Source: Yuukianura sp. NJ FZ-2021
Taxonomy: Eukaryota
Direction of reading: 5' to 3'
DNA: 64,000 nucleotides
Assembly: GCA_046563655.1 (NCBI GenBank)
Contig: CM102289.1
Coordinates: 8,928,001-8,992,000, forward strand
Positions 1-64,000 of the stretch are shown one piece after another. Every line of letters starts with the position of its first letter. Within the stretch, counting starts at the first letter, position 1. Both the position numbers and the translations under genes were made by a program. The notes below the pieces were generated by a model. It did no database searches. It was not told where the DNA came from and was given only the letters and a program-made list of their open reading frames with translations.

Positions 1-68
1 AATCAGTCGTTACTGATAAGAACTAAATCGTTCATCCCATTCATCCCAAGATCCAAACTCCTATTACA

Positions 69-3000
69 ATGCAGAGAAGTCAACGATCCAATGCGGGCAA
101 CATCTACAAAAAACGTTTAGAGGAAATTCAAATGGAAGCTCCAAGGGCGAAGAACAAGGGGAAGGTCAAGACTAAATCGAAATCCAAGAGCCCTCCAAAG
201 ACTGCGAAGAAAGCAACCAAGAGCCCAGCCAACAAGTCACGTTACTCGTCTAGCGGCAATCGGTATAAGTCATACGTTTGAATTACGAACTTGAAATAAC
301 ATAAATAAATGGATAAATTCAATACTAATAAGAAGAATTATGTTAGCGCATGCGCATTGGGTTCCTGTTCTTGAGTATTAATAACTGTCTACTATTAGAT
401 TACTAATTGACTAATTGTTATTTTCGGAATTACAGGGATTCCGAGTCTGTGTCAGAGGAAGATCACTGGGATTCGGAGAGTCAGGCAGTTTCTGAAGAAG
501 CATACTCAACTCACTCTGATGAGACGGCGACATCGACCAAGACGACACCCAACTCCAAAACATCGGCTGCCGATTCTTCACATGCTTCGTCTCCAGCAAC
601 TCGTGCCAGCTTACGAATCAAACAAAACCTCAACAGATTCAAATGTCCACATTGCAAGGCAACTTTTGCTGAACTACGATACGTCGAATTCCATTTGCAG
701 CAAATGCACAAATCTGCTCTGGAAGAGGAAGAAGAAGATGAAGACGAGGATTTACCCTTTGTACAAAAGAAGAAGTCACCAAGTACTTCACCTGCTGCGA
801 AAAACAAGCAAGATACGCCGGTAGTACACTCGAAATTGAAAAATACCGCGTCGGATATAGAAGACGAAGACAACAATGACGCTGACATGGACATGATGGA
901 ATTTGAGTCGGAAGATCCGACTGCCAAGGCCAAACCGGAAGACGTAGATGACTATTACGAGATTGAGCAAAACGACGGCTCAGGCACTTCTTATTACGTA
1001 TGCCGAAGGTGTCCAGATTATAAAACTCAGACAAAGCAAATAATTGTGAGTCACGTGCAAAGCCACATTTCGAACAATTATGTCTGCCCATACTGCCACT
1101 CAAAATTTAAAAATCGGGCCAGTTTGGAAACACATCTTTACAATCATACCGGAGTGAAGCCATTTTGTTGCAAACTCTGTGACCTTACTTTCAAAAGTTC
1201 CGATGACATGCTCAAACACTGTCGTACTGGTCACAGTCAAAAGGAAATCCGGCAAGGCACTGTCGCTCCTGCTGCCTCAGTCTCAGGCAGACCAAGTCCA
1301 ACAAATGCTCGGAAACGCGGCGGTCAAGGTGAATCTAAGTCTCCGGATTCTCCGTTTACTTGTCCCTACTGCTTCGAAAGTTTCATGAGCGTTGTCAATT
1401 TGAAAACTCATCTTAACATTCATAAAATCAAGGGAGAGGCGGATGAAGAGACGGACAAGACTCTGTGGGCTGAAATTGCAAAACAAAGTGTAAATGAAAT
1501 TGATGTCGGAGGGAGTCAGCGATTCAGTGACTTTGATTTTGAACCATCCAGGGGAAAGAAGGCGAAGAAAGAAGTATTGATTCAACATGCTGAACCGGAG
1601 ATGAAGCTGTTTGGGGAAAACCCAATGTCAACATTTGTCTTGTCGGAGGAACACGAAGCACCGCCGCAGTGCAAAATTTGCAACAGAGTGTTTCTGTACA
1701 CGACTCAGATTGAAAGACATATGCAGACGGAACACGGATCAGCGATTAGCCCTTCATCACCGTCGCTTATGCCTCCTCGACGTGTAGCAAGTAAGTTAGT
1801 TTTAAAAAAAAAATTAAAAAACAAAAAAAAATATTTTTTTTTGAACTTTTTTTTTAATTACAGAAACCTTTTTTTTCGTGTTTTTTTTAGCATCTCCATT
1901 TCGAAGTTCCGCTGGTTCTGGCTTGTCCAATCAAAATTCTCCTTCCAGAGATCTCACGCCCGTCATCACTTCAGTGGTATCTCAAGCTGCCGTACCGGAT
2001 TCAAGTTCTGCCGAATCGAACAAACCGGTAACGGTAAAATCACCAGTCGTCGGGAACCGTGTTCGTGCCATGACAACAAACGGTAAAGGTTCAAGTACTG
2101 CCGTTCCAGGCCCCAGTACTATTGCTCATGTCGCTAAGAGTATAAAGCCTGCTGCTGGCGGAGTACCAGGTCAACCACTTTACTTTTTGGTTCATTCAGC
2201 AGACAATACATGCATTCCAGTTGAAGCAAGTACTGTTGACGCTGTGACTTCAGCAAATTCAGCTGAAAGTTCGGATCAAGAATCAAGAATTGATGTTGAA
2301 TTGGAGCTGGAACTGAAGCGACTGGGGAAACCAGGGACACCGCTGCTGGAAGGCGCTGACAATCAAAATCTGGAACACGAATGCTCCGTCTGTCAACAAA
2401 AGATTGTCGGATACACGGAAATTGTGAAGCATCTTCACACTCATACTGAATCCGAAGCAGTTTGTCATTTGTGTCAAAAAAGTATGAACAAATTATAAAA
2501 ACGTTTCGGAAACGTTTTTGCTATTTCGTTTGTTTTTATTTGTAGGTTTTTCGGCCAAGGCAAGTCTTGGAATCCATTTCCTAACGCATGTTGGGATAAC
2601 ATTTTCCTGTCCAATCTGTCACAAGCAGTTGTCTAAGAAACAGTCTCTTCTGGAGCACATTCGAGGTCACCAAGGAGCACGACGTTTCCCTTGCAAGCAA
2701 TGTGGAAAAAAGTTCATCACGTCGTCCAGTCTCAATCGCCACCTTAGAACCCATGTTTCTTCTGCCGTTACCACGGAAACTGCTGGAAACTTGTTCCAAT
2801 GTGGACAGTGTCCCACTATTTTCCAAAATATCGATGCTCTTATCCACCATCAACGCGCTCATGACATTATTGCCAAGTACAAGAAAGAGCAGCATGTCGT
2901 TAGGCCCGAAACGACTGTTCCAATTCAGTGCAAATACTGCGGGAAACTTTGGGCATCGGTCTCGGGACTCACTAAACATTTGAAGTCTGCTCATGGACCA

Positions 3001-3600
3001 AATCTTGGACAAGGACCGACTATTAAACGCGAAGGCGACGTAGATCTGACACAACAAGTAGAAGAGACTGATGTGATTGTGACTGAGGCTGAGGCCAGCA
3101 GTAACATGAAGATTATTGACATCATTGACTTAAGCGACGACGAGGATGGGAATCAACTACGCACGGTCGGAGTTGACAATACTGATGTGGAACTTCCTCT
3201 TACGGTTGTGAATGTCGATGGGCAGGATGTCGATGCAATTGAAATCGTCACTACGGATATTCTTGCTAATACTAATGCGGCCTCTGACCGTCCAGATGGG
3301 GACACTGCTGCTCCTGATCCTGGAGATGCTGCTGCTCATATTGGAAATGCTAATACTGCTGATGGTGGAAATGCTGCTGATGGTGGAGAAGTTGCTGATG
3401 TTGGAGATGCTGCTGATGTTGGGAATGCTGCTACTACTGATGTTGGAGATGCTGCACCTGCTGATGTTTATACTGCTGCCCCGGCAGAGAAAGCTGACAC
3501 GGTACCACCCGAGAGCCGGAACGAAACTGAAACAGTTGTGGATGATGAATCGTCCGGAATGACCGAACCGGCAAAGACTCCAAAGGATCAGACCGAATAG
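69..3600 (+). CDS. Multi-C2H2 zinc-finger protein (~1064 aa, 12 fingers), 4 exons
   Basis: Exons 69-262, 436-1790, 1891-2481, 2546-3600 with GT-AG introns in consistent phase. Splicing 2481/2546 restores the finger CHLCQKSFSAKASLGIHFLTH. There are 12 CxxC...HxxxH motifs, including an HTGVKPF linker, plus acidic tracts. Confidence 0.88.
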
Positions 3601-3969
3601 GGTACCGGGCCGACTATCGGAACCGGAAGGAAAAGGAAATTAAGACGGGAGCACACCAAATTCAATATTTATAATTGACTAAATTATGATTAATCGTAGT
3701 TAGTAGAATCAAGCATTTATCTTTGACTTTCATAGCTTAAGCAGCTCTATCATAAAAGATTAGATTTATTTAGCCTCTATTCTTATGATGGCGATAAGTT
3801 TAGCCAATTAATTGTGACTGTGTTGAATCCTATTTAGTTAATAATTTACTATTATTTTTCCATTTTATATGTTAAAAACTAGTTAAATATTCATATCTTA
3901 TGTGTACAGTGTGCAATGATGAATTAAATACGTTTTGAACGTCATTAAATCGGTAGTCAGTCATGTATT

Positions 3970-4285
3970 GGTTGAAGTAAACTTTGACTCTGTCCGTTGT
4001 ACCCCCCGAATTTCATTGTATTGTACCCCCACATTATAATCCGTGGCGGCAAATTCAAAAAAGCAACAAATCGCCCCCTCTATTGTTGGTTAGGTTAGGT
4101 TAGGTTAACCTAAATTAACAAAGGGCGGGGGGTACAGTTCATAAATATATGCCCAACTGAACAAATCAACAGTAGAGGGGGCGATTTGTTGATTTTTTGA
4201 ATTTGCCGCCATGGATTATAATGCGGGGGTACAATACAATGCAAACCGGGGGGTACAACGGACAGAGTCAAAGTTTACTTCGACC
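3970..4285. mobile_element. MITE with ~120-bp terminal inverted repeats and 8-bp TSD (Merlin-like)
   Basis: Left arm GGTTGAAGTAAACTTTGACTCTGTCCGTTGTACCCCCC... mirrors right arm ...GGGGGGTACAACGGACAGAGTCAAAGTTTACTTCGACC. CATGTATT flanks both sides (3962-3969, 4286-4293). (TTAGG)3 lies in the centre. Confidence 0.85.
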
Positions 4286-4583
4286 CATGTATTTATCTTT
4301 CGGGTCTCACTATTCCTCGGACGTGGTCGGATACGTACAGGACCAAGAAACACATGATTTGCATTTACACATGTTTGAAAATTGTCAATTTTAGAATTCA
4401 GTTTTTGCAACTTTTTTGAAGTCGGTCAGTCTTATTTCTTGTCTTCAAAGGTCAAAGTACAAACCTTTCGGTCTCACAAAACTTCTAACGATTGTAAGTT
4501 TAAGCGATTTCTTTGTTTGCTTTGATTAATTGATCAGTGATGGTTTTGCATTCTTAGCAGGGCTGTCAAACACCGGAATCAAG

Positions 4584-6003
4584 ATGTTTGTACGACGAAC
4601 GCAAACTTTAGTAGCTAACAATTACAGCCAGGTAAAGTGATACATCGGGGATATAAATTCGGGTACTAAATACGAGGCCGATAAATTTTTCGTTAATCGT
4701 TTTTAGGTACTCAAGAGACTAAAGGGAACTCTTGTGGTGGCTGAACATAACAATACCAAACTAGCCGGGATTACTCTAAATGCTGTGACTGCTGCTTCAA
4801 AAATTGGCAGTGAAGTGACTTGTCTCGTTGCTGGGTCAAACTGTGCAAAGGTCATTGACCATAATCAAAGAGACCGATTACTGAAATTTAACTGATATTA
4901 CTGAAAGCAGTTGAACTTTGTGTTTGACTACTCATTTGGTATCTAAACCTACAGGTTGCCGAAGAGCTTTCTAAAGTCAAAGGGGTGTCGAAGATTCTTT
5001 TGGCAGACAACAGTGGATTCGATGGATTTCTTCCCGAGAGACTCACTCCGCTGATTGTTGCTTCCCAGAAACAGTTTAGCTTTACACATATTGTTGCCGG
5101 AGCATCAGCTTTTGGCAAGTCACTTCTACCACGAGTGGCGGCATCACTAGATGTATCGGCAGTAACAGATGTTACAGGAATCAAAGATGCTGAGACATTC
5201 ATCAGGACAATATACGCTGGTAAGGTTATGTTAAATGTACAACACATAGGGATACTCTAATTACATTCCATTTTTTGTAGGAAATGCCGTGATGACCTTG
5301 AAATCGAAGGATCCAATCAAAGTGCTTACTGTGAGAGGAACGTCATTTGAGGCTGCAGCAGCAGAAGGCGGGAGTGCTGCGCAAGAAAAGTTATCAGCAG
5401 CTCCCACTGCGACTGACCAGTCGACTTTCGTCAAACAAGAACTGAGCAAAAGTGACCGACCGGAACTGAGCAGTGCCAAGAAAGTCATCAGTGGTGGTAT
5501 GAATATTTTGAATTTTCCGCCATCAAAATTAGCATAACTAAAAGTACGATCATATTACTTTTTTTAGGACGAGGAATAAAAAGCGCTGAAAACTTTGCAA
5601 TTCTTTATGCTCTGGCTGATAAATTGGGAGCTGCTGTTGGGGCGTCTCGTGCAGCAGTTGATGCTGGATACTGCCCTAATGACCTACAAGTTGGACAAAC
5701 TGGCAAAATAGTTGCTCCTGTAAGTTTATTTATACTGTCCACATAACTGCCAACAAAAAGCATATACTGAATAAGTACCTCACGTTAGTAACTGAATACT
5801 GTTTCAAATACTTGATTTTTGTTTAGGAATTGTACATTGCCATTGGAATTTCTGGTGCAATTCAACATTTGGCAGGAATGAAGGACTCCAAAACCATAGT
5901 CGCCATAAACAAGGATCCAGAAGCTCCAATTTTCCAAGTTGCAGATTTGGGGTTAGTCGCTGACCTCTTCAAGGCCGTTCCTGAAATGACACAGAAATTA
6001 TGA
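4584..6003 (+). CDS. ETFA: Electron transfer flavoprotein subunit alpha, mitochondrial (~333 aa), 6 exons
   Basis: Exons 4584-4631, 4707-4850, 4955-5219, 5281-5496, 5568-5719, 5827-6003. Motifs [83 protein letters not shown]. Confidence 0.97.
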
Positions 6004-6087
6004 ACAAACTCATGTATCATCGTCCATAGCCAAAAAGTTTAACAAAATTAAACCCGGAAGCGATTGATTACTACCGTCAGTAATTAA

Positions 6088-6714
6088 TTACCGTGGAGTG
6101 TCACCAATGTCGGTCACATTTTCACATTCTCCACGGTAGGCTACAATGTTTTTCTCAGTTTCCCAAATCTTGACTTCAAAAAGTAGCTTTGGATTGGGCA
6201 ATATTTTCTGGAGTTGGTCCCAGGCAAAAATGGCAATGTTTTCAGTAGTACTGACAACACCTTGCTGGAAGTATGGAACGTCCTTGTCGATACATTTGTG
6301 ATCCAGTGGTTCGATTACTGCTTCGGCCAGAGCTGTTTTCAAATCTTGAAGGTTCATGACCATCCCAGTAACTGGATCCACTGGTCCTCGAACAGTAATT
6401 TGAACTAAAATATCCCAATTCCAAAGGTTAAATGACGATGACCTCATTGACCTCTATGAATGTGAAAACTGTGCGAAATTTTACTTACTGTAGTAGTTGT
6501 GTCCATGTCCGTTTACACCAGCGCATTTAGAGTATACTTTTTCGTTCTCTTCTTGCGATAATCGATTCCTGAAAAGATTCAATTCGTTTAACGATGGTGT
6601 CACTTTCTAAATTAGTATTTCCCAAGAAACTTGCTGGATAACTTACGTGTACAGTCGGTGACTTGCACTGAAGTGGTCCCTCCGCGTCAAATAAGCAATT
6701 GGCCTTTTAACCAT
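6088..6714 (-). CDS. PTS: 6-pyruvoyl tetrahydropterin synthase (purple; ~154 aa), 3 exons
   Basis: Exons 6714-6647, 6568-6489, 6404-6088. Motifs [46 protein letters not shown]. Confidence 0.95.
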
Positions 6715-7981
6715 AATCGTTTTCTGTCTTCCAGGAAATGTCAACGTGGATTCGTATAACTTTGATGTGTCCCGTCGCGTTGGCGTTGCTTGCCAAAAAA
6801 AAGTGTTAAAAGTGTAAAAGCGTTATTTTTTTAAGTAGTAACTTATTCACGTCGATATTTGTTAAGTCGCTTATTAGAGTTACGTTGCCGTCCAGGTTCA
6901 GGAATCCTGGACCAGGATTCCCTAATTCAATTAACCAAAGATGATCAGGTTTATGAATGATTCAACTTTACAAACCAGTTTATTCAAGGCCTTCTACTCA
7001 ATTAACTTACTTAGTAAGTAAGGCCCGTCCAAAACAATGACTCGGTGTCAGCCGTTAGGATATCCTACGCAAGAGTGACAAATGACAATGTAATCCTTTG
7101 TGCAAGACCATTCTCCTTCTTTAATTGTTTAACCTTGAGTGTAAAAAAGGTTCAATCTTTGAACCTTGACGTTCAAGGACGTCGTACAAACCTGATTGTC
7201 ACTTTTAGGTCAATAAATGTTTACACACTTTTAGGTCAATAAAGGTTTACACTCGAAAGCTAACGACGAATCTCCGGCTTCCAGCAGCTGGATTAGTAAA
7301 GATGCAATTCCAGCTAGTACGGTGAAAGCATCCGGCAGGCAGTGAATCGCTGCCAGCGATTATGATTATACGGTGCGGTGGTGAAAGCATCTTTCCGAAT
7401 TCCAGCCCGAGCTCTATTGTTCCAAGAATTAGTTTTTAAAATTCGCATTTGTTGCGGTGACGCGAGACAACTGAGACAATTTGAACTGCAGTGGCGGGAG
7501 TTTTCTAATTTCTTTTACAGTTTACATTTTTTTTGTCAATCTTCTGTTCAATCAATCACCTTCCACGTTCACATGAGGAGACGAGAATGTGATCTTGAAT
7601 GATCATTAATCGTATTCGTAATCAATCATTCATCAATCTGCCAGATTCATTTACGTTTCATCAAACGTTTGAAACGTTTTTCCACAATTATAATTAAAGA
7701 AGGGTGCAGTGTCTATGGAACGGAAGTGAGGCTGTGCGGACATGATATAAAACCGTGGTTTTTCAGCTTGTTGAATAGTGAACCGGAATTCCGAATTCGT
7801 TGCGAGTGGAACCGTTGACCGTGACAGGTTGCTCTTCTTTTATTTTTATAAATTAGTAAGTTACACAAGAAATATTGAAGTAGTGGGTACCTGTTTGTAT
7901 GTTTCTGTTTTACATACGCAGAATCCTACAGAGAAGTGTGGCCGCTACTTGCTAAAACTACCCATTTGTATTGAAACAAAC

Positions 7982-10161
7982 ATGGGATCTTCCAGTCGAC
8001 CAATAATTACGTTACAGATAGGAAACTACTCGAATTATGTTGGGGCTCACTGGTTCAACTCTCAGGTAAACCACTGTCGTCCATTGAAAACCGAAAAACG
8101 AATCTTTGAAGTTGAAACTTACGTTGTGTTTTGTTTTTGTAGATGAACTACTTCCAGTCTGACCCAGAAGCAGATAAAAGTATTTTCTGGAACGATACCC
8201 TGATGTATGGAAAACAACGAATCCTGACACCCCGAGTTCTTCTGTTTGACTTGGATTCTAATTGGCCAAGGAGATCGGGAATCTCAGAAGTGGGGCAATT
8301 GGATCAGACAGAACCACAATGGGAAGGTAGTGTGGATCGGATCTGTGAAGCTGGAAGTAGTACACGGATTGAAAACAAAGGAAAAGTACCTGATTCTGTG
8401 CCCGGTCGATGGAGTGATTACTTGGAATGGAAATTGGAAGGAATGGAGAAAGTTTCTTTTCCAATCTCCAATTTTAGTTACAATTCCTCTTTGGGTGTTC
8501 TTTCCAATTATGAACAAGGGGAAAACATCTTCTCTTCTTTACATGAAAAAGTAGAGGATGGGATTCGGTACTACGCTGAAGGTTGCGACTATTTGGAGGT
8601 AAGTCTCCACATTTTTTTTCAGCTGTAAGTTCAAAACCCGATAACCTTTATAATTTTTTTTTTTGTTTTATGTAGGGATTTCATGTATTGTACGATCAGG
8701 ACGATGGTTTCGGTGGAATCGCTGCTGGAATTCTGTCTCACCTGAGTGACGAATATGACAAGAAATGCAGTCTCGGGATTGGTTTAAATCCTGCCACGAG
8801 GGCAAGATGGGCAGATGAATCTAAACGGGACTGTAAATATAGGCTGATGAACATTGCGCTTGCGTGGAGTGCTTGCACAGCACATTCAACGCTGTTCACA
8901 AGTCTTGGACTTTCAGACGATTTCTTCCGAGCATCTCCTCAGGCCAGGCGTCTTCCTCTCCTGAACTACAAAGTATTTTAGAAAATTATTTTAAAAAAAA
9001 AATTTTTTTTTACTAATGCAGGTTTTATGTTTTAGGGATCTTCAGACTATGAGTCCAGTAGCATACTGGCGGCTGCTCTGGACACGTTGACATCTCCATA
9101 CTTTTCCAGAACTCAACCCACCGGTTTGTCCGAAATGGTTGGTCTACTCAGTGCCTATGGGCGGAAAATGACAACTTTTGGAGTTTCGTTTCCCTTGGAC
9201 ATCGGAGAACACAAATCACTTTATGGAACGTTGAAGGAACATGGACCAAGAGTTGTCCAAAACTTGTCTCCTGGTGCAGGTTCTAACACGGCTGAAGCTT
9301 CAGTAAACTTGGAAACGGCTCTTGGGAATTACTTTGTCATCCGCGGAGTTCCAAACGACAAAGTGATGAGGTGAGATCTGCCAAAAACTACAATTTGATC
9401 CCCGCCGTAGCTTTGGCGAAAGTGTTACAATACAACTTTGACTTTGACAAAAAAAAAATTCCGATTCACCTCGGGACAATTTCATACCGCAGAAGGAAAT
9501 TCCTCACCAAAATTGATACAAAATTAGTTTTTTTTTTTTTTTGGTTTTTCCGCGTTTATTTTCTAGGCTTTCCAGCCCTAGTGTGCAGTATTTCTAGCAA
9601 CTGAAATTACTAAAAACTGTGCAGTTCAATGTTTTAAGTACAAAGTTTTGAAACAATCGTTGACATTTCAATATTTTGGTTTCATGTTGACAGGTCGAGC
9701 GAGGAAACTCCTGCTCTTCGCCTCCAAAGTTCTGGAACTTGTCTCGAGTCCTTCTCCAGGGAATATTGTCCAAAGTCTCTCAATGTGATTCGGAGTGTTG
9801 TGAGTCAATTCAGCATGTCACATCCATTCCCACACCAAGTAGTTGAACAAACATTTCTAGCCACACAGACCAAAACTAAACTCAGAGGAAAAGGTAAAGT
9901 ACTACATCTTCAAAATTCACCCATTTTCAGAGTAAAACGCACAAACTTTCTTTTCTAGACTGCTGGAAAGTAGCCGTTTTGGCCTCCGCCCACAACTCCT
10001 CCTCTCCAAAGCAGCTCCTGGAGCGTTTGGTTTCAGAAGTGGAGGTAGCTCGAGTAAAGGATTCCTTTCAGATCCGAAATTTGGAAGAAGATGACTATGT
10101 AGAGCGCCTGGAGCGTTTGAAAACTCTGCATGAGGCGTATTTGCCGCCACAAAGTATCTAA
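7982..10161 (+). CDS. MSTO1: Protein misato homolog (tubulin/FtsZ-like; ~524 aa), 6 exons
   Basis: Exons 7982-8065, 8143-8598, 8676-8972, 9036-9370, 9694-9893, 9959-10161. Motifs IITLQIGNYSNYVGAHWFNSQ, TPRVLLFDL, WSDYL, IRYYAEGCDYLEGF, DGFGG, SSILAAALDTLTSPY. AATAAA at 10265. Confidence 0.93.
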
Positions 10162-10280
10162 TACTTACCAAGTTTTCTAAGAAGTGCAGCGTCTTTCATT
10201 CGGTGGGTGTCTTAGTTTAAGAGGAAACGTTCTTAACAAATCCTTTTGAGCTCTCAAAATTACGAATAAAGTAGACTATT

Positions 10281-10593
10281 AAGGAGCGAAAGCTACTTGA
10301 TGAATTGACTTTGTCTGTCTGTCCGTCAGTATTATCTCGGAAAGGCTTCAATATTTCTGGAATCTTTTCTCACTACAAAGCCCCGCATGATCTGGCGATG
10401 TGCATTTCGATAGGTCAACTTCCCCGGGTTAAAGGTCAAGGTCACCCCCGTTTGATCACCCGAAGAAAGACATACCCAAAAATTATTGATCTAATCAACA
10501 ACTTTTGTGTACAATTGACCCTAGGTGACCTCCCGGGTCAAAGGTCAACTGATCAGCTAATCTTTCGCTACTTGTGTACAACCGGTTTATTTT
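10281..10593. mobile_element. Helentron/DINE-1-like non-autonomous element
   Basis: Subterminal inverted repeats AAGGAGCGAAAG (10281) and CTTTCGCTACTT (10562), 1 mismatch. GTCTGTCTGTCCGTC microsatellite near the 5' end, a short 3' palindrome (AACCGGTT) and T-rich flanks. Confidence 0.55.
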
Positions 10594-13133
10594 CCAGGCA
10601 GTCCGGAGTTTGTTTTGTTTTGAGTGAATGTAATTTAACATTGTGTGGGGGGATTAGAGGATCTATTCTTTGGGTTTTCGCGGGGTAAAGTAGTGTCAGA
10701 ATCTTCTGTCTGTTGTTTAGAACGACTGTTTTGTTTTCTAAATCTCCCTAGTACTGTTTTCGGAGTTTCCAAAAACGACGAGGGAGATTTGGGTTTATTA
10801 GGCTGGTTTTGGAAAACAGCCTGGACAGAAACTGTCTTGGATTAGTTTCTTCTGAGCTACTTTCTCCCCTTTGAAAAGAGCGGGAGCAGACGGAGAGAAA
10901 GTTTTTCTCTTTTCTATGTTCAAAAGGATTTGTTTTGATGTTCAAGCTTTTTCTCTCATAATATGAATAATTATGGGCGTGTTTCCAAAAATTTTGCCAA
11001 AATTTGGATCCAGAACCAAAATTTTTGGAGAAAGTTGAGTGGATGGAGATGAAAGTAAAGTGATGATATTCGTTTGTTTGGTTTTGTGCAATCCATCTAC
11101 TTCTCTATCTCCTACAGAGATGTTGAAGATGAGTGATGATCTTTTTTTTTTAGAAAGAGAGAGAGAGAGAAAGAGTAAAATAAAAAATCACTTTAGGAAT
11201 CGATTCAAAAACTTACTTGGATTCATTTTTTTTTCAGAAAGACGACGAGACCGAGACGAAGAAGATCAACAACATCAACATGACAAGCTTTTGAGAATTT
11301 CGGCGTCTCCGTGCCTAATTGATTGCTAACGTCTCAACCGAGGTCAAAATTTTAAAAAATGACCTCCGTGACCTTGTTCTCAAAGAATAATTTTTTTAAG
11401 CAGATCGTTCCTGTCTGATTGGTTTTGACTGTTGAAGAGACTAGAAAATTCCTGGACGTGATTTGTGTAAAAGAGAAAACACGACGGAGATGGAGAGAGG
11501 GAGTTCAGTGGCTTCGGAGAGTCGGAAGAGACAAGACGCTAAAGGAACTGCGCTCCATTTTTTTTTCTGTGGTGGCGTCGGCTGGATTTGAACACTGGAT
11601 TTTGCGTGACTCTGGTCTATTGTTTTCCAAAGTTACCACAAATCAGGTAAACAATGTACAGAAACCATTACTATCAGTTACTCTCCTAATGCTCTACTGT
11701 TTTAGTTAGTCTTTTCGTTAGTGTAAGTTGAGCTAACCCATTGTGGTCACCCCCTTGTCACTCTTTGCCATTTGAGCCTAGAAGTGATGGCTTTGTTTTT
11801 CCCAGAATTGGGCCGAATCTGCTCAAGTTCCGGTAGTTTATGATTCAGCATCCATTTGGCTCCTGTTCCCTAATTTTCATTTGGTCTTTACTGCTTTCTG
11901 CTGCGGAGAAAGTGCAGTGGAGAAAGGAGACTTTTTTGAAAATACCCGCCAAAAGATGAAATTGAATTCGGTTTTTTGCTTTTTCCAAAGAGACTTGATA
12001 CAATTTGGGTCGTTAGTTAAGTGGGGCTCTTTTGAAAGTAAGTGGACCACTGCCGTTGAAATGCTTAGGGTTTCGGTTCAACTTAACCGGAGTGCACAAA
12101 TTCCCGTGGGAAATTGGTCAGTGGTTGGAGCGGGAAAGTGGCGCGCCTTTGGTGCGAACACAAATTGGGATTAAATTCAATGGAGAAATCATAGAGAAAG
12201 CTGCGTTTTCGAAAGAAAAAAGCTTTTTTTTAAGAAACCCCGATTTTGTGTTTAAACAAAACTCTCGAATTTTCTCTACACGCCGTCTCCCCTAAAATCC
12301 GCGCGTTTCCCCTGAAATCCCCGAATTTCTCCACCCCTGTTTATTTTTTAACCCAGTTTTTCTAAAAAGTTTTTAGAAAAACTGTTAACCGCACTTTTTC
12401 TTAAAAATCGTTGTTTGTTTTTAGAAACCCTGTTTTTTTTTTTGTTTTTTAAATGGCCTTTTATTTCCAAAAATGCTATTTTTTTTGCAACTAACCACTG
12501 CATTTGAGTTAGTTTTTGGGCCGAACCGAAGAGACAGCTATAGTCTCAAGTGCAGAAATTGCAAGGACCGTTCGTGTTATAGAAATGAGAGGGTAATAAA
12601 GTAGGGGCGGGAACTGGATAAAAAAAATGATGCTGCAGCCACTGGCTCATCCGTTATACTATTACTACTAGTATGGTAGTAAGCTAAAGGAAGCGTCCTT
12701 GCCAGAACTTGCCAGCATCATGATGCCAAGTAGGGAAAAGGGAAAGTTGTCAAGAGTCCAAATCTTTATGCGAGTCTGTCTCGACTTGGATGAGGACGAA
12801 AGAGGAGGAGAAAGTTAAACTTTTGGTGAAAGCTAAAACGGAGTAGTAAGTACTATGTACAAGAAATCCAAACTACTTTTGTAACGAGTTGGACCTATTA
12901 TAGTTCTTACTTGTGTCAAGCATGACTATGGTGAACACAGTCAAGTTCGGTCATCGACCAGACCAAGATTTTAGTCTACTTTAGATCTCATATTCCTTTT
13001 TTTTTCTGGATTTGATAGGTTTTTGTCAGTCGTTGACATGGAAGATCTAGAAGATCCGATAGAAAGCAGATCTAAGGATTCCTAGATTTTTTCGGTTTTT
13101 TTGGACATCCGAACTCCCGGTTCAAAAAAGAAG

Positions 13134-16100
13134 ATGAAAAAAGAGAAAGCTGTTTGGCTTGCAAGTATTTCCGTGATTCTACTAGGACTTGACCAGGTGA
13201 GTTTTTATTTTTCAATGTTAAATCTATGCATAAGAAGAGCGTAACTTACGGTGGTTACGCTGCGTAACCCTAACCTCAAAGTGCTAAATGGTATTTGTTT
13301 TCAAAAGAAGTTTTCGTTCCGCTTGGACCACCAAGCCTCACTTTTGACTTTTTTACGGTCATCTCTCTCAAAGAAGTTGGACTCCACAATGTCAAAAGTT
13401 AATTGAATTCTACTTTTTGAAAAGAGTTTCCAAGACTGTGATAATGAATACTGGAGGAGTTTGTTCTATTGTTGTTTTGGTTCCCTGCTAATTGGAGTTG
13501 AAGATCTGAGAGATTTGGGGGCCCTTGAAGGCTCAATATGGACTTCCCTCCCTCCGAGATTCCTTAGAACTTAAGCTTAGCTTAACTCTGGTTTAAGGGA
13601 CCGCCTGCAGGGCCCTGTTGCTCCGGTGACCCACTGAAAGTTCATAAGGTTACGCAGACAATTCACTTAAAGGGTCCTCCCCTTTCTGTTGCAAAGTTTT
13701 TCCGGTCCTGTCATAGTTGGGTTACAGTAAAGAAGAGTTATGGGCTTTTCTTGTGGACTGAGGCACTTTTACGTTTTTATGCCGTGGGTATTTTTGGTGA
13801 TACAGTAAAACCCCGCGTTTAGCAACCTGCTCTGATTGGGATTTATACCGTAAAGTTTCTGATTCACGCCGAATGTAGATGTCAACAGTTGAATTGTTTA
13901 GAAAGTTCAGTTTTCCTTGGCGGGATTTAGGTTTGCTAATACAGTAAAACCCGTCTTTTGGCAACTTTTTCTGATTGGCCAGCTGCAGGAAGTTGTACCG
14001 TAAACGTTCTAATTACGTTCATTCGAATTTTTTTTAAAGTGGAGCTTCTCAGGTTTTTACGGTATGCCACTCGCAAAAATAAAGTTGCCATTAGAAGGGT
14101 TTTACTGTAACTCTTTTCCTGGATTAGTCACTTTCTTTGTGGAGTAGTAAAAAGCCGATGGGGTACTTTCTCAGAAGTGGAAGTGTGTTCGAAGGGCCCC
14201 CTTTACTCTTTTGAAGTTATTTTAAGAAGGGGACTTAAGGACTCTCAAGTCGTAAGCCTATGGTTTTAGGTTTTGTTTAAGGAAGAGGGAGATGATGAGG
14301 CTGATAATATGCGGAGAGTAGGATTTTAAAAGTGTAAACATTGTTAGTTCGTCACGGTCCCACCCAATTAGACTGAATGACTTCACACTCCGCAGAATAG
14401 TTACTCCCTCCATAGTTACTTCCTCCGCAGTTACTTCCTTTTCCTCCGCCACGGTCATGGTCTTTTGTCACCCTCTGAGAATTAGGTTTAAGTCTTTAAC
14501 CCTATTTTCACCTGCATTCTTCAACTTTAACACTCAAACACCCTAATACAGGATTTCCTGAAAAAATGAATTTTTTTTCCTGAAACAGAATTTTTTCGGA
14601 ATTTTTTTGAATTTTGTTGGTAGTGAACAGCTTGATCTGGTGACTCTTTTCCATTTCACGGATGAGTTACGACGTACCTGCTTTTTGCTTTTTTTTTGTC
14701 GTAACAAATCCAGTAAAATTGTGTTGGATTTCGGAAACTAGATCTGTGGGTCAACGCTTTTTTTTGAAATGGTGTGCTGATACGACTTACAACTTTCAAG
14801 TACAGATATCTTGAGCACTGAATTCGATACACGCACGCACAAGTATTACACAAGTAGCTCTGTTCATAACTTGTAAAGCTTCCCTTAACAATGATTTTGT
14901 GAACAGAATAGAACAGATAAGGTTTCTAGAAGGAATAAGTTGGTCGAAGATGAGCTACGCTTTGGTCATGTCAATTTCCATTTCATGGTAGAATGAATTT
15001 TCAATTTTTTGACGTTATTCTTGGAAAAGTTTTTTTATTGGGGAGATTTTAGTGAAAGAAGAAAGTTTTGGAACATTTTTTTTAAAGGAGCTTTTATGAT
15101 AAATTTTTTTGGGTTTGGAATCTTTTGAAATTTGATTTGAACGAAGCCATTTGAAGCCTAAATTTTTGGCTTGTGAATTTGAATTTGAATTGAGAGTAAT
15201 TATGGAGCTAAGGAATGAATTAGATGTTGGTTGGTTGTTATTTCCTGGACATAATGACTTTGTGATAAATTGAATTTTTGTATTGAGTTGTACACAATTT
15301 CCAGTGGAATTGGTTTCTTTTGAACACCGTGTGAGTTCCAATGAGATGAAAGTGTGCTGGATTTTATTTTGGTAAGTGTAGGTTTTGGCGGGAAAGGTTC
15401 TGGAGATGGTCCTAATCATCATCATTTTCATCATCCACGCTCACACGCCTTCGCCAAGGGCCACTTTCCCCAGTCAAAGTCACGGACTGTATACGTTTTG
15501 TATGAAATAGGAGCTTTGTGATTACTCAAAATGGAAATTGGGCTCTATTCAGTCACAAGACTAATTTTTAGTAATTTTTCAAATCCGAAAATCGGATATT
15601 CGCGGAATTTTAGAATTTTAGAATGAACGCCACTGATTTTTGGGAAATTTTCTGGGAATTCTTCGTTTGGTGAAAGTTGAATTAGAATAGAAGCACACGG
15701 GGTCGCTTTGTGATAAAAAAAAAATTATGAGTGAAAAGTCCTCACAAAAAAAAATTTTTGCGTCTGTGAAAATTTTTGACAAAAAAAAATAATTTTTCGT
15801 CTACCCATAATGAGTCTTTTTCAATTTTTTTTCGTCATGAGCCTTATTTGCGAATTTTTATTCTTAGAAATTCTTTTTGAAAGTTTTTATTTTTTCGGAT
15901 TCGATTTTTTTATCAGAAAAGAGTTTTGTAGATTGAATTTTTCGGTCGGTAAGCTTTAAAGTGTTACAGCTTCTGTTAATTAGAAATTCCAGTTGGGAAT
16001 TTAAAGGTGTTCAATTTGGAAGAGCCCTTAAGGGCCCATAACAATCCCACTTAAGCTTCCTTCTGGAACATTTTGAGAGAGATAAATGACGCAGTTGTGT

Positions 16101-19100
16101 TTGCGTGTCACAAAGTGACACAATTCTCGAAATCTGAAATAGTGTTTTTCAGTGTTTACCTATTTGAAACTGGTATTGATTCATGTTCTACTACGCCTTC
16201 AAACACGTTTAGGATTTTTATTGGCTCTATTTTGGAAAAAAATTGTTTTTTTGAAGTATAAGTGTAGTACCCTTGAAAAATCGTGTTTTTCATATCAGTT
16301 TTTTGGGAGTGGTTTTAATGGACTAACCTCATATAGAGACGTTAACTGCACAGAAGATAATGGAGTGTCAACAGCATCTGGGAAGATTTGTGTGGGATAT
16401 TATCCCAAATGACTTAAATCCGAAAAGCGTCTTTTTTCCCGCCTTTTTCCCTCCCCGCTCATCCGAACCTTATGATCAGCCGTGTCAAAAATATTTACTA
16501 AAAGCGTTACTATATTTTAATATTTAATGTTTGCTAATATTTAATATTTTCGCATTTACTAAATTTTTGGTATAGTTTGAAACTTAAAAAGAATTATTTT
16601 ATTGGTTCACTCTGCATTTCATAGTGTGAGAATGAATTTCAGGGTTGAGAAAAAAATGAAAAAAAAAATTTGTTTCTGAAAACTTGAAGAAGTAACTTAA
16701 AAAGTTCAAAGTTCACAAAATGTTTGTCGATTTTCGAAAAATTTTAAACCAATTGGGCACTATCCAGTGGCGGAGTTACAGCTCCTCGTTAGTTATGTGA
16801 TATAATTACTAGGATGGATGTTAAATATTTTTGACACGCCTGCTAACCTGTCTAGAGACTTCCCAGAAAATTTTGATTTCCGTTTTTGATGGATCTATTT
16901 GCTCATGTTCGTTTGGATTTGTAGACGGAGTAGTTGGAGAGCTTAGGATATGCTGGCAGTATTCGTGAGGAGTATGAAGTGTGTGAAGTGGGAATTTTAC
17001 TGCCTGGGAGCCCTAATCTCCTGTCATGTTCCTTTGGCTGGAAGACAAACAGAAGATGATCTGAAGGAAGCGGAGGTCCCAAGGGCCTCCGAAGTCCTAA
17101 TGGCTCCAGCTCCATTCTTCCGTCCAAACGCTTTTGTTTGTATTCGGATCAGGTGTGAGTTCCTGGAGGCCCTTGTCCAAAGATTTCACTATCTTCTGCT
17201 TAAGCTCTGGCCATGGACAGCTCTGTTCCTGGACATGTCTTCCCGAGGGACACCATTGGCTGTCCAAAGTGCTTCTCAGACACTTTCCGTTTTAGCGGCA
17301 AAGCTGAATGTGGATGAGGTTTCGGGAAAAAGCGATTTGACCTTTGACATTAATTTCTAGGCAGGTTTTCTGAAAATTCCAATCATTTCTAGGCAGATTT
17401 TCTGAAAATTCCACTCATTTCTAGGCAGATTTTCTGAAAATTTTAGTTTTCTGAAATGGGAGCTGATCATCAGGGATGTCAAAAATATGTGCTAAAACGC
17501 CCGAAGTATTGATAAAAAATGTTTTTTTTAAATCGCTCAAATATTTATTTATTTAAGATTAAGAGCATGGGAAAATTAATAAGTATTTAGTTACTAAAAA
17601 AACCGGAAATATTTTCTATTAACATTATGGGTATTGAGACTAAATATTTTTGACATCCCTGATGATCATTTATTGTTGAGCAGAGGTGAACTGATCATTT
17701 ATGGCTGAGCGGAGGTGAACTGATCATTCATAGAGCTCATTATGGCAGAACGTGACTTGCTTGGTGGAAAAGATGAGAGAGATGAGATGTGTTTGAAAAT
17801 TGTGCGAATCTGTGCTTGCACGCACTTCCGTTCAGGACGTGGACTCTTTTTTGAACACAATTCAAAACCGTTGTGTTTACTTTTTGAAAATTTCAAAGGT
17901 TGTTTACCGCTGTGTTGAATTGAGGAGAAACATTTTTGGGCGGGCCGGAAACTTGAAACAAAGGAGTACAAAAAAATACTTCAAAGTTAAAAAAAGTTTC
18001 TTTGTAGGAAAATTTTTTTGAGGGTTGTTGAAGTTGCAGCATGCTGTGAATTACAAAGTCATGCTGCGGTTGAAGTTTGCTTTTGAAAAATCCCGCCTTG
18101 GAATATTTTTATGAAGTTGCGGTTTAAGAATCTTTGTTGTGTTTGTAGGTTTTTCGGCTTTAGACATGACAGCCTACATAACTTTTAGCTTTGTTTCAAT
18201 TAATCTAAAAACTCGTAAGGTGCGGGCCCTTTGAAAAAATGGTTTGAACTTTTTTTTTTGAAAAATGCTTTTTCAGCATTTAGTTTTTGAAATACCGCCA
18301 CAAAGCTTTACAAGCTTAAGCTCATTCAGCAATTTTTATTGAGATATAAAATGGAGCCTTGTATTCTCAAGTACCCTGGGAACTTTAGAAGACTATCGAT
18401 TAAGTGCTATGAGTTTTACACAGGAAAGATCGCTTCATTTTCAGTTTCAGTTTTTTGAAAAAAAAAATTTAAAGAAATTTTGAAACAAAAAAATTGATAA
18501 AAAAAAACTTCGTGTATGAAAACACCTTAAGAGGAACTTGTCAGATCGAGTCAAGTTTTTTTTGAAGATTCAAAATTTCGAAATTACAAAATTTTGAATT
18601 TTTAAAAAAATCTGTTTGTGAGTAATTATTCAACAGAATGCCTGTCACTATGTCACTGCTCCGGTGATGACTTTTTCGGTGATAATTTTTTTCTCTCAAA
18701 ATTTCGAAGGTTTATAAGTCTTCTTTTTTTGAAAAAGGTGATCCATCACAGCCTATTCTGCCTCTTCCACTTTTAATCTTCTAAGCTTTTCTAGAAATTT
18801 TGAAAATGTGTAGGAAGAGAAGGCAGAGGAGAAAGGTTGCGTGTGAATTGAAGATTCATTGTTCTGAATTCCCGCGTTTTGTGGAAGGGGGGCTTCTGGG
18901 AGCTTTGATGAGTTCCGCCGAAGAGGTGTGCTTAATTATGCCAAGGCTTAGACTTCATTAAGGGCTCTTCAAGAAATCTCCATTTAAAGGGCGGAGTTCC
19001 TACACATAAATCAGAAACCAATTCGAACAAGAAATTTCAAAGTTCGAAATGGGTTAAGGGAGACGGATGAGGTCGCACAGGAGGCCCTTAAGGAACGAAA

Positions 19101-22100
19101 ACTTTTGAATTTTTGTTGTTCCCGCGCGTTTCCTGGAACCTGGATTCCGTAGATTTAAGGTCGCTGAGTTTTAAAAAGTTGCGGTGAAAGCAAGTTATGG
19201 GAGAGCAGGAAATAAAATTTTTTTGGTTATAACTGCGGGTAAACTTTTATTTTTTTTTTGTATTGCTGGAGTGGGTACGGGGTATAAATTAGACGGAGGA
19301 GTGACAAGGGTGTGTAAAGTTTTCTCATTAAAGTGGTAAGACGTATGGTGTGGTCGTGTCATGGGTTAAGACCAGCTTTTTTACTAGAAGGGGTAACTGG
19401 GGTAAGTCAGTAAGTTTTGGTTACCGTAAAATTTCTAATAAAGACTGGTTTCTAATAAGCGCCGGGGGTAAAAGTTGAGATTTTAAACGCTCGGGCCTCT
19501 ATTAGAAGTTTTACGGTAGGTAAGTTAGTTTTTTGGTGGTTGGTGGCAATGACAGGCTTGGACCCGCTGCGGCCCTGTCAGGTTTTCCAAGAAGTGAAAG
19601 CAGTCGGAGATGGAAGTTTCTTTTACAACTTTTTTTTTATTATATTCCATTGTTAAATTTTGGCGGGAGAAAGTCTGGGAGTGAATATGTTTGGAGATGA
19701 TGAAGTAGATGGATGGATGGGAAGTGGTCTAATTTCCTTTCCTCAGAAAAAACTTTTCTTTGACTAGAGGTGAATCTGTAATGAGGCGAAACGACTTTTC
19801 CAAGTCTAGACTAGAATTCCGTAGGCTATAGAAAAAACGAGGTGTAGAGAAAGTCAGAAATGGGATTGAGAGCTTTTGATTTTTTCCCACTTTTTTTGTG
19901 GAGGGAGAAAGTTGACTTGTTCAAGGAAATGAGATGTGGAAGGGGAAAGTGAGATTTGGCCGGTGAAATGGAGAAAGTGATTGAAAGTGAAAGTGAGTTT
20001 CCGACTTTTATTCCGGTGGGAGACACTTATAATCATTCGCCTCGTTTCATTATTAGAATAGCACCTCAGCCATAAAAAAAATAAATTCGAGTACTTTCTC
20101 CAAGTTTTCTCGTTTTTTATATTTTTTGGTTTTGTGTAGAAAGAATTTTTGCGAAACTTTGTTTTTTTTTCGTGGCGTTTTTTGGGTTTGAAAATTAATC
20201 GACTGGTGAGTGGAGGTTGGCGGGAGAGAAGAGAAAGTTGGCTGAATTTTGACACTTTCTGCTTTTGTTTTTTGTTTGTGAGTGGTGCAAAATTTTTGGT
20301 TTTGGGAAAAATGAAAACAGGGAAGAAAATGTGGGGTGAATATTTTTCAGGCTGAGGAGAAAGTTTGCTAAAAAATCTGAGTTTTTCTGTCTTAGTGTTA
20401 TTTTTTTTCTTTTTTGGAGAAAGTTTGTTGTATACGTTTGCGGTTTTTTTGGGAGTGAAAGTGAAAGTGTAGTTTCTGTTATTTGTATTTTCACTTTTAT
20501 TGATACACCCTCTGCCAAAATTGATCAAACATCATCGTCTTCGGCTTTCTCTTGGAATCTCAGGAGTAAGTTTAGAGAATCTGAGAAAACCAGTTGAGAA
20601 AAGGGATTTTGGAAGCAGGAACCTAACAGTGTACACAAGTCTCAAATGCTCCATTAAGCCTTATGTGCTCCCGTCATGCTCCTATTTCAATTCCATTTTG
20701 ATTTCACTCTACATTTCCTTTTGCTTTTCAAACTAAACCTCCTCTAGTTTGTTCAAAGTAAACAAAAATCGAGCAGGTTTTATTAAGTTCAACTAAATTC
20801 TAGCACAAAATGAAAAGAAAATTCAGAAAATGGTTACAGATGGAAACAATTGGACTGTTACAGAAAGCTGTTAGATTCAAATGTATCAGAAATTCAAGAA
20901 GAATGCTAATCCACAAACTATTTGGCACAAAATCAAAAAAAATCTGATTTTGTTAACTCAAAGATTTGAAAAAAATGGAAAATGGAAAATCTGAAACCAA
21001 ATTGAGAAGAGAAAGTGCAGCGTATTTGGAAGTTAATCTGATTAGCAGAACTTTCCCAAAGTGAAAGTTAGGTTGAATGTCAATTTTCTTTGGATTTCCC
21101 GCCATTTTGTCTGGTTTCTGGTACAGAATTTCTGGTTTCTGGTATAGTATATCTGGTATCTGGTACAGTGTTGCAGAGAAAACGGGAAAATACAAATGCA
21201 ATTGTGGTTTAGTGATGAAGTTAGACCTTGTTAGTGTGTGCTTTCTCCTTCCCGCGTCTACTGTCAAGGGGATGCGGATCAAGCTGCATGCTTAGAAAAG
21301 AGAAAAGCTAGTTGCCGTTTCCCTGGAGACATCACAATTCAGAAACGCTTTTTTGAAAAGCAACACTTTTCCCCGCTTTTTCCAGTTTTGAGTTTTCCCG
21401 CTTGTTTCCCCCTTGCGAGTTTTCCAGCTTGGTTTTAGCGTGGGAATTTTCCAGCTTTTTTTTTTGCTTCGGATTTTCCCGCTTTTTTTTTTTGCTTTTG
21501 AACTAGGGCATAAGGTGTCGTTTGAAATACAGCCAGAGATCTGGTTGGTGTTGATCCGCCTATTCTGGTGCGAGTATCGCCCAAATCGGATCTCCTTTGG
21601 TTCGTTAGCTCTGAAATGGAATTGTTAAGTTAGGTTAGACATTTGAATACTGTTGGAAGGTAGGATTGAAGTCTGCATGTTGAAGTTGGAGGTCCAATTT
21701 GAGGCCAAAAGAACTTTTTTGTTCTTTTTTCGCCAGAATAAATATGAATCCACTTTGTATTCTCTTATGAACAGAAAGTTCTATTGTCGAACCCAAGGAG
21801 AAAGTCGTTCGTCGTCTTTGCTTATGTTAGGCTAGGTCTTTGGTTTTAGTACGGGAAAGAATGGGTTCTGTCTAGTGGAAGTTCCATGTTAGCTTATTTG
21901 GACTCATTCCTCAACTTAGGCCTAACTTATAGCCTAAGTTGAGCATAGTCTCTCAACTTCAGTTTATGTTTCTTCTTCAATTCCATATTTAAGTTAGGTC
22001 TTTCTCCAAGTCCATTGGACTCTGAACTGAAGTACCGTAAAACTTCGAATAAGTTCCTCAGTGTTTAGTCAAAGTTTAGACGTTTACTATTTGTTATTGA

Positions 22101-25100
22101 CCGGTATTTGTTAGAAGGCCGGCGTTTATTAGAAGTTTTACGGTAACGCGAGGGTGAAGGCTGGAAGACGGAGGCAGTGGAGCGGATGTCTCACTTTCTC
22201 TAATGACTCGTCTCCCTAGGAAGTTCCTGAACCTAGGGAGAAACTGGAACTTTACGTTAGGCTAGAGCTAAAAAGTGGAACTTTACGTTAGGCTAGAGCT
22301 AGAAAGTGGAACTTTACGTTAGGTTGCCCCTACGGACGTTAGGTTTTTAGCCTAACGTAAACCTACTTGGCGTAAAAGCCTTTGGCTCTCGACATTTTTT
22401 CTTTTATGTTTTGAATATGTTGATGTTGGCCTTTGAAACAAGAAAAGATGGAGATTTTTTTGAAGTTTTTTGTCTTGACTTTTCCAGTTTGGTTCCAAAA
22501 GCCCTTTGACTTTTCCACTTTCTGTGACAAGGACTATGTGCTCTGGTTGTTGGTTTTTTGGCAGAAGTAGATGTAGAAAAGTGGATGCTGTTTGTGGAAG
22601 TTGACTTTGGTGAAAGGAGTCTCTGGAGTCTCGTTCCAGAGTCCAAATTGGTCCATAAATGCATTTGAACTCTCTGTCCCTATTGTTTTGAGTCGGACTC
22701 ACAAGAGATTTAGGCACTCGTCCATCTCTCAAATCAATCACCAAAAAAGACAAAACCGAGAGAGTTTTTTGTCTGAAAAAGTGATTTCGTTTTTTCCGTT
22801 TTCTGGACTTCCTGGAAACTAAAGACGATAAAGCTTTGTCTAGAAACTGGAGAGCAGGATTTTTGGAGCTGAGAGTTTTGCGTGGTTGTTTGACCCTAAA
22901 AGCACTTTGGCTTAGATTTTGGATTTTGGCGGGAGTTTTGGGTTAGGCGGAGCTCAATTGGAATCAATTAGTCTTACACGAGGGAGATAAAGTGAAAGTT
23001 ACGTCGGAACTGAGAAGATCTATTTCTATTCTTGAAGCGTTACTAAAGAATTTCCCCATCATTTCAGTTTTTTTTAGAAAGGAGAGTTTTAGAGTGGCCT
23101 GAGTTAAGAAATTTTTTGGTTTTCGGTGGAGAAAGTGTGGACGGTTTTTGGATTTTGGGAGAAAGTCATTTGTCCTCGTCGCTTGATTGACTTTTCTCTC
23201 TTTTTTCCATGTGACTTTTTACAGAGGAACCTCTCTGCTGGATCGACTTTTGATCAAGACGAATGGACTCCATGGTCACACCAGACGCCGTGCTCTCGTC
23301 CCTGTGACGGCGGAATTACTCAACAGTTCCGCAGATGCAAATCACCCAATGGATGTCACGGACCCTCTGTCCGCAGAAAGATGTGCAATATGCAGGTCAG
23401 TTTTTGCAGATACAATATATATGTATAATAAAATAAACAAATATACAAAAAAAAAATTCCGCAAAAAAAATTTTTTCCTCGGGAAAAAAAAAGCTAAATA
23501 CAGAAAAACTTCTGTTTTATCAACTCGCTCTGATTGGAGAATACCGTAAATCTTCTGATAATATCATATTACTCAACCCGCATTCATTCAGTATTTCCCA
23601 AGGAAAAATTATTGTTTTTGTCCATCTCAGTCGTAAAATCCGCAGTTTAACGGGAAATAATGCCCAATGGAAATGGACAATAAATTTGATTTGGTTTAAA
23701 GTTCACTTCCCTCCAAAAATTCAGGCTTTACGGTATCTCGGCAAAAAAAAGAAGTTTTTTTTTTAAAGTTCATTGCCCTTCCAGAATTCAGGTTTTACAG
23801 TACTCGAAAAAAAAGTTCACATAAGAGTGGTTTTGCTGTAAGTCAGAGAGAAATTTTTTGTAATATTTTTACCGTGAACGTCCATTTCAATTTCTCTTTT
23901 TTTCTGTTTGTTTAGCCCTGTTTCGAGAGAAAAGACTACCGTAAGGAGCAGTGTGAGGCTTTTAACGGGGTCAAGTACCGGGGACTTCCTAGAAATTGGG
24001 AGCCAGTAGAGGATCCACAGAATCCGTGTGCCAATACCTGCAGGGCACAGGGAACGACCATTCTGGCCAAATTATCAGCCAAACTCAAGGACGGAACGCG
24101 CTGCAAGAGCGGTGGACTTCATGTCTGTGTCAATGGAATTTGCGAGGTAAGAGAAAAACTTTAGTTAGAAACAAACTGCACTAAAGAATTTTTCTGGAGT
24201 TTGAATTTTTCTCGGGAAAAAGTGAAATTCTTGCTGGATCAAGAAAAAACTAAATTTTTTTCTTGACACAATTTTGGTTAAATTTCTTTTTGCGTGCGGT
24301 GCACAAAGTTTTTATTTCTTTTTGCGGTTACCGTAGAAAATGGAATCATTAAGCACCTCAATTTCCTATCTTTTGGTGGGTTTCAATATCCTTTAAGTAT
24401 TTTTTGAGTTGATGTGTATGTGGTGGGTTTTGGTGGGACGGTTAGGTGGAGCCGGTGGGACATAAAATTAGCATATCGGAGCATGTGGAATGGGGAGAAA
24501 GTGAGTTATTAAAGCGAGATTCCTACCTGGGGAGCTTCCCGGGATTTTCTTTTATCTTCCCAGATTTCAGTTTTTTCCCGGGAGAAAGTGCGATGGGTAG
24601 AGAAGGATTTGTCTCAAGTGAAAACTTCTTATCGGTTTTCTCCGTTTGGGATACTTGCCAAGTACTTTTTGCTATGCCTATACTTCCCAAGTACTTTCTA
24701 GTCCTAAAACTAGACAGCAGTGCACATGAAGCTAAACGATTTCTGCCTTTTTCGAAACACAAGCGTCTCACAGTTTAAATGGGCCGCCACTATTTTCTTT
24801 CTTTTTTGACAAGCAGACCACTTTATTTTCGTTTTTTTCTGTTTTGGTTTTTTAGGCTGTCGGCTGTGACCTCCGTCTGGGATCTCCGAAAATAGTGGAC
24901 GAATGTGGAATTTGTGGTGGAGATGGGAAAACGTGTACTACGGTCGTGTATCGGTGGGCTGTGGAGCCTAAGGGACTTTGCTCAGCTTCCTGTGGTGGAG
25001 GTCAGCAAAGTTTTTCAATTTCACTTTTTATAGTTAAGGGCTAATGACTTTGGCTGGAAGGCTCAGGTGAAGCAATATGCTGCCCAGTATCCTGTCAGGC

Positions 25101-28100
25101 TTCTAATTACAATGGTTTCTTTTTGTTTTTGTGTGTTGTGGACCTACAGGACAGCAAGAAGTGAAAGTAATTTGCAAGAATTCAATTTCGGATGAAGATG
25201 CGGATGAACTGTTGTGCAACTCTGCACAGAAGCCGTACAGAGCCTGGCAAACGTGCAATATCCATCCGTGCGATCCGACGTAAGGACACGATTTTATGAA
25301 TTTTTTCAAAAATCACGTTTTTTTTTTACTTTTAAACAATTTTGAGTTTGACGAATCTCACGATTTGCCAAATTGTCGAATCAAAATAATTTTGCCAATT
25401 ATTTTGGTTCGACGCGATAAATCCTGTAACGATACAAAAAAAATCGAAGGAAAAAGTGTCAAAACCGCTCAAAAATTTTGTTAAAAAAATGTCAGAATGG
25501 CTAGAAAAAACTACCAAAAAACAGTTTTTTAGTGTAGGAATTTTTTGACACTTTTTCTACTCTAAGTTTCATAATCTTACAAGTAATTTTCCAATGATTT
25601 TTTGACAAAAAAAAACTTTTTTTTTCTTTTTCTTTTCTCTGTCGATCATTTAAGTTTTGAGAGCCAATTTTGTTTGAAATTCGAACATTTGAGTTTATTT
25701 TGATAAAAGTAGGACTATTTTCTCCATTTTAGTTTGAATGTTGACTGTTTCAAATTGGGTTTAGTGTAGAAGTGTGGACAAATTAGTAACAGTTTGGTCC
25801 TAAGTTGAGTTTTTATGGGTGGAAATGAAGTGGTAATTGAGAGGCAGGGAGAAAGTGGAGTGAAAGTTGCCGGGAGATTCCTATGGGAGGGGAAAGTCTT
25901 AATTAGGGTGGTGGGAGGAGGGGGGAATTAATTTTTGGTCTTTGATCACAACTGGGTTTAATGTTTCTAGTCATTAGATTCTACTTTCTAGTCTTTTCTA
26001 TAGTCTTTTATAGTACCCTAACCTGAAACTTACTTTAGTACTAGAGACTAAAAGCGGCGGAAGGATTAGAGTTCACTAACTGTAGTTCTAATCCACTTTC
26101 TCTGGAACCAATTAAAATTGTATGCTTCATTGTTCCTTGAAACTCCAAAGTTTCACTTTCTAAATTTTCATGCGTTTCAGTCTCTACGTTTCGAGTGTTA
26201 CAGTTTGCTTTTTTCCTTTATTTTTGAAAATTTTGCCGCGTTTTACTTTTTAAATTTTCCCGCGTTTTGTTTTTAGGTGGGAAATGGGGGAGTGGAGCCA
26301 ATGTTCTGTTACATGTGGAGGAGGAATGCGAATTCGCAGAGTTTACTGTGCCCAGGAAAAAAATGCTACCAAAAATCAAGTAAGTAAATCAACTTTAATT
26401 GAGTTGTGTAACGATTTTCTAATTAAGTCAATTAACTTTAATTATAAGGTGACAAATGAGAGAATGAACGAGGTCAAAGAATTATTTGGTTTGGGAGGTT
26501 TTTCATCTTTTCTTTGTTATTTTTGATTTTGTTTTTCTAAAAATTTTGAAAGCAACGTAAAAAAAATGGCGGGATTTGATTGAGCTTCCCCTTGGGGAAA
26601 TTTAAGCAGAGAATTGAGGAATTGGTGAAATGGGGTTTTAATGGAAGGCTATATGGTTTGTTCGTGCGTGTTGAAGCGCTTTTCGGTTTCTTATGTTAGA
26701 TTTTAGTTCTTTAACCTAACAAATCTGAAGTGAGTGTTTCCTCAAGTGCCTTTTTTAGAATTGACTGTCTTAGAAATGGATTGGGCCCTTGGGAAATGGG
26801 AATGCCGATTCCAATCAAATTCTATCCACGTTTTACCAAAATCTCACACTGCCCCAACTTTCTCCAGATGCACAAGCAATTCAGTACCCCCCCCCCCCTA
26901 GGGGGGGGATCTTCAATTGTTTGTTTTCATAATGAAGTGCCTCTTGTTGTCGTCTCTAGGTGGCTGAGAAGTTGTGTCAACACACTCGGAAACCACCAAA
27001 TCAAGAACCCTGTAACAGCGAACTCTGTCCACACTGGCACGGTGGACCGTGGTCAGCGGTGAGTTCAAATATTTCAAAAGTATCCAGCATTTTTCAAAGG
27101 GCCCTTGACTTTTTAGACGTCAAGGGCCCCCTTTTAGAATTTTTTCTAAATGGATTTTTATTATTTTTGATACAGTGCTCCGTGACTTGTGGAAATGATG
27201 GAGTGAGGACGAGGAATGTCGTTTGTCGAGATGCGCACAACCTCCCGGCGTCAACTTGTGCGCAGAGGCTCCGCCCACCGGAGACTTCGTCATGTGACGA
27301 AATGCCACCGTGTCCAACCAGTCCAATGTCAACGCAACCGACAGAAGAAGACGCTGGAAATTCTACTAATAATGTTGCTACTGGAACTGCACTAACGACG
27401 ACGCAGAGCGGACAGACGGAAACGTTTTTAGATTTGGATTACTTTGAAAGTTAGCACTTTTTTTTTGAAAAAATTGAAAAATTGTGAAATGAGTTGAAAT
27501 TTTGAAATTTTGCTGTTTTTCAGCTGAGGAATTGCCGCGAGAACACACTTTACCCCTGATCCAGCCTTACGGGGGGTTCGAAAACGCGGTTCTCTTTGAC
27601 CACAATGCAGTTCCTTCTGAACCCACGTGAGTTCCAGCCAAAATTAAAAAATGCGATGCTGTTCCTGTCTTTTTTCAAACATTTTCAAACTTTTTGGATT
27701 TTCAAAATTTTTTGCTTCAAAACCCTCTCTTTTTGTCTCTTTTCTCTGTCGCCTTTGCTTCATTACTGCAGCAAAATGAGGGTAAACTTCTCTTGTGGAT
27801 GGGTTTACATGAGGTAGGGAAGTGTGGAACTAAAAACGAAAGTATTTTCAAAAACTGGATTTTTTTTTTCATAAAGTAGTTTTTTTTTGTCTAGTTTCGG
27901 TGGACCGTCAATTTTCCTAGGATTTTAGACATGTCAAGCTTCTAGCGTAGTAATCCCTTCCATTTAGACAGACACTTTGTGATCATGATGACAAATGACA
28001 CAAAGTAGAGCCTAAAATAAAATTATGTTGGATAATTTATTAAATTAGTTTTTTGATCCATTTCATATGGACTAGATTGAAATGGATGACACGAAAAGTT

Positions 28101-31100
28101 CGTAGGTTTGTGGGCTTTAGAACAAAACTTTTTTTTAAGAACACACGTTTGACACGAGCAAAGCTTTAAAGCCTGCAGAGAAAATATTTCAAAATGTTGG
28201 ATGAACTTGTTTCCGCTTCATCTTTGTGTTTTGTCTGTTTTTAGTTTTGTAGCAGAACCGTGGGGTGCCTGTTCTACAACTTGTGGCCAAGGCGTTAGAA
28301 AACGACAAGTCACTTGCAAAATCTTTTTGGAATTTACACGAACTGTGGCAAGTCTCCCGGACAAGGAGTGTTACGGCCCCAAACCCCCCGCAACTGAATC
28401 CTGTTTCTCAGTTCCATGTCATTCGACGCTGTAAGACCAAAAATTATTTTAGTTTTTAATTATATTTAGTTACAGTAGAACCTCTCATTGTGCAACGCGC
28501 CCTGATTGGCTGTTTTGTTTTAAAGAATAACGAATGGGCCAACAAATATTCTTTTTGAAGTTTCAAGCTGATGCCAAAATTTTCTTGCATCCGGAAAAGA
28601 TTTTTTTTGAAATTCCACAGAAAAATACAATAAAAAATAATAATTTTTTTTTCTAACAATTTCCTTTCAATTTTTTAGACGTTTTATGCCACTTCTAATT
28701 GTTTCTCGGTTAAAAAATATTTCAGAGTCGGAAGGGCCCCCATTGGCACGTTTTTTTTTTAGACGTTTTCTTTGAATTGAAATTCCTTCAAAAGATTTAA
28801 GTTTTAAGTTAAAACTCCTAACTCTATCTCACCACCAGGAGAGGCGGAGCTATAAGTTGCGAAATGCGAGGTTCTACTGTATTATTTAATTATTTGAAGA
28901 AAAAAAATGAAATGATTTTATGTTTTCAGTGACTCCAGCGGTGGTGAGAGCTTAGCGGATTCCCATCAAGCAGCTTTAGCAGATTCGGATTCTTCAAATA
29001 CGTTTAGAAAAACAGTGGGGTTTGGCCTACCGCCGGGTCTCTCTATTCAGGACATGAGTTTTTCATGGAAAGTGGATGGATTCGGTAGGTCATAAAACAC
29101 ATTTTGATTAATTCTAAAACTTTTGCCAAAATGTCACAAGGATTGGAAGGACTCGATAGATCAAAAAGTTTTTGGAAAAATTGTCCTTGGCTGCGCCACT
29201 TCAATTTTTTTCGTTTCTGGAAAACTTAAGTTTTAATAAACTAGGTTATTCGTGAGGATAAATCTAATTTTCGTACAACTTTGGAATTTTTTGGCTCAAA
29301 AGGAAGTGGAAAACCTGAGAAAATTAATTCGTTTACTAAACAGAAAGTTTTCTAAAATTGATTTCTATTCTGTGTTTTTGCAGGTCCGTGTTCAGCGTCG
29401 TGTCTTGGCGGTATGTTTTGAAACTATTTTCTCAAATGAACGTGAATAATTTAATAATCAACTGATTTTTAATCAACTGGAATGCAGGAGTCCAGGAACG
29501 GAGGATTGTTTGCGTGCGAGACTACGATCAGAGAGCTGCTACTCCTGTACTTTGTATGGACAAACCTCGTCCGGATATTCCCACGACACGGACATGCAAC
29601 GACCATCCATGCCCACCGAGGTGGAATGTCACCGATTTCGGGCCATGCTCCAAGCCCTGTGGCGGCGGGGTGATGACGCGCGAGGTACTTCATAAATCTC
29701 GAACGCCTATTGGTGTATTCGTGATTCACGAACGCACCAATAGCAGTTTGACATTTTTCACGAATCGTTAATAAATTGTAATAATTTGACTGTTTTTGGA
29801 TTCCGTGAAGGTCAGCTGCATTCACGAAGTGACTCGCGGCAATACTGTGACTGTTCCAAATACACAATGTCCGCATCCAACACCACGGACTGAGATGCTT
29901 TGCAGGTAATACTGCCAAGTACTGCTGATACTGGCAGTATAATTAAAATGAGCATGAAAGTTGAGTTATGCTTCATGAAAAATCTAGTTTTGTGCTAAAT
30001 CAATTCAATTAATGTTGTAGTGCCATCAGCTGCCCGCCGTATTGGGAAACAAGTGACTGGGGAAAAGTGAGTTAACCCTAATTTTTTTTTCAAACTCGAG
30101 AAGTAACAACCATTTAATCTGATCCTTGATTTTAGTGTTCCAAAGCTTGTGGAGGTGGAGAAAGAACACGGACTCTGAGATGCAGGCAGGTCATTGCACT
30201 GGGTCAAATTGTTGAACGACATCCACCAGAGTCATTCTGTACACAACCTCCTCCACCAACGACAAGAATTTGCAATAAAAAAGCATGCGCCAGTTCCAAG
30301 GTTAAACCAGTTCCTAGAATGTACAATGTGTATCAAAAGTTACCGTAAGACTAATTTGTAAGACTAACCGTTCCGCAGGGAGCAAAGGACTGGAAGCCGA
30401 AGATGAGTTTGAAGGTGAAGGGAGAAGCAAAAGTGTTCAACGGGGTTACGCTAAAACTGCGATGTCCTGCTACCAGTGCAGTTGACCCTACTAAAATTGT
30501 ATGGATGAAGGATCACAGTTACATTCAGTTGCAAGGGAGGAAAGTGGAGATACTGCCTAAAGGAATGGCGCTCAAAATTAAGAACACGACGTTTAGTGAT
30601 AGCGGAGTTTATACGTGTTTATGTAAGTTTCAGTATTTTTGGACATGTCAAGCAAGCAACTAAAATGTCATTTTTGATTTGAAATTTTCAGATCAGGATC
30701 GGCCGATCTCAAATATTAGTCTGATGATTCAACCTGTAAATCGTAAGTTCACTGATCGATTAATCTTAACTTTTTTTTTTAAATTGCGCTAACTTTTGAA
30801 CGTGTTTCATAGGTGTACCGGAAATGCCTCAGAGAGAGCCCTCTGGCGATGCAGATGTGAGTGGACCTTACGGACGAGACGCAGCACATAGTACACTTTA
30901 CGCCGACGAACAGGTAACCAATAGTTACAAATTATGTGCTGTCCAGCCCAATTTGTCTGAAGCTGTTGTGTCATGTCCAACTACCATTCTGTGCTTTCTT
31001 TCTGTGTTTCTGCTGCTTTTGGCTTGTCTTCGCTGCTCAAATTGAATTAGCCTGGTGTGTCCGTTGGTCCGACGTACGTTAGAGACTCCACGAACATACT

Positions 31101-32139
31101 CAAGCCAAATTCAAAACTATTCTCAGAGTCTGGTGCCTCTGCCATCAGACCATTCTTTCCTCACTATTTAACTCAAATTTTATTGGTAAGATTCAATTAA
31201 CTTAAAGGAAAGAGGCCCTTGGAATTAGATAACCTTAGTCTATTCTGGGTAGGATTTTGGAATTCTGTACTGAATTTGTTGATTTGATTTTCAGACGCTC
31301 CTGCCAATGTGGATTCCTCACTTTTCTGACCTCTTTTATAAGTTGAAGTCGGAAAAGTTAGCTGTAGAGGGCAAGAAATTGTGCAGAAACGGAGTAGATT
31401 TTAATTCGCTCAATGAAGATAGTAGTTGCGAAGATTTCTACTGGAAAAGTAGCGAATGGACCAATTGCTCCATTGCCAATTGCTTCACGTGGAATACCGG
31501 TTAGACACTGAACATGAAAATCAACTTATTAACTTAATTGTAATCAAAATGTTTAACTTAATTGTAATTAAAATGATAATTATTTGTTTACTTACAGCCA
31601 CGCGGAGTCGACAAGTGACATGTCACGTAAAGGGCATGGAGCAGGACGAAACGACTTCAGAAGAGAGGTGTCATGGTCTGGAAAAACCAAAATCGTCTGA
31701 AGAGTGTTACAACGATGAGTGCAAAGGAGTCTGGGCCACTACGCCATGGACTGAGGTCTGTCAAAACTTAATTAAAAGTTAACTTAACTAATTATTAACT
31801 AACTTTGTTTAAATTGGTTCATAGTGTAAAGCGCTTTGTGGAAATACGGGCATGCGTACGAGGATTCTGCGGTGTGTCTGGTTTGGTACAGAAGACAGAC
31901 CGGCAGGAAACGCTTGTCAAACGTTGCCTCGTCCTCCTGTGACGAAACCGTGCAAAGCCCCGCCATGTTCCAAGAACATTTTACAAAAACGAACTAATCG
32001 ACATCTCTGTAAGGACAAGAACGGAAACTGTGCAGCAATTGGAGCCCTTGATCTCTGTCACCTCAAACAATTCGTAGGACTCTGCTGTGCAACTTGCTCG
32101 GAAGATAGATTAAGGTTCAATTCCAGGAAATCTGATTAA
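13134..32139 (+). CDS. madd-4: ADAMTS-like secreted matrix protein of madd-4/punctin type (TSP1 repeats, Cys-rich module, Ig domain, PLAC)
   Basis: Signal-peptide exon 13134-13196 (MKKEKAVWLASISVILLGLDQ). Then 23225-23395, 23916-24146, 24856-25000, 25150-25279, 26277-26379, 26960-27058, 27176-27449, 27524-27626, 28245-28430, 28930-29084, 29384-29410, 29488-29684, 29811-29905, 30021-30066, 30136-~30300, 30379-30622 (Ig), 30692-30742, 30813-30913, 31051-31185, 31295-31499, 31598-31755, 31825-32139 (PLAC). Contains WxxCSxxCGxG repeats, DGTRC..VCVNGIC..VGCD..DECGICGGDG and PSEPTF. No metalloprotease domain. The first exon and the donor near 30300 are less certain. Confidence 0.88.
13942..14107. 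mobile_element. Tc1/mariner (Tigger-like) MITE with a nested CCGTA-type MITE at 13998-14062
   Basis: TA-CAGTAAAACCC...GGGTTTTACTG-TA. Internal TA-CCGTAAA...TTTACGG-TA. A second left end lies at 13803. Confidence 0.6.
16477..16842. mobile_element. hAT-like MITE (family shared with 17471-17661)
   Basis: CAGCCGTGTCAAAAATATTTA...TAAATATTTTTGACACGCCTG inverted ends. No TSD visible. Confidence 0.6.
17354..17440. repeat. Short tandem repeat, ~32-bp unit x ~3
   Basis: ATTTCTAGGCAG(A)TTTTCTGAAAATTCCA(A/C)TC repeated. Confidence 0.75.
17471..17661. mobile_element. hAT-like MITE with 8-bp TSD
   Basis: CAGGGATGTCAAAAATAT...ATATTTTTGACATCCCTG. Flanks CTGATCAT and ATGATCAT match at 7/8. Confidence 0.75.
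19424..19516. mobile_element. CCGTA-type (Tc2/pogo-like) MITE, TA target
   Basis: TA-CCGTAAAATTTCTAATA...TATTAGAAGTTTTACGG-TA. Confidence 0.7.
22035..22143. mobile_element. CCGTA-type (Tc2/pogo-like) MITE, TA target
   Basis: TA-CCGTAAAACTTCGAATAA...TTATTAGAAGTTTTACGG-TA. Confidence 0.7.
22247..22323. repeat. Tandem repeat, 31-bp unit x ~2.5
   Basis: GGAACTTTACGTTAGGCTAGAGCTA(A/G)AAAGT repeated. Confidence 0.75.
23501..23838. mobile_element. Degenerate Tigger-like MITE with nested CCGTA-type MITE (23544-23733)
   Basis: TA-CAGAAAAACTTCTG..CAACTCGCTCTGATTGG, then TA-CCGTAAA...TTTACGG-TA, ending GAGTGGTTTTGCTG-TA. Confidence 0.5.
28473..28879. mobile_element. Tigger/pogo-like MITE, TA target
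   Basis: TA-CAGTAGAACCTCTCATTGTGCAAC...GTTGCGAAATGCGAGGTTCTACTG-TA (~24-bp TIR). Confidence 0.78.
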
Positions 32140-32587
32140 TTTATACTTCTGTTCCTTCGCCATTGACGAGGTGCTGATACGACAGCTCTTGATTGATACC
32201 TGTTAGAAGAACCTGTACCCGTACTCCCGGGTACATTTAATTCCTATCATGTTCATTCATCATCATACAAATACGTTTCCAATAATTCGGGCAAAATCTA
32301 GCAGAGATGAAGATCACGTTAACTGAACTTTTGCAACGACTCGAATGTTCTTCCCATTTTTACATTCCAGATTCTAGGCCGTCGTTCTCCTTGACGGCAA
32401 AGCTCTCTTCTCGATTCCATTCCACTTCACATTCCCTTTGAATATGATAATACTAATGAAGAAATTGAATATTAAACCAATTACTTGAGTACAAAAACTA
32501 TTTAATTCTCCCTCTAACTTACTAACGCTTTCATACATGGTGTGTGAAGTAAACTGAAGGAGTGGAGCAGCCCGATGACTAACTAAA

Positions 32588-32851
32588 TTAGTGGGTAAGG
32601 ATGTATCTTCCTTTCAGGATTCTCTGCATGATGACTTTGCGACCAGCGGGAGTAGACATACGATGTTTCCATCCGTGTTTCCTTATCCTCTTTACTTCGT
32701 TAGGTCTCGGCCAGTAGTCTCTCGTAATCGTTCTAACGGAAGTTACCATTGGAGTGGAGACGTTTGACAGCAGCGGTTTCAGACTGAGGCTGGAACATAG
32801 TGATGACAACCCCCTGGACGTTGACATCAGTGATGATGACGGGCTCTTCAT
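32588..32851 (-). CDS. MRPL34: Mitochondrial ribosomal protein L34 (bL34m)
   Basis: C-terminal [40 protein letters not shown] is the bL34 signature, preceded by a Ser-rich basic presequence-like segment. The start is taken as the first in-frame ATG (32851); a short upstream coding exon is possible. Confidence 0.92.
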
Positions 32852-34012
32852 GATTGACAATCCAAGTCTAAAACAATCAAATTATTAGTGAAGCTATGAT
32901 TGATGTAGTAACTGCTAGTACAAGAACATGAACGAAGTCGGTACCTAGATGACACTGTTTTATGTAAAGCTGTTGAGTTGACACTCTCATCGTTTAACGT
33001 TGAACGTTTCGTTTCATTTGTTTAACGTACAATTTGTTTAAAATGAAAGTAATAAAACTTAATTTTACCTTAACGTTGCAGTCGTTCCATTCCATAACGT
33101 TTGCATTGCGATGTACCGCTGTTACAACCAGTTGTCACCTTTAAATGTTGTTTAATCGTGTTATGAGAGACGTAAACTCTTCGTTTTTATACGAAACCGA
33201 TTGATTTGTAAAGATTTTATTGTTTTTGTTTTGGAAAATAAAATGACAATTCAAAAGGTCGCGCCACCAAGTTTGGTAGATTTGCACGCAAAGGTTCCGA
33301 ATGTGCAGTGGGAATTTGTCAGAATTGAGATCGGAGATTGTACGAAGCAAAGAGGTGAATAGGAAAAAGGCTCCTATGCTTGCCTCTGCCTGCATAGCTC
33401 TGCTTCGGCCAAAAAGTAAAGTCGTATGAAAATGTGGACAAACAGTGAGAACCTTTCTGATTCGCATAATATCCGGTCACCTCCCGAGCAAAAGCAGCAT
33501 TGCCTCTGTGAGGAGCAAAGTGATTTTCGAAATGCAAAAATCCAAAAACTTTAAAAATTCATAACTTCGGAACGGAATAACGTCAAGCGCTAATTTCTTC
33601 ACCTCCGAATTCAGAATGACATGAACTTTTTTAAAATTTAAAAAAAAATGCAAAAGCTAACATTAACTAAACCGTTTAATTTCGAAATGTGATTTCAACG
33701 CTTCAGAAGTCAAATTTTACATGTTTCTGACATAATTGGCTAAAAGACGTATTGAAAATTTTGAACAAACCGTAAATTGTTAATTGTTCAGTTAATTTAT
33801 CATTATTAATTGTGAGTTTCTTTAACTTTTTGTAATTAATTTAGGAGGAGGAGCCTAAATTTTGGTCCTTTTAAGGGATAGAGAGATCATGAAGAGAATA
33901 ATTTACCACAGATAGGGTGGAACATTTTTTGACTAAATTGTTCATCAATTTACAAAAGTAATACTCGTTGTTCTAAATATTTTTTCTAAAATTTAAAAAA
34001 AGTAAGCGCAGA

Positions 34013-37000
34013 TTAAGTAACGGAACTGTCGCTTTCTTCCGGAAGCAAAGGACTCTGAAGTGTCGCTGCGGCAGCATCCAGCCCGCGAATCAGCGATGCC
34101 ACTTCCAGCCCCAGTTCGTCACTGCTCCCACAAGTATCCTGCGGCTGATGTCGCCTACATTCCAGTAGTTGCCTTAACCGCGGGAAACTGTGACGAAGGG
34201 CTCCAGCACTCCAGTCCACGGTGCAATTCCAGTCGGTGGAGATCCAGGAACAGGAGCTGAAGCCCAGCACTTGATGTTTGTACATCTCGGATTTACGGGA
34301 CAGAAAAGCTCTCTCCAGTTCCATCAACTTGTCATTAATTATTCGATGGAACAGGAGCTTCCTAAAGAGCACACAAAAGACTAAAGGTTAGCCTCTGGAA
34401 ATGGAAATCAATTAAATCCGGAGCTTAATTACTACGAATTAATTTTACTTTGTGGTGGTGAGATGTCGAGATGAGGCTGGGATTGACGAAAGGTCACCGG
34501 AAAGGTCATGTTCTGGATCATGTTCAGGATTAACGACGCTTCGATTATGAATGTCTGTTCGAAAGTTGTCTCCAATTACTTCAAGTCGCATCACAGCCGC
34601 TTGTAAGTAGGCTAGTAACATAAAAAATTAAAAAAAAAACTTACATGATTAGATTATCAGGTTACATCATTTTAAAATTTGACGTATTAATATAAATAAC
34701 ATAATTCCAAATTTCAAAACGTTAAATAGTTAGTAGGAAAATCATTCTTTTTAAATTACATAATTCCAAATTCCAAAACGTTAAAAATTTAGTAGGAAAA
34801 TCACTCTTTTTAAATTACATAATTCCAAATTTCAAAACGTTAAAAATTTAGTGGGAAAATCACTCTTTTTAAATTACATAATTGCAAATTCCAAAACGTT
34901 AAAAATTTAGTGGGAGAATCACTCTTTTTAAATTACTTAATTCCAAATTCCAAAACGTTAAAAATTTAGTGGGAAAATCACTCTTTTTAAATTACTTAAT
35001 TCCAAATTCCAAAACGTTAAAAATTTAGCAGGAAAATCACTCTTTTTAAATTACATAATTCCAAATTTCAAAACGTTAAAAATTTAGTAGGAAAATCACT
35101 CTTTTTAAATTACATAATTCCAAATTTCAAAACGTTAAAAATTTAGTGGGAAAATCACTCTTTTTAAATTACATAATTGCAAATTCCAAAACGTTAAAAA
35201 TTTAGTGGGAGAATCACTCTTTTTAAATTACTTAATTCCAAATTCCAAAACGTTAAAAATTTAGTGGGAAAATCACTCTTTTTAAATTACTTAATTCCAA
35301 ATTCCAAAACGTTAAAAATTTAGCAGGAAAATCACTCTTTTTAAATTACATAATTCCAAATTTCAAAACGTTAAAAATTTAGTAGGAAAATCACTCTTTT
35401 TAAATAACATAATTCCAAATTCCAAAACGTTAAAAATTTAGTAGGAAAATCACTCTTTTAAAATTACATAATTCCAAAACGTTAAAAATTTAGTAGGAAA
35501 ATCACTCTTTTCAAATAACATAATTCCAAATTTCAAAACGTTAAAAAGTTAATAGGAAAATCACCCTTTTTAAATTACATAATTCCCAATTTCAAAACGT
35601 TAATTTACATAATTTTAACATGTTGTTGTTATTAAAAATTTTGTTGTATCATAACTAATGAAATCTGTCTTTTGTATGTGCGTCTGTGCGTGGGTTTTTT
35701 AATAGCGTATTTTCTGAAAAGCAGGGGAAAATTTTGATTATTTTTGTTTGTTACACAAAATTCATTTTCCAAAATTTTATGGAAATTGAAACCATTCAGT
35801 GCACGCCATGTCCATTAATAATTCAATATTAATGTCAAACTGTTTTCACTTTTTCATAAATCACTCTTTCTTAAGCTCCGGAAAGTAAACGTAAACATTA
35901 AAGAAACGCACCATTACTACTGAAGTTCCAATAATTCATCATGTAAATTTAGATGCTCCCGGCAAATGAGTTTGCTTTCACTTTTGAAATTATTCCGCCA
36001 GAAATTTATCTTTTCCGTCCCTCCCATGAACTAAATTTCTCCCAGTTTTGTACCTTCCCCAGAGCACTTAATTAATTCTGCTCAGATTTTTATTTACTTC
36101 TTCCTTAAGTAGAAAGCTCAACTTTCTGTAAAAACTAAAAACTAAAAAGTAAAAACATGTTGAAAAGGAAAAGCACGGGAATGGAAGTGTAGCTTGTTTT
36201 TGAAAAGAGCGCTACTTTTTCTCTCAAGTTTCACTCTTCCTGACTAAGAACTTTTGCTTTCTTTGCTTTCTCCTGTTGAAATATGAAGGTAAAGTGAAAA
36301 TGAGCGTGAAAGATGGAAAACAGGAGAACATAAATGTCAGAAGTTGGGATTGGATCAAGTGGATTTTCCTTTCTCGGGTTTCCAACATTCTTCAAAGTGC
36401 TTTTGACTTCCGACTATTCCATAAGAAAAAGCCTTTTGCTATTATAATTTGGCCATTATTGTTTTAGTACCATTTGGTTTTAGGCAGTTTGTTAGGTTAT
36501 GACTTACCAATTGATAAATTGGCTCTGTGGAAGTCTTCTTGGTAGTGAGCCATAAATGACCCGAAGGATCGTTGAATCTCTTCTACATAATCTTCTACAT
36601 TCATTGGAAGCAGAGAGGAGTCGACTAAAAGTAGGATCAAACCGGAAATAATCCGACCTGAAAGAAAAATCGAAAAAATTTCCAAAATGATTGTTCGTTC
36701 ACCATAAAATTTTGTTTTGAATTTGAAAACTTTTCAATAACTTGTCGTTCCATATTCTCAGAAATTTTTTCTCAGGAGAGTGAAAGTTATTGCACATATT
36801 TTTTTTACTATTGTCGTCAAGTGTACTAACAACCAGGAAGAATAGTACCGTAAATCCTGGCTCATAGTGTGCATATCTTAATCCGGCTCACGGAAAACTT
36901 TTTTTTGAAAAAGTAAAGTAAAAACGAAAAAGTAGGAGTTATTAGAAAGTTGGCGGGTAAAAAGAAGGATGCATGTGCTGCCATTAGGACAAAGTTGGGT

Positions 37001-40000
37001 CTATAATGACGCTGGAGATAAGATTTATGGGGCTGGAAGAGATGATGAATTGAGAACCAAAAGATGCTTCCATAGCTCATCGTCTGCACCAAACTTGACT
37101 GCGTGTTACCACGCAACCACTATACTTGACTGACTCAGCGCCAGCAGCAGCATCAAGCACATTTCCAGCAGCATCAAGCATATTTCCAGCACGCCACGCT
37201 TTTTGACACACCTCAAAGGCTGACGCTGAAGTCGAAATTTTCTTTTTGAGCAAAGTTAAGCACACACACCTTTCAAAGTTAAGAACTGATGATGATGAGT
37301 CAGAAGGAAAAAGTTGTGTGGGCTTCCCTCATCATCTTCAAAAAGCAAATCAGAAAGCGAGGAAATGAGAAGAGCGCGCTTTTTTGAAAAAAGAGAAACA
37401 GAACGTTGGTTTGCTCCTTAGAGAGACGCTGGTGTTATTGACAAGGTGAAAGTTTTAAGACTTTTCTCTTCTTAATGGAGAGAGATGAGAGACATAGTTA
37501 GTTTGACTTACCCAAAGTTTCTGCTCCCGTAAAACTTGGATCGACCAGGTTAGAAAAGTTATCAAAAGTATCAAAGGCAGTGTTGAACAATGGGTAGTCC
37601 CAGCCCTGTCATTAGATCCAAAAAGTTCAAAAATATAACAAAACCAATCATAACTTTTCATCATCATCTTCAGATACATCTTGAGGGACCCTTAAGTACA
37701 CTCCTCACACCATCAGACCTTAATTAAGGACTCTTTTCATTTTCCAGAAAAACTTTAGTTTCAGAAATCTCACAAAAAGTCAGCACGCCAGTTGTATTTT
37801 TTCAAAAATATTTCGGCTCAAAATATTACCGTATTTCACGGCGTATATCCCGCATAAGTTTGCAGCCTACCATACATGTCAAATAGCCTATTTTCTCCCA
37901 GACGCTGTGAATTAGGGTACTCCAAAAATATTTCCGCTCTAAATATTACCGTATTTCACGGCGTATATCCCACATCACGTTAAACCCTACCATGCATGTC
38001 AAATTTCAGTATTGTATTCATATCGCGAACCGGTAACACGCGAGATATACGCCGTGAAATACGGTACTTTAAAAATGTTTTTTGCAGAAATTGGGATATT
38101 TACTATAAAAAAAAAGTAATAAAATGTGACTTTTTTATCTTTAAAATTATAACATCGCGCTGAATTTTTTTCGTCTGCTACCATTGCATAGGTTGGCCCT
38201 ATGAATCTTTGTGCTTTTCTCCCATGAATCTCTGTCTTGCCTAAGTTAAGGACTTTCTCACCTGCCAAAGTAAGTTACGTTTATAGAATCCTCGCTCACC
38301 TTTGGGGCGTTAGTTACGCTGAAGCGAATAAATGGGATGCCCAGATTCCCAAAGAAAGCAAAAGCAGCTTCATCTCCAGACAGCGTCGATGAGAACAGAA
38401 TCCCAGGGCTGGTTCCAGAATTTATTTTCTGTTCAGGAGACACAACCAGCGCATCCAGCTCCTTAACACGCTGAATCGCTTTTCTCGCCACTTCTCTCAG
38501 CAGAGGAGAAGACACGACGTGGAGTGTTTGGTTCCCTTGGAGAAGACGACTCAAGTCGATGTAAGCAACAGCTCTGCTCCAAATTTCAAAATGATGTTCC
38601 TAAAATTTAAAATGAATTTCAAAATTCAGGAGTAGGAAAGGAAGCGGAATCTAAAATGCCATCTGAAAAAGCATTTCCAGGTTCAGAATTTGAAATTCCG
38701 TAATTCAGAAGGCATATTCAGAGAACCATGAGAGATGGTTTTTGCATTTCCGTTTTAAGTTAGGTTGGTTTGGATTAGGTTAGTGTGGAATCAGCACCTG
38801 GAGCCAGTGGAACACTCCAGCGGATGCATACAAATGAGCGTCCCAGGAAATGAACAGGATGGAACGCCGCGGTTTCCATCCGGACTGGACCGTCGTTTCG
38901 AAACTTCTGGCCAGTTCTGTGGTCACGGCTATGCCGATTCCAGGATCTCCAGCGCCGTAAGTCCAAGAGTCATGGGCACATCCAACAATAATGTATCTGA
39001 AAACATAACATGAAATGATAAAATAACATAAAATGATAACATAACATAAGGAAAAAAATTAAGATCAAAAAGTTATTTTTAGAACACGGTGAAAAAACAG
39101 AGCCTAACTAAACTCTTTTTTTGTAGAGAAAGTTGAGAAAGATAAAAGAGTGAAAGTTTAAGCGTAAATGATGACCAAAGCCACTTAATCCCTTGTTCGT
39201 CGTCCCAATCGCTTAACCTGTATTACTTTCCACCGGTTCACAAATGATCTTACCAAAGAAAAAAAACTTTCTCTTACTACTTTTCTCTTGTTCAACTTTC
39301 GAACAAAATTTGTCTTTTAGAGAAAAAGTTCAGTTTGAGCGTTTTTTTTTCAAGTTAAGTCTCAAAAACTTTTTGTGGAGACTGAAATTAGTCTTGTGGG
39401 AATTAGTTCAATAATTTCCACGTTCTTAATTTTAATCGTTCCTTTTAATCTTACTTTTACGACATCTCAAAACGAATAAGAAAAAAACGACGCGTGGAAG
39501 AAATTTACAATGATCGGGCTTATCCTAGCTGAAACTGACACAAATTTCTACTTTCTCGGATTTTTTTTTTTGCAAATCTCTTTTTTTCCGAATTTTTGCT
39601 TGAAATCTTTTTTTTTTTGCATGTTTTTGTTAGGTTGGGCACTTGAATATTACTATTGTTGTAGATGTGTGTATGCTTCTAAGGGCCATCACGGTTCAGT
39701 TCCTTTTGTTCTTTTCCGTCATCATAGCCTTCCATAAAACCAAGACGAACAACCACGCACGGAAGGAACTCCAGAATGGCTCAGAAAAAAGTAAAAAAGA
39801 AATGGATGGGCTCTCAATCCGCTGAACGGTGGTGGCAGTGTTTTGTACTCCAATGTTTTTGAGCGTCTCAATACCTAACATGAAGTCTAACTTGGAAAGT
39901 ATTTCAGTGCCTAAGTTGAAAGAAGTATTTTCAGTGAAAGCGCGGGAAGGAGGAAGTGAAGTGAGAGAAAGCACATAGGAAACAGGAAATGTGATGGAAC

Positions 40001-43000
40001 CAAGGCTCCCCTACACTTTCTACCGGCAGTCCATTCAAAAAATAAAACACAAGCAAAACACACAGTCGAAGCAGGTCAATTCGTAAGCTCAATTTCGTAA
40101 GCAGTCAATTCGTAAGCAGTCAATTCGTAAGCACCCAAATTCGTAAGCAGCCCAATTCGTAAGCACCCCAATTCGTAAGCATAGTCAATTCGTAAGCATC
40201 CTAATTCGTAAACTCGGAAAATTCGTAAGCAAGGTCAGTTCGTAAGCACCCGAATTCGTAAGCATCCAATTCGTAAGCATGGTCAACTCGTAAACATAGT
40301 CAATTCGTAAGCATTGCGAATTGTTGGCGGTTAGCTTTTTTTTTGTTCTTTTTGCATTGTCTAAACAATGGATACAATCCGTTGAAAATGTGAGTCAGTT
40401 ACAATAGCAAAATTCGGCCCTACATAACAAAAGAAATACGAAAATAGATTCTTAGGAAATGGCTGCTTACGAATTTGGTGCGCTGACGAATTTGCTGCTT
40501 ATGAATTGTTTTTGCTTAGGAATTTGGTTGCTTACGAATTGGAATGCTTACGAATTGACTATGCTTACGAATTGACTATGCTTACGAATTTGGGTGCTTA
40601 CGAATTGGAATGCTTACGAATTGACTGCTTACGAATTGGGATGTTTACGAATTGACTGCTTACGAAATTTAGCTTATGAATTGACCTGGAACCACACACA
40701 GTTTGCATTTTCTTTTGTTTTTAGTACGCTCGACTTAAGACGTACTTTTGCCTCTACTCTTTGTTTTTTAGTTTCAGTTTTTCAAATCCGTAAAAGAAAA
40801 AAATTTGGTGAAACTGCGAACCTTGAAGAAAGTATTTCCTAGAAAATTTTTTTTAAACAAATGCGGTTCTCTGGAATGGCTTGATGTCTTGAGTTTTAGT
40901 GTTTGAGAATAGGCACATCAAACTTCAAACCCCAATGTTAACGAACAACAAAACCGCCGACGACAAAATTTGTAAAAATCAAATCTACCTAAATATTGCA
41001 CGGACCATAGGTTCTTCTTCCAATATGATGGAGCATTTAGTTTTTCGAGAAATTGGAAAATTCCGAATGTAAAACAATCAAATAGTTAAGAACTTAAATA
41101 AATTTCTCACCAAACTTTGGAAGCACAAAGTCCTACTACTTTGCAGAATATTTTTGAATTTTTTTTCAGTTTCGGTAAATTTGTTTCGACGAATTGTACA
41201 TTTCAGAGTTCTGAAACTGACTTGATTATGTCTCAATTTGAACACAACAAAAGACTTTAGAGGAAAATCGTAAACAAGTGAGTCTTTGTGCGTTTCTTAG
41301 TAAAAACTTAAATTTGGCGCTATTGCTCTCACCTGTCAGACTCCCATGCTCCGGGAATTGCCGCCACCACGTTGTAAATTGTACTCATTTTCCCTTCATT
41401 AAAAATATGTAGGCCAACTTCCAAATTGCCGCCCATCGGATACACGTCTCTCAACAGTCCTCCCTTCCACGAACTTCTGCTTGACCTCTGCTCTGTAGCC
41501 CTCAGTAACCTAGACAATCAAAAGCAATTGTTAGCCTAACATTTTAGACAAAACAAGGAATTGTTAACCTAACATTTTGGACAAAAGAAGAAATTGTTAG
41601 CCGATTTCTTAGCACAAAGGCCATAAACGGACCACTTTGAGCAAATGACAATTGGAAATCAATTTTATACCTCAGAAGATTCCGAGCATCGTTGGAACTT
41701 ATTGTGTGTGCAGGAAGAAGACCTTTCTCTCGACGCTTCTGAAAGTGTTGTATATAAAGAGAAAGAATCAATTGATTAGTCCTTTTCTGTAGTCCTTTTT
41801 AGTCGCTCTCTCATAGACTTTGCTATAGGCTTTTCCTAGTTCATGAATTTCTAAACTAGGTTCTTCCGCTGTCATCCGTTCTTTCCTTGATAGTACGCCA
41901 ATGATTGGACTCAAGTGAAAAAGAAAGTTTGAGATCAGGCTGAAGGAAAGTCTATGGTAGAAAATAGGCTTTTTAGAATCTGTTTCTGAAGTCTATGATT
42001 CCTGTATCTACTCGAGGGACGTTCCAGAAGGCTGTCTGACATGGCAATAGCCTTTTGGCATAGTCTAGTGCCATGGGTAGGTTAGGTTTTGGCACAAGAC
42101 GACTTTGTCCATGGAGAAAGTGCAGAGAAAGTGGCTATATCCAGCCTATTTGTAATAATAATATTGTAAAACACAGGGGAATAGAAAGAAGAATTTCTTT
42201 TAAAGATAAAAGACAGCACTAAAGGCGCCTTTCTCTCAGCACTTTCGCCATCATTCTCTCCTGTCACCAAAATAGAGCAAACATCTCCAAAAAAAAATAC
42301 AAAGTCATACATGCGTTGTAAAGAAAAAATATTTGCACAAATTGAAGGTTTTTATAAAAACCAAAAAAATGGTGCCAGAAAATGTAGGTCAATCACCATC
42401 TACTTAAGCTGCCGCAGCACAGCATGTGGGGCAACAAAAAAAAACTTGTAAAACTTGGGGCTAAAATTTTAAGTTCTGTGACAAATTTTTTGATTGCTAA
42501 AATTTTAAGTTCTGTGACAAATTTTTTTATTGCTAAAATTATTACGGTTTTTTATGTTGCCAGAAACTGAATTGCGGCAATAAGCAGTATGCTCGTCAAA
42601 GATGTGATAAGAAATTTTTGTGTGAAATTTTTTCTTTTTGGAAACTTTTTTTTTGTTAATCTTGTTTTCCGCTTGGTAAAATTAAATTTCTTGTGCATTT
42701 GTTTGTATACTTAAACCAAAGGTTTCTTGATCCATTATTTTGCTGGCTCGCAACATTTCTCAGTTTTGAAAAGTAAGTTTTTGGTACGCTTTTTAAACTG
42801 AAATGTTTTTATTTTATTTTTTAAATTTGAAAAAGTACTTACAAAATGGTCATGGAATTGTGCCAAACCCAACAACGAGTCTCGTCGTACAGCACTTCCA
42901 GGTAGATTTGGTCCAAAATCTGCCGGATCCGGATAAAATACGAGCCCAGCAACTCCGAAAGAAGCGGCAGTCAATACCTTTAAAAGTCAAGCCAAATTTT

Positions 43001-46000
43001 GAACAAAGTTTTCAAAAAAAGTGAAAGTTTGGCTCAAGAGAAACTACTTGAGGCTTTATTGTTGACAGTTTGTGTTATAACCGAAAGGCAGGGAGAAAAT
43101 GTTAGTATTCCAAAGTGACATAATAAAATATTCAAAATTCATATGGATCCTACTTTCACCGGGGGATGTTGAGGCTTTTTCTCAAAAGAGAAAGTTTTTT
43201 TTTCCGCCGTCATGCGTCTATTTTGTATTATGAAAATAGTGTCTTCATATTCCATTACCGTAAGTCTGGATGAACTGTCGGAGGAGGAGGAGGAGGTGGA
43301 GGAGGAGGGAGAGAACTATCCGGAGGGAAGCCAAGAGTGAAAATGCAATTTAGAAGTGAAGCTTATGACAGCCCATTGATATAGTACCGCAGGAGGCGAT
43401 TATGGTTTCAAAAAATAACCTTTCTCTGTTATTAAAATTTGAAAGAAAAAAAGTTCACAGCGTCTGCGTATCCTTTGTTGTATCAACAAACTCCGCTCGA
43501 TCCAAAAACATGAGTGAAAATTTGAAATTTGGAGGCCAAAAAAGGCGAATCCACTTTCCTACGCTTTGAATGTGTCCCGAAATGCATTTCGGCTTATGCT
43601 AATGCAATGACAGGCTATTAACGATCCGTGCAAAGGACACGAGCACTTCCTCGCACTTTCTCCTCCACTTTCACTTATGTTGACCACTTCCACTTTCAAA
43701 AACTGCCGCGTGTCCACTACTACCATCACTCGAGACACAAAATTGAGCGAAAATCCAATTTCAAAACAAATGGAAATAAAAGCTTTTGCCATAAAAAATT
43801 TCTCGTAAATTGAAGTCCGTTTCTGATTTCAAAATTTTGCGAAAAAAAAATCAAATCATAATTTTTTTAGTACGTCTCCTCTCATATAGTTTTTAAGTAA
43901 AAGGCCAAAAAGTAGCTGGATGAAGATCACAATTTTTTTTAAAACAAAAAGTTTGAAATTTTTAAGTGCGTTTGGAGCTGTGCAATTCAGGGGGAGATAT
44001 GTGAGCATGTGATTGTACAGTAAACGTTCCAATTGTGCAAAATTTTTCTAGGTTAGTCTAGTTTTTTCAAGTTAGGCTAGTTTTTTTTTTTCAAGTTAGC
44101 CTACTTTTTTTTTAAGTTTGATAATTTACGTACCACTTGAGAGAGGTGTGTTGACCCAAATCTGAGGAGGGCCACTGCTCCACGTACAGAAATGCCTTGG
44201 TGCTGGAGCGCCTGGAAGTCCTGGACAGTTCCATAGTGGCCATAAATAAGGGTCCCTGTAGAGTCATCAACAGAGACAAGGAGACAATTCATTCTTTTCA
44301 ACATGTCTCCCACTCAACAGCACGATAAGGCAGTCCTTAAGACATACCAAATCTAAGTTAGGCTAACGTTAGGTTAGTAGCCTAACATAGATTCAGAAAG
44401 AACGTCAACGTCAGGGACATTGGGCAGATAAGACACGGACCAGCAGGAGTCGAAAGCCTTTTGAGCCTATTGACTCCTGCTTTCCCGCGCTTTTTCGCTC
44501 CAAAAGCACTTTCTCTCATTTGAATTTTTAAATTTTCCCGGCTCATCATTAGGACTCATCCAGAGGCCATCCCATTACCATCCAAATGCAAATCTCTCCG
44601 CTTAAAACTTTCTCTCTCCCCTCTTTCCATAAATGGAAAGTTTGTTTAGAGCTTTTCATTTCTAAAAAATCTCCTTCCATTTTTCAATTTTCTAAAAACG
44701 AAAAAGTTTTGTTTAAAAACGCGCTTCCAAGCACAGCACTTTTCATTGTCTTAAGAAGCTTTTGTGGTTGTTAGCCTACGTTACCATTAAGATTCGCGGG
44801 AGGTGAGAACGCAATTAATGGACGGGTGCTGGGCTGATCTGCGTCGTCGCCGAGAAGTGATGTTCTCCAACTGACTGATCCGTTTCTGTCATACACTTCC
44901 AGAAAATTTGACGTTTCAGACCTACAAAATTAAAAAAAAAAATTAAAAAAAGATATTTTTTGACCTTTTGACAAATTTAGCCACCTCTTCAAAAATCGTA
45001 ACACCCAAAACCTAAAAAATTAAAGGTCTTATACAGATTTGATTATGCTGGAATCCAGAGAAATTTCAGTTTGCTGTCTTTTATTTTCAAAAAGTTTTTT
45101 CTTTATTTTCAAAATTCGTTTTTTAACACGCGTATATCTGTATCACAGCCTTTAAAAAAATCCGAAATAATGACTACAGGAAATGATGAGAAATTGAATT
45201 CTGAAAGAAATAAAAAAAAAGTTAGGACTTAATCAATTCAATCCTCATTGACTTGCCAATTCGTTTTTATTGCCTTTGATCATGAATCCAATTCCACCAA
45301 AAAACGAGGAAAAAAACGAATTGTTCTCAAAGTAATTTCAAATTCATCAGATTCTTAAGAATACGACAAAGTCTTCCAGGAAATTGGATCCTCAGAATTA
45401 AAATCCCTGTTCTATATAAAACTTCTTCTAAACTTAGCTCTTCACAACTTTTCTCGACAGTTTATTTGATTTTCTCATTTTTTTAATCTTAAGCAACAGG
45501 ATCATTGTCAATGAAATCTAATTCGTTAAATCTGTATAAAAAAAAAAGGTTTCATGAATCACTTTTCTGTATTTTAAAAAAAAACGTGAAGTGTCGATTT
45601 AGGGGTTCACAAATTTTCGACTCTTTTCAAAAAGAAGAAAAGAGAAAGCTGTTGAAACAAAAGAAAAGTGAATTTCTCTGTTCCATTCAGCAATGGATAG
45701 ACAAAAAAAATTAGGTCGCTTCCACTCTACTGTTCAGAATACATTTGCATTGACTCAATAAAAGTTACAAAAAAATGAGACAAAAATTTTTAGAAAAGAG
45801 TATTTTTTTAAAGTTGTCGACTCTCGAGGAATAGTGAAAGTAGGAGACTTTTTTTCAAAAATGAAGGAAAGAGAGCACATAGGCCTCTCATGTTGAGTGT
45901 GCCACTCAAAAAGGATTGTGGAGTTCCTGAATTGATACATCAGCGGAAACGAGTTAAGTTCTGGAGGGGGTCCTTCCAGGAAAAAAAACTGGAAGTCCTC

Positions 46001-49000
46001 GCGTAGTCGACTCCTTGAACGTGACTAGGAAATGTAAAAAATATTCTAGACTTTCGATAAAAAAACGGCAGAAGTGGATGGGGAATTGAAGAGATTTCTC
46101 TAAAGACTTCCTAATTGACATGAACTCATTAGACAAGAGGAGAAAGTGAGTTCCTTGCTTTCTCTTTTTAGTACAACTCTCAGGGTAGTAACCTAAAATG
46201 CTATTTTAAGAACCTCTTTGAGTCACTTAATTTCATTTTGAACGATTTTTTTCTTACTCTAAATTTTCAAAAAATGCTACTTTACGACCAATTTCTAGTG
46301 ATTCAGAACATAAAATTCGGGAAAAGACTAAAAAGAAAAACTGGAATAATTTAGTAGATTCATTGGACCATAAACTGTGCAAAAATCGAAGTCATTTGAA
46401 CATTTTAAGTTGCAACTTTTACAAACTTCAGAGCACGGGTTTCAGTACGAGTTGATAAAATTTTGAAAATTTCAAAATTTTGGTTAAATTAGGCAAAAGT
46501 TGCTACTAATGTAGTAATCAGCATCCTACACCAGGTTTGACCTTGACCTTTTTCTGTAACTTTCGCTACTTGTCTACTTTGTTTCGCAAAATTACGCAAA
46601 TAATTGCTACCATAGTGTACATTCAGTTTTAATTTTATGTTATGTTTTTACATGACTACGATGCCATAGTTACTTTCACTTTTTTTTACTTTCTCCTTAC
46701 TAAAATGTTGCTTGGCATGAAGTTTAAGAAAAATGGAAATAAAATAAATAGAAAAGTGAATTTGATAAAAAGAAAGTATTGTTAAATTATTGGCTCACTT
46801 GGTAATAAGGGCCTTGTGCTGCTCGAAGCGAACGGACAAGCCGTAGCTCCTCCATAAGTCACGAATTGCCATTGCCATGGATTTCCCTTCAAGCGTTCCC
46901 GCCATATGAGCCTCCTGACTCATCCGTCTACAAAAGACAAAAGTTCACAATTCAATTTGTTACACAAAGCAACCGAGACGTGCCATTTCATGCACAAGGA
47001 ATGAAACCAGGACACGGAAAAATGGAAATCTTACATAAAATGTCGTTAGTCTTTGGAGAACATGTTACCTAACTTACATAAAAACATAACCTAACATCTT
47101 ATTCAAACGCGTTGAACCAAAATTTGAACTTTTTGAAACAAGGGCCCAAAATTTATCAAGCCTGACCTCAACTTTTTGAAACTTTGAGCCTTTTGCAGAA
47201 GGTTAACTAAAAAGATTTGTGTAAAGTTTAAAAAAAAGTTTGTGAAATGTTTACTGGCTTTGATGTTGGTCTAATTTAACTTTGTACTCACACTTCATTA
47301 AAACACAAACCTTACAATTTGTATTTCCATTTTCGTTTTTTCTAAATTTTTATTTTTTGTTTGGGATCAAATTCCGTAAAAAAAAGTTGTAAGAGGTTGC
47401 GAACAGCCTCTTAAAAATTGCATAAAAATTTAAAACCACTTTTGCTTTCACTCTCCTCCTGTTCAGAATAAAGTCAAATGATGCTAAGGGTTAATCCTCC
47501 GAACTTTTTCAAAAAATTTCAAAATGCTTTTGATTTTTTTTTGATCAACCTGATCTGTGATTAGTTGAAGAGAGTTGTTTTGTATTACCGTATTGATCCA
47601 TAATCTGCTTTCTCCCGCGTATCTATGGAAGGAAGAGATCAAGGACCTCTGCATTCACCAAAAATAAAACTCTCTATACAAAAAGTCCTTCCAGAGTTCA
47701 ATATTTACTTTCCTTGCTTTCACCTTACAAAACATAAAGGAGCGGAAATTGGGTCCGTCGCTTCAAAAGACTTTCTCCTCACAAACCTAGAGCCAGGAGC
47801 GCCAAAAACAGCTTTTTTCTATTTCTTTTTGGCGGGCATTATGGTTCTCCGCTCTGTTGGCGGGCTTTTTCAAAATAAGGCGGAGCAGCTTAACGCTTCA
47901 TTGTTTCTTGTCAAGGAATTGGAGCGGCTGGAACAGATTGTGACGTAAATCATCATTGTTTAGGGGAACCCTAATTCTTGAGACGGAAGCAACGCAATTC
48001 CGCCAACCATTGTTCTGCTTAACCTTGGTCAGGCTTTGGCCTAACTTTGACAAGAGTTAGGCTTGGTTTGGGATTTAGCCTGACTTTTACTATAGAAAGT
48101 GAAGGAATTCGATGGTTGTTACCTGAGATTGTGTCTAATATTTTGAGCTGTGACTTGTGATAGTAGTTTGGCTAGAAGTGAATTGTTGTTCGGTGGGGAG
48201 AGGATCATCTGGGGAGTGGCAACGGTGAGGCTACTGTGGCCATCGGAGTGTAGAATGTCGCCAGATTGATGGCGACTGGATGTCGCTTCTTTGCTTTTGG
48301 ACAATGTGAGAATTGTGCCCAGTAGGAATCCAAGTAAAAATAGACCCAGAATGACAAATAGTGTATGGACCTGCGATTACCACAAACATAGTGAAATATA
48401 ACAGAACGGTTCCATGCCATTGTTTCGAATGAATTGTTTCTAACGGAAAAGTTTCTAAAGATTGATTTTGTGGAGCAATCAAGCAAAATGTGCTTTTCAC
48501 TTTGAAAAAAAAAAGTTTTGGAATTGAAGTTTCTGTGAATGGTTTTTTTCGATTTGTTTTTTTCGTCGATGGAAATTGAAAAAAATTTAAGCTCCTTTTG
48601 AAATTGAAACTGCTGAAGTAAATTGATCCAAATAATTTTCAATTTGTATTTGACCCTGCTCTTTCAGTTTCTTATCTTTGGATTTAAAAAAAGCGGCATT
48701 CAATTTGTCCAAGTTCAAAATTCTAATTTCTTGTTCTAAATTCTAATTCGGATGGTTTCAATGTTTAGATCCAGGATCAAAGAAAATAAATCTCCAGGGA
48801 AAAGGAAATCCTAAAGAGAAGACGACGCTAACCCAAAAACCTAATCGGATCTAATCTCCCTAAAATCTCTATAAAACCAAAGGAGAGAATACAAGTTAGG
48901 CTAAAGTTAGGTTGTTAGGCTAACAAAACCTAAACTTAGGCTCTTTCACTATGCAGATCCCCAAGATACAAAAGCAACTTCCAAGACTTTCTACAGAATT

Positions 49001-49345
49001 AGATCATTTGAGGTTTTCAAGGCTCCCTTAGCTCATCCGTCTCACCTCGCCCCACCCCTGCCTTCTTTCACTTACTTTTTCCCGCCAAGACTTTCGTGGT
49101 TGAATTTGGTGAAGGAAGGAATGGTGGTGGTGGGACAGACCTTGAAACAACGTTACGTTCCCACCACTACTGGCCCCACCACCGGCCCCACCGGACATAC
49201 TCGGTTGTACAAAAGTCGTCATGCTACTGGTAGAGATGATCATCTCCTCATTGTCATCTTCATTTACTTCATCTTCTGCTCCCATCTCAGTTTCCTCATC
49301 TTCATAGTCCCAACGATGATAGTCATTTACACCCTTCCGCTTCAT
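34013..49345 (-). CDS. Type II membrane peptidase M28B-family protein (PSMA/NAALADase/transferrin-receptor-like), predicted catalytically inactive (~846 aa), 14 exons
   Basis: Exons 49345-49076, 48370-48123 (TM LFVILGLFLLGFLLGTILTL), 46927-46799, 44921-44785, 44255-44134, 42977-42843, 41738-41671, 41509-41333, 38996-38798, 38599-38300, 37605-37512, 36657-36508, 34611-34449, 34361-34013; all phases consistent. Motifs HMAGT, IYGHYG..DF, YPDPAD, IYNVVAAIPG..ESDRYIIVG, GWKPRRSILFISWD, NDKLMELERAF. Confidence 0.9.
34694..35610. repeat. 59-bp minisatellite, ~15.5 copies, intronic
   Basis: Unit AAATTACATAATTCCAAATT(T/C)CAAAACGTTAAAAATTTAGTAGGAAAATCACTCTTTTT. Confidence 0.95.
37949..38064. mobile_element. 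CCGTA-type MITE; left part also duplicated ~120 bp upstream (37828)
   Basis: TA-CCGTATTTCACGGCGTATATC...GATATACGCCGTGAAATACGG-TA (21-bp perfect TIR). Confidence 0.8.
40067..40693. mobile_element. Foldback/Mutator-like non-autonomous element with modular repeat arms and 9-bp TSD
   Basis: The left arm is an array of AATTCGTAAGCA units and the right arm an array of TGCTTACGAATT. Termini ..CAGGTCAATTC / GAATTGACCTG.. ACACACAGT flanks both sides (40058-40066, 40694-40702). Confidence 0.85.
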
Positions 49346-50594
49346 TTTTTAAATTTTGGCGGGCTTTTTTGAAATCTGAAAAAGCAAAAAAAGCAATTGA
49401 AGTGAATTATGTTCCATTTGTTCCGAATTTTTTTTATGGTATCCTCTTTACACCCACTTTCTCCAGAATTTTGATTCACTGAAACGTTTTTTCAGGAATT
49501 TTGAAAATGGCTTTTTTGAATTACTGTCTTTTTCTTATTCTCGGTTTTTTGCTAGTCGTTTTTTAGTCTTTTAGTCTTTTATTACGTTAGGTTTACACCG
49601 CAGTGGATTATAGCAGGTACTTTGAAAATTTGGAAATCTGGGATGGTACTCCAGGGAGCTTCGGCTTTTCAATTTCTCTTCGTTTAAACTGAAAGATGTT
49701 TTTTCCATGTTCAAAAGCCATTTCAATTTCAATCCCCTTTTCCAACCATTGAAATGAACATAAAGGAAGTCAAGTTTTTCTACGGTTTTGGCTCTACCTT
49801 TGTCGAAAGTGAAAGTTTTTGACATGAGCCTCGTTTTTGGAATTCCGACTTTCTAAAGTTGTAAAAACCGAAAAAAGGGAATTGACTTTACAAGATTTTT
49901 TGAGTGGCGGTAAAAGAAAAGTAGAGTTTCACGAGTTGGAAAAAAGATAAGATGAGAATGAAATGATTTGGTGAGAGATTTAATTCTGGTCATTCAATAG
50001 ATTTGGTGGGACTTGCGGGACTTATAAAAAGGCTCCCACAGGGCAGAAAGTGACGCTAAGATTCCCAAATGACCCACTTGTTTCCTTGGGTTCACAAAAT
50101 GGTCATGGGATCGAGACCCACACGGAGCATTTGACAAAAAAAATTGCCTGTGGCGTGGTTGGAATAACCGGGGTTACTAAAAACTCGACGACTTTTGTCT
50201 TCATTTTCACCTAACTTTTTTTAAGTCACATTTACTGGAGTAAAAAAGTGAGAGAAAGTTGTTAAGTCCAAGTTTACCTCAACTGAGACCTTGGATAAGG
50301 ACAAAGAAAAAGCTATTGTTCTTTCTGCTCACGTTTACAAAGTAGAAGACCATCTTCACCAAATCTTTTTCACTTTCTCTTTTTTCAAACTCACTTTCAC
50401 GAGCCTTATCATGACTCTTTTGCCGCCATTGTTTCAGGAAAAAGAACTTTTGGCTACTTTCCAGAAGAAACAAAGTGGTCATACTTCATTTCATGTCGGG
50501 GATGTCATTTGCTTAGGTCAGCAGTCTCCCAAATGACTCTGTCACTCCGAACATGCAATTTTCGTTGGCTCAATCTTCACACAACGATCATTTT

Positions 50595-50830
50595 TCACTC
50601 AAACGCAAAATTTTAACATCAACATTCACCCAAACGCAAAAATTTAACATCAACATTCACCCAAACGCAAATTGTAGCATCAACATTCACCCATAAGCAG
50701 AATTTTTGCATCAACTTTTTCTAAAACGCAAAATTTCAAAGTCATAACTTTCCTTCAAAGGCAAATTTTAACGTCACCTTTCACTCAAACATAAAACTTT
50801 AACATTAGATTTTACTCAAACGCCGAAGTT
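50595..50830. repeat. Degenerate ~31-bp tandem repeat, ~7-8 copies
   Basis: CAC(T/C)CAAACGCAAAATTTTAACATCAACATT-like units. Confidence 0.7.
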
Positions 50831-52943
50831 TAGGGTCAAAATTTACCGAAAGGCCAAGTTTTTTTTTTCGCCAACTTTCACCAAGATTTTTTTTTCTATT
50901 TTTCTTTCATTCAAAGTACTCCGACTCAAAGCAAATTTTAAAAAATCTGACAAGTGTTTTTCATCAAAATTAATTTTTGTTAAAACTTTTGCTAAGTTTT
51001 GAAAATTTACGAAAATTTTTGGCACACTTCAAGACTACTTCGATCGATTTTGAATTAGAATAGGCTGGAAGAGCATATTAAAAATAAAGTTGAGGAAAGT
51101 TTTGGTCAACTTTTCAACATTCGGACTAAATTGTTTTGATCCTGATTGACTTTTTTGAGCCACAGAAACAAAACATACCAAAAATTAATTTCCATGAAAA
51201 TACCCCAAACTTTTCAAATTTGTTTTCCACTTTCTCTTTTGTAAAAATTGTTTGTATGCGTGTGTTATTCAAATGTACTTTCTCCTGAAAAGATCTCACC
51301 GCGGAAAGTCGGAAGATGAATAGGATGAAAGGCTCTTCCGTTCATCCGTTTTGTCCTAAAATAAACTTTTTAGTTTTGGCAGGAGAATTGGGGGCTCCGA
51401 AGGGAGAAAGCGGAAGAAAGGCCCAATTTCTGCCTTGGCGCTTTCACTTTTGCTTTCTCCGGCAAACTTTTAATGTTACCTTGTTAGGCCCAGGGAGAGA
51501 CCAAATCCGTTTAAATGTTTAACTTTTCCCTCCATAGCTTTCTCCTTCTATCTTTCTAACGTTTGGCGCTTCTTGGAATTAAGGCTTCCCTTGTGTGTAC
51601 CCATAGAATATGGATTTTGGATTCACAAACTACGAACTGCTGCTACTTTTAGATCTTCTGGAAGGTTGAAAATGGACAAACGGCAGTTTAAGGCAACACA
51701 TCCATCAGTCAGGCTTTGACTCCTCTCGCTTTTCCTTTTATTACCAAAAGGTTAACGGAAATTGATGACTTCCAGCTTCTCCAACTTTCACCTGATGCCA
51801 TTAACTCACACTTTCTCTTTTTTGTCTCGAATTGCATCAATTCTTTTCTTTCTTGCTTTGTTTCCTACTCTGCTTAATCAAATTCAAATCGAGGTCAAAG
51901 GTCATGTTACAAATGATACGGAAAAGAAAACCCAACTACACTCGGAGGAAAACTAAGATTGAATAGCTGCTCCTCCTGGTTGAATGATTGCTCAATTTAT
52001 CAAATCAAAATTTTACAATAGGAACCCAATATTTCTCGAAAATTCTTTTTAAAATTAAGTGTCTTTTTACGGTTTTCTAAAAAAATGCTTTGTGTGTTGT
52101 TTAAAAAGATCCAAGCAATTTCTCAAAAAATTATATCATTCATTACTGCGAAATTTCAATCTAGCAACTGTCTACCGTTAAAAAAGATTTTCTGATTGTT
52201 AAAATTTTTCTTTGAATTTTGGTTTCTCTTTAAAAGTTCTACAGCCTGTTACACACTTTATGAAACTCGGTTTACGCTTTTCAAATTTTCCCCCTTTCTC
52301 TATTCTGTATGAGAAAAATGATTTGTCAAATGAACCAAATTATTTCCACTGGATAATTTTGCACTCGAATCTAATAGAATTGAACTCAAAAGGTGAGAAA
52401 GTTCTAAAAAAAGAAAAATGCACATAAATAGATCAATGAATTTTTTAAAATTCATAATCTGATTACAGTTTCAGAAACAGTAAGGTCATTAGAATTTCAT
52501 ATTATGTGTTTTTGTTTACCTGTGGTTTTCAAAATTTTTACAAAATTTGTTTGTAGAAAATATAATTAAAGGTTAATTTTTTGCATCCCAATTAAACGTT
52601 TACACGATTTCCTTGTTCCTGTTAGCCACAAATGTTGATTAATTACATTTTTATTAATTAATTATTTAACTATTTTGATTTGACTAAGTTGTTTTTATTT
52701 ATAAACGTTGTATTTAAAAAACTTAGAATCTGATTAAGTTTCAGGATGTCAAATCTTCGTAATTAAGGGTTTGCAAATAAGTGGTAATTGTTTCCTTTAG
52801 TTGTGGTTTATCCAGTATTTTCTTCACTCACTCGAGACGTCAAATTGTAAACCAGGGAAATTAAATGATAAAACCAACTAATTATCACAATAAGTTCGCA
52901 GAAAGGAGATTGTTCCGCAAGTGTGCAAATAAATCACTTCAAA

Positions 52944-55732
52944 ATGTATCTGTTTCGAGTATTGTCACTTTGGGGTTTCATTTTTAACTCACTTCATTCA
53001 CTTGCTGACGGAAGATTGAGAATCACGGAGGTAAGAAAAATCATCAAAATCAAGTTTTTCATCTTTTAAAATTTCACATTTTTAGAAATAAAAATATTAA
53101 AATTAGTTTTAAAGTACAACTTTACCACAGGATAAATTGTACCTTGTTGGTAACGACAGTCAAATGGAAATTTTCAACGAACAGCGACTGAGCAATGAAC
53201 AACGTCTGAGGTTCGGAATGAACGAAACAGAGTGCACATTACGTGAACTCACATTAGTGTACGTCCAAATTTATCGCAGTGCGCTTTTGAAGTATTTTGG
53301 AAATTGTCAGAAGCTAACTAGCATAAAGTTCAGGAATGTTCGTTGGCATTGGGATTTGAGTAAAAAAGAGTTGCGACAGTTGATATATCTTCCAAATTTG
53401 GAAACGTATTGGTATAGACTCGACGCCAATTCCGCTCGATGGAATGGAGCAGACGATGTGGAATCGGTGGTTTTCTTCTACGTAGATTCTGGACATATGA
53501 ATTCTGGTTGGAATTCACTTCCATCAGTTAAGGACCTCTGGATTAAAGGGTACATTGAATCGGATCGATATTTGGACCTGACAGAAACTGAAATAATTGC
53601 AAAGAACATCCGAGACCAAAGAACTTGGAAATTGCTTTATGGTATGCTACCAAATGCGAAGACAGTAGAAATAGAAGAGTGCTTGCTCAACGTACAGTTT
53701 CTGGAGTTCAGGTCAGCAACATATTTGAAGTTGAAAAATAACGATCTCATTGACGGAAATATGGCACAAATTCTGAATCGATCGTCAATATTAATGGAAA
53801 AACTTTGGATCTATGCCGCGGAAGATGAAGCTGTCGATATAGCTCTTCTCCCCGAAAAACTTGTTTATCTTCATACCAGCCGCCTCAGTTTCCGTTGGAG
53901 CTCTGTGATACCACCAGTTCGAAACCTCCCTCACATGAAAAGATTAGTAGTCAAATATGGTGACCTTGACCCTAACCTTCTAAACACCACGATGGTACAG
54001 GTTCTGGGCATAGAAAACACCCTTCTATGGAACACCACTGTCGCTAGCATTGTAGCAAATATGACCAACTTAGACAGCCTGAGTATAGGATGTCAACATT
54101 TTGACGGAGTGTGCCCTTCCGTGGCACTCGATACCATTTCCCATCTTCCGCTAGATTGGGTCCTCTTACAAGATGTATACGTTTCAATGGGACAGAAACA
54201 AAAACCATTACCAAATATTACATATTTAGGTTTGTTCAGATGTGAGTTGGATCCTGTATTGTTAGAAAAGTTTGATGTTTCATTTCCAAAATTAAGCCTC
54301 ATTGGCATAGAAATTGGAGATGCTTTGTCAGGATCATTACTACAAACCCTAATTGCAATACCGCATTTGGAAATAATAGAAATTATTGTTCCAATTGATA
54401 CGGTTCCGGAAAAAATTCAAGCGCTTACACACCGTATACAACAAGAATTGAATGTGTCGTTGCCCCAGTTTACAATGACTGGGTTCATTGTTGGACTCAT
54501 GCGAACAAACTCTTCTGCTGGATTTGCCCACAACTATACATTGCAGCTGGGCAGTGACAATCTAGCTAACGTACAGTACAAAGACAGCCGGATTGCGACT
54601 CTCTTGAAGCACTACGGATACTCTCTGAAAGATTTCAAACCAGAGACTATAGTCCTGGTCTGCACGTTCCATAGATACTATATCTATGCTCTATGCTGCA
54701 CTGGAATTGCTTGTAACCTCTTGAGCATTCTAGTACTACTGCGCAAAGTCATGCGAAGTTCTACCAGCATACTACTACAGGCGCTTGGTTTCGCAGACTC
54801 GTTATATCTCCTCACGTCGTTTTCTACCGTACAAGAGTTCCAAAATTTGTTTCAGTTTAAACTACAGCGATCTCATTTGCACGGTTACCTTGCTTATCCA
54901 TTGAACAAAACAAGTAAGAAAAACTCTTTATAATAATAGTGGTTAAATTATTAAAATTTTTAAAAATTATTTAATGTAAAATCTTTAGTGTACACGGCCT
55001 CAGTGTACATGACGATTCTCATCACAGTGGAGAGGTTTGTAGCCATCTCAAAACCTCTTCAAGTGTCACTCATCTTCACAATAAAAAAGACAACTAGACG
55101 CGCAGTCGTAGTGTTTGGATGGGCGGCAATTTTAAACATCACAAGATGGTTTGAATTCATCAAATGGAACTACGAAGCTTCTTCGCCCTATTGGAGTTCA
55201 AACTACCCAAAACAGCTACACAGATTCCCATTGTACAGACTTCTCTACCAGAAGCTTGTATGGTACACCTTCACCTACGTAATACCATTTGTCGCCATTG
55301 CAACCATCAACATAATGATTCTTTTCAAGGTATTCCAATCCCTAGCTTCTCATTGGCTGTTGAAACACAGTTTCTGGTTGGCTATCCAAACCTAACTGAT
55401 TGTGCTTAACTTAGGTCAAAAAGGCGGCTGAATCCAGACGAGCTGTAGCTGCAGGACAGCAGGATGCTGATGAGAAGTCTTTGACCAGAACGCTGTTGAC
55501 AGTAGTGTTTGTGTTCTTCGTGTGTAACTGCGTGAGTGCCATCATCAACTGGATCTTTGTTTCTAAGGGGGTGGAGCCAGAGGTGGCAGAAATATTTGCC
55601 TGTTTGCCAATCATTTTGAACTCTTCAGTCAACTTTCTCCTCTACTTCTTCATGGGCACAAAATTCAGAAAAGAATTCAAATGCATGATTGCAGAAATCA
55701 AAACCCGTGTTAGAAATTTGTGTCACCGCTGA
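52944..55732 (+). CDS. Class A GPCR with FMRFamide-receptor-like 7TM and a large N-terminal LRR-like ectodomain (~842 aa), 4 exons
   Basis: Exons 52944-53030 (signal peptide MYLFRVLSLWGFIFNSLHSLA), 53131-54913, 54989-55329, 55415-55732; phases consistent. 7TM motifs GIACNLLSILVL, LQALGFADSLYL, TASVYMTILITVERFVAISKPL, NITRWFE, YVIPF..IN, LNSSVNFLLYFFMGTKFRKEF. Confidence 0.88.
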
Positions 55733-57972
55733 AGTATTTTTTTAGAAAAAGAACCTTCACTTTTCAAAAACTTTTTACAAGTAACTTTAAGTGTGCTAAT
55801 TAAGTTAAAATGCTTAGAATCAGAAATGGGTAGCAAATACTCTTACTTTTATTTCACTTTAGACACTGCTTGAGAGTATGCACTTCATCTAAAAATGCCG
55901 GAATTATGTAACACAGTTAACATGTAACTATTTATTACTTTTGTCAACCCATAGAAATAAACGTGCTTTCTCCACCTTCACTGGTTTTCTTAATCTCGGT
56001 TGCTCCACTTTCAAAATCACTTTAATCAAATCAGGTTCTTCGAATCTTATTGTTTACCTTTTACAATCTAAAATTAGAACTCAAATTTGTTTCTGCTTTC
56101 TCTTTAGTCTCATCTACAAAATCTTCGGATTTCTAGAATTTCTAGATTCTCTGGAAATTCTAGAAAATCAAAAGGCTTGATTTGATTTGATTCGTTTTGT
56201 TTACTTTAGAAACTGGAAGGTTCCACTTTCTCCGATAATTAAAGGTAAGAGTCAGAGTGGATGTGAAGGACGCTTTAGTCAAGTAGTAGTCTATTCCTGT
56301 GACTATAACCATGACTAAAACTGTGTCGTAGACTATAACATTGACTGTGCCTGAGACTAAAAGTACTATAGACTATGGCCAGCAATAGTCTAAGTAATAA
56401 TGGAAGATCACGTTTCCAGTGTGGACGATATCGTAGTACTAAAGAGAGTGAAGAAATTGGATTTATTCTTGGAAGGTTCACTTGAACTTTCTCCTTTTGA
56501 GCTGGAACAGGGAGAAAGTGGAAGTACTTTTCCTTGAGTCCACTTAACGTATGTGTGTGTGTGTGCCTCCAATTTCAGGCTTAATTAATTGCTCTTCTGG
56601 GGGTAAATTACTTTTTGCTCTCCAAATAGACTTTGGAAGAGGGTGTTCCCTATATTTCATGGACTTTAACCTAACCTTAGCCTAACACTAACCTAACGCA
56701 TAACATTTAAGCGGATTCCTGGGAGTGGGAGAAAGTAGAAAGCAGTTAAGTGCATAAGTGGAGACAGTTTCATTAGTAGAGGAGTGAAAATTTACCCCTC
56801 ACTTTCTCTCTCTCGTTCAAATCGAAAATACAATTCGATTTAATTGTGTTGTTTTGTTTTCCAAAATCCATTTCTATACTCAATCCAACACTTAAATCCT
56901 TCCCTCCTTCACTCCCTCATACCAAAACGTACCAGAACGTACCAGAGGTGAACCAAAACCAAATGTGGTTTAGAGCAATACAGAAACGCCCCCCATACGC
57001 ACTGGAGTGAAAGATTTAAATTAAAAGGGGCTGGAAGCTACTGTAGGGACTGAAAAGATTACAAATTACAAAGCAGCTTTCACTTTTTGAAAAAATTTTG
57101 GCGGGAAAGTTTAGTGCTGAGGAACACGGAATTTTTAATTGAAACCATGTAAATCCCCAGGAACTCCTCCAGTGGAAACTGTTTAATGCTTCAACCGTTT
57201 TTAACTCAAAAGTTCTCAAGTTACGCTCCGCGGTTTTCTGGGTTTCGTGTCTAAAACTTCAAAAGTTGTGCGTAAGATGAGTAGTTTCCTACGCGTTGGA
57301 ATTCTAAATTTTTGCATGTTTGCGTCTTTGAATACTAAACTGTGTCAAAAACTTGCTTGCGTCAAGTAAATTTTAAAAATGAAAGGGAAAAAATAAAAAT
57401 GAAAAAGTTTAGTCAACAGAATTTGCACTGTCAGCGAAAATTTTGATAACTTTGGCATATTGTTGCGGAAAAAAAGTTGAGGTAAATAATTAAACTTTGA
57501 TTAAAACTTGGTGAAGTTTTATGCGACTATCGATCAAGTTTTATATGAAGTGAGAAGTCAAGTTTAAACCAAACTTAGGTTGAAACGCAGGAAACTAGAA
57601 AAAAGTTTGAAAAAAAAGTGCCACAGCACGTTGTTAAGTTTTTAGCTTAAAGTTTGCTTATGTTTCCAACTTTTTTATTCCTTTTTTGGAAAAATCAAAG
57701 TTTCAGGATTCCAAACTTTTAGTTTTTACCACCGATTGACAAATTGTGAAGAATATGAGAGGCTAAATTGAAACTAAAAAAAATTTTCAAGAGTAAAACT
57801 TTCACCAAAATTTAACATCAAACTTTTCCTTCCGTTCCTTGGAAACTTATGGTGCGTAACTTCCTGGGACTGTTCAAAATTGAGCAGCAAAGGAACAAGA
57901 TTTCGTGTTTTAAGGTCATAAATAAAAGAAACTGAGGTTTGTCTTCACACGCATGTTAGACTACCGAAAATA

Positions 57973-58091
57973 CCGTAAACTTCCAAATAGTGTCCCCAAG
58001 GTACCAATTCATCCGTGCACCATTGGCGAAGCGGCACTAATAGGAACATGAGGTATTATTTCGAACTGGGCTACTATTTGAAGATTTACGG
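57973..58091. mobile_element. CCGTA-type MITE, TA target
   Basis: TA-CCGTAAACTTCCAAATAGT...ACTATTTGAAGATTTACGG-TA. Confidence 0.65.
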
Positions 58092-58135
58092 TACAAAAGA
58101 GTAGCGTTTGTTTAGATTCTGATCTAGTCGAAATA

Positions 58136-58249
58136 CCGCGAATCTTCCAATAGCACTCCCGGGGTATCGTTTCTTGCACCTTTCTGGAATAGTATTACCG
58201 TAAGCATGGCGCCGTAGTTGGGAGTGGCGTACTATTTGAACATTTACGG
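58136..58249. mobile_element. CCGTA-type MITE (degenerate), TA target
   Basis: TA-CCGCGAATCTTCCAATAG...CTATTTGAACATTTACGG-TA, next to the 57973 copy. Confidence 0.55.
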
Positions 58250-61200
58250 TACTGCAAGTTAAGGCTGTGTTAGGCCTCACACTACCGAAAACGCATTTCC
58301 GTACACTGTTCTGCTTTGTGTCGATTTTTCGTGTCAACTTTGTATCCGGTTTCTCTGTTTTGGAAGTTTCGCGTTTGATTTCAAACGAAATTAAAGTAAA
58401 TTGGTTTCATTCTTTTAAGAAAAACGGACAGGAAGAAGGCGGGATTCGGTCTTTTGAAACCTAAAACTTGTACTTTCACCGAAAATTTTTACGGCGTGTT
58501 TTCTGTGTTTAACGGTCCTCAATTTAGATAACGAGGAGCAATTCTAAGAAAAGTTTTGACCATTTCTGAAAAACCCTTCCGTTTTTTGAACAAAAATTGC
58601 TGGTTTGAACAGATCCAATCATTTTGTAAATAAACGCTGAAATGACCAATTCTAAAGCTTTTAATCCTTGGAGTTTTAAACCTGAAAGTAGAAGTTCTTT
58701 GACGCCGATTCCAAAAAGTTTCAAAAAGCACAAAACTGAAAAAAAACGAGACTTTTCCTCACAACTTTCAAGTTCTCAGCCAATTAACTTCCAAATTGTC
58801 GAAAAAACTAAAACTTTAAAAAAATGTCATGCCCTTAAGTACATGTTAGATTGAACAAGTCGTTTGAGCAACATAGTTTGAAAAACTCTTGTGCGTAGTA
58901 ACTAACAAGGCTTGTTAAGGTTAAAAACCTTACTTTTTTGAAAACCTAACCTTATTTGAAAACCTAACGTAACAACTCTGCTGAATGACAGAATACCTGT
59001 AGTTCCTTGAAAGTTTATGTAAAAAGTACTTTACTTTTGCTGACAACAAAAAACTACTATGCTTTTCCTTTCTGTTCGTCACGTAGTTTACTTTTTTACT
59101 ATCCAATTACATATTCCTTCCCGTTTTGGCCCATTTGCAAAAACCTTTTCAAAAACGAAAAAAGTTTTGTCAACAACTGAAAAATAAAATAGAAACGATT
59201 TTTGGTGTCTCTTTACTTCCAAATTGCGTGTTTACAAATGTAAAGGTATATGCGCTTTCTCCCATTTGTTCATAAATTCTATCATGCAATCCTGTTTTGA
59301 CTAACGAACTTGATCGAATTTCACATTTCCAAATTGAAATTGAAAACTAAAGTAAACCTAAATCCTAGGTGGATTAGCATACAAGAACAAAAAATCCCCC
59401 AAACTCAAAAAAGAAAATGAATTTTGTTTCAAAAATTTCAAAAACAGGAAAAATTTAAAGCAGGGGAGTAAAAATCGATTTGCCCAAAGAGCTTTCTAAA
59501 TTTTTTAACTACGGGGCTTCACAATGCAACGTAATTTCAAAAACTAAGAACAGACTTTTTTTGAAGGACATTTTTTAAAAAACAGTTTATCCATGTAAGA
59601 CCAAAGTGAAAGTTTTATTTTGTTTAGAGAAAGTCCATTTTCTTTTGTCATCTTCCTCAAAATCCCTCAGTTTACCTCAACTTTAGAGACTTTTTTAGAC
59701 AAAAAACCTGCTAAGATTGACTCCCTTTATATGCTACGCCCTTTTCTAAACAAAATTTTCAAACAAAACAAAATTTTGAAAGTAAATTCTTAATGAACTT
59801 TGAGCTAACTAAAGCTTTCTCCCTGCCCCTTTGCTTTCGCGTCCCGCCTAACTTATTGTGAAACAAACTTTGGAATTTAATATTCCTAAAACTTTTGATT
59901 CAGACGGTACAGATGGAACCCCAACGTTACAAACAAGGCTAATCCAACTTAGCCTAAGTTAAACTAACCTAATCCAAGTTTGCCTAACTTAAACTAACCA
60001 AATCTAAGTTTAGTTCCTACTGTATATACAGTAAGATCCATTAAGTATTCAGCTCTCTTCCTTCAAAATGTCGTTGTTTCAAAAACCAAATTACACAAAC
60101 ATCTTTCATATTCTCAAAATTTCATACGCTCAGGAATAACCAACTGTGACAGAGTAGAAACAAATTTTTTTAAAAAGTAAGAAAAAACTTTTTTTCAAAA
60201 GTTTCAAAAAAAGTAATGGAATACTTTTTTGAATAAAATTTTAAAGCGGAAATGTAGAGTTGGAGTTGTATAGAGCATTTTTGACACAAAATATTGATCA
60301 ATTTAAAAAATTTTAGTCGATTACCTGCGTTTTTTTAGTTGAAGTTGAACCAGTAGCAGCTTTAGGACAAAAATAGAAAAAGTGAAAGTAAATTGAAAAA
60401 GAATGACGACAAGTTTTTAAGTTTTAGGGAATTGTGCTGTGTAAAGTTGACAATGTCACAATGTCATGGCCCATGACATGGAACAAGACAAAACAAAAGA
60501 TGTCATGTGACACTAGAAGTGATTAAGATGGCGTCGTGATGAATGTTTTTGCTATTGTTTCTCTTCTGAAAGCAGCACAACTTGTGACCTCAGAATTCCC
60601 TGATGTGTGGGCAGGAGAAAGTAATCCATCTTCTTCAAAAGTGCTTTTTTTTTCAAAATACTTTTCAAAAAACACTCAAGCTTGAGCTGTCATGACGGTT
60701 TGAACAAGTTAAAAAAGAGAGTAATGTCTTGCTTTGTCTATTTTTTAAAAAACAGTTTGAACAGGAGACAGAAGTGCTTTCTCTCCAACCACTTCTTGAC
60801 GACTGCCACGAACCGACTTTCTCCCGCTTCCAGAATAACTCGGCATGTCACAAGCAGCATTTTTTTGGAACTCTTGCTGAAAATAAGTGTAGTACCTGCT
60901 GGAAGCATTTGAAATGCTTTTGCCATTGGGTTATTCCCGCCTTCCATTTTTTAGTACCAACAAATAACAAACAGACATTCAACAACAAAAAATTGACGTC
61001 GGTCTTCAAATATTTGAACAGAGATGGAAAAAAAACAGGGCGACTGAAAGAAAGTACTGAGGCGGTTTTGAATTGAAATGGAATTGGTTTTGAAAAGAAG
61101 GATTTACAAAATCCTTCATTTCAAATTTCAGAAATGGAGAAAAAGAAAACAAGAATTTCAGATTTGGTTTTTAAAGTAAACAACACTCTCTGTACTTTCA

Positions 61201-61587
61201 TTTTTTTTTGAAAACCACAGCCAAGGTTCATAAACAAACAAAAAAGTTTTTTTCTACACCAAGTTGTCCAATAACGCGTCATTTTTAATTTTGTTAAATA
61301 ATTTGCAAAATATGCCTCGCCGTGACTAATATGTCATGTTAATAGAAACTGGTGCAGAAAGTTTGAAGTAAGATTTTGGGAAACTCTGAGTTATTGGACA
61401 ACCTGTTGTAGGAAATACAATTTGATTGTCAAGGAACCTTGACGACAACCGATTTTAAAAATCTCCTAACAAAAAGCCTGCCAGCTTCTAATAAAACCAA
61501 CCCCAAACTTTTTTTTTTCAAGATTTTTGGAAAATTTTCATAAATTGTTGAAAAAAAATTTCGTATACGCGAATTGTACATTTTTAT

Positions 61588-62026
61588 TTAGCATGCTTTG
61601 TATGATCTGGTGACATCGTTGAAATCTACGTCATTGAGGTTCCAAATGCCAATGTCATTAGGTTCCAGCCGAATTGCTCTGCCTCTACAATAGATTTTGC
61701 TGTAAAGTATCACACAAGTATCGCTGCTCAAGTCAACTGAAGAAGCATGGTCATTCCAATTTTCTGGCAAATTTTGACAATTTGGTCTCACTGTGACACG
61801 AAGTCCAAGTCCCTCTTGGTTTTCGTGTTCGAACAACACAATGTCAGTGGACTCGGATGACACTAATTCCACTCCTGTCCAATAACATGACATTTCAAAA
61901 TTTCAAATAACATACAATTTTGAAAACGAATAAAAAAAATTTTCAATTGTTAAAGTTGTGTGCTAACGTCTTACCAAAAACGATGGAGATGACAATAGTT
62001 ACACAAAGATTTCTCCAGTTTGACAT
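61588..62026 (-). CDS. Small secreted beta/gamma-crystallin-like protein, copy 1 (~112 aa), 2 exons
   Basis: Exons 62026-61975 (hydrophobic MSNWRNLCVTIVISIVF) and 61874-61588. Two Greek-key-like motifs: LFEHENQEG...WNDHASSV and LYSKIYCRG...FNDVTRSY. Confidence 0.8.
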
Positions 62027-62416
62027 TTCGAACTTTCTTTCTCTTTTTTTATTATACTTTTTGTGTAAAAAGGCTGAAAATTTTTGACACGCACTTCTGC
62101 AAAATACGGTGGCTTAAAAAGTTATTTATAAGAGAAAAAGGTTCATGGTTAAGAGTAATTGAATTACCCGAATTTGTAGCAATTTGGACCAATTATGTTA
62201 CATTTACGTTAGTACTAATTACGTTCATTAAAGTTAATGAATTTAACGTTCACTTAAATCCTTGCGTCAAAAAACTAACCTCAATACATTGGCATTTCTA
62301 AAAACACAAAAACAAAGTTTTTTTTTATATTATATAAATAGAAATCTATTATATAAATAGAAAACGGGGGTTTTCTCTTTAACTAGAAAGCGGCGGATGA
62401 ACGAATCGTTTTTTGC

Positions 62417-62870
62417 TTATGCTGGAGACGGACATGCACGAAATGATCTGGCGACGTTGTTAAAGTGTACGTCGTTTAGATTTGACACTCCAAGGTCATT
62501 TGGTGAGAGTCTAAGAGTTTGACCTCTGCAAAAAACTTCGGAGGACAGGAGAATGCAGTCATCATTGTTGAGGTCAACTGAGGTCACGCGATTGCGCCAT
62601 TTCACGGGCAAGTTTCTGCAGTGTTCGTCCAAAAGAATTGGAAACCGAAGACCAGCGTATCCCTCGTTATCAAACAACATGATGATTTTCGAAGTTGTTC
62701 GACATGAAACGTGACCTGGGTCAAAGATAAAACCATATTTGTATAAATTTAGTCATTTCTAATGAATTATATATAATTATATATAAATTTAATCAATTCA
62801 ATTAATTTATGTTACCTGTTTCAATTAAGATCAACGTCATTGCAACTACAATAGTCCATGCAGTCGCCAT
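62417..62870 (-). CDS. Small secreted beta/gamma-crystallin-like protein, copy 2 (~117 aa), 2 exons
   Basis: Exons 62870-62816 (MATAWTIVVAMTLILIET) and 62715-62417. Paralogous to copy 1: CRNLP..WRNRVTSVDL..CILL..CRG..L.PNDLG..NLNDV.FN.V.RSF.AC. Same phase-1 intron after the signal peptide. Confidence 0.8.
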
Positions 62871-63253
62871 TTTGGGTCTAAAGACGAAAAATTTTCAAGC
62901 AATTTTGAATTATGGTGTGACAAATACAAAAAAATTGACATTTGTTGCACAAAAACTTGTTTTTGGTTTACAATATTGAGAAAGTATACGGAACTTATTA
63001 ACAAAATTTTGTGTCAAACTCAACTCAAAGTGTAAATTGAAACTGCGAGTTGCTTTAGTTAATACAAAACCTTAGGAAAAATTTCAAGGACGTCAAGCAC
63101 TACGTCGTCAAATGTTGTGCAAGGCGTCAAAACTTTTATACTTGACACTGATAAGCGATAAGACAAAAGTTTTAAGTTAGCCACTAAAGGAATTCTCATT
63201 TGTTTTAAGTTTTTCAATTTTTGCATTTCCAAAGATACAAGTTTTACGGTATT

Positions 63254-64000
63254 TTAGCGCCCTGTAAATTTCAAAAGTCTGTTAAATTCGTATCTTCTTT
63301 TGCACTTTTTGATCCAATCCAGCCCAACTTCCAGAGCAAACGACACAAAAGAACAAAAAAGACCGAACCACAGAATGTAACTAATCAGTTTGAGAATAAT
63401 TTGAAGCGTAAGCTGTTTTCTACGTGACCTCAACAGAGGTGACCTCCAATTGCCAGCATTGACCTCACATTTGTCATTGTCATAAAAATCCTGCGCATTT
63501 TTACTACCATACAAGCAAAGTGCATAGACCAAGTCCATTTTAAGGAACAGACGCTCTCTATATTGCGCCCACTTTTTAAAAATTCCGCTTTCATGAACCC
63601 TGGCATACGGAATTGGAAAAATGTTTTTTCCAAAAGAATTTTCGGAAGTTGCCGTAACCAATTTTAGTGAAAGTATTGGATCAGCATAGTCATTTTCCAA
63701 AACGAAAACATTTGGAAATACTTTCATCAGTTTTGCAAAGTGTTCCGTCGCCTCCCGAAATCCAAATAGAACAAAGTCTTGCGGAATGTGATAAGTTGCC
63801 GCTCGGTCGGCGACATTGACATGAGTGGTGACATTAACATGACTGGCGACATTGAGCTCAGTGGTGACATTTACTCGAGTGGTGACCTTGTCATGTATGT
63901 CCAGTTTTGTCTGGTAAGCTCCGATTAGCAATCCATGTGAAATTGGTAAGAATTGGACACGGTTGAACAAAGTTTCATAAATCGGAGTCTCCGAGGGTGT
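63254..64000 (-). CDS. Partial (3' part) divergent ionotropic-receptor-like membrane protein; continues beyond the window
   Basis: The frame is open from 64000 to the stop at 63254. RVHESGIFKKW followed by LTL..I...ILWFGLFCSFVSFALE resembles the S2 end and last TM of divergent arthropod IRs. Confidence 0.6.
   Translation of the reverse strand, partial: TPSETPIYETLFNRVQFLPISHGLLIGAYQTKLDIHDKVTTRVNVTTELNVASHVNVTTHVNVADRAATYHIPQDFVLFGFREATEHFAKLMKVFPNVFVLENDYADPILSLKLVTATSENSFGKNIFPIPYARVHESGIFKKWAQYRERLFLKMDLVYALCLYGSKNAQDFYDNDKCEVNAGNWRSPLLRSRRKQLTLQIILKLISYILWFGLFCSFVSFALEVGLDWIKKCKRRYEFNRLLKFTGR

Follow-up and report, generated by a model that had tools for sequence, protein, structure and literature searches.

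A 14-exon gene of the M28B peptidase family occupies positions 49345-34013 on the minus strand of the 64,000 nt window analyzed here, which was taken from contig CM102289.1 of the springtail Yuukianura sp. NJ FZ-2021; all coordinates given below refer to this strand. The exon model was built on the sequence and on homologs. All 13 introns exhibit GT-AG borders, and the reading frame of 2541 nt encodes 846 aa and ends in a single terminal stop codon, which bears out the intact 14-exon frame claimed in a preliminary description of this DNA; the five motifs named there were likewise all found at the positions given. Hydropathy predicts a type II membrane protein, in which a tail of 92 aa precedes one hydrophobic segment (aa ~93-113) and a large ectodomain. 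The product contains seven N-glycosylation sequons, and its only cysteines are residues 435, 768, 777, 799, and 808.

Exon 1 (49076..49345) carries the start codon and the cytoplasmic tail (aa 1-90) and is identical to the N-terminus of the Folsomia protein P0005 in 28 of 77 residues. It includes the motif Y-H-R-W-D (aa 9-13; 49307..49321), a candidate tyrosine sorting signal, followed by an acidic run (49309-49244). Exon 2 (48123..48370) contributes the predicted transmembrane helix (48364-48302) and the stalk. The first part of the protease-like domain is encoded by exon 3 (46799..46927), and the apical (PA) region begins in exon 4 (44785..44921) and continues in exon 5 (44134..44255), where the position of Arg210 is substituted, and in exon 6 (42843..42977). 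Exon 7 (41671..41738) is followed by exon 8 (41333..41509), in which the protease-like domain resumes. This domain continues through exons 9 (38798..38996), 10 (38300..38599), and 11 (37512..37605) and ends in exon 12 (36508..36657), where the helical domain begins. Exon 13 (34449..34611) encodes a further part of the helical domain, including most of a conserved helix (aa 675-694; 34611-34559 in this exon), and exon 14 (34013..34361) encodes the remaining helical (dimerisation) domain and the stop codon. The 3' boundary of exon 9 is identical in six other springtail-type exon records located on other contigs.

After exon 6, the GDPxTP loop of other family members is absent. It is absent from all three full-length springtail proteins, while a GDP match was found in 16 of 17 other rows. 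That an exon had been overlooked between exon 6 and exon 7 was ruled out, as the gap is identical in the Folsomia and Allacma proteins. The loop, together with Glu433 and Glu436, which are exchanged for His and Gln in exon 9, presumably carries the calcium ligands. A Pfam scan matched the M28 and TFR_dimer families in two of 14 stretches, i.e., Peptidase_M28 in exon 9 (27.2 bits, cut-off 21.3) and TFR_dimer in exon 14 (E 4.5e-05; 23.9 bits, below the cut-off of 27.1), and the other stretches yielded no match or weak unrelated ones. The domain order PA, M28, TfR-dimer was found, with TFR_dimer under its cut-off and PA over its cut-off in Folsomia P0005 only. The PDB matches of the product are GCPIII, GCPII, and TfR1, with GCPII and GCPIII among the best (E 1e-50) and TfR1 more distant (E 2e-30).

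Residues of the former active site were numbered by alignment to full-length human GCPII (9hlw_A; query 21-86 corresponding to chain 370-435, E 1.3e-15), and a constant offset of 33 to the lemur FOLH1 protein P0014 served as a second anchor. The zinc ligands of GCPII are Asp387, His377, Asp453, Glu425, and His553, and its catalytic residue is Glu424 (PMC10794815). Of the ligands, only Asp387 is kept (Asp446; 38947-38945). His377 is replaced by Ala436 (38977-38975) and Glu425 by Leu484 (38833-38831) in exon 9, Asp453 by Ser512 (38551-38549) in exon 10, and His553 by Asn603 in exon 11, where the adjacent Tyr552 is also exchanged (Phe602; both at 37587-37582). The catalytic Glu424 has become His483 (38836-38834). 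The alignment therefore agrees with the preliminary description, according to which the catalytic Glu and four of five zinc ligands of this gene product are replaced. The substrate residues of GCPII, Arg210, Tyr552, Lys699, and Tyr700 (PMC10794815), have fared similarly: Arg210 is changed to Leu and Tyr552 to Phe, and the 699-700 stretch, which is poorly aligned, has neither Lys699 nor Tyr700. With the two-zinc site and the catalytic Glu lost, peptidase activity would not be expected, and the gene product is very probably a non-enzyme. It shares the domain order, Asp387 and core motifs with GCPII/PSMA (FOLH1), GCPIII (NAALAD2), and NAALADL1, all of which are active M28B peptidases. In contrast to GCPII, it is without Glu424, four zinc ligands, Arg210, and Tyr552.

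The substitutions are not confined to one gene. Over aligned columns, identity amounts to 65% for P0003 of Allacma fusca, 55% for P0004 and 45% for P0005 of Folsomia candida, and 21-30% for 28 other proteins; among four springtail proteins, 103 of 238 columns are invariant, which speaks for maintenance by selection. In all ten springtail-type records of exon 9, position 377 is Ala or Ser, 387 is Asp, 424 is His or Asn, and 425 is Leu; position 453 is Ser or Thr in all seven records of exon 10. Position 553 is visible in two springtail records and differs between them, being Asn in the studied gene and His in Folsomia P0004. Consequently, the loss of four ligands stands for the studied gene and fails as a clade-wide statement; the state shared by springtails is the loss of Glu424 and of three of the five ligands. 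That the gene is decaying or was wrongly predicted can practically be set aside, given the 13 canonical introns, the open frame of 846 codons, the identity of 55-65% to Folsomia P0004 and Allacma P0003, and a loss pattern common to 13 springtail-type records. The earlier suggestion of a maintained non-enzyme is likewise upheld by the intact frame, this degree of identity and the losses in 10/10 and 7/7 records. A second M28B gene in the same genome was not found among the matches listed in the genome searches, which yielded at least 1, 1, 17, and 6 matches; we take the remaining ones to be other M28 types.

The phylogenetic position was analyzed with two ectodomain-only trees, a quick LG+C20 tree of 50 of the 71 aligned rows with SH-aLRT support and no bootstrap (tree 1) and an LG+G4 tree of the 29 rows that remained after 21 had been left out (tree 2). 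In both trees, the springtail proteins fall inside an arthropod group (SH-aLRT 99), which is nested in a protostome group (97-98). A wider bilaterian group including amphioxus, hemichordate, and echinoderm proteins, termed clade B, has a support of 95 in tree 2 and is left open by tree 1. A grouping of the springtails with clade A, which contains GCPII, was rejected in the tree 2 analysis (p-AU 0.0008), this group having been named post hoc from the tree. The closest non-springtail relatives are arthropod clade-B proteins labelled "NAALAD2-like" from Centruroides, Tachypleus, Chamberlinius, Ixodes, Strigamia, Caligus, and another copepod. They share His378 and the tail motif with the springtail protein, most of the chelicerate and myriapod members keep the five ligands and Glu424, and none has the conserved helix. 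No functional study of these proteins was found in the literature.

All six residues are present in 13 of 32 clade-B rows, including those of scorpion, horseshoe crab, millipede, Owenia, and amphioxus, and in 30 of the 37 rows from clade A and the outgroup (Solemya and a TfR2 fragment were excluded from these counts). The copepods lost Asp387 and His553 and kept His377, Glu424, Glu425, and Asp453, while Folsomia P0004 retains exactly the pair that the copepods lost. As these losses and retentions complement each other, the ancestor of springtails and copepods can be credited with a full site. Intact clade-B relatives and the complementary copepod loss argue that the springtail loss was not inherited, and the sequences place the loss of the site on the springtail line, separately. 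A single clade of springtails and copepods had a support of 57 in tree 2 and was not adopted. Of the two origins offered in the preliminary description, convergent inactivation is favored, as the arthropod proteins among which the gene is placed include ones whose sites are complete. The other was a relationship to NAALADL2, a degenerate, inactive M28B paralog. Regardless of how the two are related, the springtail protein cannot owe its inactivity to a dead ancestor shared with NAALADL2 because intact relatives lie in between. No NAALADL2-named record occurs among the named homolog matches listed; of 150 matches without names, 20 were looked up. When the first 200 aa of P0005 were searched, an Atlas cluster named NADL2 came third at 0.88, below the 0.9 line, and provides a lead at most. 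One source regards NAALADL2 as an enzyme that has been characterised little and probably acts as an aminopeptidase (PMC9768917).

Partial site loss is ordinary in the M28B family. An intact set of the six residues was found in 113 of 183 homolog rows, a sample skewed to divergent proteins by the degenerate query and with many fragments among the other 70 rows, and full-length degraded proteins occur in molluscs, echinoderms, crustaceans, and arachnids. As inactive M28B proteins such as TfR1, TfR2, and yeast Tre1/Tre2 are known and partial degradation is common in invertebrates, the loss of the site alone is not exceptional.

A remodelled cavity might instead accommodate a small ligand or a single metal ion, which would make the protein a sensor or carrier, possibly with altered catalysis. 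Several new residues around the former site are invariant in springtails (Asp510, Arg513, Asp571, and Glu572, all encoded in exon 10, as well as His492 and His498), Asp387 is kept in ten of ten records and His553 in Folsomia P0004, and conservation in the core windows ranks among the highest. We nevertheless consider this unlikely, since no springtail retains the full set of protein ligands for either zinc and both zincs lack two in the studied gene, and since the two candidate histidines do not resemble replacement ligands. A rescue by the shifted His437 next to Ala436 was excluded because the corresponding His378 is ancestral: clade-B relatives whose sites are complete carry it next to an unchanged His377. 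A role of His483 as a new ligand was excluded as well, position 483 being Asn in nine of ten springtail-type records. The preliminary description had raised the possibility that the new histidines restore a zinc site; neither appears to substitute.

The tail provides a first pointer to a function other than catalysis. Among proteins of at least 600 aa, a Y-x-[RK]-[WF] motif lies within the first 60 residues of 37 of 48 clade-B proteins and of none of 203 others, counts to which one cluster contributes nine near-identical records and which also comprise about 100 similar vertebrate proteins and some clade-B rows assigned without tree placement. Echinoderm members have Phe at the last place of the motif, and the three mollusc proteins viewed have Val instead of Tyr. 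In TfR1, the internalisation motif is Y20TRF23 (PMC12045970). A profile built from the N-termini of nine invertebrate clade-B proteins, with vertebrates and springtails excluded, listed human TfR1 first of 26 chains (E 0.012). The match spans TfR1 residues 14-86 and aligns the motif with YTRF; full-length GCPII was absent from the list. The motif itself contributes about 4 bits to this match. The match is weakened by two further searches: a control profile of nine clade-A N-termini listed TfR1 third (E 0.35) via the transmembrane helix alone, and a tail-only profile of ten other clade-B proteins did not list TfR1. Homology of the tail motif to YTRF is therefore suggestive only.

The springtail tail is identical to that of a scorpion protein at 8 of 48 positions and has nonetheless retained the motif, and survival of the motif while most of the tail diverged argues for its current use. 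Trp at the last place is unusual for YxxPhi signals, and the three mollusc proteins have Val for Tyr, so that the motif may bind something else. The motif is also present in intact clade-B enzymes and is therefore not necessarily tied to a function as receptor.

A second pointer is the helix of residues 675-694. In a comparison of three springtail proteins with six other arthropod clade-B proteins, this window ranked first of 102 in excess conservation (0.80 vs. 0.25), having been chosen post hoc as the best of these windows and with two of the three springtail sequences being paralogs of one species. Springtail pairs are identical to 0.95, 0.75, and 0.70 within the helix at 49-56% overall, while identity reaches at most 0.55 in 45 myriapod and chelicerate pairs and 0.30 in the copepod pair. 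The former pocket and its surroundings show a conservation of 0.73-0.83, on par with the helix, which fits pocket-based binding equally well. The helix maps on TfR1 residues 638-657 via a stretch of frog NAALAD2 (29-105) that corresponds to TfR1 631-707 at equal length; searched alone, the helical stretch of Folsomia P0004 matched no family member in the PDB. Asp648 of TfR1 is needed for transferrin binding, and in TfR2, an arginine three residues after the Asp648 position forms a salt bridge to transferrin (PMC8702017). In TfR2, the dimer contact lies close to this region as well (PMC8702017). This proximity is compatible with a resident scaffold of the cell surface or an organelle, e.g., in adhesion, cuticle, or junctions, whose motif would be a targeting signal or a leftover without cargo uptake. 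The large ectodomain with its seven sequons and the occurrence of the motif in intact enzymes are in keeping with such a role, which we regard as distinctly unlikely because the motif was retained in springtails despite the diverged tail.

The vertebrate transferrin receptors TfR1 and TfR2 resemble the springtail protein in having a non-enzymatic M28B ectodomain with the same fold and domain order. They differ in several respects. The TfR2 fragment P0100 lost other residues, keeping Glu424 and Asp453 and being without Asp387. The springtail protein has neither the RGD sequence nor Asp648, the GDPxTP loop is missing, and the membrane-proximal Cys89 and Cys98 of TfR1 have no counterpart. At the ligand helix, Asp648 of TfR1 corresponds to Arg685 and Arg651 to Val688, the RGD register is occupied by Val683-Met684-Arg685, and RGD is absent from all three springtail proteins. 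TfR orthologs have been called vertebrate-only, and insect transferrin uptake is described as unexplained (PMC11094094; PMC3708341).

Placement of the TfR2 fragment (244 columns) on 96 branches yielded four best positions, all of them within clade B or at its base (dlogL up to 0.63), while the outgroup (2.1) and the sea-spider branch (2.8) were not rejected either; in tree 1, its position was unresolved. A sister relationship to vertebrate GCPII/NAALAD2 (dlogL 21.7) is rejected by the AU test and not by the SH test (0.28), and placement with the springtails gave a dlogL of 12.2 and was not rejected (p-AU 0.09). A FastTree result with TfR2 as sister of the springtails (support 0.055, based on an untrimmed fused record) was taken as long-branch attraction and was not seen in tree 1. 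Descent of TfR from clade B is no more than a fair hypothesis.

A strict TfR analogue would take up an iron carrier, either a transferrin-family protein or ferritin. This would accord with the TfR fold and domain order combined with a dead site, with a motif in register with YTRF in the profile that listed TfR1 first, with a conserved helix on the transferrin-binding helix, with the best placement of the TfR2 fragment and with the at least three transferrin-family loci found in the genome. All three loci found possess hydrophobic, anchor-like C-terminal tails as read by eye, and no plainly secreted transferrin was detected among them, the search giving a lower bound. An iron-responsive element (IRE) like those in the 3' region of TfR1 was found neither among eight weak Rfam matches near the gene nor in a hairpin scan; as no IRE exceeded the cut-off genome-wide, these searches had no positive control. 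These results, the exchange of the Asp648 and Arg651 positions, the missing RGD, and the behavior of the control and tail-only profiles make uptake of an iron carrier rather improbable, and the partner of the springtail protein is probably not a vertebrate-style transferrin. A bolder scenario, in which the TfRs arose from a clade-B paralog with a YxR[WF] tail and springtails independently made an iron-carrier receptor with the same helix and new chemistry, is a long shot.

The preliminary description had proposed a receptor or scaffold, and a role of this kind is plausible, with the tail motif and the conserved helix as pointers. The reading we prefer, with a probability of about 0.55, is a non-catalytic trafficking receptor or adaptor that would cycle through endosomes via its tail motif and whose helical domain would bind a conserved protein partner. 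In this model, the protein would form a homodimer, the tail motif would bind a clathrin adaptor, as suggested by its likeness to YTRF of TfR1, and helix 675-694 would serve as the binding surface, as suggested by its place in TfR1. The trafficking motif would be old, dating to the bilaterian clade B, and catalysis would have been lost later and several times, most completely in springtails. A precedent for an adaptor is provided by the TfR-like yeast proteins Tre1 and Tre2, which sort a membrane transporter (PMC8050425). They work via PPxY motifs and Rsp5, whereas PPxY and LPxY are absent from the tails of the springtail protein and P0005. TfR-like roles have also been speculated upon for mollusc NAALAD2 (PMC12896564). 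No description of springtail or arthropod M28B pseudo-enzymes was found in the literature, although the work of Lambert and Mitchell (2007) may cover invertebrate members.

Compared with site loss as such, the added value lies in a bilaterian paralog group with a YTRF-like tail motif that holds intact enzymes together with several separately degraded lineages. Within clade B, the springtail copy is the most degraded one, with one helix kept at the ligand-binding place of TfR1. Insects were absent from the named homolog matches (one listing comprised 120 of 728), and the gene may therefore bear only indirectly on insects. If uptake of an iron carrier were true, the protein would be the first TfR-like uptake protein in a hexapod, a group whose insects have no recognised one. 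As Folsomia candida is a laboratory animal, the idea of a receptor is testable. Clade B would provide a concrete candidate source of TfR, and the springtail gene may represent a second, independent case of how the M28B fold shifts from peptidase to receptor.

The gene for the M28B pseudo-peptidase (minus strand) is adjoined at its 5' end by a gene for a G protein-coupled receptor with a long N-terminal domain (window 52944-55732, plus strand), for which a 7tm_1 match was confirmed. Two open frames of about 105 aa that resemble each other are located at 61591-61902 and 62420-62752 on the minus strand. Judged by eye from their sequences, they may encode beta/gamma-crystallin-like proteins, and the one of the two that was scanned returned no Pfam match. 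On the other side, putative poly(A) signals that delimit the 3' UTR of the M28B gene are located at 33680, 33221 and 33156, and a ribosomal protein L34 frame is found 1.1 kb downstream of the gene (32591-32881, minus strand).

Intron 8 of the M28B gene contains two arrays of an approximately 16-bp unit arranged face to face as an inverted pair (40038-40722), an organization that is foldback- or MITE-like. A short element with inverted arms of 23-27 bp is situated in intron 10 (37827-38066), within the segment 37512..38996 where the gene was first noted, and intron 12 harbors a tandem repeat of a 59-bp unit (34693-35603; 15.6 copies, 93% matches).

Elsewhere in the genome, all three transferrin-family genes found (L038, L039 and L040) exhibit hydrophobic, anchor-like C-terminal tails, and no plainly secreted transferrin was identified among the transferrin-family genes found (at least three loci). 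Three further M28 genes (L003, L004 and L005; G000 C3, C7 and C6) contain the catalytic domain, with its full motif set, within a single open frame of about 300 aa. They presumably resemble microbial leucyl aminopeptidases, and a horizontal origin is possible.

Among the homologs, the turtle record P0100, named GIGYF1, is transferrin-receptor-like over its first ~250 residues and is a fused annotation. The cytoplasmic tail of the M28B protein contains four consecutive histidines (49121-49132, minus strand), which are absent from P0005, the second Folsomia candida copy. P0005 also lacks the stretch corresponding to exons 11-12, including the His553 motif, which represents either a true deletion or an annotation gap. 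In clade B, the bilaterian paralog group that holds the springtail proteins, six proteins, including mollusc and hemichordate ones (P0045, P0049, P0058, P0061, P0069 and P0094), share a different degraded pattern, with Lys at position 424 or 425 and Gly or Asn at 553 (human GCPII numbering). This common pattern in the sequences suggests that clade B comprises additional conserved, half-dead lineages.
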